Shown piece after piece: positions 1 to 64,000 of a stretch of 64,000 nt of DNA. The stretch is from an uncultured delta proteobacterium (GTDB lineage Bacteria; Myxococcota_A; Polyangia; Polyangiales; Polyangiaceae). Each line of letters begins with the position of its first letter. Position 1 is the first letter of the stretch. A program made the position numbers and the translations under genes. Location of the stretch: positions 704,001-768,000 of the forward strand of contig CAWKKR010000008.1 in NCBI GenBank assembly GCA_963850305.1. The letters run 5' to 3'. The notes beneath the pieces were generated by a model. It ran no database searches. It saw only the letters and a program-made list of their open reading frames with translations, and was not told the DNA's origin.

Positions 1-3938
<3,938 letters not shown>

Positions 3939-3985
3939 GGGTTTCGACTCCTGTACGAAGGCTCGTTCGGTTCACGATACGGCGC

Positions 3986-8107
<4,122 letters not shown>

Positions 8108-8287
8108 CTAGCTATCTCCCAAAAACAATCATCGTGACAGAGCGCGGACAGAGACGCGCGCGCCTCACGAGTGGAACTACGCCACCCGTAAGGCACGCTT
8201 GCCGCTTACAGAACGGGTTTGTCGCCTTCGACCGAAGACGGGGCGACAAGCTTCGTGTAGGTCGAACCAAGGCCTGGTCCGTGTCCT

Positions 8288-8674
8288 TTACTTGACTTCG
8301 ACCTTCGCGCCGGCACCTTCGAGCTTCTTCTTGATCTCGGCGGCCTCGTCCTTGGATGCGCCTTCCTTGATGGGCTTCGGTGCACCTTCGACGAGGTCCT
8401 TCGCTTCTTTGAGGCCGAGATTCGTGATCTCGCGAACGGCCTTGATCACCTGGATCTTGTTCGCGCCGCCATCGGCGAGGATGACGTCGAACTCGGTCTT
8501 CTCTTCGACCGCGGCCGCGGCCGGAGCAGCTCCACCTCCCGCGCCACCGGCGACGGCGACGGGGGCCGCAGAGACGCCCCACTTGGTCTCGAGCTCCTTC
8601 ACGAGCTCTGCGATCTGGATGACGGGGAGATTGGAGAGGTAATCGACGACCTGCTCCTTGGTGACTTCAGCCAT
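8288..8674 (-). CDS. rplL: 50S ribosomal protein L7/L12
   Basis: [10 protein letters not shown]...[24 protein letters not shown]; canonical position. Confidence 0.99.
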
Positions 8675-8758
8675 TTTCTTCTAGCTCCTTCAACTAACTT
8701 GAAACGAATGAAAACCTAAACCGATGAGCCGATGCTCGAGCCTCGCAGAACCTGCGCA

Positions 8759-9280
8759 TCAGCCCTTTTGTTCTTTTGCCCTGAGCGCCCGGACCAGATT
8801 GCCGCCGGGAGTATTGAGCAGCATGACGAATCGCTGCGGGGCGGCGATGAGCGTCGCGAGCAGCATCGCGCGCGCCTCGTTCTTGCCGGGCATGTTCGCG
8901 AGCTGGACCTCGACCCCTTTGCCGTCGAGGACCTGCCCTTCGAGGAGCCCGGCCTTTATCTTGAGCTTCTCGTTCTCCCGGACGAAATCCCTGAGAACTT
9001 TTGCGGCCGCACTCGGCTCCTCGTAGCTCCAAGCGATTCCAGTCATGCCCCGGAGCGCAACGTCGAGCTTTCCGAGCCAGGGAGCGCCGGCGAGAGCATG
9101 ACGAACGAGCTTGTTCTTCACGACCCTGTAATCGACGCCGCGCGCCCGCAGGTTGTCCCGAAGCTTCGTCACTTCCTCGACGGTCATTCCCTGAAAGTCG
9201 ATGAAGACAGCCGAGGTCATCTTGGTGAACCGCCCCTTGAGCTCCGCGATTTGCTCTTCCTTGACGGTGCGTAGCATCAC
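8759..9280 (-). CDS. rplJ: 50S ribosomal protein L10
   Basis: [14 protein letters not shown]...YRVVKNKL; lies between rplA and rplL; start may be 9277. Confidence 0.97.
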
Positions 9281-9987
9281 CCTTCCTCCTCGCGTGAGCT
9301 GAAGACTGCCGTATCGATTCGAACGCCTGGACCCATCGTGCTCGAGACGGTGATGCTGCGGAGGTAGACGCCTTTTGCCGTGGACGGCTTTCTCTGGATC
9401 AGCTCGCGAATCAGCGCGAATGCGTTCTCCGACAGCTTCTGCGGATCGAAAGAAACCCGGCCGACGCGGCAGTGAACGACGCCGGCCTTGTCGACGCGAT
9501 ATTCGACCTTACCGGCCTTCGCCTCACGCACGGCGCGAGCGACGTCCGGCGTGACCGTGCCGACCTTGGGGTTCGGCATCAAACCACGCGGGCCGAGAAC
9601 ACGCCCGAGCTTGCCCACGGTACCCATCATGTCCGGTGTCGCGATGCAGACCTCGAAGTCGAGCATGCCTTCGGTGATCTTCTTCGCGAGATCATCACCG
9701 CCCGCGTAGTCCGCTCCAGCTTCGAGAGCCTCTTTCTCTTTGTCGCCGCGAGCGAAGACCGCCACGCGGACACTCTTGCCGGTGCCATGAGGGAGCACGA
9801 GCGCGCCGCGAACCATCTGGTCAGCATGCTTCGGGTTCACGCCTAGACGGATCGCGATGTCGACGCTTTCGTCGAACTTCGCGTAAGCGGCCTTCTTGAC
9901 GAGGCCGAGAGCCTCCTCCACGCCAAACCGCTTTTCACGGTCGTATTGCGCAACCGCAACTTTTCTCTTCTTGGCAATCCTGGTCAT
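9277..9987 (-). CDS. rplA: 50S ribosomal protein L1
   Basis: [43 protein letters not shown]. Confidence 0.99.
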
Positions 9988-10048
9988 TTTTTACCTTTCG
10001 CTGGTCCGCGGCGCCTGTCGGAGCCTCCCAGTCGTTCGGGCCTTGGTC

Positions 10049-10498
10049 TCAACCAACCTCGATACCCATGTTCTTGGCAGTGCCGGCGATGGAGCGCGCG
10101 GCCGCCTCGAGATCTTTCGTGTTCATGTCCTGGATCTTCTCCTTCGCGACCGCGCGAACCTGATCCCAGGACAGCTTTCCGATCTTCTTCTTGTTGGGCT
10201 CGGGCGAGCCCGCACCTGGCTTCTTCGACGACGGCAGGCCGAGCGCCTTCTTGAGGAGCACACTCGCAGGTGGCGACTTCATAACGAACGTGTACGTTCG
10301 GTCTGCGTACACCGTGATCACCACGGGGATGATGGTGTCACCGAGCTTTGCGCTCCTGGCGTTGAAGTCTTTACAGAAGCCCATGATGTTCACGCCGTGC
10401 TGGCCGAGGGCCGGGCCCACTGGCGGCGAAGGGTTCGCTTTCCCAGCGGGAAGCTGCAGCTTGATGAACGCGGAGATTTTCTTCTTAGCGGCGGCCAT
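10049..10498 (-). CDS. rplK: 50S ribosomal protein L11
   Basis: [35 protein letters not shown]. Confidence 0.99.
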
Positions 10499-10507
10499 GA
10501 CTCTCTC

Positions 10508-11086
10508 TCACCGTTTCTCGACGTGGCTGAAATCCAGCTCAACGGGGGTGGGCCGTCCGAAGATCGACACCATCACCTTCAACTTGTGTTTGTCCGGCTT
10601 CACTTCCTGGACGGTCCCGGAGAAGTTCGCGAACGCGCCGACGATGACGCGAACCTCGTCACCTTCCTGGAATTGCTGGCGCGGCTTCGGCTTGACCGCG
10701 CCCTCCGTGATCCCTTTCCGCAGATCTTCGATGTGCGGCGACTTCACCTCTTGGGGCTTTTGGTTGCCGATGAAGCCGGTAACCTTGGGCGTCTCCTTGA
10801 CGAGGTGCCAGGCTTCTTCGCTCATGAACATCTCGACGAAGAGGTACCCGGGGAAGGTCGTCTTCGAGCGGACCCGGCTCTTCCCGTCCTTGTTCGGAAC
10901 CGTGACGCTCTCGGACGGAATCAGTACTTCGCCGAATCGTTCATCCATCTTGTACTGACGGATGCGCTCGCGAAGCGCCTGCTTCACCTTGTTTTCATAC
11001 CCAGAGTAAGTGGTCACCACGTACCACTTCATGCGCCGTTCGGTCTCGGCTGACTCCAGAGGACTGTTTTCGGTTTCGCTCGTCAT
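10508..11086 (-). CDS. nusG: Transcription termination/antitermination factor NusG
   Basis: KWYVVTTYSGYENKVK, FPGYLFVEM, KOW region, SIFGRPTPVELDF; ATG at 11086 overlaps the secE stop (ATGA). Confidence 0.97.
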   Translation of the reverse strand: MTSETENSPLESAETERRMKWYVVTTYSGYENKVKQALRERIRQYKMDERFGEVLIPSESVTVPNKDGKSRVRSKTTFPGYLFVEMFMSEEAWHLVKETPKVTGFIGNQKPQEVKSPHIEDLRKGITEGAVKPKPRQQFQEGDEVRVIVGAFANFSGTVQEVKPDKHKLKVMVSIFGRPTPVELDFSHVEKR

Positions 11087-11619
11087 GCGCCGTACACCAG
11101 TGTCGTAACGAAGCCCCACAACCGGTCGAGGAGGCCGATGTACACCGTCGCGAGCGCACTCGCCACGACGACCACGATGGTTCCGTTGCGGACGGTCTCT
11201 TTGCTCGGCCAGACGACCTTCGACAGCTCGACCGCGACGTCATCTGACCATTTCCGTAGGCCCGGATTTCGAGCAAGACGGATGACGGTCAGGATGCCGA
11301 GGCCGATACCGAGCACGATCGTGAGCGATGGGCGTTCGTCCTCACCGTAAAGGAGAAGCTGCGGAACTGCCCGGACCGCCGGCGGCCAGGCCGCGAGCGC
11401 ATTCCAGATCCCCGCCAGAACGCGACCGGAGACGAAGGCCACGACGATCCCGACGACGAAGAACGCCGCGTGGACGTACTTCGTCGCGCCCAGGTTCGTC
11501 GGGGATGCTTGTTCGACCGACGGAGCAGGCTCCTCCGCCACGCCGACGATCTCGGTCGGCGAAACGTCGCCCTCGCTGGGCTCGGTCGTGTCGGGTTTGG
11601 TGGTCTGTTCTTCGGACAT
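11083..11619 (-). CDS. secE: Preprotein translocase subunit SecE (long form, about 3 TM)
   Basis: C-terminal ELSKVVWPSKETVRNGTIVVVV motif; sits between tRNA-Trp and nusG. Confidence 0.93.
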   Translation of the reverse strand: MSEEQTTKPDTTEPSEGDVSPTEIVGVAEEPAPSVEQASPTNLGATKYVHAAFFVVGIVVAFVSGRVLAGIWNALAAWPPAVRAVPQLLLYGEDERPSLTIVLGIGLGILTVIRLARNPGLRKWSDDVAVELSKVVWPSKETVRNGTIVVVVASALATVYIGLLDRLWGFVTTLVYGA

Positions 11620-11669
11620 CTTATCGATTCCGTCGGGTCACATCCGCTTGCGGCGAGGAAGCAACCCGG

Positions 11670-11742
11670 CAGGGGCGGAGAGACTCGAACTCCCGACCCG
11701 CGGATTTGGAATCCGCTGCTCTACCAACTGAGCTACGCCCCT
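11670..11742 (-). tRNA. tRNA-Trp(CCA)
   Basis: AGGGGCGTAGCTCAGTTGGTAGAGC...GCGGA-TTCCAAA-TCCGC...GTTCGAG...CGCCCCTG; 3' CCA not encoded (CCG follows). Confidence 0.97.
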
Positions 11743-11893
11743 TCGCACGGAAGTCTCGCTTGCTTCGACCTCAGGGCCACCTCGGTGCTCTCGGTGCTCG
11801 GCGCGCATTCGCACGCTTCCGCGCCTCACCCACCGATCTGACCCTGATTTCTGTGCAATCGAACCTTCCGCCGTTGGTTTTTCCTTCGTGTCT

Positions 11894-12076
11894 TTACTTT
11901 GTTTCTTCGTGGACCGTGTGGGTGTCGCAGGCTTTGCAGAATTTCTTGAGTTTCAGGGGCGGAGAGCCATCTTTTCGAGTTTTCGTCGTCTTGTAGTTGC
12001 GCCGATGGCAAACGGAGCACGCGAGCGCGATGCTGATTCTTCGATTTTCGTTCCTGATGCCCCGGCGCTGCTCCAA
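11894..12076 (-). CDS. rpmG: 50S ribosomal protein L33 (Zn-ribbon type, two CxxC)
   Basis: IALACSVCHRRNYKTTK...LKLKKFCKACDTHTVHEETK; start codon uncertain (TTG). Confidence 0.95.
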   Translation of the reverse strand: MEQRRGIRNENRRISIALACSVCHRRNYKTTKTRKDGSPPLKLKKFCKACDTHTVHEETK

Positions 12077-12086
12077 GCGGTGTCCG

Positions 12087-13277
<1,191 letters not shown>

Positions 13278-13324
13278 CGTCGCTTACCTTGTCCGCTGTC
13301 GTTTGCTAGGGTTTTGGTCTTTCG

Positions 13325-13397
13325 AGCCCACCACCAGGATTGAACTGGTGACCTCGTCCTTACCAAGGACGTGCTCTACCAACTGAGCTAGGTGGGC
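13325..13397 (-). tRNA. tRNA-Thr(GGT)
   Basis: GCCCACCTAGCTCAGTTGGTAGAGCACGTCCTTGGTAAGGACG...GTTCAATCC; cloverleaf directly upstream of tuf. Confidence 0.97.
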
Positions 13398-13404
13398 GCT
13401 GGGC

Positions 13405-13480
13405 TGGAGCGGGAGACCGGGTTCGAACCGGCGACGTTCAGCTTGGAAGGCTGACGCTCTACCAACTGAGCTACTCCCGC
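13405..13480 (-). tRNA. tRNA-Gly(TCC)
   Basis: GCGGGAGTAGCTCAG...CAGCCTTCCAAGCTG...GTTCGAACC...CCGCTCCA. Confidence 0.97.
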
Positions 13481-13575
13481 CTGAGTTCTGAGCCGCTGGT
13501 GCCCGGCTCGTCGGCCTGAGTTGTCCTTCGATGCTTCTTGGTGGTCCTCCGGAGTTTTCGCCCATCTCTGGAGGG

Positions 13576-13658
13576 TGGAGGGTGATGGATTCGAACCAAC
13601 GTAGGCTTGCGCCGGCAGGTTTACAGCCTGCTCCCTTTGGCCACTCGGGCAACCCTCC
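13576..13658 (-). tRNA. tRNA-Tyr(GTA)
   Basis: GGAGGGTTGCCCGAGTGGCCAAAGGGAGCAGGCTGTAAACCTGC, long variable arm, GTTCGAATCC. Confidence 0.96.
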
Positions 13659-13745
13659 GGACTTGAAACTAATTCCTTCTTCCTATTCAGATTTTCGTGA
13701 AGCACGACGCCGGAACTTTGGGTGAAGTGAGCCGGGCCAGTTTCG

Positions 13746-13818
13746 AGCTGGCGAGGGGACTCGAACCCCTAACCGCCTGTTTACAAAACAGGTGCTCTAC
13801 CGGTTGAGCTACGCCAGC
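13746..13818 (-). tRNA. tRNA-Thr(TGT)
   Basis: GCTGGCGTAGCTCAACCGGTAGAGCACCTGTTTTGTAAACAGG...GTTCGAGTCC; canonical Thr-Tyr-Gly-Thr-tuf order. Confidence 0.97.
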
Positions 13819-14043
13819 GGGATCGGCGCGACTGCCGTGAGGTAGAAGAGCAGCTGAAGACGGAGCAGAACGCAGATCGAGCAGCACGCGCACCCGAAGG
13901 AGCGCTGCCGAGGCCGCCAGACGGAAACGTCCTAGCTCGCGTCACTGTTTCGCCGTTTGGAAATTGCCAAAAAGAGGCACTCCCCCCGCCTCCCCGCCAG
14001 ACCTGTTTCGTGACGAGCGGCGGGGACCCGAGAGGACCGCGCA

Positions 14044-14072
14044 TGGGTAGCGCCAGGCCCCAGGGGTGTCAA
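14044..14072 (-). promoter_or_regulatory. Candidate sigma-70 promoter for the tRNA-tuf operon
   Basis: TTGACA, 17 nt, TACCCA on the minus strand, about 230 bp upstream of tRNA-Thr; -10 box imperfect. Confidence 0.35.
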
Positions 14073-14266
14073 GCACATTCCGTACCGCGACAGACTGCTC
14101 GTGCATTCAGGTACTTAGCACATGATCCCTCAGTAGATGCCCATCGGCGAGAGCGCCTTCCCCGAAGCATGAAGCTCGGGTCGTCGCGTGGACGGTGGAG
14201 TCGAGTGTATCCTGCCGCGGCGGCGGGAACGAGGTCGGCCGTGACTTGGTGCCAAGAACCCGTTCA

Positions 14267-14392
14267 GTAGTTCCGCATCGACGAGCAGCGTCGTCCCCGA
14301 GGAATGAAAGCGGTGCGGAACTACCGAGCGCAGCGAGTACCGGGGGGAGGGGTTGCGTAGCAAGCCCCGGGGGGCGGGCAACGCCCCCCTTT
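14267..14392 (+). repeat. GTAG-type palindromic repeat element (copy A)
   Basis: GTAGTTCCGCA(14267-77)...TGCGGAACTAC(14314-24) inverted repeat plus two G/C hairpins; near-identical reverse copy at 48845-48961, diverged copy at 19189. Confidence 0.85.
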
Positions 14393-14400
14393 CCTAGTAG

Positions 14401-14510
14401 ATGGACCCGGAGCCCTGCGAGCACCCCGAATTGTGACCGCGGGTCGAAAGATCCGGGAGCACGCCTAGTAGACTTCGATGACGAGGGCTCCTCTCGACGC
14501 GCCGAAAGGA
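14401..14510 (+). ncRNA. Putative IS110 bridge/seek RNA in the left non-coding end
   Basis: Outer stem GGAGCCCT(14409-16)/AGGGCTCC(14484-91), inner CCCG..GACC-GCG-GGTC..CGGG hairpin, and internal CCTAGTAGA(14464-72) identical to the element junction. Confidence 0.6.
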
Positions 14511-14514
14511 GGAG

Positions 14515-15747
14515 ATGGTCATGGAAGTCATGTATCCCCGTTGCGCGGGCCTCGACGTCCACAAGGATAGCGTCGTTGCCTGCGTGCGCTGCGTCAGCGA
14601 ACCAACGCGGCGCGAGGTCCGAACGTTCGGCACGACCACACGTAGCCTCTTCGAGCTGGCGGAATGGCTCGAGGAGCACGGCGTGACCCACGTGGCGATG
14701 GAGGCCACCGGCGTGTACTGGAAGCCGGTCTGGCACATGCTCGAAGGGAGCTTCGAACTCGTGCTCGCGAACGCCCAGCACATTCGCAACGTGCCAGGGC
14801 GCAAGACCGACGTGAACGACGCGACGTGGATCGCCGATCTGCTCGCGCACGGGCTGATCCGCAGCAGTTTCGTGCCTCCTGCGCGAATCCAGGAGCTGCG
14901 CGATCTCACTCGAACGCGCGCGCAGCTCGTGCGAGAAATCGCCCAGCACACGCTGCGCATACAGAAAACGCTCGAGGACTCGAACATCAAGGTCGCGAGC
15001 GTCCTGTCCAGCGTGCTCGGGACCAGCGGCCGGGCGATGCTCGCCGCTCTCATCGCCGGAGAAGATGACCCCGAGCGCCTTGCCGATCTCGCGGTCGGTA
15101 CCGCGCGCAAGAAGAGGGCCGACTTGATCGAAGCGCTGCGCGGGCGGGTTACCCCTCATCACCGAGCCATGCTGAAGCTGCATCTCGGCGTCATCGGCTC
15201 GCTCGAAGGGGCCCTGGCCGAGATCGATGCAGCTGCGGGAAAAGCGCTGGAGCCGATCCGGGCGCACGCCGAGATCCTGACGACGATGCCGGGAGTGAGT
15301 GACATCGTCGCGAACGTGATCGTGGCGGAGATCGGCGTCGACATGTCGCGCTTCCCGTCTGCGGGACACCTCGTGTCCTGGGCCGGCCTCTGCCCCCGCA
15401 ACGACGAGAGCGCCGGCAAGCGTCGCTCGACGCGCGTCCGCAAGAGCGCCAACTGGCTCAAGACGACGCTCGTCACATCCGCCTGGGCCGCGGTGCGCAC
15501 GAAGGAAAGCTACCTTCGAGCCCAGTTTCTCCGGCTCAAGTCCCGCCGTGGAGCAAAGAAGGCGATCTTGGCCGTCGCCGCATCGATGCTCACCGCCGCC
15601 TTCTACATGCTCCGCGACGGCACTCCCTACCGCGACCTCGGACCCCATCACTTCGACCGCCGCGACCAGAGCAAGACCATCAAACGCCTCGTCCGCCGCT
15701 TGACCGACCTCGGCTGCGAAGTCGAGATCAAACCTCATGCGGCGTAG
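14515..15747 (+). CDS. IS110 family transposase/recombinase
   Basis: GLDVHKD, VAMEATG, KTDVNDA (RuvC-like DEDD) and C-terminal ESAGK serine motif; AGGAGG RBS upstream; start 14515 or 14521. Confidence 0.97.
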   Translation: MVMEVMYPRCAGLDVHKDSVVACVRCVSEPTRREVRTFGTTTRSLFELAEWLEEHGVTHVAMEATGVYWKPVWHMLEGSFELVLANAQHIRNVPGRKTDVNDATWIADLLAHGLIRSSFVPPARIQELRDLTRTRAQLVREIAQHTLRIQKTLEDSNIKVASVLSSVLGTSGRAMLAALIAGEDDPERLADLAVGTARKKRADLIEALRGRVTPHHRAMLKLHLGVIGSLEGALAEIDAAAGKALEPIRAHAEILTTMPGVSDIVANVIVAEIGVDMSRFPSAGHLVSWAGLCPRNDESAGKRRSTRVRKSANWLKTTLVTSAWAAVRTKESYLRAQFLRLKSRRGAKKAILAVAASMLTAAFYMLRDGTPYRDLGPHHFDRRDQSKTIKRLVRRLTDLGCEVEIKPHAA

Positions 15748-15753
15748 AGCTTC

Positions 15754-17067
15754 CTAGTAGCCCCGTCCGCCTTCGGCTCGCGCTCGAGCCCGCCGCTCGA
15801 GGTCGGCCAGGGCTTGCTCGAGGACTTCTCTGGTAAAAGGGAGTCGCGCCAGCGCCGCGTCCTCGTCTTTGACACTCTGCTCCAGCGAGCGTTTCGACTC
15901 GGCGGCCCGCTGAACCCACGCAGAGTGCTCGTCGGCACGATTCGCCATGGCCAGGGTGTGATCCATCATCGCGAGGCCCTTCGTGAGCAGAACCGAATAC
16001 CGGAGCCGCATGGCGCCCTCGAAAAGCTGCGTTTTTGCTGGAGTCGATGCCCCGGTCGGCGGCGGAATGCGCATGAGCTCCGCGTGGAGCTTCTGATAGA
16101 GCTCTCCGACACGGAACCCGGCCATCGCCGACCAGTGGGCGTCGTACGCCCGCATCGTATCGGAGTAGGCGCTCTGCGCGTCGAGCAAAAGCTGGCACCG
16201 GCGCTCGAGGGCGGCGGGGAAATCCCGAGGTAACGGCTGGAAGACGACACGCTCGCCGCGAATGCGCCGTAGTTCCCCGAGCGCGAAGTAGAGCGAGGCC
16301 AGGTCGCGCGGGAGCGCTCCGGCAGCGTCGAGGCGCTCGGCATCCACGACGTCCCGCCCTTTGCCGATGAAGTACTCGGCCGCATCGGGCTGACCGGAGA
16401 AAATCAGCGAAAGTGCCTTTCCCGCGTAAACGGCGACACGGTCGAGGCTCGTGAGTTCGGAAACGCGGGCCATCAGAGCGTCCGCCGTTCGACCTGCCTC
16501 CGGCCAGCGCTCGAGGTACGAAAGAAGTCGGACGCTCCGGACCAACGCTTCGCGCGCGAGCGGATCGCCGGGATATCGTCGGGCCGTCTCTTCGTACCGC
16601 GCTGTCGCACCGTCGAGATCGCCGAGCTGATCGTGCGCAGCAGCGGCGTCGAACCACGCTTCCTCCGCACGAGAGCCATCGGGGTCGAGCGCCGTGACGC
16701 GGTCGAATCCACGCGCCGCGTCAGCGAACCGGCCTGCACCGAGGTCCACCCGTGCGCGAGCGAGGATCTCGTCGACGCTCGTGGCGTCGGTCGGGGTCAC
16801 GACCGTGCGGGGAACGACAATCGGCGTGGCCACTCGTGGGGATGCAGGTGGACTTTCGGCGCGGGGCGTCATGGCGGACGCCGCACAACCACTCACCGCG
16901 TCGCAAAGCGCCGCGAGGAGCGCCACCCTCACGAATGTTGCGACCCGTCGCGCCCGCCCGGACGAATGAAACCCACGTGAAACTGAGCGCGCCGGGACCG
17001 ACTCGCTGGTTCCCGGGCACCGCTCGGTGGTGGGCGCGCGGCGCGTCGAAAACGATTGACCAGCCAT
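15754..17067 (-). CDS. TPR-repeat protein, probable lipoprotein (true start probably near 16930)
   Basis: Helical TPR-like repeats (AEEAWFDAAAAHDQLGD, ARRYPGDPLAREAL); hydrophobic stretch ending VSGC. Confidence 0.7.
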   Translation of the reverse strand: MAGQSFSTRRAPTTERCPGTSESVPARSVSRGFHSSGRARRVATFVRVALLAALCDAVSGCAASAMTPRAESPPASPRVATPIVVPRTVVTPTDATSVDEILARARVDLGAGRFADAARGFDRVTALDPDGSRAEEAWFDAAAAHDQLGDLDGATARYEETARRYPGDPLAREALVRSVRLLSYLERWPEAGRTADALMARVSELTSLDRVAVYAGKALSLIFSGQPDAAEYFIGKGRDVVDAERLDAAGALPRDLASLYFALGELRRIRGERVVFQPLPRDFPAALERRCQLLLDAQSAYSDTMRAYDAHWSAMAGFRVGELYQKLHAELMRIPPPTGASTPAKTQLFEGAMRLRYSVLLTKGLAMMDHTLAMANRADEHSAWVQRAAESKRSLEQSVKDEDAALARLPFTREVLEQALADLERRARARAEGGRGY

Positions 17068-17134
17068 CAGACTTCTCTACCTTGATAACCAGAGCCGGGT
17101 GGTTCTTGGGTCTCACCATAAGGAGAGTCCGCCG

Positions 17135-17341
17135 ATGAAAGTGGCGACGATGACCGCGTCCGATCGAATCCTCGAGCTGGAGTCGGAACATCGCAGCCTC
17201 GATCAGAGGCTTCGTGTCCTGTCGCGCCGAGCTTACCTGACGCCGGCCGAACAGCAGGAAGCAGCCTACCTCAAGCGCCAGAAGCTGTCGGCGAAGGATC
17301 GGCTCCACGCCCTCGCGCGCGTCCACCTCTCCGAAGATTGA
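17135..17341 (+). CDS. DUF465/YdcH-like small coiled-coil protein
   Basis: LESEHRSLDQRL...LKRQKLSAKDRL; AAGGAG RBS at about 17120. Confidence 0.85.
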   Translation: MKVATMTASDRILELESEHRSLDQRLRVLSRRAYLTPAEQQEAAYLKRQKLSAKDRLHALARVHLSED

Positions 17342-17369
17342 CGAGAGACGACCCGACGGCGGTCACCCT

Positions 17370-17795
17370 TCACTGCTTATCGTCGTCAGTCGGCGCGCGA
17401 GCATGTTCCACGGCGGTGGACGCACTGTTGTCCACGGCTTCGGCCCCGCCGTAGACCTCCTTGTTGAGATCCGCGAGAGCTTCTTCCGTCCGTGACTTCC
17501 AGTCGGCGGTGAGGCCCCCTGGATGCTCTTGCTCCAGGGCCTTGGCGATTGCGAGCCAGTGTCGTGCGTCCGGGCGGAAGCCGAGACGATAATCGGTCAT
17601 GCCTCGCAAGTAGGCGTACCGCGACTGATCGTCGAAGGAGAGCGAGTCCGTGTCGGGCTCGAGGTTACGCCAGAGGGCGAGCGACTTCTCGTACTGGTTC
17701 TCGTCGTACATGCGCTGGCCGCGGTCCAGCTGGTCGCGATACGTCGAGCACGCCCCGACGAGGAACAGAACGAGGACGAGCGAAACTTGTCGCAT
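17370..17795 (-). CDS. TPR-like lipoprotein
   Basis: MRQVSLVLVLFLVGA-C lipobox; YAYLRGMTDYRLG..ARHWL; paralog of 37032-37493. Confidence 0.75.
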   Translation of the reverse strand: MRQVSLVLVLFLVGACSTYRDQLDRGQRMYDENQYEKSLALWRNLEPDTDSLSFDDQSRYAYLRGMTDYRLGFRPDARHWLAIAKALEQEHPGGLTADWKSRTEEALADLNKEVYGGAEAVDNSASTAVEHARAPTDDDKQ

Positions 17796-17855
17796 GCGTT
17801 TCTCAGCGTAAATGACCGCGCGCGCCACGGCAACGGTCTTCGGGATAAAGCGAGA

Positions 17856-18626
17856 TCAGGCGTCTCTCTGCACGCGCGCGAAGCGTAGCCGCACGACGGG
17901 GAGCCCGTCCGCGACTGCACGGCGCTCTCGCGGGCTCATGGCTCGGTATGGATTCTCCGCGAGTCGCGGGGTCCCCGGCGCATCGCCGAGCGGCGCGAAC
18001 CCTGGCACGTCCGCGACGAGAGCCTCGAATTCGTCGGCGCGTTCCTCGACATCGGTCTGAAAAAAGAGCTCCCCGCCCGCCACCGTGACGCGCGCGATTT
18101 GCCGGAGGAGGTCCGCTGAAGCGACGAGTCGCTTTCGGTGGCGCTTCTTCCACCATGGATCTGGAAAGTTCATGAAAACAGCACGCACGGTCCCGGCACG
18201 CAGCCGGGGCAAGGCGTTGCGCGCGTCTTCCGCGAATACGCGCGCCCGGTCCCCGAAACCGCGAGCCCGCAGGCGTTCGTCGACGATGGTCGCCCACTTC
18301 CGCCGGATCTCGAATCCGACCATGGCGGCGGTCGGGTCCGCCGAGAGGCGCTCGAAGAGAAACCCACCTCTGCCGGGCCCAATTTCGATCTCGACGGGGC
18401 CGACGCCTCCGGTCACGAGCGAGCGCGGCTCCAAATCGTCGCCTGGGGGAAGCGTCGGAGCGTGTTCGTAGCGGTTCGGCTGCGGCACGACGGAGCGCTC
18501 GATAGCCCGGAACGTCGGGACGGTCCACGGCCGCGTACGACGCGGCGGGATAGAGGACCTCGAGATCCCGGCAGCGCCGGGCCGTGCGCGACAATCGTTG
18601 CCCCTCGCGAAGCGCCGGATGAACAA
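17856..18626 (-). CDS. trmB: tRNA (guanine-N7)-methyltransferase (true start probably near 18490)
   Basis: EIEIGPGRGGFL, GFEIR, NFPDPWWKKRHRKR, FQTDV motifs. Confidence 0.92.
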   Translation of the reverse strand: MFIRRFARGNDCRARPGAAGISRSSIPPRRTRPWTVPTFRAIERSVVPQPNRYEHAPTLPPGDDLEPRSLVTGGVGPVEIEIGPGRGGFLFERLSADPTAAMVGFEIRRKWATIVDERLRARGFGDRARVFAEDARNALPRLRAGTVRAVFMNFPDPWWKKRHRKRLVASADLLRQIARVTVAGGELFFQTDVEERADEFEALVADVPGFAPLGDAPGTPRLAENPYRAMSPRERRAVADGLPVVRLRFARVQRDA

Positions 18627-18639
18627 TCACGCACGCTAG

Positions 18640-20961
18640 ATGAACGGCCCCCCGACCTCGTCGATTCGCGTGCCGCGCGCGCTCGTTTACGCCCCCCTGG
18701 CGGTCGCGACGTTGTGGCTCGCCGCGACGACGGTGCGACGAGTCCTCGCTCTTTCGGGCGGAGCTGCGGTGCCCCTCGACGACGCTTACATCCATTTCCA
18801 GTATGCGCGCTCGATCGCGGAGCTCCATGCGTTCGCGTACACGCGCGGCGCGGTGCCCACTCCCGGCGCAACCAGCCTGCTCTGGCCGCTGACCCTCGCC
18901 CCATTTTACGCGCTCGGCTTTCGCGGCGCGCGGATCATCTGGGTCGCCTGGGCCCTCGGCTTCACGTCCCTCGGCCTCCTCGCGCTGGAAACCCGGCGGC
19001 TTGCATCGGGACTCATGCGCCCGCCCGTCGCGATCGCCACGGGTGCGATGGTCATCGCGTTCGGTGGGTTCACATGGTTCGCGGCGAGCGGCATGGAGGT
19101 CGTCCCGTTTGCGTGGCTCTTCACACGAACCGTGCGGCGCGCAGCCGAGTGGATGGAAAGCGCAGGCAACACGGTCCGCGCACCGTCCGTAGGTCCGCAT
19201 CGACGAGCAGTGTCCCCCCTGAGAGATCGAAGAGGTGCGGAACTACGCGAGCCTAGCGAGCACGCCGAAGGCGGCGGGGGGAGCGGGCGCGAAGCGAGCC
19301 GCGGGGGGCAAGGCCCCCCTTTACCTAACGAGCCTAGCGAGCACGCCGAAGGCGGCGGGGGGAGCGGGCGCGAAGCGAGCCGCGGGGGGCAAGGCCCCCC
19401 TTTACCTAACGAGCCTAGCGAGCACGCCGAAGGCGGCGGGGGGAGCGGGCGCGAAGCGAGCCGCGGGGGGCAAGGCCCCCCTTTACAAGAGCTGTGGTTG
19501 CTGGCGGTCCTGTGTCCCCTGATGCGGCCCGAGGGTGCCGTGGCGTCGCTGCTCGTCGCACTCGCGCTCTTCATCGAGCCACGAGGCGGTTCCCGACTTC
19601 GGGGAATGGCAGCCCTGCTCGCACCAGCCACGCCGTCCGTCATCTGCTGGCTGGCGACGGGCCATGCCGTGACCTCGACGGCAACGGCGAAGTGGCTCCT
19701 CCTCAATCCGTACTATCGAGGCGATCGCCTATTTTCCGCGATCGAGAGCAACGTCGAGATCTTCTTCGGCACGCTTCTGGACGGAAAGCTGTGGACCAGC
19801 GTGTTTCTTCCCGAAGGCGGTCGGCCGATCGCCGTGCTGGCTCTCTTCGCCATCCCACTTGCCGGCGCGACCCGCCACCGATTGCCGCGAGCCATCGGCG
19901 TGCTCGTATTCGCTCTCGCTGCACTGGCTCCGACGACCTACGAAACATTCCTCGTCAACCGGGTGCGCTACATCTGGCCGTTCGCGCCCGCCTGGTTCAT
20001 CGGGCTCGGGGCGCTCGCCGAGGTCAGTGGCGCCTGGGCCGAGCGCACGCTCGCGCGGATAGGCGCGCCCCGGGTCGAGCTACCGATCCTCACCGCGGGC
20101 GTCTTCGTGGGCTTGCTCGGGTCGCGGCTCTCCCCGAGCATCGAGGATCTCGCGACGAGCGCTCAGGCGGTCACCCTGCAGCAGGTCTCGCTCGCGAAGT
20201 GGGCCGCCGCGTCCCTTCCGCCGACCGCGCGCATCGGCGTGAACGACACGGGCGCCATGGCGTACTTCTCGAACCGGACGACGTTCGACGTCGTGGGCCT
20301 GACGACCGCCGGGGAAGCTCGATACTGGACGGCGGGGCCCGGTTCCCGGTTCGAGCACTACGAACACCTGTCGCGCGCCGCGCTACCCACGCATTTCATC
20401 GTTTACCCCGAGTGGTTCGCGGTCGAACCGCTTCTCGGCGAACAGCTGACGGAACGCGTCGTGCGTCACACGATCCTCGGAGGGACCACGATGATCGCGT
20501 ACGAGGCGCGGTACGATCTGCTCGGCTCGGGGGAGCGTCCGACGGAGTTCGACGTCGGACGGAGGCAGCTGGTAGATGCGCTCGACGTCGCGGACCTCGA
20601 CGACGAAGCTCGTCACGCATACGCGCTCTTCGACGCGAGCGCGCAGACCGACGTCGTGGTGAGCGGCGCGGAGTCGGCCGACGGCGCCCGCACCAACCGT
20701 CGCGTGGACGCGTTCACGATCGCGTTCGCTCCCGGCGGCGCGCTGGTCGCGCGACTCGGGGCGGAAAACCCGCTGCGGCTCGAGGTGCGTATCGACGGGC
20801 AGGCAGCCGGGGCGATCGACCTCGACGGCAGTTTCTGGCAGGAGACCGTGGTCTCGGTACCGACCAGCGTCGCGAGCGGCGTGCACCACGTCGACGTTCG
20901 AACGACGGGCAACGGCGCGTTCACATCGCTGCACTACTGGTCTTACGCTGCCGCGCCGTAG
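18640..20961 (+). CDS. Multi-TM GT-C-like membrane glycosyltransferase carrying an in-frame repeat insertion
   Basis: PLDDAYIHFQYARS...GATSLLW, SGME, LMRPEG, DTGAMAYFS..DVVGL motifs; many TM segments. Confidence 0.75.
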   Translation: MNGPPTSSIRVPRALVYAPLAVATLWLAATTVRRVLALSGGAAVPLDDAYIHFQYARSIAELHAFAYTRGAVPTPGATSLLWPLTLAPFYALGFRGARIIWVAWALGFTSLGLLALETRRLASGLMRPPVAIATGAMVIAFGGFTWFAASGMEVVPFAWLFTRTVRRAAEWMESAGNTVRAPSVGPHRRAVSPLRDRRGAELREPSEHAEGGGGSGREASRGGQGPPLPNEPSEHAEGGGGSGREASRGGQGPPLPNEPSEHAEGGGGSGREASRGGQGPPLQELWLLAVLCPLMRPEGAVASLLVALALFIEPRGGSRLRGMAALLAPATPSVICWLATGHAVTSTATAKWLLLNPYYRGDRLFSAIESNVEIFFGTLLDGKLWTSVFLPEGGRPIAVLALFAIPLAGATRHRLPRAIGVLVFALAALAPTTYETFLVNRVRYIWPFAPAWFIGLGALAEVSGAWAERTLARIGAPRVELPILTAGVFVGLLGSRLSPSIEDLATSAQAVTLQQVSLAKWAAASLPPTARIGVNDTGAMAYFSNRTTFDVVGLTTAGEARYWTAGPGSRFEHYEHLSRAALPTHFIVYPEWFAVEPLLGEQLTERVVRHTILGGTTMIAYEARYDLLGSGERPTEFDVGRRQLVDALDVADLDDEARHAYALFDASAQTDVVVSGAESADGARTNRRVDAFTIAFAPGGALVARLGAENPLRLEVRIDGQAAGAIDLDGSFWQETVVSVPTSVASGVHHVDVRTTGNGAFTSLHYWSYAAAP
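19189..19486 (+). repeat. GTAG-type element (copy B) followed by three tandem 81-bp units inside the CDS
   Basis: GTAGGTCCGCATCGACGAGCAG...TGCGGAACTAC, then 81-bp units starting at 19249, 19330 and 19411 (last truncated) encoding EPSEHAEGGGGSGREASRGGQGPPLPN. Confidence 0.92.
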
Positions 20962-21281
20962 CGGCTTCGGCGGCGCTCTGCCCCTCCGTGCAACGCGGCC
21001 ACGTCGATTTCCGCGGTCTGGCCGGACGCATCGTCTGCGAGCGCTTCGTCCGCCAGCACGCTCAAGGCGTCCTGCGACATTGCGAACCTCCGCGCCCATC
21101 CCTCTTCGCTTACCAACTCCGCTTCGAGCGCAGACGAGCAGTTCGCGTCTTGGCGCGGAACGGGCCCACCATGACGCCGAGATCCTGGCTGAGCCACCCG
21201 GCGCCAGGAACGCGACAGGGTCGGTCAGGACTTCGAATCCGAGTGAGCCCGCTCGCGAGGCAATGCTATAGGCGACGGGCG

Positions 21282-22226
21282 ATGCGGTTCCGCCCCCTCG
21301 GAAAGACTGGCTTGACCGTTTCCGAGCTCGCCCTCGGGACGTGGGGCCTCTCTGGCGACGGTTACGGGCCGGTGCCCGAGAGCGAGCGAGACGCGGTGGT
21401 CGAGCGGAGCGTTGCGCTCGGCATCACGCTCTTCGAGACAGCCGACGTGTATGGAGCCGGCTCCATGGAAACGTGCCTCGGCGAGCGTCTGTCCTCGAAG
21501 GAGTCCGTACACGTCGCGACGAAGATCGGGACGGATCGCGAGAGTTCTCCACCCGTGAAGCGCTTCGATACGGCGTATCTTCGCGCCGCGTTCGACAAGA
21601 GCCGCGCGCGACTGAAGCGCGACGTCGTCGACGTCCTTTTGCTCCACAATCCCGTCGCGCGCACGGTCGAAGGCGGTGAGGCCACGACCGCGCTCGCGGA
21701 GCTCAAGGCTTCCGGAAAGATTCGAGCATGGGGCGTGAGCGCGGGGTCGGTCGAGGTCGCGAGAGCGGCGATCACGAAGGGCGCGGACGTCATTTCGCTC
21801 GCCCACAGTGCAGTGTTTTCGGGAGATCTGCGCTCGCTCCACGAGGACGTCGAAAAGAGTGGCATCGGGGTGTTCTCGCACAGCGTGCTCGCGCACGGGC
21901 TCCTCAGCGGCTATTGGTCACTCCACAAGGAATTCGCGCGGGGAGACCACCGGAGCGATCGGTGGACGCCGGATGAGCTTCGCAGGCGCGTGCAACAGCT
22001 GAGCGCGATCCGCACCCTGGTGGGCGGCCCGATCTACACGATGCGCGCCGCCGCGCTCCGGTTCGTCCTGTCGAACCGCGACGTGAGCTCGATCCTCCTT
22101 GGACCGAGGAGCTCGATCCAGCTCGATCAGCTCGTTCGAGAAGGCTCTCCGGAGCTCCCTTACCTGAGCGAGGATCAGCTCAAGAGTCTCGCCTTTCGAC
22201 TCGAAAATGCCGGGGTCACGTCATGA
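21282..22226 (+). CDS. Aldo/keto reductase
   Basis: MRFRPLGKTGLTVSELALGTWG, FETADVYGAG, VATKIG, DVLLLHNP, GKIRAWGVS. Confidence 0.93.
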   Translation: MRFRPLGKTGLTVSELALGTWGLSGDGYGPVPESERDAVVERSVALGITLFETADVYGAGSMETCLGERLSSKESVHVATKIGTDRESSPPVKRFDTAYLRAAFDKSRARLKRDVVDVLLLHNPVARTVEGGEATTALAELKASGKIRAWGVSAGSVEVARAAITKGADVISLAHSAVFSGDLRSLHEDVEKSGIGVFSHSVLAHGLLSGYWSLHKEFARGDHRSDRWTPDELRRRVQQLSAIRTLVGGPIYTMRAAALRFVLSNRDVSSILLGPRSSIQLDQLVREGSPELPYLSEDQLKSLAFRLENAGVTS

Positions 22227-23044
22227 CGGCCATCCTGGAAACTCTACTCGAGATCGCCTTCGAAGCCGCGGCGGTGGTCCGCGAGGTCTACGAGACACCA
22301 TTCGCGGTGGACTGGAAGGGACCGAAGGATCCGGTCACCGCCGCCGACGTTCGCGCGAACGACCTCATCTGTCGCAGGTTGGCGAACCATTTCCCGGGCG
22401 TGCCGGTGGTCGCCGAGGAGAGCGATCCCTCGAGCTTCCTGGACTACCGAACCGCATCGCGCGTGTTCTTCGTCGACCCTCTCGACGGCACCGCGGAGTT
22501 CGTCGACCGCAACGGCGAGTTCGTCGTGATGATCGGACTAGTGGAGGACCGCAAATCGACCACGGGGGTTGTCGTCGCTCCAGCGACCGGGCGCGCGTGG
22601 GCGGGCCGGGTCGGAGAAGGAACTTTCACGGTCGCGCCCGACGGGACCAGAAGCCCGGCGAGGGTCAGCGACGTCACGGCCCTCCCGGCGGCGCGGATCG
22701 TCGCGTCCCGCTCGCACAGAAGTGCCGCCCTCGAACGCGCGCTCGCCCTCATAGGAGGAAGCGAGGTTGTGGCGATCGGGAGCGCCGGACTCAAGGGAGC
22801 CGCCATCGCTGCAGGACGCGCGGACATTTACGCCGGCACGGGGATCGTCGGTAAACGGTGGGACGTGTGCGCCATCGATGCGCTGATCACGGCCGCGGGT
22901 GGTCGTCTGACGGACTCTTTCGGGCGGGCCTTCGACTATCACGCGGACAGCCTCGTCAATGACCGAGGCGTGGTAGCGGCGAACGAGCCGTTGCATCCGC
23001 TCGTGATCGAGCGTTTGGCCGCACTGGTTGCCGGATCGAACTGA
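22223..23044 (+). CDS. Inositol monophosphatase family / CysQ-like 3'(2'),5'-bisphosphate nucleotidase
   Basis: DPVTAAD, VAEES, FVDPLDGTAEF, WDVCA motifs. Confidence 0.9.
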   Translation: MTAILETLLEIAFEAAAVVREVYETPFAVDWKGPKDPVTAADVRANDLICRRLANHFPGVPVVAEESDPSSFLDYRTASRVFFVDPLDGTAEFVDRNGEFVVMIGLVEDRKSTTGVVVAPATGRAWAGRVGEGTFTVAPDGTRSPARVSDVTALPAARIVASRSHRSAALERALALIGGSEVVAIGSAGLKGAAIAAGRADIYAGTGIVGKRWDVCAIDALITAAGGRLTDSFGRAFDYHADSLVNDRGVVAANEPLHPLVIERLAALVAGSN

Positions 23045-23214
23045 TGCAGCGCGTTAGCACCGAGTTGCTTCGTTGACAGACGCGATGCGAGCGGCGTACG
23101 GTCCGGACGCGCCGGGAAACCGAGGGATTGCAGGCATTTTGGCGGGCTCTGCCGTCGCTTGCCCTCGCGGTAGACCGAGCGACAGTCGCTCGCTTTCACC
23201 CTGGAGAATTCGAC

Positions 23215-24961
23215 ATGCTCCGTTCCTCGCGCACTCTCGTGTCGCTGGTTCGTCTGTTGACGTTCAGCGCGCCCGCCATCGGCGCGCTCGCCATTTCAAC
23301 CACCCTGGTTGGTTGCAAGGACGAAGGGCAGCCGGATTACTGGGTCGAGAAGCTGCAGGATCGCGCGTGGCAAAGCAACGCCGTCAAACGGCTCGAGCAG
23401 TTCTTCGACGACACCTTCACGAGGACGAACAAGGATCTCGACGGCGCCGGACATGAAGGCGCTCGCCGACAAGGTCGTCGAGCCGCTCTCGAAAATGTAC
23501 GTGGACGACTATGGCGATCTGGACGACCAGACGCGCGAGTCGGCACTGAAGCTCATCGCCGCCTTCCGGGATCCGCGCGGTGAACCGGCGCTGAAGAAGG
23601 CGTTCGACGAATTCGCGAAGACCGGCAAGGGCGAAGCGGACGTGAGATGGGCCGCTCGCGCGGCGGGTGAAATGAAATTGCCGGGGCTCGCGGAGCCGAT
23701 GGTGCAGGCTTTCGACAAGCTGAAGGCCGCCACCAAGGAGGGCGCCTACGTCTACCGCGACCTGAACGAGGCCATGCTCAAGATGCCCAGCCCGAGCTGG
23801 AGTGGGACGCTGAAGTCCAAGCTTCAAGATGACATCGTTCCGCCGGGCGACGGCAAGGACCCGAACGCCGTCGATCAGTTCAAGAACGAGCTCTTCTGGC
23901 AGACGACCTCGGCCCAGCTCCTGGGCGAGCTGAAGGATGACTCGGCGATCGAGCCGCTACTGAAGATCATGCTCGACCCGGCGAAGGCGGACGTGCAGCC
24001 GACGGCTGTCCTGGCGCTCGTGAAGATTGGCAAGCCGGCTGCGGCACGCGCAATGAAGCTCCTCGCCGACCAGGATCCGGATCTTGCAGCCTATTGCATC
24101 GCGCGAGTGCAGAAGGTCACGGGCTCGAAGGACCCGCCCAAGGACAAGCCTTACATCGGCATTGCCGCCGTCATTCTCGGCTCGATGGGCCGGCCCGATA
24201 CCCTGGATGCCATGGTGACCGCGGTACACGACACGAAGGACGCGTCGACCCGCGCCATCATCGCGCGGGAGATCGCCAAGATCCCGCCGACGGCCGCGTC
24301 GAAGCAGGCGTTCCGCGTGGCGTACGAAGCGACGACGATCGACGACCAGATCCCACCCGGCTCCAATGCGCTGGAAACGCTCACGAACGCCGTCGGCATG
24401 TTCTACGACGCGGACTTCGTGCCGTGGCTCCTCGAGCGCGCCGAAAAGACGAAGGGTTCGGGCGAAGAAAAGACGGAGCTCCAGAGCATGGCGACGTTGA
24501 CGTCGGTCACACTCATGAAGCCCGAACAGATCGGGCTCGTGCAGGGCGCGGTAAACAAGTGGGGCACGCAGATTGAAAAGGACGCGTTCAAGCAATCGAG
24601 CGACTTGCTCCGGAGCTGTGGGGATCGAGTTCCTTGTTATCTGGCGGCCATCCAGAAGGGGGACAACCAGGAGCGGGCCAACCAGACCATCGGCGTCAAG
24701 GCGGGTTACATGATCGGCATCTATGGCGACGACAAGGCGCGCGGCGATCTCATCGACGGGCTGGCGGTGATCGACAACGCGACGGTGCGCGCAATCGCGG
24801 CGCAAACCATCGATTTCCTGTCGCCCAAGGGATCGAAGGAGGCGGCGGACGCCCTCGAGAAGATCATCGACAAGGACACGAAGACGGCGGACAAGGACAG
24901 GATTGCCGGCGATGCGCCGCTCAAACAGATCATGTATCGAATCCGCGCGCGCGCGGAGTGA
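23215..24961 (+). CDS. HEAT/ARM-repeat lipoprotein, one frameshift near 23443
   Basis: RBS plus signal peptide with LVG-C lipobox in one frame; helical-repeat body continues in the +1 frame from about 23445. Confidence 0.75.
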
Positions 24962-25033
24962 GCCGCTTCGAGGAGGCTGGCCCATCACCATACGGGGCCT
25001 TCGCCGGAAGGCGTCGCGAGGCGTGCCGGAAGC

Positions 25034-26972
25034 ATGATCCGCGTGCGGCTGGAGGTCGTACGCGCCGGCGAACCGACACGTGTCTTCGAGCCGGAAACAG
25101 ACGTCGTCCGCATCGGCCGGAGCTCGACATCCGAGCTCCGGATCGAAGACCTGGCGCCGCAGCATGCGCGGATTCGAATCGACGACGACCGAGTGTCGCT
25201 CGAGGATCTCGGGGTCCGGCGGCACCACCTCGATTCTCCGGGACGGCACACCGACCCTTCTCGACGCTGAATCCAGGAGCGCGGAGCTCGGCTCGGGCGA
25301 CGTCGTGGAGCTTCGCGGCGGCGACAGCGGCGCGAACGTCGAGCTCCGCGTACATTTCGACGTCGACTCCGAGGAACCGCGCATCGTGGAGATGCGACCG
25401 CTCGCGGAGCTGCCCGGCGGAGCTGCAGCGCCGCACCGAGGCGATCCGCTGCTGCGCACGCTCTGCGAGGTGCAGCGCACGATCGGGTCCGCCAAGCGGT
25501 TGCCGGGCGTTCTCGGCGCGGTGGCGGACGCGGCTCTGCTGGTGGTATCGCGCGCGACCCATGCGACCGTACTGTTGCAAGAGGACTCTCTACCGGGCGA
25601 TGGCGTCCTATCCGCCGTGACGCGAGTCCGCGGCCCGAACGGCGCAGGAATGGCGCCGAAAGACTCCGTGCGCGTCGCGCGGAGCGTCTTTCGCAAGGTG
25701 GTCCGCGAGCGCGCGGCGGTGCTCGCCGCGGACGCCCCCTCCGGCGAACTCTCGTCCGAGTCACTGCTGGGTGCGAGCATCCGGAGCACCATCGGCGTCC
25801 CGCTCTGGCAGGGCGAAGAGATTGTCGGCGTTCTTCAGATCGACAACCGCGCAGCGCCAGGGATGTTCACGACCGCGGATGTGGATGCGCTGGGCGTCCT
25901 CGCCGCAAACGCGTCATTGGCCGTCGCGAACGCCCGGCTCATTCACCGTCTCGAGTCGGCGGAGGAGCTCCTCGAACGCGAAAATCGGTTCCTCAGGAAT
26001 CGTGAACGTGCACGACGCGGGACCGCCGAGGTCGTGGGAAAAAGCGCGGCGTTCACGGCCCTCCTGTCGCAGATCGGCAAGGTCGCCGACACGCGCGTCT
26101 CCGTACTCATCGAGGGCGAAACGGGCAGCGGCAAGGAACTCGTCGCGGCCGCGCTGCATTACCGCTCGCGACGCCGCGAGCGCCTGTTCGTCGCGCAAAA
26201 CTGCGCGGCTCTGCCCGAAGCTCTTCTCGAGAGCGAGCTCTTCGGGCACAAGCGCGGCGCGTTCACGGGCGCGACGGAGGATCGCAAAGGGCTCTTCGAG
26301 CTCGCCGACGGCGGCACGCTGTTCCTGGACGAAGTGACCGAGACGCCGCTCGCGTTGCAGGCGAAGCTGCTCCGCGTTCTTCAGGAGGGTGAAGTGCGTC
26401 CTGTCGGCGCAAACCATCCGAAGCATGTCGACGTTCGGGTCGTCGCCGCAACGAATCGCGACCTCGAGAAGGAAGTCGCGGAAGGGCGCTTCCGAGAAGA
26501 CCTCTACTATCGACTGAAGGTTTTCCCCCTGCGCGTCCCACCGCTTCGCGAGCGACGCGAGGACGTGTTGCTCCTGGCCGCTCACTTCCTCGCCCGCTAT
26601 TCGGCGGAGATTGGACGACCCGTCGCCGGCTTCTCGCAGCCGGCGCTCGACCTCATGGTCGCCTACGCATGGCCCGGCAACGTGCGCGAGCTCGAGAACG
26701 AAGTCCAGCGACTCGTCATCCAGGCCGACGTCGACAGTTGCATCGAGCCCGAGCTCCTCAGTCCCAAGATCCGACAGATAGAAGGGACGATTCTCGGCGC
26801 CGGAGTCCCGCGCACGGAAGCCAACCTCAAGAAGATGATGGACCAGGTCGAACGCCATCTCGTCTCCGAAGCTCTGCGCACCCACGGCAACAACAAGACC
26901 AGCGCCGCCAAAGCGCTCGGCATCACGCGAGAGGGTCTGCACAAGAAACTCAAGCTGCTCGGGCTGGGATAG
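25034..26972 (+). CDS. FHA-GAF-AAA+-Fis sigma-54-dependent activator, frameshift at GGGG 25211-25214
   Basis: FHA (IGRS...QHARI...EDLGS), [35 protein letters not shown]-terminal HTH. Confidence 0.9.
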
Positions 26973-27036
26973 CGGAGGGATCCCTGTCGTGGCGGGTGCG
27001 ATTGAAGTAGCGCGCACTGCCGCTGCAGAGGTTCCG

Positions 27037-28347
27037 TCAGGCGGCCGGCAGGCGGTCTCGCGACACTTTCCGCTTGTTGACCAGCGTCGTGTTGATGACC
27101 TGCTGCGATACCTCGAAGTGCTTTGCCGCGAGTTCGACGCCGTCCTCGTCAGTTCCGTTGTCATCCGTGAAAGCGTCTAGTTCTGTCCACGGACAAAGGA
27201 GCTCCTGCGCGAACGACCGCTGAAACTTTTGGAGCGCGGTCCCCGTGTCGCACACAGGCAGAACGTGCTCATCGGGACCCAGGAGCATCGCGCAGCCGAT
27301 GATTCTCGCTAGATCAAAACGCTGGCGTACGCCAGCCCGCCTGACGACGACAGCCGTTCGCCCATCCTGGCTACCGCTTCGAAAGCCGCCCTGCAGTGAA
27401 ACCACGGGTCCTGCTGAGGCCAACGAAGGGAGAGGCAGTTTGACGTCCAAGGACTGCTCCAGCACGGCATTCGTCAAGGGACCCGACGTGACGCCGAGGC
27501 GATGTCGCATCTCGGTCGCCAGCGCGGCTCCTTTCTCCCACGGCAACTGACCAGGACGAAACGCACGAGTCGTGCTTGGCACAGTCTCGAACTTCACGGT
27601 GGTGGGCGAGATGCGCATCGCTCCAACGACATCCGCCGCCGCGCCGAGTCCCCCCTTCAGGTTAGGCACTGCGGCCATGAGCTCGTCACCGGACACCGGT
27701 CCCGCGATTCCGACGAGCGTTTTCGCACCGTCCAGCCATTCGGGCGGGGCTGAACCGGGATCGATACCGGCGAGCGCCTGAAGTCGGCAGAGCTCCGCAA
27801 GGTGGGGCTTTGCTCGTTCATCACAAAGCTCGGCTCTCAGCTCTAGTAGCTCATCGGCCTTTCTAGACAGCCCCGCGAGCCTACCCTGCACGAGGTCGAG
27901 AAATGCTTCCACGGCGGTTTCGAAATCCGCGGCAGGCACATCGACGGTCAGATCTCGCAGATATCGCACCGCGGAGACATCGGCTTGAGCTTCGGCCTTG
28001 ATTTGCAGCTGAAGAAACTGCCCATCGCTGGACAGCTGGAGTGGAGGCCAAGCGTAGCCACCTCCTATCGATGCCAGCGAGTGCGCTTGGCTCCAATCTC
28101 GGCGCGGGTATTTCGACGACGGTTCCCATCGGAGCCGCCACCAGTTCACGAGCAGCCATCTGGCCAGGGCATACGCAGATACATTGATGTGCGGACGCAC
28201 CGTGCGGGCGATCGTGTCGTCAACTTCAGTTAACGGAATTTGGTCGGACCCGACGAGAATGGCCAACGACGCCACTGTCGCATCCTCGACCGACGCGCTG
28301 TCTGCCGGGCCCAGCCAGGTGAGCACGTTGAACTCGAGCTCACGCAT
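27037..28347 (-). CDS. Uncharacterised protein with C-terminal ImmA/IrrE-like domain lacking HExxH
   Basis: RQRFDLARIIG (compare RQRFTLAHELGH) and QRSFAQELLCP...LAAKHFEVS; N-terminal NWWRLRWEP and HSLASIGGGYAWP. Confidence 0.7.
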   Translation of the reverse strand: MRELEFNVLTWLGPADSASVEDATVASLAILVGSDQIPLTEVDDTIARTVRPHINVSAYALARWLLVNWWRLRWEPSSKYPRRDWSQAHSLASIGGGYAWPPLQLSSDGQFLQLQIKAEAQADVSAVRYLRDLTVDVPAADFETAVEAFLDLVQGRLAGLSRKADELLELRAELCDERAKPHLAELCRLQALAGIDPGSAPPEWLDGAKTLVGIAGPVSGDELMAAVPNLKGGLGAAADVVGAMRISPTTVKFETVPSTTRAFRPGQLPWEKGAALATEMRHRLGVTSGPLTNAVLEQSLDVKLPLPSLASAGPVVSLQGGFRSGSQDGRTAVVVRRAGVRQRFDLARIIGCAMLLGPDEHVLPVCDTGTALQKFQRSFAQELLCPWTELDAFTDDNGTDEDGVELAAKHFEVSQQVINTTLVNKRKVSRDRLPAA

Positions 28348-28780
28348 GTTGCTGAACCCACGCGGCGCGAATCTGATCGAACAAGGGATCGCTTCGTCGG
28401 ATCGGGTACCCGTGATAGCGGCCGATCACGCTCCCACCATATATGGCCTCGAATACGCGACCGTGTTCGTCGACGACCCAGAGCTCTTTCGGGAAGCCGG
28501 GCGCTCCGATGGGATCGCTCACGAGGCCACCCTCGATCGCTCTCGCCAACAGGTCCGTCGCGACGGCCCTGCTCGCGACACCGGCTTCATCGCACAGCGT
28601 CTTGTCCGGGCGCGGTGCGGCGGGAGGGGTTAGCCCGAAGTCTCCCGGATTTTTCTTATGATAGGCGCTGCCCTCGTACGCGGCGTTCAGCCGAAGGTAC
28701 GCCTTCTCCGTGTCGGAAAGCGGGGTCGAGCGAATGGTGCGGACCGTCGCCTTCTGCACCTCGAGCGCCTTCCTTCCCAT
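28340..28780 (-). CDS. Small uncharacterised protein, putative nuclease/toxin-like (YEGSxxHK, DKTLCD, YHGYP)
   Basis: 146-aa ORF from ATG 28780; stop overlaps the next start by 8 bp; function inferred only. Confidence 0.65.
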   Translation of the reverse strand: MGRKALEVQKATVRTIRSTPLSDTEKAYLRLNAAYEGSAYHKKNPGDFGLTPPAAPRPDKTLCDEAGVASRAVATDLLARAIEGGLVSDPIGAPGFPKELWVVDEHGRVFEAIYGGSVIGRYHGYPIRRSDPLFDQIRAAWVQQHA

Positions 28781-28927
28781 GTGATCTCGCCGAGTTCTGG
28801 GTCGCGTGGAGCGTACCCTGTCGCGATACGCCGATCCAGGGGCTCGATCCCTTCTACCACGCGGCCGATACCGGGTACGACGCGCCTGCAGCCAGACAGC
28901 GATTTGACCAACCTGGTCAGCCTGGTC

Positions 28928-29020
28928 CGTGGGTTCGCCGAGGTGACGGACTAAGGGGGCGACGTTCGGGGGCGCGGTGATGAGGGCGAGGAGGCGTATG
29001 CAGCCGCCGCACCGGGGACA
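28928..29020 (-). pseudogene. Fragment resembling the C-terminus of an IS91/ISCR-like transposase
   Basis: CPRCGGCIRLLALITAPPNVAPLVRHLGEPT resembles the CPxCGGxMRIIAxI...ILxHLG tail; no upstream catalytic domain. Confidence 0.55.
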
Positions 29021-29143
29021 GTCTCGAGCTTCGCGTCCCTTCTCGTCTTCGGCCCCGACGCGCATGGCAGTGAGCGACCTGGAGCGTATCGGCCACATCA
29101 GTGGTCGAAAGTCGAGAAAGGGTCCGGAACTCGAGACAGGCTC

Positions 29144-29410
29144 ACATCCGGAGCGTCGGCTCTTGCACCTGGAACGTCGGCTCTTGCACCTGGAACGTCG
29201 GCTCTTGCACCTGGAACGTCGGCTCTAGCATCCGGAGCGTCGGCTCTTGCACCTGGAACGTCGGCTCTAGCATCCGGAGCGTCGGCTCCAGCACCTGGAA
29301 CGTCGGCTCTTGCACCTGGAACGTCGGCTCTAGCATCCGGAGCGTCGGCTCAAGCACTTGAAACGTCGGCTCAAGCACTTGAAACGTCGGCTCAAGCATC
29401 CGGAGCGTCG
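29144..29410 (+). repeat. 21-bp tandem array (about 12-13 units, several variants)
   Basis: Units CGGCTCTTGCACCTGGAACGT, CGGCTCTAGCATCCGGAGCGT and CGGCTCAAGCACTTGAAACGT. Confidence 0.92.
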
Positions 29411-29464
29411 TTCCAAGCGCTCGGCGCGCGCTTCCGGACACGTAACTCGCCTTACCGCGCGCTG

Positions 29465-29715
29465 ATGTCGACGCTCCGCGTGTCCGGGCCGCCTTTCCCG
29501 ACGCTGGTGCCGACGCTCCGCGTGCCCGGGCCGCCCTTCCCGACGCTGGTGTCGACGCTCGGCGTGTCCGGGCCGCGTTTCCCAACGCTGGTGTCGACGC
29601 TCCGCGTGCCCGGGCCGCCCTTCCCGACGCTGGTGTCGACGCTCGGCGTGTCCGGGCCGCGTTTCCCGACGCTTGGCTCGCGTTGCCGGACGTCGGTGTC
29701 GCTTTCCCGAGCGCT
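29465..29715 (+). repeat. 42-bp tandem array (about 5 units, decaying 3' end)
   Basis: GTGTCGACGCTCCGCGTGYCCGGGCCGCCYTTCCCGACGCTG-type unit repeated. Confidence 0.88.
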
Positions 29716-29768
29716 CGGCGCGCGCTACCGCTGGCACGGCGCGCGTTGCCGGAGGTCCGGCACGGGTC

Positions 29769-29939
29769 CTCGAGTCCGAGATCCTGCAACAGCAAGCCGC
29801 GAACAACACGAAAGAGCAGTTCGCCAACTCACCGGATCTCGCTCTCGAGCTCGTGAACGCGATCATGGGCGCGCTCGACGCGCACACCGCGATGAGCACG
29901 CAGGCGCTGAACTCGAACGCGGTGCAGAGTGGGATGAAG
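29769..29939 (+). pseudogene. hsdR: 3' fragment of a type I restriction endonuclease R subunit
   Basis: LESEILQQQAANNTKEQFANSPDL..ELVNAIMGALDAHTAMSTQALNS resembles the C-terminus of one HsdR subfamily; no start codon, truncated. Confidence 0.7.
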
Positions 29940-29941
29940 GT

Positions 29942-30316
29942 GGCATCGTCGTCTTCGATGAGCTGGAGAAGAGCCAGAGCCACGTCCTGATCAACCAGAT
30001 GGCCGAGTACTTCGTGCGCACGGCGAACGGCCGTCTCCGCGCGTCCCGAATTCTGCCCGAACCTCTGTTTGTTCACGGCGAGCTGACGAGCCTCGTTCAG
30101 GTTGCGGACATCGCCGTCTACGTCATCTCCTGAGCGGTGCGGATCAAGGGGATGGACCCGCCCGCTCGCCCCGAGCTGGCAGACTTGGCGGACGCCGTGC
30201 GCTACCTGCGGTATCGCACGTCCGAAGAAACCCCCCACGGCACATACGACCGCTGGAGCTTCGCCTTTCTCGATGACCTGCGCCCGCGCCACGACAGGGG
30301 GGCGGAGACGAAATGA
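29942..30316 (+). pseudogene. DUF3800-family gene remnant (5'-truncated, internal TGA at 30131)
   Basis: GIVVFDELEKSQSH...PEPLFVHGELTSLVQVADIAVYVIS*...RPEL...DDLRP; QxAD motif; frame continues past the stop to TGA 30314-16. Confidence 0.72.
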
Positions 30317-30353
30317 AAAAAGGCAATGAAGATTTCTCTCCAAAGCCTCCATA
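30316..30353 (-). ncRNA. Candidate tiny RNA convergent on the DUF3800 gene
   Basis: GGAGGCTTTG-GAGA-GAAA-TCTT-CATTGCC-TTTTTT: GAAA-tetraloop hairpin plus U6, just downstream of a sigma-70-like promoter. Confidence 0.5.
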
Positions 30354-30357
30354 CGGG

Positions 30358-30386
30358 AGAATGAACCGCGGCAAAGGTATCGTCAA
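30358..30386 (-). promoter_or_regulatory. Sigma-70-like promoter
   Basis: TTGACG(30386-81), 17 nt, CATTCT(30363-58). Confidence 0.5.
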
Positions 30387-30536
30387 CCCCCGGACTGCCG
30401 GCCACCAGACGAGGCTGCGTAGTGATCGACCTTTCGGACGTGAAGCGACGGATTGACGGACACGGGAATCCCCCGATCCCGTGGACAGCAGGCGCTTCGT
30501 TTCATCCTTCGGGACGACGCGCGCGTCGATGCGGGA

Positions 30537-31148
30537 CTACTTCGCGCCCAGGGCGGCCATGACGTCGGTGACGTGCTTTTCGGGGGCGCTATCCGTGAAG
30601 ACGGAGACGACCTTGCCGTCACTTCCCACGATGAAGGTCGTCGGCCTGGCGCGACCTCCGTCGATGGGGACGCCGAAGGCCCGCGCAATTTCGAGCTTGT
30701 CGTCGGCAACGAGCAAGAAGGGGAGGTCCTCTTCCGTCGCGAAGTCGCGATGCATGATGCGGTCGTCCGCAGAGACCCCGAGGATCATCCCGATCTTGTC
30801 GTTCAGATGAAGCCAGGCGTCCCGGAATCCCGTGGCCTCCGCCACCGCCGCCGGCGTCTTGTCGGCGCCATAGAAGTAGACGACCACTGGCTTCGACAGG
30901 AACGCAGAGAGGCGCACACGCATTCCCGTGTGCGCGATCCCTTCGAAGTCCGGCGCTAGATCGCCGGCCGCGAGCAATCTGGCAGGATCGCGTTGCCAGC
31001 TCGTGTCGAGAGGGGCGGGAGGCGCCTCGTGGCCCGACGACACGCTAGCCGCGGGCGACGCGTTGCCCGCGGTGGACGACCAATGGCACGACACCACGGC
31101 GAGGCACGCGAGCGCGCCCACGGAGCGAGACCCGACTCGCGTTTTCAC
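30537..31148 (-). CDS. BCP/PrxQ-like peroxiredoxin-fold lipoprotein lacking the peroxidatic Cys
   Basis: GDLAPDF, VVVYFYGADKTPAAVAEATGFRD, ILGVSAD, LPFLLVAD, RPTTFIVGSDGKV; N-terminal lipobox-like VVS-C. Confidence 0.8.
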   Translation of the reverse strand: MKTRVGSRSVGALACLAVVSCHWSSTAGNASPAASVSSGHEAPPAPLDTSWQRDPARLLAAGDLAPDFEGIAHTGMRVRLSAFLSKPVVVYFYGADKTPAAVAEATGFRDAWLHLNDKIGMILGVSADDRIMHRDFATEEDLPFLLVADDKLEIARAFGVPIDGGRARPTTFIVGSDGKVVSVFTDSAPEKHVTDVMAALGAK

Positions 31149-34100
31149 TGGATCCCGTACTCGCGCAGCCGCCGATAAAACGTGCGGCGCGGAATGCCAC
31201 TCAGCCGCGCCGCCTGCGCTCGATTCCAGTTCGATGCGCGAAGCGCGTCGAGAATCCTCTCCCGCTCGTCGCGTCGATGATGGGATGCCGTGTCACTCGC
31301 TCCCTCCGTACGGTGAGCTCGCTCCGAAGCAGGCTTCTTTGGCGGTCGCCCCGGCACCCCTGCGACATCGCCCGGTCGTGCCCGGACCTCACGCGGCGCG
31401 GCGGAGTCCACGGGTCGCGGAAAGGTCTGGCCTTCGGGGAGATCGAAGTCCTCGGGCGCGAGGACCGGCTCGTCCGAAAGCACCCATGCATTCAGGAGCA
31501 CGTGCTCGAGCTGGCGAACATTCCCCGGCCAGTCGAACGCGGCGAGCCGGCGAAGCGCCGCGAGCGAGACGCTGCGCTTGTCGCGCTTGTACCGCGCCGC
31601 GAAGATCCCGAGGAAGTAGTCGACGAGGGGAGCAATATCCTCCGTCCGTTCGCGGAGCGGCGGCAGATGAAGGATGACGACGTGGATCCGGTAGAACAGA
31701 TCCTCCCGGAAGGTCCCCGCGCGCACCATGGACTCGAGATCGCGGTGCGTCGCGAACATGAGGCGAACGTCGATGTTCTGCTCTTCGTTACCGCCGACAG
31801 GCCGCACCTTTCGCTCCTGAAGCACCCGGAGAAGGCTCGTCTGCATCCGTTGCGGCATCTCGCCGATCTCGTCGAGGAGCAGCGTGCCGCCGTGTGCTTC
31901 ACGAAATAGCCCCTTCCTTTCACGATCGGCGCCGGTGAAGGCGCCGCGGGTATGCCCGAAGAGCTCGCTCTCGAGCAGATGCTCGGGCACGGCCGCGCAA
32001 TTGAGGCCGAAGAACGGAAGCTCCGCGCGGGAAGATGCGCGATGGATGGCTCTCGCCGCCAGTTCCTTGCCGGTGCCGCTCTCACCGGTGATGAGCACGG
32101 GAACATCGGCTTCCTTGATCCGTTCGATGAGGGCGTAGACACGCCGCATGGCCGCGCTCGTGCCAACCAGGCCCTGGTAGCCGAAGTGCCCATAAAGCGT
32201 GTCGCGGGCATCGCGGAGTTTCTGGCGGGCGCGCCGGAGCTGGGCCGTCCGATCGCCGAGTAACTCCTTGAGCTCGGCCTGTGCCTTCTTGAGCTCCTCA
32301 TTTGCGGCGTGCAGGGCGTCGGCGCGGTCCGCATTTTCTCGTAAGAGCGTCGTGGTTTCGAGAGCGATACCGACCTGATCGGCAAATGCCTGGAGCGTCG
32401 GCAGCTCGCGCTCGAAGTTGAAGCCGGCGCGGAGTCGGGTCTCCACGTATAGGGCACCGATTGCATCGCCCGCGCGCGCACGAATCGGCACGCAGGCGAC
32501 GCTCTCGAGCGGAAGAACGTGCACGGACTTCGTGCCCAGAAAACGAGCATCGCCCTTGGCATTCACGGCGACGATGGGTTCCCCGCTGAGGACGACCCGC
32601 TCCGCGACCGACCGAGAGAATTCGGCGTGAGCAGGGTCGCCGACGCGTGCGCGCGAGGTGTGAACGGCGAGCGCGCCGCTCGCGTCTCTGAGCAGCACGA
32701 ACCCACGTTCGGCGCGTAGCATGTCGACGGCATGATCGGTCACCCTCGCCGCGAGACGGCCGAGGTCCACTTCCGTGAGAAGCTCCGCGTTGACCTCGAG
32801 GATCCGCGCGAGCCGCCGCTCGAGAGGCGTCGTGGTGAGCGACGCGATTGATGACGTACCGGAGCCGAAGTCGATGCGCTCCGCCGGTGGTCCGCGCTGC
32901 AGACGGGTCGGGGCAGCGCCCAGCGTCTCCGCGACGAGCGCACGTAGACGGCGGCGGCGCGGATCGTTCCAGAACACCTCGCGCAGGTCGCGCGGGAGCC
33001 GCGCCGCGATCTCCTCGAGAACGGCGAGGGCCTCCTCGCGATCGCGGCGCGCCGAGACGGGTTGCTCGGAGACGTCCGCGATCTCACTTCGTACCTCGAG
33101 TGCGCGCCAGACGAACTCTCGCTGCGTCGCTTCCCGAGCGGAATCGAGGGCGGTCGTCAGTTCCTTCCTCGCACGCTGCTCGTCACGCGACGCCCACGCG
33201 ACGCTGGCGCGCGCGAGCGCGAGCAACGGCCGGTGCGCGTGAGATCCACGGAGCTCGTTGCCGGCGCGCTCGACGAGCTTCGTCAGTGCGTCCGGGTCCG
33301 AGTCACCGGCGCGGGCTGCGACCAGAACCCCTTCGAGTCGCGCCTCGGCGGAATCGACGAAACGCCCGAGCTCGGCATACGCATCGGCGCACGCGGCGTA
33401 TGCGGATGCTGCCCGCGCGGTCTCGTCCGTCCGGCTCGCGAGCTCCGCCTCGAGACCGAGAAGCTGAGCCTGGGCGGCGCGGGGGAGATCCTGGCGTTGC
33501 GCGCCGAGCGCGTCGATGCTCGTCCTAGCGCGGGCCAGGCGGCCCAGGTAGAGGTCCGTGTTGGCGAGGTTCAAGAGCGCCTGTCGCAGCGTCGCGAGAC
33601 GTCCGGAGCGGCGCCCCATGTCGACCGCGGCCTCGAATCGCTCCATGGCGCCCGCGATGTCGCCGCTGATCTTCAACAGACACGCCAGGTTGAGGTGTGC
33701 CGTCCCGAGAACACCAGCGTCCCCTGCCTCCTCTGCCGCCGAGATGGCTCGCTCGTACGCCGCCCGCGCGCCGACAGCGTCGTCCGCTCGCTGAAGCACG
33801 GAACCGAGGCACGAGTTTGCCAGGGCTTCTATGCGCTTCGATCCCAGGGCGGCCGCGCGCGAAACGGCCTCATCGAGCGCGCCGCGAGCCGAGGCTTGGT
33901 CGCCCGTGTAGGCAAGGGCGAGTCCCCGGTATGCGAGCGCCTCCGCCGCGAAGGCGTCCGTGCCGCGACTCACGGCGTCCAGGAGTTCGAGCGCCGAGGC
34001 GTAGTCGCCTAGTCCGACCTGGGCGCGCCCGAGGCAGACGGCCCACGCCGATGCCGCGGGCGAGCCTGCCCGCGCCGACGCCAGCTCCGACACGCCGAGG

Positions 34101-35617
34101 AGTCGATCCCGCGCCGCCTGTGCGCTGCCGATGCCGAATTCGATGCGAGCCCAGGCGATCGCGAGCTCCAGCTCGTCCGCGTCTCGAAGGACCTCGAGCA
34201 CACATCGCGCGTCCGTGTAACGGCCGCGATCGAGGAGCGACACGGCCTGCGCCAGCGAGTCCCCGGGCAGTACCGACGCCGCCTCGTCGAAGTCGTTCAC
34301 GAGGTCCTCGAGATCCCGTTCGGATGCAACGGCGCGCCTGGCGGCACGGCGCACGAAGCGCCGGAGTTCCCCCGGCCGACCTTCGCAACGGTCGACGAGA
34401 CGGCGCGCGAGTCGATCGGTCAGGGACGGCAGAGCGCGGCGCACGAGCTCCAGCGATGCATGAACCGACAGCGGGGGAACGTCGAAGACCGGCCCCGGCC
34501 CGAGCTCCCCGACCACGACGAGGCGCGCTCCATCGGTCCGCGCGCGGAGCAACGCCGCCCGGCCCTCCGTAGCGACGCGCTCGAGGTCGTCGACCAGCAG
34601 CGTGATTCCGCGCATCGATGCGGCTCCGGAAAACTCGGCCTGCAACGCCGCGGCGTCGGGTCCCACGACATCGTCGATCCAGACGAGGGGACGTCCCTCG
34701 ACGCCGAGCGACCACGCCAGCCGGCGGAGGAGCACGCTGCGTCCCGATCCGGGCGCGCCACGGATCGAGAGCACCTGACCGTCGGCGAGGTCGCGGACCG
34801 TCGCCAGCAGGCGTTCCGCGATCGATTCGGTGCCGACGATCGGCCAGAGCTCGGCCGGCGCATTCCACGATGCTGCCGGCTCGCCCAGCTTCGCGGCGCG
34901 GCGCAGCGCGATCGCGAACTCGTCCGCGGAGGGAAAGCGGTCCTCCGCGCGAGCGGCGGTGGCGCGCGTGGCGACCGAACGCAGCTCGTCGCGCATTGCG
35001 TTCAGCGACGCGTCGAAAGCGTCGATCACTTCCCGGAGCGCGACGCCCAGCGCGTAGATCTCGGCCCGGACGGTCAACGGCTTTCCCTCGAACAGCTCCG
35101 GCGCAGCGTACTTCGGCGTGAGTCCCTCCGCGACGGTTCCCGCGGTTCGAAAGGGTGCCGCCAACCCGAGATCGACGAGTGTCGCTCGACCACCATCTTC
35201 GACGATGACGTTCGCGGGCTTCACGTCCCCGTGGAGCAGCCCCGCGCGATGCAGGAGCGTCAGCTGCTCCGCGGCCGCAGCGAGCGCGTCGAAGCAGCGC
35301 GCCGAGTCGGTGCGCTCGTCGATCCACTCCGCGAGGCTCCGCCCCTCGACGAGCTCGCGCACCATGAACGGACGTCCGTCACGCGGGAGGCGCCCGAACA
35401 GGAGCACGCGCGGCACGCCGAGCCCCTCGAGTCCCGAGAGCGTGACGGCTTCTCGGACCAGCGCGTTCATCTCACTCTCGGTCGCGTCCTCCGCGAGCAC
35501 CTTGAGCGCGCGAGGCTGGCCCGTGTGACGATCGCGCACCGCCCACACTTCGCCGCCGCCGCCCTTGCCCAGGCGCGACATCGGTTCGTACCGCGGCGGG
35601 AGCTCGAGCGCCGTCAC
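31145..35617 (-). CDS. Ser/Thr kinase - degenerate NTPase - TPR - GAF - sigma-54 AAA+ - Fis HTH activator
   Basis: GKGGGGEV, ALKVL, HGDVKPAN, DLGLA; GAPGSGRS; TPR-like helices; GESGTGKE, GAFTGA, LLLDEIG, WPGNVRQLE, HTH. Confidence 0.92.
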   Translation of the reverse strand: MTALELPPRYEPMSRLGKGGGGEVWAVRDRHTGQPRALKVLAEDATESEMNALVREAVTLSGLEGLGVPRVLLFGRLPRDGRPFMVRELVEGRSLAEWIDERTDSARCFDALAAAAEQLTLLHRAGLLHGDVKPANVIVEDGGRATLVDLGLAAPFRTAGTVAEGLTPKYAAPELFEGKPLTVRAEIYALGVALREVIDAFDASLNAMRDELRSVATRATAARAEDRFPSADEFAIALRRAAKLGEPAASWNAPAELWPIVGTESIAERLLATVRDLADGQVLSIRGAPGSGRSVLLRRLAWSLGVEGRPLVWIDDVVGPDAAALQAEFSGAASMRGITLLVDDLERVATEGRAALLRARTDGARLVVVGELGPGPVFDVPPLSVHASLELVRRALPSLTDRLARRLVDRCEGRPGELRRFVRRAARRAVASERDLEDLVNDFDEAASVLPGDSLAQAVSLLDRGRYTDARCVLEVLRDADELELAIAWARIEFGIGSAQAARDRLLGVSELASARAGSPAASAWAVCLGRAQVGLGDYASALELLDAVSRGTDAFAAEALAYRGLALAYTGDQASARGALDEAVSRAAALGSKRIEALANSCLGSVLQRADDAVGARAAYERAISAAEEAGDAGVLGTAHLNLACLLKISGDIAGAMERFEAAVDMGRRSGRLATLRQALLNLANTDLYLGRLARARTSIDALGAQRQDLPRAAQAQLLGLEAELASRTDETARAASAYAACADAYAELGRFVDSAEARLEGVLVAARAGDSDPDALTKLVERAGNELRGSHAHRPLLALARASVAWASRDEQRARKELTTALDSAREATQREFVWRALEVRSEIADVSEQPVSARRDREEALAVLEEIAARLPRDLREVFWNDPRRRRLRALVAETLGAAPTRLQRGPPAERIDFGSGTSSIASLTTTPLERRLARILEVNAELLTEVDLGRLAARVTDHAVDMLRAERGFVLLRDASGALAVHTSRARVGDPAHAEFSRSVAERVVLSGEPIVAVNAKGDARFLGTKSVHVLPLESVACVPIRARAGDAIGALYVETRLRAGFNFERELPTLQAFADQVGIALETTTLLRENADRADALHAANEELKKAQAELKELLGDRTAQLRRARQKLRDARDTLYGHFGYQGLVGTSAAMRRVYALIERIKEADVPVLITGESGTGKELAARAIHRASSRAELPFFGLNCAAVPEHLLESELFGHTRGAFTGADRERKGLFREAHGGTLLLDEIGEMPQRMQTSLLRVLQERKVRPVGGNEEQNIDVRLMFATHRDLESMVRAGTFREDLFYRIHVVILHLPPLRERTEDIAPLVDYFLGIFAARYKRDKRSVSLAALRRLAAFDWPGNVRQLEHVLLNAWVLSDEPVLAPEDFDLPEGQTFPRPVDSAAPREVRARPGDVAGVPGRPPKKPASERAHRTEGASDTASHHRRDERERILDALRASNWNRAQAARLSGIPRRTFYRRLREYGIQ

Positions 35618-35629
35618 CGTGCAAGTCGC

Positions 35630-36523
35630 TCAGAGCCCGTAATCGCCACCGAACCCGAAGAAGAAGCCGCTCGTGCCGAAGCCGAGATCCACGCGGCCCG
35701 CGAACTCCTTCGCCACCTTGAAGCGAAAGCCTGTCTGGAGCGTCAGCCAGGGGAAGACAATTGGCTTCGAGCCGCCGTTCGCCCAGCTCGGCTCGGACGA
35801 CCCGTAGTGCCCGGTGTTGTCGCAGTACGTTGGGTCAGGGTCGAACGGGCCGGCGCACTTGGAGTAGTTGTTCGGACTTTGACCCGTTGCGGTCGGGTAC
35901 GACTGAGTCCTGGTGAGATTGCCGAACACGAAGCCCAGGCCCGCACCGAGCCCGTAGTTCAGCGCAAACTCGGGGGTGAACTCATGACTCCAGAGAAAGT
36001 CCGAGGTCAGATAAAGAAGGTCGAGCTTCGAGTTGACGAGCTCCCAGGCGGTCTGGGGGTCGTTCTTCCCTTTGAACGCCGTGTCGCCCATGCTGTAGAA
36101 GGCGAGCCACGCGCTCAGGTTGTATTCGAAGCCGTCCTTGCGAATCGCAAACTCGGGGCCGATCCCGTTCACGTAGACGGTGCGCCCCCCCGACGCGAAC
36201 AGGTTCTCCATGAACTTCGGCACGACGATGCCGCGGTACCGCACGCCGACGAAGTAGTAGGTCTTCCCCGGAAGCTCGACGGCGGAATCGCCCGCCTGCG
36301 CTTCGGCGACCATCTCCTCCCTGTTCCTGTCGTCCGACTTCTTCTCGGAGGACGCCTTGGGTGCGGCGTCGCTCGCGGCTCCGGTCGCAGCAGAGTCGTC
36401 CTTCTCGGGCGCAGCGTCCGTGTCGCTACTGGAGTCCGCCGGCTCGGCGTGAACGATCGGCGCGAGTAGCGCACCCGCGACCACCAGAGACGACAACCTC
36501 GCCTTCGATATCAGACGCTCCAT
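35630..36523 (-). CDS. Secreted protein, probable outer-membrane beta-barrel
   Basis: Signal peptide MERLISKARLSSLVVAGALLAPIVHA; amphipathic strands rich in aromatics; ends FGFGGDYGL. Confidence 0.65.
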   Translation of the reverse strand: MERLISKARLSSLVVAGALLAPIVHAEPADSSSDTDAAPEKDDSAATGAASDAAPKASSEKKSDDRNREEMVAEAQAGDSAVELPGKTYYFVGVRYRGIVVPKFMENLFASGGRTVYVNGIGPEFAIRKDGFEYNLSAWLAFYSMGDTAFKGKNDPQTAWELVNSKLDLLYLTSDFLWSHEFTPEFALNYGLGAGLGFVFGNLTRTQSYPTATGQSPNNYSKCAGPFDPDPTYCDNTGHYGSSEPSWANGGSKPIVFPWLTLQTGFRFKVAKEFAGRVDLGFGTSGFFFGFGGDYGL

Positions 36524-36645
36524 GTCGATCCTCCCGTTCCCGCAGCGGTCGCCGCGTAGCTCGCGACACGGCGGGACAAAAGACTCAAGGCGGGCGCATT
36601 CTGCCATGGCCTTCCGCCGCGAGTACACGGCCAAATTGGGCGCCG

Positions 36646-36918
36646 TCAGCGACCCGACGCGGCTTCCTGGAGCTTCGCGAGCTCGCGCTCCAGGCGCTTG
36701 ACCGTTCGCTGGAGGTCTTTCATGTCCTCGGCCGTGGCGAGCCGGAGCGCACTCGCCAGGTGCTTCGCCTGCTCGCTGGTGAAGGAATTGACCTTCCCCG
36801 GGACCTGGATGGCGGTCATGAGCACCTTCGTGAACTGCGGGTTTTGCATGAGCTTCATGACACGCGGATCGCCCATCATCTGCATCCCGCGCTTCATCAT
36901 CTCGTCTTTGATGCCCAT
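36646..36918 (-). CDS. Small hypothetical protein with coiled-coil C-terminus
   Basis: 90-aa ORF, good codon usage, LATAEDMKDLQRTVKRLERELAKL. Confidence 0.75.
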   Translation of the reverse strand: MGIKDEMMKRGMQMMGDPRVMKLMQNPQFTKVLMTAIQVPGKVNSFTSEQAKHLASALRLATAEDMKDLQRTVKRLERELAKLQEAASGR

Positions 36919-37031
36919 ATGCTCACCTTCCCCGACAAGGGGGCCTTTCGCCGCGCGTCATAACATAGGCAAGCGTCGTCGCGAGAGATCGGACGCTCGA
37001 AAGATGCCCGCGTTCGCGATAAGCTGGAGAC

Positions 37032-37493
37032 GTGCGGGTAGCGATTCTCGCGGGTATGTGCGTGGCGAACCTCGGGATCGGGTTTGGCTGCAGCCCTTAT
37101 GTCGATCGCGGCGAGACCCTTTATCGCGAGGGCCGCTACGTGGAGGCGGCCGAGGTTTTCGAGCTGACCGAGCAGCGACTCGCATCGTCTTCGCCCAGCG
37201 TGCGGGCGGAGTATGGCCTGTTTCGCGGAATGACGTTTCTGCGGCTCGACGACCTGACCAGCGCACGACGGTGGCTCGGCTACGCCGGCGCCCTCGAACA
37301 GAATGACCCCGAGCTGTTCGAGGGGACGAAGCTCGCGCTGCTGGAGCGCGCGTGGGCGGAGCTCGACCAGCGCTCCCGCGCGGTCCCGCCCAACGTCGGC
37401 GACCCGCCGAGACTCGCGACCGAAGAACCGGCGAGCACGGGGCTCGTCGCCGGCCCGGCCGCCAACGGACGGCGCGCCGTGGCGCCGCAATAG
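37032..37493 (+). CDS. TPR-like lipoprotein
   Basis: GFG-C lipobox; DRGETLYREGRY...YGLFRGMTFLRL..ARRWL. Confidence 0.7.
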   Translation: MRVAILAGMCVANLGIGFGCSPYVDRGETLYREGRYVEAAEVFELTEQRLASSSPSVRAEYGLFRGMTFLRLDDLTSARRWLGYAGALEQNDPELFEGTKLALLERAWAELDQRSRAVPPNVGDPPRLATEEPASTGLVAGPAANGRRAVAPQ

Positions 37494-37563
37494 TTCTCGA
37501 GCATCGGGCTCCGGCGGAGGCGCTCTGAGCCGGCAACGGTGATGCTACGATGCGACCACGCAC

Positions 37564-38181
37564 GTGGTGGACGCACGCGGAGTCGGGCCGAGAGCCGTCG
37601 TATTGGGCGCGCTCGTTTTCTTGGCGGTACCCGCGCGGGCGTCGTGCTTCGACGGGGTGAAGAACGGCCCCGAAAGCGACGTGGACTGCGGCGGAGATTG
37701 CCCGGCGTGCGAGCGCGGCCAATCGTGCGGCGTTCCCGACGATTGCTATAGCGGGCGATGCGCGGAAGGGCTCTGCGCCGAACAGGAACGTGAGCCCGGC
37801 GAAGCCGTTCCGGACGGGTATCGCGTCGAGCCGAGCGAGGCGGACAGCGCTGCCATCACGCGAACGATCGGCTGGATCTCCCTCGGGGTGGGGTACGGCG
37901 CGGCGTATGCGTCGGAGCTCTCCCTTCCGGGACAGCTCGGCTGGTTGCTCGCTCCGGTGGTCGGACCGTGGATCAAGGTGGCGGATTCCTCCCAGGAGCG
38001 GCGTGGACTGATCGCGGTCGACGGTCTCTTCCAGACGGTGGGCGCCGCGCTCGTGGTCGGAGGCATCGTCGCGAGTGGCGAGCAGCTCGTTCGCGACGCG
38101 CCGACTCGCGTGAGCTGGGACGTCACTCCGATGCTCGCCGGCAAGGACGGCTGCGGCGTGTGGGTCGTGGGGACCTTCTGA
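37564..38181 (+). CDS. Exported Cys-rich membrane protein
   Basis: Signal peptide, CFDGVKNGPESDVDCGGDC Cys-rich module, C-terminal hydrophobic segments. Confidence 0.7.
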   Translation: MVDARGVGPRAVVLGALVFLAVPARASCFDGVKNGPESDVDCGGDCPACERGQSCGVPDDCYSGRCAEGLCAEQEREPGEAVPDGYRVEPSEADSAAITRTIGWISLGVGYGAAYASELSLPGQLGWLLAPVVGPWIKVADSSQERRGLIAVDGLFQTVGAALVVGGIVASGEQLVRDAPTRVSWDVTPMLAGKDGCGVWVVGTF

Positions 38182-38216
38182 CGAGCGAATGCGCCGGTTC
38201 GGAGCGTCGTTCGCCT

Positions 38217-39326
38217 TCAGTGATAGGTCGCCGACAGGAGTAGCGCAGGGGCGTAGGCCTGGTGACTCCAACCAACGCCCCGATTGTCCGTGCCCTTGGT
38301 GGTGCCGTAAATGAAGCGCCCGAGGAGCCCCAGACTCCACTGGTCTCCAATCCACCACTCGTACCCCGTACCGAGCATGAACCCGAACCCGACCGAGGCG
38401 TTCGCCTGCGCCTGGGCTCCCTCGACGCGGGGTTCACCTACTCCGGCAACGTAGGTTGCCACACCCGGGCTGGCTTCGACGTGAAAGCCGGACTTCGGAT
38501 CGACGTACCAATCGACGAGCGGGCCCGCGACGACGAGCTGCGATACGCGAAACGCATAGTCCCCCGTACTCGGGTCCTTGACGGAGGCCACGAGCCCCGT
38601 GATCGTCGCGGTGTAGACCCCGGCGCCCAGCACGAACCCCGGTAAGGGCGTGAATCCGACGGCAACTTCCGTCACGGGGGCAAGGCCCGACCCCGATCCG
38701 TCGAGTGGCTCGGCCGCGAACGACAGCTCGCGTGTCGTCGGCAAAACCTTGTCCGATTGCATCGCGTCGCGACCGATGCCGATGCCGCCCGCGAAGCGGA
38801 AGTAAAACCCGTCGTGGCGACGGCGCGACGCATCCGCGAGGCGCACGTAGGCCGGACGCGATGCACCGGCGTTAGTGGTCGGCGTCGGAAAGGTTCGCTG
38901 ATAGGCGCCGAACGATTGCTGATAGCGACGCTGCTCCGCCGCCAGCGAACCCGGCGGCGGCGGATATCCGTACGGATATCCGGGAGGGTACGGAGAGCCG
39001 CCTTGCGGGTAGCCCTGAGTGGGTGCGGGATAGGGCGGAGGCGAGTAGGGTGCGGGTGCGGGATAGGGCGGAGGCGAGTAGGATGCGGGTGCGGGATAGG
39101 GCGGAGGCGAGTAGGGTGCGGGCGCGGGTGCAGGTGCGGGATAGGGCGGAGGTGCGAGGCGCGGCGGCGGGGACGGGGTACTGCCGGGGACGGGTGGGAA
39201 GCCCGCGGTGCTCTGGGCCGCCGCGACTGGCGCCAGCACGAGGATCACGGCGAACGAAAGAACGCGAGCGCCGCCCCTGGACAGACCCCGGATCAAGACC
39301 AGCCTTTCGCGTTTCTCACTGACCAA
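38217..39326 (-). CDS. Secreted protein with Pro-rich linker and C-terminal beta-barrel
   Basis: Signal peptide, (PAPYSPPPY)n, RRHDGFYFRFAGGIG...GYEWWIGDQWSLGL...LSATYH. Confidence 0.72.
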   Translation of the reverse strand: MVSEKRERLVLIRGLSRGGARVLSFAVILVLAPVAAAQSTAGFPPVPGSTPSPPPRLAPPPYPAPAPAPAPYSPPPYPAPASYSPPPYPAPAPYSPPPYPAPTQGYPQGGSPYPPGYPYGYPPPPGSLAAEQRRYQQSFGAYQRTFPTPTTNAGASRPAYVRLADASRRRHDGFYFRFAGGIGIGRDAMQSDKVLPTTRELSFAAEPLDGSGSGLAPVTEVAVGFTPLPGFVLGAGVYTATITGLVASVKDPSTGDYAFRVSQLVVAGPLVDWYVDPKSGFHVEASPGVATYVAGVGEPRVEGAQAQANASVGFGFMLGTGYEWWIGDQWSLGLLGRFIYGTTKGTDNRGVGWSHQAYAPALLLSATYH

Positions 39327-39384
39327 TACCGCGCCGAGCCCCGCTGGCCGCGTCAGGGACGAGGCCCTCGCGACCGACGCGAGT

Positions 39385-41478
<2,094 letters not shown>

Positions 41479-41546
41479 GCTGTTTGCTTTCCGGGTTCGA
41501 GTTTCGGTGATCGAACATGAACCATAGCTTGGATCCGGCGCTGGCG

Positions 41547-43022
41547 TCAGGGCGCGATTCCGCCCTCCGTCTCCAGCCTCAGCTTCGAGTGCTTTCGCCC
41601 GTAGCTTGCGTAGAAGACGAGCCCGAGGGCCATCCAGCCGAAGAGCCGGAACAGCGTGAACGTCGTCGCGGTGTAGAGAAGGAGGCCGGAGCTGAGCGCG
41701 CCGCAGATCGGCACGAGGTAGGTTCCGCCCGGCACCCGGAAAGCGCGCGGCACGTCGGGATGGGTGCGGCGCAGGATCATCACGCCGAGGCTAACGAGCA
41801 CGAAGGCGAACAGAGTCCCCACGGACGTCAGCTCGCCGAGGAAGTCGATCGGCAAGAGCCCGCCCGCAAGCGCGCACCCGATGCCCGCACCGATGGTCGT
41901 CACGTACGGCGTGCCGAACCGGGGGTGCACCTGCGCCGCGAACGCGGGGAAGAGCCCGTCGTGGGCCATCGAATAAAAGATGCGCGGCTGACCGAGCAAG
42001 AGCACGACCATCACCGACGAAAGTCCGGCGATGGCGCCGACCTCGACCAGCGTCGTGAGCCATCCGATCCCGGTGACCGAGATGCCGACGGCGATCGGCT
42101 GCGGCACGTTCAGCCGGGTGTACGAGACGACGCCCGTGAGAACCACCGAGACGGCGATGTAGAGCACCGTGCAGATCGCGAGCGACGCGAGAATGCCGAT
42201 GGGGAGATCTCTCTTGGGGTTGCGGGTCTCCTGCGCGGCGGTGCTCACCGCGTCGAAGCCGATGTACGCGAAGAAGACCTTCGTCGCCCCCTGGAGGATG
42301 CCCGAAGCGCCGAACTCGCCGAACGTTCCGGTGTTGGGCGGAATGAACGGATGCCAGTTCGAGCGCTTCACGAACGGCGCCGCGCACACGACGAACAAGC
42401 AGACGATGACGACCTTCACGAAGACGATCGCCGAGTTGAACCGCGCGCTCTCCTTGATCCCGACGACGAGAATGACGGTCACCGCGAGCGAGACGAAGAC
42501 CGCGGGAAGATTCAGGACGGCGCCCGTCGGGCGAAAGTCGTGCGCCGACTCCACCCAGACGATGGGGGCGCTCGTCCACGCCTTCGGGAGATCGATGCCG
42601 AGCGCGCTGTCGAAGAACGAGACGACGTACCCCGACCATCCGGCGCTCACGGTCGCGGCGCCGACCAGGTACTCGAGGATCAAGTCCCAGCCGATGATCC
42701 ACGCGACGAGCTCGCCCATGGTCGCGTAGGCGTACGTGTACGCGCTCCCGGCCACGGGAATCATCGAGGCCATCTCCGCGTAGCAGAGCCCGGCGAAGCC
42801 CGACGCGACGCCCGCGACGATGAACGAGAGAGCGACGGCGGGCCCCGCGTTCTTCGCGGCGGCCGTGCCCGTGAGCACGAAGATCCCCGTACCGATGATC
42901 GCCCCGATGCCGAGCATCGTGAGATCGAAGGCCCCGAGGGACCGCTTGAGCTGGTGGTGCGTGCCCCCCGCATCCTCGCGGAGTTGATCGACCGACTTCG
43001 TCCGAAGGAGCGGGCTGCTCAT
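41547..43022 (-). CDS. APC-family amino acid permease
   Basis: [36 protein letters not shown]; about 12 TM. Confidence 0.95.
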
Positions 43023-43060
43023 CCAAGGCTCGCGTTACGAGCCCAATCTATCAAGCTTTG

Positions 43061-45175
43061 TCAGAGGCCGAGCAACTTCAGGAGCATGCCGCCGTGATGC
43101 TCGAAGAACGGGGCGAAAACGAGGCTGAGGATGGCCATGAGCTTCATGAGGATGTTGAGCGACGGACCCGACGTGTCCTTGAACGGATCGCCGACGGTAT
43201 CGCCCACGACCGCGGCCTTGTGTGTGTCCGACCCTTTTCCGCCGTGATTCCCGGATTCGATGTACTTCTTGGCGTTGTCCCACGCGCCGCCCGCGTTCGA
43301 CGAGGCAAGGGCCATGACCACGCCCGACACCATCGACCCGGCGAGCACTCCCGCCAGCGCGTCCACGCCGAACAGCGTGCCGACGAGGATCGGAGTCGCG
43401 ATGACGAGCACGGCTGGCTTCACCATTTCCTTCAGGGCCGCGATCGTCGAAATGGAAACGCAGCTCGCGTAGTCGGGGCGCCCCGTGCCGTCCATGAGAC
43501 CCGGGATCGTCCGGAACTGACGGCGCACTTCCTCGACCATGCCCAGCGCGGCCTTGCCGACGGCCTTCATGGTGTACGCCGTGAAGAGGAACGGGAGCAC
43601 ACCGCCGACGAGGAGGCCCGCGAAGACCGTCGGGGAGAGGATATCGAGGCTGTCCACGTGGGAACGCGTCAGGAAGGCCGCGAAGAGCGCGAGCGCCGTG
43701 AGCATCGCGCTGCCGATGGCAAAGCCTTTGCCGATCGCGGCCGTCGTGTTGCCCGCGGCGTCGAGCGTGTCCGTGCGCCTTCGGATCTCCGGTCCGAGGT
43801 GCGCCATCTCCGCGATGCCGCCCGCGTTGTCGGAGACCGGACCGTAGGCGTCGATGGTGAGCCCTATCGGGATTGTGGAGATCATACCGATCGCGGCCAT
43901 CGCGATACCGTACATGCCGGCGAGGTGGAACGAGACGTAGACCGTGACCGCGAGCGCGATGACCGGGATGAACGAGGATTCGTACCCGAGCGAGAGCCCG
44001 TAGATGATGTTCGTCGCGGGCCCGGTGCGGGACGCGTCCGCGACTTCGCGAACGGGCGTGTAAGCGTGGGACGTGTAGTACTCGGTCACGTAGCCGATGA
44101 GCAAACCCGACCACAGTCCGGCCAGCACCGAGACGAGCACCCCGCTGCGAGTGACGGTGCGCCCGGCGAGAGTGAACGAGTCCACCATCGCGTACTGAGT
44201 GACGAAGTAGATCGCGACGCTCATGAGGGCCGTCGACAGGACGAGCTGCTTCTTCAGCGCCGGCTCGGCCGACTTCGCGTCGTCGGCGAGGCCGGCGAAG
44301 GCCGCGGTGAGCAAACAGACGGGAATGCCGGTGGCCGTGACGAGGATGGGATAGAGGAGCGCGCTTTGCCGCCCCACGATCTCGGTCGCGCTCGCGCCGA
44401 TGAGGAGCGCCGCGCAGGTCCCCTCCGCGCAGGAACCGAAGAGATCCGCTCCCATGCCGGCAATGTCGCCGACGTTGTCCCCGACGTTGTCCGCGATGAC
44501 GGCGGGATTTCGCGGGTCGTCTTCCGGAATGCCCTGCTCGATCTTGCCGACGAGATCGGCGCCGACGTCGGCGGCCTTCGTGTAGATCCCGCCGCCGACG
44601 CGGCCGAAAAGGGCGACCGTCGACCCGCCCAGCCCGAACCCCGCGAGCATGTCCATGAGGAGCGGCGCGTCCTGGATGTAGACCGCGAACAGAAGATAGA
44701 CGCTCGTCAGCCCGATGAGCACGAGCCCGACGAGGCCGAAGCCCATGACGGCGCCCGAGTTGAACGCGACGCGGAAGGCGTCGCTCATGCTCTTCTGCGC
44801 CATGACGGTCGTGCGAACGTTGCCGGCCGTCGCGATGCGCATGCCGAGAAACGCGCAGGCGCTCGACGTCACTGCGCCGCTGAGGAACGCACCGGCGCTG
44901 AACAGCCCCTGGTTCAGCGGGCTCGCGGCGTCGTTCAGGAGGAAGAGCATCAGGAGGGCGAAGACGCCGGCGAAGATGGCGACGTACCGGTACTCCTTCG
45001 ACAAGAAGGCCATCGCCCCCTCGCTGATGGCGGTCGAAATCTCCTTCAGCTTGGCCGTCGCCTCTGCGCTCGCGCCCGAGCCCTCGATGGAAATGGCCAT
45101 GACGGCGCGCGAGTAGAAGAAGGCAGCCACGAGCGCCAGTCCGGCGCACCCGAAGATCGCGAAGATCACCAACAA
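43061..45175 (-). CDS. hppA: Membrane-bound ion-translocating pyrophosphatase, K+-dependent signature
   Basis: [58 protein letters not shown]. Confidence 0.96.
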
Positions 45176-45329
45176 TACCTCCCTGGCCCTGTCCCCTGGA
45201 AACGGTGGGGAACCGGGACCAGCGGTCGGCCGTCATCTACGCGAGGCACGTCTCCGCCGTCAACGAAGATGGCGAGGGACGGGGCCCGCGATGGGCAGAT
45301 TGAGCGGGATGCGGGCCCCTGGCGCATGT

Positions 45330-46715
45330 TCAGTCCCGCGTCTCGAGCTCGGCCTTGAAAGCCTGGAGAGTCTTCTTCGCATCGCCGAGCACGACCATCG
45401 TGTTCGGTAGATAGAAGAGCTCGTTGTCGAGACCCGAGAACCCCGTGTTCATGCTCCGCTTGAGCACGATGACCGTCTTCGCCTGCTCGACGTTGAACAC
45501 GGGCATGCCGTAGATGGGGCTGCCCTTGTTGGTCTTCGCAGCGGGATTCACGACGTCGTTCGCACCGACGACCAGCACGACGTCCGTCTGCGCAAAATCG
45601 TCGTTGATGTCGTCGAGGTCGAAGAGCTGGTCGTAGGGGACGTCGGCCTCGGCGAGGAGCACGTTCATGTGGCCAGGCATGCGGCCCGCGACCGGGTGGA
45701 TCGCGTAACGAACCGTCGCCCCGCGTTTCTCGAGTATCTGCCCGAGCTCCCGGACGGCGTGCTGCGCCTGGGAAACGGCGAGCCCGTAACCCGGCACGAC
45801 GATGACCGACTGCGCCGCCTCGAGCGCGGAGCTCGCGTCCTCGACCGTTCCCTGGTTGTACTGGGCCACGCGACCGTCCGGCGCGGCGGCGGCCACGGTC
45901 CCCTCGGTGCCGAACGCGCCGAAGAGCACGTTGGCGAACGACCGGTTCATCGCCTTGCTCATCATCATGGAGAGAATGAAGCCGCTCGTGCCGTCCAGGG
46001 CGCCGGCGATGATGAGCACGTTGTTGTGAATCGCGAACCCCGTCGCGGCCGACGAGAGCCCCGCGTACGAGTTGAGGAGCGAGATCACGACGGGCATGTC
46101 CGCGCCGCCGATCGGGACGACGGCCGTGACGCCGATGACCAGGCCCACTCCGCAGATCGTGTAGAAGACCCTCGCGAACTCGGGGTGCACGATGAACACG
46201 ATGAGTCCGACGAGGCTCCCGAGGAATGCCGCGATGTTCAGGGCGTTCAGACCGGGAAAGGTGATCGGCTTGCCGGTGATGAAGCCCTGGAGCTTCCCGA
46301 AGGCGAGCATGCTCCCCGTGAACGTCAGGAAACCGAAGAACGTCTCGAACCCGAGCGCCGTGCGGGTCACCATCTCGAGCGCGTGAGGGTCGTGCCGGAC
46401 GTACTCCGAGATGCCGACGAGGGCCGCCGCGAGACCGCCGAACGCGTGCGAGAGCGCGATCCGTTCCGGCATCTTCGTCATCGGGATCCACACCGACATC
46501 GCGATGCCGATGAGCGAGCCGATGATGGCGCCGGGGATGATCCACCTGAAGTCGACGATCTCCGTCTTGAAGAGAGTCCCGATGACGGCGATGGTCATGC
46601 CGAACACGCCGATGAGCACGCCCCTGCGCGCGAGCTTCGGCGAGCTCAGAAACTGGAGCGTCAGGATGAAGCAGACGGACGCGATGAGGTAAGACGGTCC
46701 GGAGAGCTCGTCCAT
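45330..46715 (-). CDS. pntB: NAD(P) transhydrogenase subunit beta
   Basis: GGADMPVVISLLNSYAG, VPGYGLAVSQAQ, IHPVAGRMPGHMNVLLAEA, GANDVVNPAA; ATG 46715 overlaps the upstream stop. Confidence 0.96.
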   Translation of the reverse strand: MDELSGPSYLIASVCFILTLQFLSSPKLARRGVLIGVFGMTIAVIGTLFKTEIVDFRWIIPGAIIGSLIGIAMSVWIPMTKMPERIALSHAFGGLAAALVGISEYVRHDPHALEMVTRTALGFETFFGFLTFTGSMLAFGKLQGFITGKPITFPGLNALNIAAFLGSLVGLIVFIVHPEFARVFYTICGVGLVIGVTAVVPIGGADMPVVISLLNSYAGLSSAATGFAIHNNVLIIAGALDGTSGFILSMMMSKAMNRSFANVLFGAFGTEGTVAAAAPDGRVAQYNQGTVEDASSALEAAQSVIVVPGYGLAVSQAQHAVRELGQILEKRGATVRYAIHPVAGRMPGHMNVLLAEADVPYDQLFDLDDINDDFAQTDVVLVVGANDVVNPAAKTNKGSPIYGMPVFNVEQAKTVIVLKRSMNTGFSGLDNELFYLPNTMVVLGDAKKTLQAFKAELETRD

Positions 46716-47008
46716 CAGCGGCCTCCGCTCTTCTTCTTGAACATGCGGAGCATGCGATCCGTGATGAGGAATCCGCCGACCGCGTTGATGGTCGCGCACA
46801 CGACTGCAACGAAGCCGAGAATGGTGCTCGTGTGAGTGAAGTCTCCGCCGGCGGCGACGAGCGACCCGACGAGCGAGATCCCGGCGATGGCGTTCGTGCC
46901 GGCCATCAGCGGCGTGTGGAGCAAGTGCGGGACCTTGCTGATCACGTGGTGACCGAGGAACCCAGCGAGGACGAGGATGTAGAGCGAGAAGAGAAGATCG
47001 TGCGACAT
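46715..47008 (-). CDS. pntAB: NAD(P) transhydrogenase alpha-2 (membrane) subunit
   Basis: VPHLLHTPLMAGTNAIAGI...INAVGGFLITDRMLRMF. Confidence 0.93.
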   Translation of the reverse strand: MSHDLLFSLYILVLAGFLGHHVISKVPHLLHTPLMAGTNAIAGISLVGSLVAAGGDFTHTSTILGFVAVVCATINAVGGFLITDRMLRMFKKKSGGR

Positions 47009-47248
47009 CGAGGACTCCTCTGGCGGAGCCGCGAAACGCCACGCCGTTCGACGGACGTGGTGCTCCCGCGGGCCCTTCGGGGGCCGGGAGCCTAGTACCA
47101 GTCGTTGCCGCGCTGCCCTATTTTTTTGGGTCCCACACGGGGTCGCGACGGGCTTTCCGCTGTCAACGCAAGTAGGCGGAGCGCCGCCCGGCTCCGGCTA
47201 CGGCGTGGCCGGACGGCGCGCGACGGCGCGCTCCACCGCGGAGGGCGT

Positions 47249-48684
47249 TCACCGGTGTCCGCCGCCGAAGTGACCGCCACCGCCACCGCCGAAGTGACCG
47301 CCACCGCCGCCGCCGAAGTGACCGCCACCGCCGCCGCCGAAGTGACCGCCGCCGCCACCGCCGAAGTGACCGCCACCGCCACCCGAGTGGAACGACGGGG
47401 CCGAATAGGAGTGATACGCGCCCCCGGAATAGGGGTGATACGCGGGCGCCGAATAGGAGTGATACGCGGGCGCCGAATAGGAGTGATACGCGCCGCCCGA
47501 ATACGGATGGTACACGCCACCCGAATACGAACGGTACGCAGGCGCTGAATACGAACGATACGCACCGCTCGAAAACGAGCGATACGCAGGCGCCGAATAC
47601 GAACGATACGCGGACGTCGAGTACGACCGCGGGGCTTCGATACTTCTAGGCGCGCCGACGGTTCGCGGCGTGGACGCGCGGTACGCGACGCCCGTCCGAG
47701 CGCCCGTGCCGACTCCACCGTGGAACGACGTGGCGACCATGCCGCTGCGCCCGAGGGGCACGCGAGCGACCGGATACGCCGCGCGCGGCACGCGAGCGAT
47801 CGCGAGCGGAGGGCCGCGGAACGCGAGCCCGGGCCTCCCGGCGAAGTAACGGTGCGTCGCGCCGCCGAGATACCGGATGTAGCCCGGGTTCCTCACCAGG
47901 TAGTGATACGGGAACGGTGAGAACAGATAAGCGCTCGGCAGGAACACCCAGTAGAATGGGGGCGGATACCAGACCGAGACGGCGTATCCGTCTTGCCAGA
48001 TGTAGTCCGGTGCGGCCGGCGCCCAGCCCACGTAGTCGTAGCTCGACGTCGGAACGCGCCACGTGACCCACGCGGGTGCGTAGCGGTCCCCGGGGATCCA
48101 CGACCAGCCGTAAGACGTCCACACCCAGCGCCCGTAGTGGAACACCACGTCGCCGAAGGCGAAGTCGCTCACCCAGACCCAGTCGTTGTTGGAGTCGAGC
48201 GCCCAGTGACCGTTCGTGACGTAGGGCGAGAAATTCTCACCGACGATGTTGCGATCGGGAACCCAGATGGTTCCGTACTTCGGATCGTTGACCCAGCTCC
48301 CGTACGGATCGAGCTGGGAGCGAAACTGATCGAGCGCGCGCGGGTCGGTGTCGGAGCCTTGCGTCGGATCCTCGGGCGGCGCCACCGCGGGGGGCTCCGC
48401 GGCGGAGGCGGGCTGCGTGGACGGCGGAATGCTCGGAGACGTCAGGACCGTCTCGCCGCCGGCATTCGGTGCCGTCGCGGGCGTTCCTTGCGGGGACCCC
48501 GAAGATCGGCTCCCTGCGTCGGCTTCGGCGCGGCAGGCGCGGCAGGCGGAGCGGGAGCAGCGGGCGGCGCGGCAGCGGCCGGACCCGCGGCCGCAACACC
48601 GGAAGCGGAAAGCACGAACATCATCGTCGCCGCGACGGCCCCCGCCGCGTGACGAGGTGAGCACACCAATCTCGACCATCCCAT
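47249..48684 (-). CDS. DUF6600-like exported protein with Tyr/Ser and Gly/His repeat tail; probable frameshift near 48500
   Basis: FRSQLDPYGSWV..YGTIWVP..FSPYVTNGHW..WVWVSD..HYGRW..APAWVTW..GWAP; signal-like N-terminus lies in another frame. Confidence 0.72.
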
Positions 48685-48844
48685 GCAGAGATCATGCAGC
48701 CTCGCGCGAGGCAACGCAACGGCCCGTGGAACGAGGGGAATGGCTGTCTCGATGATGCTTTCTTCAGAATCCGAGGATTCGAACGCGTGCACACTGATCA
48801 TGGGATGTCTCCGGTTGGGCGGCAGTGAGGTCTACGCTCACGGA

Positions 48845-48961
48845 CGTTGCCCGCCCCCCGGGGCTTGCTTCGCAACCCCTCCCCCCGGTACTCGCTCCGC
48901 TCGCGTAGTTCCGCAGCTCTTTGATGCTTCAGGACGACGCTGCTCGTCGATGCGGAACTAC
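48845..48961 (-). repeat. GTAG-type palindromic repeat element (copy C)
   Basis: Reverse complement GTAGTTCCGCATCGACGAGCAGCGTCGTCC...TGCGGAACTAC..GAGCGGAGCGAGTACCGGGGGGAGGGGTTGCGAAGCAAGCCCCGGGGGGCGGGCAACG aligns with 14267-14383. Confidence 0.88.
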
Positions 48962-49090
48962 GGTCCCTCCACGATCTCCGTTGACGCGATCCGGCGAGGA
49001 CCGCCGACGGGGGAGCGCTCGTCTGTCCGGTGTTCGTCTACCCTTCGCGAAAGGGGGCCTTGCCGACAGGCAGGGTTCGGGTAGCGACGG

Positions 49091-49513
49091 TCAGGGGTTG
49101 GGCCAACCTACCCAGTCTGCGCCGCCGGGACCATGCTCGCGCTTCCAGATGGGAACACGGGCCTTGATGCGGTCGATGAGGAGCCGACAGGCGCGGAACG
49201 CCTCGTCACGATGCTTCGCACTGGCCGCGCAGATGACCGCGACGTCCCCCACCGCCAGCCGGCCGATGCGGTGGAGCGCGGCCACCCGAACCCCCGGGAG
49301 CTCCTCGACGATCTCGGCGCCGATGCGGGCCATCTCTTTTTCGGCCATGGCAACATAGGCGTCGTACTCGAGGAGCATCACCGCGCGACCTTCGCTGTCG
49401 TCCCGGACCACGCCGACGAAGACGTCGATGCCGCCCGCGGCCGGGTGCGCGACCGCACCCACGCACTCGTCGACCGACAACGCCGATTCTCGGATCGAAA
49501 AGAGCGGGGTCAA
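49091..49513 (-). CDS. moaE: Molybdopterin synthase catalytic subunit
   Basis: GGIDVFVGVVRD, LEYDAY, HRIGRL, SAKHRDEAF, IKARVPIWKRE; TTG start overlaps the moaC stop. Confidence 0.93.
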   Translation of the reverse strand: MTPLFSIRESALSVDECVGAVAHPAAGGIDVFVGVVRDDSEGRAVMLLEYDAYVAMAEKEMARIGAEIVEELPGVRVAALHRIGRLAVGDVAVICAASAKHRDEAFRACRLLIDRIKARVPIWKREHGPGGADWVGWPNP

Positions 49514-50391
49514 CGCCGGAAATCTCCGGAGCGCCCGCCGGTCTTTTCGACGAGCCGCGTCGGACCGATCGTCATCGCGCGGTCGCTGGACTTGAGCATG
49601 TCGTAGATCGTGAGTGCGGCGACGCTCGCGGCGACGAGCGCCTCCATCTCGACGCCCGTGCGGTCGACGGCCTCGACGGTCGCGACCACGCGGATGGACG
49701 CAGCAGTCGCGTCGAGCGTGAACTCGACGCTCGCGTTCGAGAGCGCGACCGAATGGCAGAGCGGGATCAGCTCGGGCGTCCGCTTCGACGCCATGATACC
49801 GGCAAGACGCGCGGCGCCGAGGACGTCCCCTTTCGCGACGTCGGCGGACCGGAGCTTGTCGAACGCGGCGCGAGTCATGGTGACGACGCTCTCGCCGACG
49901 GCGCGCCGTCGCGTCGCGACTTTTTCTCCGACGTCCACCATGCGCGCGCCGCCCGCCGCGCCGAGATGCGTCGAGATGGCACGTGCGCCGACGATCTCGG
50001 CGTGAGCGGCCTCCACGCGGGCGAGCGAGCCGCGGCCCGCCTCGGCGAGTGCAAAGCGATCGAGTGGATGGAGCGACGCCCACACGCCGTCCGAGAGCGC
50101 GAGCGCCGGAGTCAGCTTTTCCGCGACGACCGCGGGGACGCGATCCGCCGGCGGCTCGGTGCCGCGCGGGACCGTCGCGACTCCGGCCACGACCGCCCTG
50201 ACCGCCTCGCGAACCCCGTCCCCGTCGACGTCGCGCGCCGCGCCGAGCTCCACCACCTTCTCTCGCACGGGCACCGGTAGCGCCGTCCACACCTCGTCCG
50301 AGAGCCGCAATCCCGCCCGGTCGAAGGCGCGCCGCGCCGCGACGGGCGCAGGCTGGAGGCGCTCGTCTGTCCCGTCGAAGCGGTAGATCAC
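49510..50391 (-). CDS. moaC: Cyclic pyranopterin monophosphate synthase with N-terminal nitrate-reductase-associated (NarM-like) domain
   Basis: C-terminal THL..G.ARMVDVGEK, ELIPLCH, TGVEMEAL, IYDMLK, KTGGRSG; extra N-terminal domain of about 135 aa. Confidence 0.9.
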   Translation of the reverse strand: MIYRFDGTDERLQPAPVAARRAFDRAGLRLSDEVWTALPVPVREKVVELGAARDVDGDGVREAVRAVVAGVATVPRGTEPPADRVPAVVAEKLTPALALSDGVWASLHPLDRFALAEAGRGSLARVEAAHAEIVGARAISTHLGAAGGARMVDVGEKVATRRRAVGESVVTMTRAAFDKLRSADVAKGDVLGAARLAGIMASKRTPELIPLCHSVALSNASVEFTLDATAASIRVVATVEAVDRTGVEMEALVAASVAALTIYDMLKSSDRAMTIGPTRLVEKTGGRSGDFRR

Positions 50392-50511
50392 CCGCGCATT
50401 GTACGGGAAACCAGGGCGGCGTGGTTCTTCACGAAACCGGGCGTGCACTGCAACGCGTCCGGTTCGGTGCTACTTCCGGGCGCGTTGTCCTCGCCGAGCT
50501 CACCCTTGCCG

Positions 50512-51517
50512 ATGGTGCGTCCCCTCGATCGTCTGGGCCGCGCACTCGAAGATCTACGGATCTCGGTGACGGACCGGTGCAACTTTCGCTGCCCTTATTG
50601 CATGCCGCGGGCCGCGTTCGGCGACGGCCATCGGTTCCTCTCGAACCCGGAGCTATTGACCATCCACGAGATCGCCCGTGTCGCCCGCGTGTTCGCCGGG
50701 CTCGGCGTCCGCAAGCTCCGGCTGACCGGGGGCGAGCCGCTGCTTCGCGCGGATTTGCCGGACCTCGTCGAGCTCCTCGCGACGATCCCGGACTGTGACC
50801 TTGCCTTGACGACGAACGGCGCGCTGCTCGAGCGGCGCGCCGCCGAGCTCGCGCGCGCGGGCCTCCGCCGCGTCACGGTGAGTCTGGACTCCCTCGACGC
50901 GCACGTCTTTCGAACCATGAGCGACTCGGACGTCCCGGTGACCGATGTCCTACGCGGCATCGACGCGGCGCTGGCCGCGGGCCTGGCGCCCGTGAAACTC
51001 AACGCCGTCGTCCGCCGCGGCGTGAACGACGCGACCGTCGTCGAGCTCGCCCGGCGCTTCCGCGGCACCGGCGTCGTGGTCCGCTTCATCGAGTACATGG
51101 ACGTCGGCACGACCAACCACTGGAGCGAACGAGACGTGGTTTCCGGCAAAGGAGATCGTCGACCGGATCGACGCGACCCTGCCGCTCGAACCCGTCGAAC
51201 CGAGCTACGCCGGAGAGGTCGCGCGCCGGTACCGATACCGCGACGGCGGCGGGGAAATCGGCATCGTGGCATCCGTCACCCAGCCGTTCTGCGGCGCTTG
51301 CACCCGCGCGCGTCTCTCCGCCGACGGCCGCCTCTACACGTGCCTCTTCGCGACGCGCGGAGTGGACCTTCGGCACCTGCTCCGGGACTCCGGGGACGAC
51401 GGCGTCGTGGAGCGCGCAATCCACCAGGCCTGGCGCGAGCGCGAAGACCGCTACTCCGAACTCCGCACCGAGCTGGCGACCGCGCCGAAGATCGAGATGA
51501 GCTACATCGGGGGATGA
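50512..51517 (+). CDS. moaA: GTP 3',8-cyclase, frameshift at AAA 51148-51150
   Basis: LRISVTDRCNFRCPYCMP, RLTGGEPLLR, RFIEYMDVG; C-terminal PFCGACTRARLSADG..C..MSYIGG in the +1 frame. Confidence 0.93.
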
Positions 51518-51670
51518 GGGACGGCGCCGGCGGCCGACCCGTATCCGGGCTCGGATCTCGTGGCTCCGGTCTTCGGCACGCCGCCCGGGTGCGCGACTCC
51601 CGTCACCGCTCCCCGGTCGTGCGAAAATCCGCACTGGCGGGCGGTGGCGGTTCCGTTGGACAAAGGGCGG

Positions 51671-52675
51671 GTGGACGTCAACGCTCTCATCGATGCCATC
51701 GTGCGGCAAACCACGGTGCTCATCGCGCAGCTCGCGACGGCGACGGGCGGGCGCGCGCCGCTCGTCAACACCGCGAATCGGGTCTTCGTCGATCTGGTGC
51801 GGGAGCTCCGGGAGCAGGGCCTCGGTAACAAGGTGATCGCGGATATGTTCGGCCTCGCGCTCCGCACGTACCACGACCGGGTCCGGCGGCTGTCCGAGAG
51901 CACGACCTTTCGCGGGCGCTCGCTCTGGGAAGCGACGCTCGCGTACATCGAAGAGCGCGACGTGGTGCGGCAGGCGGAGGTGCTCGACAGCTTCCAAAAG
52001 GACGACGAGGCCAGCGTGCGCGGCGTGCTGGCGGATCTCGCCGATTCGGGGGTCGTGTTCCGGAGCGGGCGCGGGCCGGCCACGACGTATCGCGCGGCGC
52101 GTCCCGAAGAGCTAGCGGTCGCGAGTCACGGCGACGAGGGCGCGGCGGCGATGCACCTCGTGTGGGTGACCGTGAGCCGGCTCGGCGTCGCGACGGCTCA
52201 AACGATCGCGCAGACGGTCGCGCTGGACGACGCCGCGATCGCGACGGCGCTCGATCGACTCGTGCTCGAGGAACGCGTTGCCTGCGTGGAGCACGGGGGC
52301 GCACGCGAGTATCGAGCGGACCTCTGCGTCATCCCGTATGGCGCCGAGCACGGCTGGGAAGCCGCCGTGTTCGATCATTATCAGGCCGTCGTGACCGCCC
52401 TGTGCACGAAGCTCCGGATGGACTCGGTGTCCGCGGCGCCGGCAGATCGCGTCGGCGGCAGCACCTACGGCTTCAAGGTGTGGGAGGGCCATCCGTACTT
52501 CGACGACGTGACGGGGCTCCTCGCGCGACTGCGGGTCGACGTGAATCGGCTCCGCGAGCAAGTGACGGCGTTCAACGCGGACCATCCGGAGCCCGCGCAG
52601 ACGATCCGCGTGGTGACGTATCTCGGGCAAACGGTGCTCGACTCGGACTCGAACGACGGAAAGGAACGAACATGA
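51671..52675 (+). CDS. Uncharacterised protein with probable HTH/winged-helix regions
   Basis: LIDAIVRQTTVLIAQLAT...GLGNKVIADMFGLALRTY; stop overlaps the serpin start (ATGA). Confidence 0.7.
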   Translation: MDVNALIDAIVRQTTVLIAQLATATGGRAPLVNTANRVFVDLVRELREQGLGNKVIADMFGLALRTYHDRVRRLSESTTFRGRSLWEATLAYIEERDVVRQAEVLDSFQKDDEASVRGVLADLADSGVVFRSGRGPATTYRAARPEELAVASHGDEGAAAMHLVWVTVSRLGVATAQTIAQTVALDDAAIATALDRLVLEERVACVEHGGAREYRADLCVIPYGAEHGWEAAVFDHYQAVVTALCTKLRMDSVSAAPADRVGGSTYGFKVWEGHPYFDDVTGLLARLRVDVNRLREQVTAFNADHPEPAQTIRVVTYLGQTVLDSDSNDGKERT

Positions 52676-54183
52676 CCTGGCGTATCGGTCTGGCAGTGGC
52701 TCTGGCGGCGGCGCTCATCGGCTTCGTCGCGTGCGGGAAGAGCGACGGCGGGGGCGATAGCGAGACCCACTGGCTCAAGACGTGCGCCAGCGATCCGGAT
52801 TGCGGAGGAGACGGCACGTGCCTGTGCAACGTCTGCACGACCGCGTGCACCGTGGGCGGGGCTTGCACTGGGGGACCGCCCGGGAGCTCGTGCGTCGCCG
52901 GAGCGAGCGCGCCGGTTTGCGATGGAGTGACCCCGGTGCCATCGGGCATTTGTTGGTCCGTCGTGGAACAGAGCCGTTCTGACGGCGGAAACGCCAGGAT
53001 CCTTCGCTCGTCGCTCTCGCGCGCGACCCCCGACGACGAAGCGGGCGTGCTCGCCACGACGGTCGCCGCGAACACGACGTTTGCGTTCGACTTGTACCAG
53101 CAGCTCCGGACGACGCCGGGGAATCTCTTCTTCTCGCCGTTCAACATCTCCACGGCGATGGCCATGGCCTGGGCCGGCGCGACCGGACAGACGGCGACCG
53201 AGATCGCGAACGTCTTTCACTTCGCCTCGCCGGCGGTGGAGACGCACCGCGCCTTCAACGCGCTCGACCAATCGCTCGCGAGCGACGCTCCGCACCTCGC
53301 GCTGCACCAGGCGAACGCGGTGTGGACCGATCCGCAGTTTCCGCCGCTCGCGTCGTATCTCGACACGGTCGGGCAATATTACGGCGCGGGCGTCGGAGTC
53401 GTGAACTTCGAGGATCAGCAAAACGCGGCCGATACCATCGACGGCTGGGTATCGAGCGAGACGGAGGGCACCGTCCCGGAGCTGCTGTCCGCGTCGGACC
53501 TGCAGCCAGGGACGCAGCTCGTGCTGACGGCGGCGATTTACTTCGAGGGCTTCTGGGCGAGTCCGTTCGGCCCGAGCGGGACGTACGGCAGCCACTTCAC
53601 GCTCGCAGACGGCACGACCGTACCGGTGCAGATGATGGACCAGACGGAGACCCTCCGCTACGCGGCAACAGCGGACTACGCCGCCGCGAGCATCCCTTAC
53701 GAGACGGTCGGGCAACACCAGTACGAGATGCTCGTCGTGCTCCCGTCGGGAGACCTGGCGTCATTCGAGCCGTCGCTCGACGACTCGCGCTTGAATGCCA
53801 TCATCGCCAGCTTGTCGCCGCAGACTGTCGAGCTAGACGTGCCGCGCACCGACTTCAGGACGAAGCTCAATCTCAGGGACACGCTCAGCGCCATGGGGAT
53901 GCCTACGCCGTTCCTGGAAGGCGGCGGCTTCCTGGCAATGCTCAGCGATCCCGCGGACCTCCTCTACGACGTCGTTCACGACGGCTTTCTGTCGCTCGAT
54001 GAAACGGGGACCACGGCGTCGGGAGCCACCGCGGTCATCGTGGGCGAAGACGGGGGCATTTCGCTCGATCCGCCGCCGCCGCCGCCGTTGCTCGAGCTCG
54101 ATCGGCCGTTCCTCGTCGTGATCCGGGACACGCAGTCCGGGACGGTGCTCTTCCTGGGTCGCGTCGCTAATCCGACGGAGTGA
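52672..54183 (+). CDS. Serpin family lipoprotein with Cys-rich N-terminal domain
   Basis: FVA-C lipobox, NLFFSPFNIS, AIYFEGFW, F....G..V.V.MM, hinge DETGTTASGATA, DRPFLVVIRD...LFLGRVANP. Confidence 0.92.
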   Translation: MTWRIGLAVALAAALIGFVACGKSDGGGDSETHWLKTCASDPDCGGDGTCLCNVCTTACTVGGACTGGPPGSSCVAGASAPVCDGVTPVPSGICWSVVEQSRSDGGNARILRSSLSRATPDDEAGVLATTVAANTTFAFDLYQQLRTTPGNLFFSPFNISTAMAMAWAGATGQTATEIANVFHFASPAVETHRAFNALDQSLASDAPHLALHQANAVWTDPQFPPLASYLDTVGQYYGAGVGVVNFEDQQNAADTIDGWVSSETEGTVPELLSASDLQPGTQLVLTAAIYFEGFWASPFGPSGTYGSHFTLADGTTVPVQMMDQTETLRYAATADYAAASIPYETVGQHQYEMLVVLPSGDLASFEPSLDDSRLNAIIASLSPQTVELDVPRTDFRTKLNLRDTLSAMGMPTPFLEGGGFLAMLSDPADLLYDVVHDGFLSLDETGTTASGATAVIVGEDGGISLDPPPPPPLLELDRPFLVVIRDTQSGTVLFLGRVANPTE

Positions 54184-54300
54184 GACGAGGAGTTGGACCG
54201 CTGTTTTTCCCGACTTCCAGGCGGGCGCGCGGCGGAAGGTCGCACCGTCCCTTGTGCACGCGCCCGCTCGCGAGGCAGCGACCTACGTCGCCTCCCACGC

Positions 54301-55980
54301 TCATTCGTGGTGCGGTCGTAAATCGACCCACACGATCGGCACGCCGTCGTTCGCGCCGATCTTGCTGGGACTCACGGTGCCGTAGTCGACCCAGATCTGG
54401 TATTCGACGCGCGCCATGTGCTGTTCGTCGTGGAGGAGCGCGACGTCCGTGGAGCTGAGGTTCAGGGAGCCGACGAGATCCGCGCGAAGGCGGCCATCGC
54501 GTTGCATCCGGTTCCAGCTATCCATCGCCGTATCGTGGATGTAGACCGAGGCGCCCACGGGTGCGCGCGCATTGATGAAGCCTTGCACCGCTCCCGTCGT
54601 GTACCCCCAGAACGACCGATTGAGGCCCAGGCTCGCCCCGCCCGGCGTACCGCCGACGATGGGCATGTAGGCGCTGAGCCCCCAGGGGTGGGCGTGCAAG
54701 GTCATCACGATGGGCCCCACGAGCACCGAAACCGCGAGCGCCAGCTCCGTGACTCGCCGCTTCCACTCGCGCGAAGCCCAGAGCGAGACGAGCTTCTGTC
54801 GCGTCCACTCGAAGCCCGTGCCGGCGAAGAGGCACATGAACGGGTACGCCGTGATCCAGTGCTTCGTGCCACCGAAGATGGGCGTCTCGGCCGATAGCCA
54901 GGGGGCATAGCTCGTGAAGAGACAGAGAATCCAGAGAGTGCGCGTCGAGAACAGCTGCTTCGCCGCGCGCCGCTCGCGGAAGGACAGGGCACGGATGCGA
55001 CGCAGAAACGGGAGCTCGAGCGCGCTCTTTCCGAGACCGAGGGCGAAGAGCAAGAGCGTGATCGTCGGCACCGTCGCCACCGTCATGACCCATGCGTAGA
55101 GTCGCGGCATGGGCGGCCGGAAGTACGTCACCCCCAGAAACTCCATGTTGTAGTATTCGTGGTTGAGGTGGAACGCGACGTAGTCGGCGAGCCGCTGGCC
55201 CGTGTCCGACCAGATCCACGGCCACCCCAGGTAGAACACGACGGGGCCGAGACTCACCATCGTGAACAGGGCGAGCGGCGCGCGTGTGCGGCCTGCTCGG
55301 AGATCGCGCAGAAGGCCTCGAGGCCCGCGCGTGATGATGAAGTGCACGACCAGCGCGAATGGTAGCAGCCAGGCGTTGTGCTTCGTGTCGAGCTCGAGAC
55401 CGTAGAGAACTCCCGTCAGCAGAGCCCACGGGAGCCCCCCGCCGTCGATGCTCCGGTAGTAGGCGTACGTGGTGACGAGCCACATCGTCATCACGGCGAC
55501 GTCGAAACACGCCAGATGCGAGTGGTAGAACATCGCGGGCTGCATCGCGAGGAGCACCGCGGCAACGAAGCCTGCGAGCCGACCGATGGTGCGACGCCCC
55601 CACAGATAGACGGTCGCGACGCCGACGCTCGATAGCACCATGCCGGGGAACCGAAACGCGGTACCCGCTTCCCGGAACACCTGATGATCGACGTGCAGGT
55701 ACTTGTACGAAAGCGCGAAGAGTGACTTCACGAACGCGGGATGTTCGTGATTGTCGCGCCAGTATCGGTCGACGAAGCTCGGCTCGAGCGCGGTCGCCGG
55801 GTGCTGGAAGAGCGTGTCGAACCAGTGCTTGTAGTCGAACGCAGCGTGGAAATAGAACCCCTCGTCTCGCGCGTATCCGAGATTGGACACGGTGTGGAGC
55901 AACAGCGCGACGTAGCCTGCCGCCAGCGCGAATGCGATCAGGGGGTCGACCAGCGACCGGAGAAAGCGAAACCGGGTCAT
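54301..55980 (-). CDS. ArnT/PMT-like (GT-C) glycosyltransferase
   Basis: GYARDEGFY, NHEHPAFVK, AFRFP, HSHLACFD, TKHNAW; multi-TM. Confidence 0.82.
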   Translation of the reverse strand: MTRFRFLRSLVDPLIAFALAAGYVALLLHTVSNLGYARDEGFYFHAAFDYKHWFDTLFQHPATALEPSFVDRYWRDNHEHPAFVKSLFALSYKYLHVDHQVFREAGTAFRFPGMVLSSVGVATVYLWGRRTIGRLAGFVAAVLLAMQPAMFYHSHLACFDVAVMTMWLVTTYAYYRSIDGGGLPWALLTGVLYGLELDTKHNAWLLPFALVVHFIITRGPRGLLRDLRAGRTRAPLALFTMVSLGPVVFYLGWPWIWSDTGQRLADYVAFHLNHEYYNMEFLGVTYFRPPMPRLYAWVMTVATVPTITLLLFALGLGKSALELPFLRRIRALSFRERRAAKQLFSTRTLWILCLFTSYAPWLSAETPIFGGTKHWITAYPFMCLFAGTGFEWTRQKLVSLWASREWKRRVTELALAVSVLVGPIVMTLHAHPWGLSAYMPIVGGTPGGASLGLNRSFWGYTTGAVQGFINARAPVGASVYIHDTAMDSWNRMQRDGRLRADLVGSLNLSSTDVALLHDEQHMARVEYQIWVDYGTVSPSKIGANDGVPIVWVDLRPHHE

Positions 55981-56891
55981 CGCGTATCCGCCTGAAAGCA
56001 GAACTCCCGATCGAACGCGCGCCTGGAGGCGATCCGGAACTCGACGCTGGTTCGGGTACCGGCGGAGGCTCCGACCGGCATCTCGAACGGTTTCCAACCG
56101 TCTCCGTCGCGGTGGATGTAGCGGCCAATCTCGCGGCCTCCCACGAGAATCGTCATGTCGACCGGCGCGCCGCGTTCTTCGCGCTCGACCCACCAAGGCA
56201 GGGTGGCGTAGCCGCGGACGACCTTGCCGACCGGAACGCCATCGAACCGCACGGACAATGCCGCGCCCGACGTGGGCTCCGCCCAGATGCATCGCCGGCC
56301 GCGCCACTTCTCATCCTCGACGACGGTCACGCCGACGAAGTGAGACTCGGCGCCCGGGCACTCGAACCGCTCGGCGGGAAACGCCGGATTGCCCAGCAAG
56401 CCGCCGGCGTCCCGTCTCGCGTGGGGATTCCACCTGCAAGGGACGGCTCGCCCACTGCGCTCGTCTGCGACGGTGGCGTCCGCGAGATGATCGACGAAGT
56501 CGTAGGCGACGTGCGCAGGCGCCGGATTCGCGAACACTCTCAGTCGAAATTTTCCGACGCGTTGCTCTCGCAACAACTTCCAGCCGGCCAGCTCCGGGGC
56601 CGACCCGCCGATGATGCTGACCTCGATCGCGCGAGCCTTCGCGGTGTCATCGGCACGAGCCACGTCGGCGAGCGGCATCAGGGCGTCACCGAAGGCATAC
56701 CGCGCATTTGGCTCAGCCCACTCGGGCGCGACCACCACGACCTCGTCGTGGGTACGCAAGGCGGCGACCGCACCCTTGACCCCGAGCCAATCTTCGGGTT
56801 TCGGGGGCCGCGAGGAGAAGTAGAAGTGACCCCCGAGCTCCAACAGTCCGACCGCCGGCACGACGAGCCACAGGAGCGCCTTCGGAACCAT
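55977..56891 (-). CDS. Membrane-anchored hypothetical protein
   Basis: N-terminal TM helix, then soluble domain; stop overlaps the GT-C start. Confidence 0.7.
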   Translation of the reverse strand: MVPKALLWLVVPAVGLLELGGHFYFSSRPPKPEDWLGVKGAVAALRTHDEVVVVAPEWAEPNARYAFGDALMPLADVARADDTAKARAIEVSIIGGSAPELAGWKLLREQRVGKFRLRVFANPAPAHVAYDFVDHLADATVADERSGRAVPCRWNPHARRDAGGLLGNPAFPAERFECPGAESHFVGVTVVEDEKWRGRRCIWAEPTSGAALSVRFDGVPVGKVVRGYATLPWWVEREERGAPVDMTILVGGREIGRYIHRDGDGWKPFEMPVGASAGTRTSVEFRIASRRAFDREFCFQADTR

Positions 56892-56970
56892 CGGCCGAGC
56901 AGAGCCTAGGATCAAAGACGCCTGCGTTCGAGTCGATTTCGGCGGGAAGACGGCGTTATAAAGAGAAAGG

Positions 56971-58590
56971 ATGCCGGACGTGCCGCGCCCGGAACCGGCC
57001 ACCAACCCGTTCCATGCGACCAGGGAGACGCAGCTTGCGCTGCTCCTGGCGGTGACACTCGCCGCCGGCGCCTACGTCATCGTTTATCCGTTCACGCTCG
57101 TCCGGTATCCGCCGATCACCGATCTGCCGTTCCACGCGTCGGAGATGTCCATCCTCCGACATTACTTCGATCCGAAGTTTCATTTCCGCGAGCAGTTCTC
57201 GCTGCACCCGCTCGAGGTGCCGTACCTCTCGATGTACGTGATCGGAGCGCTCTTCGCGCTGGTGGTGCCGATCTCCGTCGCGACGAAGCTGATGGCCATC
57301 GCGATGCTCGCACTCGTGCCGGTGGGTCTCGCGGTGCTCTTCTACGGCATGAAGAAGAGTCCGCTGTGGGGGCTGACCGGCCTCGGTTTCATCTGGTGCA
57401 CGGTCACGCAATGGGGGTTCTTGAACTTCATGGGCGCGACCGGGCTCTTCGCGATGAGCATCGGGTTTGCGCTGCTGGTGGCCGACGAGCCGACGAAGCT
57501 GCGCCGCCTCGGGCTGTCGCTCTCGCTCGTGGCCATCTTCTTCACGCACGTGTACCGGTTGCCGTTCGCGCTCGTCGGAGTGCTCGTCGCGGGCGCGCTG
57601 GTGTATCCAGCCACGCGCCGCTTCGCGCCCATCGTGGAGACGCTGTGGCCTGCACTCGCTCTGTTCGTGATCTGGCTCCTGGTACGGCCGCGAGCTCTCG
57701 GTATCGGCATCCACGAGTTCGGCTTTCATCCCGAGCGCGTATCGGAAATCCTCGAGCATCTGTTCGGAGCGTACCTGCCCGTGAACGGTGCCCCGCCGAC
57801 GCCCGAAGGGATCCTCGAGCGCACTCTCGGCGAACGGGTCCTCGGGATGCAGGCGTTCGCGGTGTGCGCAGCGACGCTGCTCTTCTTCGTCGACGGACGG
57901 GCGAAGAACCGATCCCGGCGCGAGCGGCTATGGGCGATCGGCGTCACGGTTCTTCCAGTGCTCTTCGCCGGCGGCCTGTTCCTCGCGTACCTGACGTTAC
58001 CGTTCGAGAGCGGCCTCTGGTTTTACATCTACCCGCGCGAGATGGTCGCGAGCGTCATGTTTCTGGTCGCCGTGGCGCCGGATCTTCCGCGCTCGTTCGT
58101 CGGACGAGGCGCCTTCGCGCTGTTCCTGGCCGCCGCTGCGGTTCCGATGAGTCGGTTCGTGTCGGCCCGTTTTCTGGAGTTCGAAGCGGCCACCGCAGAC
58201 TTCCGAGAGATCGTGGCGGAGGTTCCCGCGGCACCGAAGCTCTTCTATCTCATGTACTGGCTGGGCGACTCGGCGAAGCGCGTTTCTCCGTTCCTGCACC
58301 TGCCGGCATGGATCCAGGCCGAGAAGGGCGGCGCGCTCGATTTCCACTTCGTCCAGTGGCGACACAGTCCAATTCGGTATCGGGTGGGGTCGCCCGACGT
58401 GCCTCCCCCTCTGCCCCAGCGCTTCGAGTGGACCCCTCAATACTTCGATGTGCTCCAGCAGGGATACTGGTTCGACACGTTCCTGGTCCGACACCGCATC
58501 GATCCGCACGAGCTCTTCGATGCGGATCCTGCAATTCACCTGGTGTCGCACCACGGCTCCTGGTGGCTTTATCGCCGGTTCGGGAAATAG
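56971..58590 (+). CDS. Multi-TM membrane protein, possible GT-C-like transferase
   Basis: YPPITDLPFH, WGFLNFM; about 11 hydrophobic segments and a soluble C-terminus. Confidence 0.7.
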   Translation: MPDVPRPEPATNPFHATRETQLALLLAVTLAAGAYVIVYPFTLVRYPPITDLPFHASEMSILRHYFDPKFHFREQFSLHPLEVPYLSMYVIGALFALVVPISVATKLMAIAMLALVPVGLAVLFYGMKKSPLWGLTGLGFIWCTVTQWGFLNFMGATGLFAMSIGFALLVADEPTKLRRLGLSLSLVAIFFTHVYRLPFALVGVLVAGALVYPATRRFAPIVETLWPALALFVIWLLVRPRALGIGIHEFGFHPERVSEILEHLFGAYLPVNGAPPTPEGILERTLGERVLGMQAFAVCAATLLFFVDGRAKNRSRRERLWAIGVTVLPVLFAGGLFLAYLTLPFESGLWFYIYPREMVASVMFLVAVAPDLPRSFVGRGAFALFLAAAAVPMSRFVSARFLEFEAATADFREIVAEVPAAPKLFYLMYWLGDSAKRVSPFLHLPAWIQAEKGGALDFHFVQWRHSPIRYRVGSPDVPPPLPQRFEWTPQYFDVLQQGYWFDTFLVRHRIDPHELFDADPAIHLVSHHGSWWLYRRFGK

Positions 58591-58737
58591 GGCCCCCGAG
58601 CCGGTCGGTCCAGGTCGAACCCCCCGCTTCTCGCTCTCCAGGCGGCGAATGTTTCATGGCCGTGAGCGTTCATTCCACTTCTGAACGCTGGGTTTGGGAC
58701 CTACCGGCTAACTGCGCCAACCCGCGCGGGCCGGGGC

Positions 58738-58753
58738 TGGTACGCCCCGTGCA
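58738..58753 (+). promoter_or_regulatory. Sigma-54 (-24/-12) promoter
   Basis: TGGTACG-CCCC-GTGCA versus consensus TGGCACG-N4-TTGCW; GG(58739-40)-N10-GC(58751-52) spacing exact. Confidence 0.65.
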
Positions 58754-58763
58754 GTAATCCCGC

Positions 58764-59011
58764 GCAAGAGTGCCGCGGTCCAATCGAGGATCGTCGCTCG
58801 AAAGCAAGTCATAGCGACTCGATACGTCCCCCCCTCCGTGCGGGTCGCTATGCAATTCTAGTCATACCGGTTCGACACGTCCCCCCCCTCCGTGCGGACC
58901 GGTATGCATTTATTCCCACAGCGCGGTCAGCCACCCCCTCCCCGGCGGACCGCGCTGTGAACTCGTCGAGAGACTGAACCCGACGGCCCCTCGCGGATCG
59001 GGCGGTTTTTT
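58764..59011 (+). ncRNA. Candidate multi-hairpin sRNA with C-rich loops
   Basis: Hairpins 58810-58852, 58863-58906, 58917-58959 and about 58972-59007, each with a CCCTC-containing loop; compensatory changes between the first two stems; ends in T6. Confidence 0.7.
58972..59011 (+). terminator. Intrinsic terminator-like hairpin plus U-tract
   Basis: GACTG..CCCGA...TCGGG-CGGTT pairing, running into T6 at 59006-59011. Confidence 0.6.
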
Positions 59012-59133
59012 GGTGTCTGACCCGCCGTCCCGCGTGCTTTCGCGCGGCGAGGGCGATAGGTTCGCGGGCCCCCGATGAACCTAGTGAACGCCGCAGCGAC
59101 CCCCGCCGTCGGGCGAGCAGGCGTTTCTCCTCC

Positions 59134-59865
59134 ATGAGCGGAGTGGGGACACGGGCCCTGATCGTCACGCCGACCTACAACGAGCGCGACAACCTCCGCA
59201 CCTTCGTGGATGCGGTCTTCCGTCACGCTCCGGCGGCCCGGATTCTCGTCGTGGACGACGCGTCCCCGGACGGCACGGGGGCCCTCGCGGACGAGCTGGC
59301 CAGACGGGAATCGCGGCTCGCGGTGATGCATCGTCCGCGAAAACTCGGCCTGGGGACCGCCTACGTCGATGCCTTTCGACGAGGACTCTCGGACGACTAC
59401 GACTTCTTCTTCGAGATGGACACGGATCTCTCACACGATCCCAGATACCTTCCGGCATTTTTCGCGGCGCTCGAGAGAGGCGCAGACGTGGCCGTCGGCT
59501 CTCGGAACGTCGCGGGTGGCGGCGTCGAAGGATGGGGAATCGGGCGGCACGCGCTGTCGAAGGGCGGCTCGCTCTACTCACGCGTCGTCCTCGGGGTCGG
59601 AGTTCGGGATCTGACGACGGGGTACAAGGCGTTCACACGTCGAGCGCTGCAGGCCATCGAGCTCGAGCGCGTGCACTCGAGCGGCTACTCCTTCCAGATC
59701 GAAATGACCTTTCGGGCCTTGCGAGCCGGACTCCGCATCGAGGAGGTGCCGATCGTCTTCGTCGACCGGCGCGCCGGGCAGAGCAAGATGGACCGCCGCA
59801 TTTTCATGGAAGCCATCGGCGTCGTCTGGAAGCTGAAGTGGGCCGCGATGCGCGGCGCCGTGTGA
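59134..59865 (+). CDS. Polyprenol-phosphate mannose (hexose) synthase, DPM1/Ppm1-like GT2
   Basis: PTYNERDN, VVDDASPDGTG, KLGLGTAY, EMDTDLSHDP, DLTTGYKAF, GYSFQIEM, FVDRRAGQSKM. Confidence 0.93.
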   Translation: MSGVGTRALIVTPTYNERDNLRTFVDAVFRHAPAARILVVDDASPDGTGALADELARRESRLAVMHRPRKLGLGTAYVDAFRRGLSDDYDFFFEMDTDLSHDPRYLPAFFAALERGADVAVGSRNVAGGGVEGWGIGRHALSKGGSLYSRVVLGVGVRDLTTGYKAFTRRALQAIELERVHSSGYSFQIEMTFRALRAGLRIEEVPIVFVDRRAGQSKMDRRIFMEAIGVVWKLKWAAMRGAV

Positions 59866-59964
59866 ACTGGGTCGGCGCCAAGCGGTCGAGCGCGGCGACG
59901 ATCGGCACCGGAGATCGGATCGGCTGCTGGAGTCGACCCGGACGAGCTCCGGGCTCGGCACCGG

Positions 59965-61602
59965 TCAGCGCCGCACGTACACGTCCATATCGTCCACACT
60001 CCGGGCGAACCGATACTTCCTCAGGACCATGTCGTAGAGCGGGGGGAACGTCCTGAGCGCAGCGTGCGAATCGAGATCGTCGCCAGTGACGAAACTGAAA
60101 ACGTCGTTGTGTTGCACGACCAGGACGGCAGGCCGCGTTCGGCGAAGATCGGAGAGGAGTTCGGCGCGTGCATGCGCGCGTTGCCACGGCGCCCGCTGGG
60201 GAACGCTGTAGAGATAGCGCGAGGCAAGGGCTCGCCCCGAAAACCAGTAGATGGCCGGCTCGAATCCCCACACGAAGATCGAGTCCGTGGACTGCGTCAG
60301 CCCGTCCACGGCCCGCGCCGTGCGGCGATCGGTATCGAGGGCGTAGTCGACCACGTGATAAAGCTCGGCGTCGAGGGCCTCGCGCGAGGGGCTCCGCGTG
60401 ACGAGAAATCGCATGCGGTCCGCGCTGCGTTCCCAGAACGTGCCCGGGTTCTGACGGAGCGCGACGCGTGACGCAGCGAGCACGATGACGACCGTCGCAA
60501 AGGCCGCGGGTCCGACCATCGGCGCGCGCGTCGAGAAGCGCCACGCCTTGTAAAGACCGAGGCCTGCGACGAACGAGAGGAGCGGCAGCGTCGCGCCGTA
60601 ATGGTATTGAAAGAACTTCGCCTGAAGCGCGATGCCGATCACGTGAATGGTGACGATGCCCAGTATGAGAGCGAACCCCTCCCACTGTCGCGCCGCTCGC
60701 GGCGGAAGAGCGACCGCGCAGGCGAGCGCGACCGGCAACAGGTACGAGAACCCCGTCAGCGCTTCGACGAATCCGTAACGGAAGAGCGAAAGCGGCGCGC
60801 CATGCCAGCCGAGCGCCGTGTATCCCGGCGCGAATTCGAACAGCGTCCAGCGGAGTTCGGGCCACGCGCCGCGGAGCCAGAACCAAGCCGCGCACCCCGC
60901 CAGGGGGACGAAGCTCGCGACCGCCATCGTCAGGATCGGGACAGTCGCGGTCCACGCGCGTCGTGACCGGCCCAGCTCCTTCCACGCCACGTAAAGGGAG
61001 CAAGCAACCGCGCCGCCGCCGAGCGGCGGCTTGAAGAGAAACGCGGCGCCGAAGAGGAGCCCCGTGGCAATCCACGCAAGGGCTCGACGGCGACGGGTCG
61101 CGGCGTCGACGGCGGCTCCTGTCGTCAATACGAGCGCGAAGACCGTCAGCATGCCGCCGAACGATTCCGGCTGGGCGGTGTGCCAGAACTCGAGCTCGGC
61201 GTGGATGAGAGTCGCGAGCGCGCCGCCAAGGAGCCCGGCCGTCGGCGAGTCGAACAACGAGCGACCGAGTCTTCGAAATGCAACGACGACGGCGAGAAGC
61301 CCGGCGACTTCCACGATCCGGACGGACACCATGGCCTTCCCGAACAAGGCCTGGGCCGCCGCGTAGACGAAGAAGATGCCGGGGGGTTTGAAATCCCACG
61401 CATCGAGATACGGCATCTTCCCGGCGAGGATTGCGTCCCCGACCACCGCGTAGATCCCTTGATCGCGACCATAGCCGAACAGCAGCACCTGCAGGCATGC
61501 CAGCAGGACGACGACCCAAGCGGCGCGCGCGAGCCAGACGTCGGAAGGTGTCTTCACGACGCCGTCGGTCGCCATGGGTTCCGAGCGAACTACGGCCGCC
61601 AT
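59965..61602 (-). CDS. ArnT/PMT-like (GT-C) glycosyltransferase
   Basis: GRDQGIY, PYLDAWDFKPPG, AQPESF, LFKPP, KFFQYHY; start 61602 or 61575. Confidence 0.82.
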   Translation of the reverse strand: MAAVVRSEPMATDGVVKTPSDVWLARAAWVVVLLACLQVLLFGYGRDQGIYAVVGDAILAGKMPYLDAWDFKPPGIFFVYAAAQALFGKAMVSVRIVEVAGLLAVVVAFRRLGRSLFDSPTAGLLGGALATLIHAELEFWHTAQPESFGGMLTVFALVLTTGAAVDAATRRRRALAWIATGLLFGAAFLFKPPLGGGAVACSLYVAWKELGRSRRAWTATVPILTMAVASFVPLAGCAAWFWLRGAWPELRWTLFEFAPGYTALGWHGAPLSLFRYGFVEALTGFSYLLPVALACAVALPPRAARQWEGFALILGIVTIHVIGIALQAKFFQYHYGATLPLLSFVAGLGLYKAWRFSTRAPMVGPAAFATVVIVLAASRVALRQNPGTFWERSADRMRFLVTRSPSREALDAELYHVVDYALDTDRRTARAVDGLTQSTDSIFVWGFEPAIYWFSGRALASRYLYSVPQRAPWQRAHARAELLSDLRRTRPAVLVVQHNDVFSFVTGDDLDSHAALRTFPPLYDMVLRKYRFARSVDDMDVYVRR

Positions 61603-61705
61603 CCCCGTGTGGCTGTGCGGGCGCGCGCTCGAGTCGAGCTGACGCCTCTGCTCGAGCTCCGGTCGCCGCGATGATTTTCCGACATCGGCTCGACCGAGCT
61701 TCGCT

Positions 61706-62188
61706 TCAATCTGCTTCCAGCTGATCGACCAGGGCGGAGAGAACCTCTCGCGCAATCGTCAAGCGACGGGCTGGCTGCGACGAGAGCATCCGGACCACGG
61801 CCGCCTCCACCGTTCCGGCTCGGCTCCTGTCCAGGACGGAGCCTCGCGCCGTCAGGTGGAACGAGGTCCGACGCGCGTCGGCGCGATCCTTGTTACGAAC
61901 GAGAAGCCCGCGCGAGACCAGCCGTCCGAGCACCCCGGTGAGGGTGCTGGGATGGACGTGCAGGGCGGTCGACAGTTCGCCCGCCGAGATCCCTGGCGTC
62001 CTTCCCACCAGCCGCAGGACGAGACGCTGCGGTCCCGTGACACCGAGACGGCGAGTCATCGCCTTCGAAGTCGAGCGAAGGGCGTGATCGACCGCCCAGA
62101 CGGCCCGCATGAAGTCCAGAGCCGCACCGAAATCCGTCCCCCTGGAGCGCGCTCCTCTTCGTGCTTTTGGCGAGGCGTCTTTTTTCAC
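61706..62188 (-). CDS. MarR family transcriptional regulator
   Basis: LGVTGPQRLVL...ELSTALHVHPSTLTGVLGRLVSRGLLVR..DRADARR..HLTARG. Confidence 0.9.
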   Translation of the reverse strand: MKKDASPKARRGARSRGTDFGAALDFMRAVWAVDHALRSTSKAMTRRLGVTGPQRLVLRLVGRTPGISAGELSTALHVHPSTLTGVLGRLVSRGLLVRNKDRADARRTSFHLTARGSVLDRSRAGTVEAAVVRMLSSQPARRLTIAREVLSALVDQLEAD

Positions 62189-62243
62189 GGAGCATGGCGG
62201 TTTTGCCCGATAACGTCGGCGACGTCGAGCAACAACGGCCAGC

Positions 62244-63260
62244 TCAGGGCAACCAGGCGAGCGAACCGTCGTCGAGCTTCACCGAGTAGGAGCCGCGCGC
62301 GTCGCGCTTCAACGCCACACCGCGCTGCACGAGCGACCCCGAGTCGACCATCACCTGAAGGGACTTTCCCGGCGGGTAGTGATGCGGCAGCACCCATCTC
62401 CAGAACACGCCCTTTCCGGTGTAAGCCGGCTTCAGAGCGTTGAATAACGTCTCCGCGCGCAGATACGCGCCGACGTCGACGAACGTACCGATCCACAGGT
62501 CGTCCGCGGACTTCGCATGCTCGATGATACCCGTCAGGTCTTCCCTCGAGACCCCCTCGTACCAATTCTCGGGCAGGATGCTGTGAAAGCCCATGATCAG
62601 CCACTTCGACTGGCTCTCCGTCTCGTCGATCCAGGCGTCCCAGTCCTTGAGGGTCTGCCCCCGGGACGGCGAGATGAACCGCGCGTCGACCGCGTACCAG
62701 TCGACGCCGGGTGACGCATCCACGAGGCCCCCCGAACCGGCGCGAGCCAGCAGGAACCGCTTCGACGCCACGTCCTTGTAGGCTGGGCTCGTGTCTATGT
62801 AGGGGTAGGCAAATGTATAGACTCTGCGCACGCCGAAATGAGACTCGAGATACGTGCTGCAGCGGTCGATCTCCTGCTCGGCGGGCAGGCACTCCTTGGA
62901 GCCGAGGTCGACCGCGTGGCAATGATCCACCGTGTGGTTTGCAATCTCGTGCCCGTCACGGACGGCTCGACTCCAGGCCGCGTCGTCCCGCCCCACCCTC
63001 AGATTTTTCACGGTCACGAAGAACGTGGCCTTCACTCCCTCGGCGTCGATCGCGGGCAGGACCTGCTCGACGGCCGACGGCGAGCCGTCATCGAACGTCA
63101 GGGTGAACGCCGCCCGGTGCCCGTTCCAGGGTAGGACGCGCAGGTGAGGGCCTCGCGGGAGGACTGACCGGGAAAGTCCCGGGACCCCGGCGTCGACCTG
63201 GCCGGCACTGGTGCCGAGGGCGGCTAGCAGCAGGACAGCCGACACCGTACTTTTCCGCAT
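62244..63260 (-). CDS. Secreted polysaccharide deacetylase (NodB/CE4)
   Basis: Signal peptide, TLTFDDG, ATFFV, HEIANHTVDH, FAYPY, MGFHS. Confidence 0.88.
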   Translation of the reverse strand: MRKSTVSAVLLLAALGTSAGQVDAGVPGLSRSVLPRGPHLRVLPWNGHRAAFTLTFDDGSPSAVEQVLPAIDAEGVKATFFVTVKNLRVGRDDAAWSRAVRDGHEIANHTVDHCHAVDLGSKECLPAEQEIDRCSTYLESHFGVRRVYTFAYPYIDTSPAYKDVASKRFLLARAGSGGLVDASPGVDWYAVDARFISPSRGQTLKDWDAWIDETESQSKWLIMGFHSILPENWYEGVSREDLTGIIEHAKSADDLWIGTFVDVGAYLRAETLFNALKPAYTGKGVFWRWVLPHHYPPGKSLQVMVDSGSLVQRGVALKRDARGSYSVKLDDGSLAWLP

Positions 63261-63439
63261 ATTCCGCTGAACAGACAGGCTCATCGGGACATTCCCCAAA
63301 AAATAACACCGGTACTCCAATTGAGACACCCGGCTACTTTGATGTCAAACGACCGAACGAGTAGCCTAGCATTTGGAGCGTAGTACCATCGACAACACGG
63401 GGCACCGCGGGTCGGTCCCGACGTACGACGACAACCTGT

Positions 63440-64000
63440 ATGCGCCGCCTTCCGATTTTCCTCGCCGCGATCGGCCTCGTTCCGCTCGGCACCGCGGTGG
63501 CGTTCGCCCTGTCCGAGCGACGGCACCATGAGTCCGTCCCCCCGGCGTCGTCCGGGACGCGCCACTTCGATCGTCGGTTCGACGTCTCCGCGTTCCTGAA
63601 GGGGAATCTCCACACTCACACGAACCATAGCGACGGCGACTCCTCGCCGGAGGAGGTCGCGCTCTGGTACAGGAAGCACGGGTACGCGTTCCTCGCACTG
63701 ACGGATCACAATCGGCTCACGGACACCAAGCGGCTGGCCTGGCTTCAGGACGACACCTTCCGCCTCATCCCGGGCGAGGAAATCACGATGCGCGGGAACG
63801 GACGGCAAGTCCACGTGAACGCCCTCTGCGTGAACCAGCGGATCAGCGGGGGTACGTTCGTCTCGGCGGCGGAGGCTCTGGCGTGGGCTACCCGTCAAAC
63901 ACTGCTTCAAGGCGGCGTCGCCGTCGTCAACCACCCCAACTTCGATCGGGCGCTGGCCGCGTCGGACCTGCCCGCCGCCGACGGCGCGGCGCTGCTCGAG
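63440..64000 (+). CDS. PHP-domain (CehA/McbA-like) metallohydrolase, runs off the window
   Basis: LKGNLHTHTNHSDG, ALTDHN, IPGEEIT, HVNAL, VNHPNF after a signal-like N-terminus. Confidence 0.88.
   Translation, partial: MRRLPIFLAAIGLVPLGTAVAFALSERRHHESVPPASSGTRHFDRRFDVSAFLKGNLHTHTNHSDGDSSPEEVALWYRKHGYAFLALTDHNRLTDTKRLAWLQDDTFRLIPGEEITMRGNGRQVHVNALCVNQRISGGTFVSAAEALAWATRQTLLQGGVAVVNHPNFDRALAASDLPAADGAALLE

Follow-up and report, generated by a model that had tools for sequence, protein, structure and literature searches.

A sigma-54-type small RNA gene with repeated C-rich hairpins in a Polyangiaceae genome, a probable relative of Pxr

Unpaired C-rich loops are used by the staphylococcal RNAs RNAIII and RsaE as seeds for the Shine–Dalgarno (SD) sequence, and CsrB is a modular protein sponge that works by titration. 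In NfeR1 (ar14; RF02344), one of the cuckoo RNAs, redundant anti-SD loops silence the targets, according to the available part of PMC10746234. The small RNA (sRNA) Pxr (RF01812) is found in Myxococcus xanthus and its relatives, and its activator is PxrR (Nla19/SpdR, MXAN_1078). Pxr, the myxobacterial sRNA studied in most depth, holds back fruiting-body development in Myxococcus while nutrients are plentiful and is processed into long and short forms; the available parts of PMC5684412, PMC5568312, PMC11928866 and PMC8538405 present it as a recent invention confined to Cystobacterineae. A C-to-A change in the loop of its stem-loop 1 was found to abolish function while accumulation was kept (PMC5684412, partial text). 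The direct targets of Pxr are called uncharacterised in the available part of PMC11928866, and a figure legend in 10.1101/2025.09.11.675593 places contacts of Pxr with several mRNAs near the SD sequence. In a literature search that covered little of the subscription press, no description of Pxr-like RNAs in Polyangia was found, nor did the accessible texts contain a description of the PxrR binding site.

The window analysed here, a 64-kb stretch of DNA from a Polyangiaceae genome, contains a gap of 543 bp (58591–59133) between two flanking ORFs, given as 540 bp in the first-pass annotation. The gap holds a sigma-54 box, several hairpins and a run of six T residues (T6, 59006–59011). This stretch is very likely the gene for a small regulatory RNA composed of repeated C-rich hairpins. 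The best explanation overall, to which we assign a probability of about 0.7, is a Pxr-related sRNA with multiplied seed hairpins that blocks ribosome-binding sites. The features of the locus are as follows:

56971–58590, + strand: upstream neighbour, gene for a 539-aa membrane protein (context)
58673–58686, + strand: palindrome, predicted enhancer (upstream activator site) for a PxrR-type activator (match to the family palindrome)
58738–58753, + strand: sigma-54 (−24/−12) promoter TGGTACG-N4-GTGCA (sequence and conservation)
58768–58799, + strand: leader hairpin without a C-rich loop (fold)
58810–58852, + strand: seed hairpin 1, loop UCCCCCCCUC at 58827–58836 (fold, covariation, score with hairpin model R2)
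58863–58906, + strand: seed hairpin 2, loop UCCCCCCCCUC at 58880–58890 (fold, covariation)
58917–58959, + strand: seed hairpin 3, loop ACCCCCUCCCC at 58933–58943 (fold, loci of relatives)
58979–59011, + strand: weak hairpin 4, loop CCCUC, with T6 (fold)
59134–59865, + strand: downstream neighbour, gene for a GT2 glycosyltransferase (PF00535)

The box reads TGGTACG-CCCC-GTGCA (GG-N10-GC), in agreement with the exact spacing reported in the first-pass annotation, and transcription is predicted from it to start near 58764. The four stem-loops described there were all located, with T6 at the end, but the number of equivalent modules is three, accompanied by a leader and a weak terminator. The leader hairpin and the palindrome had been overlooked, while the hairpins and the box themselves stood. 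The element folds at −120.3 kcal/mol (z = −5.66), and none of 200 shuffles was equally stable. Hairpin 1 has a 12–13-bp stem with a small 5′ bulge and a 3-bp apex; hairpin 2 is its tandem duplicate with a period of 53 nt, and the three in-register changes on both arms that had been claimed for this pair were found. In the ensemble, the C-runs of loops 1–3 are unpaired with a probability of about 1, and most positions of loop 4 with a probability of 0.4–0.5.

Hairpin 4 alone gives −11 kcal/mol, has no match to model R2 and was not seen in any of the six same-genus homologues, in which a T-run directly follows the equivalent of hairpin 3. In 33 of 36 loci, at least 5 T occur within the 10 nt after the final C-rich hairpin, and the window locus is among the three exceptions. 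From these sequences, hairpin 3 appears to double as the terminator hairpin in relatives, the T-run having decayed at the window locus. Because this locus lacks a T-run after its last C-rich hairpin, hairpin 4 with T6 is probably a locally recruited substitute terminator and not a seed module. The leader hairpin is probably a degenerate first module. Leaders resembling it are present at two other loci (L043 and L047), and a C-rich hairpin occupies this position in other family loci; RNAalifold gave no consensus pairs for the leader hairpin.

The plus strand is considered the structured one, because G-U pairs outnumber A-C pairs 81 to 29. A CsrA-type reading of the minus strand, which would carry GGA loops, was ruled out by the promoter, the T-run and this asymmetry. 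A coding reading was rejected as well, since the coding score was negative in six of seven loci and the minus-strand ORF of 106 aa that covers the hairpins has no consistent frame in relatives. The data on covariation, promoter and strand agree with the original description of a modular, non-coding, free-standing sigma-54-type RNA gene on the plus strand with exposed C-rich loops.

A BLAST search revealed the element in all six same-genus genomes (6/6), each time behind the gene of the 539-aa membrane protein, with 2, 2, 3, 3, 4 and 6 hairpins per locus; across transcripts, the number of modules ranges from 1 to 6. Among 15 distinct repeats, 5 of 16 pairs were changed on both sides, and the covariation score was higher than in any of 500 shuffles. 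A second hairpin model (R2) was built from 69 hairpins and contains no promoter. In these hairpins, both-side changes were found at 15 of 15 pairs (178 cells versus 53 after shuffling), again with 0 of 500 shuffles as high and with slid controls pairing at 32–44% versus 89%, by a statistic that ignores kinship among hairpins. The covariation claimed from the window sequence is borne out by this analysis. Hairpin 1 scores 57.8 bits with R2 and is itself one of its training rows.

The first hairpin model had matches in 30 of 151 family genomes. With R2, for which no more than 36 candidates per genome were scored, matches were found in at least 68 of 151 family genomes, at least 50 of 151 order genomes and at least 17 of 151 class genomes, the weakest of them including plain terminators. 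Scanning named genomes with a pattern yielded 31 loci, and a proper hairpin is present in 22 of them (15 from Polyangiaceae and seven from hosts named delta-proteobacterium, Myxococcales or proteobacterium); the remaining nine look like chance matches. The Rfam scan proposed in the first-pass annotation gave no family above the cut-off at the locus or in 16 family loci, and over the whole window only five tRNAs scored above it. Five tRNA genes lie on the minus strand at 11670–13818.

The window genome (G000) has two loci of the kind in 6.3 Mb. The second has a single C-rich hairpin (G000:C2:168613–168670) with its own box and palindrome. At this locus (G000:C2:168613–168775, minus strand; L033/L122), a perfect palindrome lies 65 nt before a CGGCAC-type sigma-54 box, and the C-rich hairpin starts near +1 and is followed by a T-run, the predicted RNA being about 55 nt long. 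Nine tandem whole units spaced 380–600 nt apart were observed in another genome (L175, G131:C1:9573000–9580000), each with a palindrome, a sigma-54 box, two C-rich hairpins and a T-run; they resemble the tandem pxr paralogues of Cystobacter. A family genome of 1.8 Mb in a single contig (G031) has one C-rich hairpin RNA with box and palindrome (L226, G031:C1:1490472–1490527) and keeps the PxrR orthologue too. Retention of the RNA in this reduced genome suggests a role beyond fruiting.

The TGG, AC and GC of the box are invariant in seven of seven same-genus loci and in 30 of 30 aligned loci, the latter having been chosen with a box. Since a relaxed box pattern matches 1197 times in the window genome, the box alone is not beyond chance, and its weight comes from its conservation. 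The rpoN gene is present in the genome. Among 37 loci, which were picked with the box but without regard to spacing, 35 have their best match to the palindrome TT(T/G)CA-N4-TG(A/C)AA 64–68 nt ahead of the box. The window copy starts 65 nt before the box and, with 8 of 10 positions matching, is the weakest of the 37. This palindrome is predicted to be the enhancer of a PxrR-type activator.

Model R2 gave 79 matches in 67 loci, one of them being a training hairpin and several sharing a locus. A box was found within 200 nt of 58 of these matches, and box and palindrome together accompany 44. The background at 5000 random genome positions is 6.8% for the box and 0.02% for box plus palindrome, these positions being mostly coding DNA and the intergenic background somewhat higher. 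Many of the other 21 matches belong to one of three kinds: hairpins with a variant box, hairpins further along an array, and hairpins at the end of a contig. The promoter pattern alone matches in 27 of 401 phylum genomes. Its matches precede a C-rich hairpin in 13 of 17 cases inside the order, where three are training loci and one has only a C4 loop, and in 1 of 12 cases outside it. A two-hairpin member from another class of the phylum (L279, G684:C1:199557–199780) was found by the promoter pattern alone. At seven loci (L256, L257, L274, L278, L301, L303 and L309), palindrome and box precede apparent protein-coding genes, and the predicted PxrR regulon may include mRNAs.

A PxrR orthologue with receiver, AAA+ and HTH domains is encoded in the window genome (G000:C1:301248–302597). 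This protein and PxrR of the Pyxidicoccus genome G316 are reciprocal best matches (419 vs 343 bits; 475 vs 389 bits). Both have the recognition helix TTLWRKM, which is absent from the other activators listed for the genome, and a quick tree of 42 proteins unites them in one clade (SH-aLRT 99). The DNA-binding domain of the orthologue was found in 141 of 151 family genomes. An enhancer-binding protein like the two encoded in the window had earlier been suggested as a possible driver of the RNA gene. These two do not group with the PxrR clade and differ in their recognition helices, and they were rejected as activators.

At its own locus (G000:C1:301248–304140, minus strand; L158), the orthologue comes after a gene with PAS, histidine-kinase and receiver domains and before queA and a tgt-like gene, and no sRNA was found behind it there. 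The kinase has the order PAS-HisKA-HATPase-receiver, whereas a GAF domain is present in the partial kinase of G316. The pxrR gene is not adjacent to the RNA gene of the window, the orthologue being located on contig C1, nor was it found within the flanks of the Polyangiales loci checked. In two Polyangiales genomes (L209 and L222), the RNA gene is located directly behind a sigma-54 activator gene other than the PxrR orthologue; this activator has about 31% identity and a different helix.

From promoter and sequence comparisons, it is likely that the element is PxrR-driven and distantly homologous to Pxr. The first-pass annotation could assign no known family, which holds as far as Rfam is concerned, but the evidence favours Pxr over the cuckoo RNAs as the true relative. 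Pxr had been cited there only as a precedent for sigma-54 dependence; the promoter type is indeed shared, but Pxr is now seen as a probable relative itself. The true Pxr was obtained from G316 as a positive control for Rfam (127.1 bits). Its promoter carries the palindrome twice, 92 and 111 nt before the pxr box, and the palindrome-plus-box pattern derived from Polyangiaceae, its gap widened to 50–80 after the pxr spacing had been seen, has a single match in the 11.5-Mb genome of G316, at pxr. In the class of pxr (Myxococcia), this widened pattern has matches in 120 of 201 genomes (119 of 200 without G818), with three control matches. Of the 42 promoters at the 30 loci listed for this class, 39 are followed by a C-run, and a PxrR-type gene adjoins 20 of the 30 loci.

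Stem-loop 1 of Pxr in G316 starts at about +1 and has a 3-bp apex closing a U-C7 loop. The window element has the same architecture (long stem, 3-bp apex, U-C7 loop) with weak sequence similarity, as well as a predicted sigma-54 promoter upstream. An Rfam scan of 20 listed loci scored 10 as Pxr, with 97 down to 42 bits, and missed L284–L291. These eight Myxococcia loci have a pxr-type promoter and a long C-rich first hairpin, mostly with a terminator behind it, and are candidates for unrecognised Pxr homologues. One of them (L291) is located directly behind a PxrR orthologue and has the apex GGU-C8-GCC; the apex of a Polyangiales locus (L199), which scores 48.7 bits with R2, is identical. Judged by sequence, the divergent Myxococcia loci appear to bridge the Polyangia and Pxr hairpin types. 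The apex pairs of Pxr and of the window element are GGU/ACC and ACG/CGU, respectively.

Across the boundary to Pxr, no hairpin model gave a significant result in either direction. The Rfam model of Pxr had no match in the window genome at E ≤ 10 nor in the window region, and a score of at least 80 bits was not reached by the window element. Over 151 phylum genomes, this model gave no match above the cut-off and 18 weak matches that were mostly terminators. R2 gave only 12.2 bits on stem-loop 1 of Pxr and found it neither in G316 nor in the 30 Myxococcia loci; an R2 match in G316 (L127) proved to be a plain terminator. A reverse model (R3) was made from 29 Myxococcia apices with an alignment that was not structure-aware, and it found no family hairpin in five whole genomes. 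On 28 chosen loci, 16 of its 19 matches were family hairpins (14–22 bits), including the copy on C2, and none was a hairpin of the window. Hairpin-level homology to Pxr is not significant by itself.

The following course of events is proposed. The phosphorylated PxrR orthologue would bind the palindrome at 58673–58686 and activate sigma-54 RNA polymerase at 58738. The primary RNA of about 200–250 nt would consist of the leader and three long hairpins, each with a C-run loop like that of Pxr stem-loop 1. The loop, together with the 3′ strand of its 3-bp apex (CCCCUCCGU), would pair with ribosome-binding sites rich in G (GGAGG) on many mRNAs, and this pairing, by analogy with Pxr and from the anti-SD match, would block translation without Hfq. 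Repetition of the hairpin would raise the dose of seeds. The A/U-rich linkers of 8–10 nt might, speculatively, be cut to free single hairpins, in analogy with the processing of Pxr (available part of PMC10217877). Growth-phase or nutrient control, as for Pxr and not necessarily fruiting, would be a likely role.

Pairing at ribosome-binding sites, as judged from described RNAs, is rather likely. The sequence CCCCUCCG is unchanged throughout the 30 first hairpins of the subgroup and contains the anti-SD core of the window genome, whose 16S rRNA ends in CACCUCCUUU. CCUCC occurs in 63 of 76 hairpins; the loops of many distant members are pure C-runs without CCUCC, which fit GGAGG less well. Hfq was not found in the window genome, which is 95% complete. 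GGAGG is located at −16 to −4 of 305 gene starts. When duplex energies were calculated for two loop seeds on 4796 rough gene starts, they followed a smooth distribution driven by GC content, and no target stood out; the downstream gene ranked 362nd of 4796, and the pxrR and kinase genes were unremarkable. Between codons 2–5 of the downstream glycosyltransferase gene (59137–59148) and the hairpin 1 loop, 11 of 12 positions are complementary, probably by chance.

Several other explanations were weighed against a Pxr-related RNA that blocks ribosome-binding sites. The element could be an independent, cuckoo-like anti-SD sRNA that came under PxrR control convergently and has no ancestor in common with Pxr. 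The lack of significant hairpin-level similarity to Pxr and the origin of C-rich loops in other phyla speak for it, as does the fact that the best Rfam matches, although below the cut-off, are alphaproteobacterial (ar14 with 24.2 bits, ar7 with up to 35.6 bits). Convergent recruitment to the PxrR regulon needs more coincidences, however: both RNAs have the same enhancer and type of promoter, a hairpin that begins at about +1 and the same geometry of the apex, graded intermediates exist in both classes, and the strict promoter pattern marks only pxr in G316. We consider such convergence unlikely. Equally unlikely is a CsrB-like sponge, in which the C-run loops would capture a poly(C)-binding protein, with a titration capacity that depends on how many modules there are, a reading that is compatible with homology to Pxr. 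It would account for the C-run, with its length slipping from about 5 to 10, being the sole element common to all members, and for the 1 to 6 modules per transcript and the ninefold repetition of units in G131. The invariance of CCCCUCCG, which equals the anti-SD core, in the 30 first hairpins and the Pxr–mRNA contacts reported near the SD sequence (10.1101/2025.09.11.675593, available part) are evidence against it.

The orientation of the downstream gene bears on whether the element is a cis-acting leader or attenuator of the glycosyltransferase gene. That gene is on the same strand at the window, where the terminator is weak, and a same-strand gene, often sugar-isomerase-like, follows in 16 of 33 scorable loci. 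It is convergent in four loci (two of them same-genus), unclear in 13 and different between lineages; because its orientation varies in this way, a free-standing RNA is preferred. Tandem whole units occur without a gene between them and no alternative fold was seen for the window element, so that a cis-acting role is very improbable. Even less credible is a REP-like DNA repeat or a set of duplicated terminators without RNA function. The hairpins are indeed long GC-rich palindromes in tandem, the last of which often acts as a terminator, but the fixed promoter and enhancer upstream, the strand-specific G-U pairs and the conserved loops on variable stems are at odds with it. The scattered genomic copies that the first-pass annotation named as a sign of such a repeat are likewise not seen, the window genome having two loci only.

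The neighbouring genes were also considered. The 539-aa membrane protein has no Pfam or NCBIfam match, and its Atlas neighbours are unnamed Myxococcota clusters, the sole lead being to PMT-type glycosyltransferases. The downstream GT2 gene, which was presumed to encode a Ppm synthase in the first-pass annotation, was not found beside the RNA gene in the six loci of the genus, although two of these are cut off by the edge of a contig. Elsewhere in the window, a radical-SAM gene (50443–51517) with a MoaA-like start appears to be split over two frames near 51200–51270, possibly through a frameshift or an error in the assembly. At 52162–54183, a 371-aa winged-helix-like gene is followed by one with a serpin domain (PF00079).

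If the family is homologous to Pxr, the PxrR–Pxr circuit would be far older than described, occurring in Polyangia and in the reduced 1.8-Mb genome G031, and would have been co-opted for fruiting and not invented for it. A wider proposal is tentative and has somewhat less than an even chance of being right. In it, Pxr would be one branch of an ancient PxrR-controlled sRNA superfamily that extends over two or more classes of myxobacteria. The Polyangia branch would have multiplied the seed hairpin within a single transcript, to be cut at its A/U-rich linkers into hairpins of about 50 nt, and the number of modules would act as an evolvable dose dial for a global, Hfq-independent blockade of ribosome-binding sites older than fruiting-body development. 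The results provide a predicted site of PxrR binding and a set of well over 100 diverged homologues from which targets could be predicted by comparison, and the 1–6 seed hairpins per transcript are a natural series on module number versus sRNA strength.

A comparison with described systems places the element nearest to Pxr. They have in common the sigma-54 promoter, the palindrome, an orthologous activator in the genome, a long hairpin that bulges on its 5′ side and has an apex of 3 bp and a U-C7 loop, an intrinsic terminator, tandem duplication of whole genes in both groups and hosts without detectable Hfq. Unlike Pxr with its single seed hairpin, the window element has three within a transcript and begins with a leader hairpin; its loop ends in UCC, whereas that of Pxr ends in ACC, and the apex pairs also differ. 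The three-stem-loop layout with a short stem-loop 2 and a non-seed terminator stem-loop 3 is absent, and the terminator hairpin of relatives carries a C-rich loop, which stem-loop 3 of Pxr does not. The gene is unlinked from pxrR and is not located directly downstream of pxrK–pxrR, and its palindrome lies 65 nt upstream as opposed to about 90–110 nt. The host is a member of Polyangiaceae, as are 15 of the 22 named hairpin loci, and not of Cystobacterineae. MXnc1, a candidate sRNA of M. xanthus from TRIC-seq (10.1101/2025.09.11.675593, available part), is similar by description, being myxobacterial, Hfq-independent and reported to pair near the SD sequences of mrpC and pilA. The cuckoo RNAs ar14 and ar7 (RF02342) likewise have several hairpins with near-identical anti-SD loops on divergent stems, a combination also observed here, and the redundant SD-blocking seeds of NfeR1 are the best working model for the window modules (PMC10746234, available part). 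However, the cuckoo loop motif CCUCCUCCC, as defined in that source, occurs in none of the 69 family hairpins, NfeR1 has a sigma-70 promoter (same source) where the window element has a sigma-54 box, the phylum is different, and the ar14 match at the locus (24.2 bits, E 0.077) is below the cut-off of 58.8 bits. The element would work like Pxr and like the cuckoo RNAs but is not one of the latter. RNAIII and RsaE gave no Rfam match and are unrelated in promoter, host and architecture. As several defining features are absent, the element falls outside both RF01812 and RF02344 in their present definitions; it is a probable branch of a Pxr superfamily with multiplied seed hairpins.
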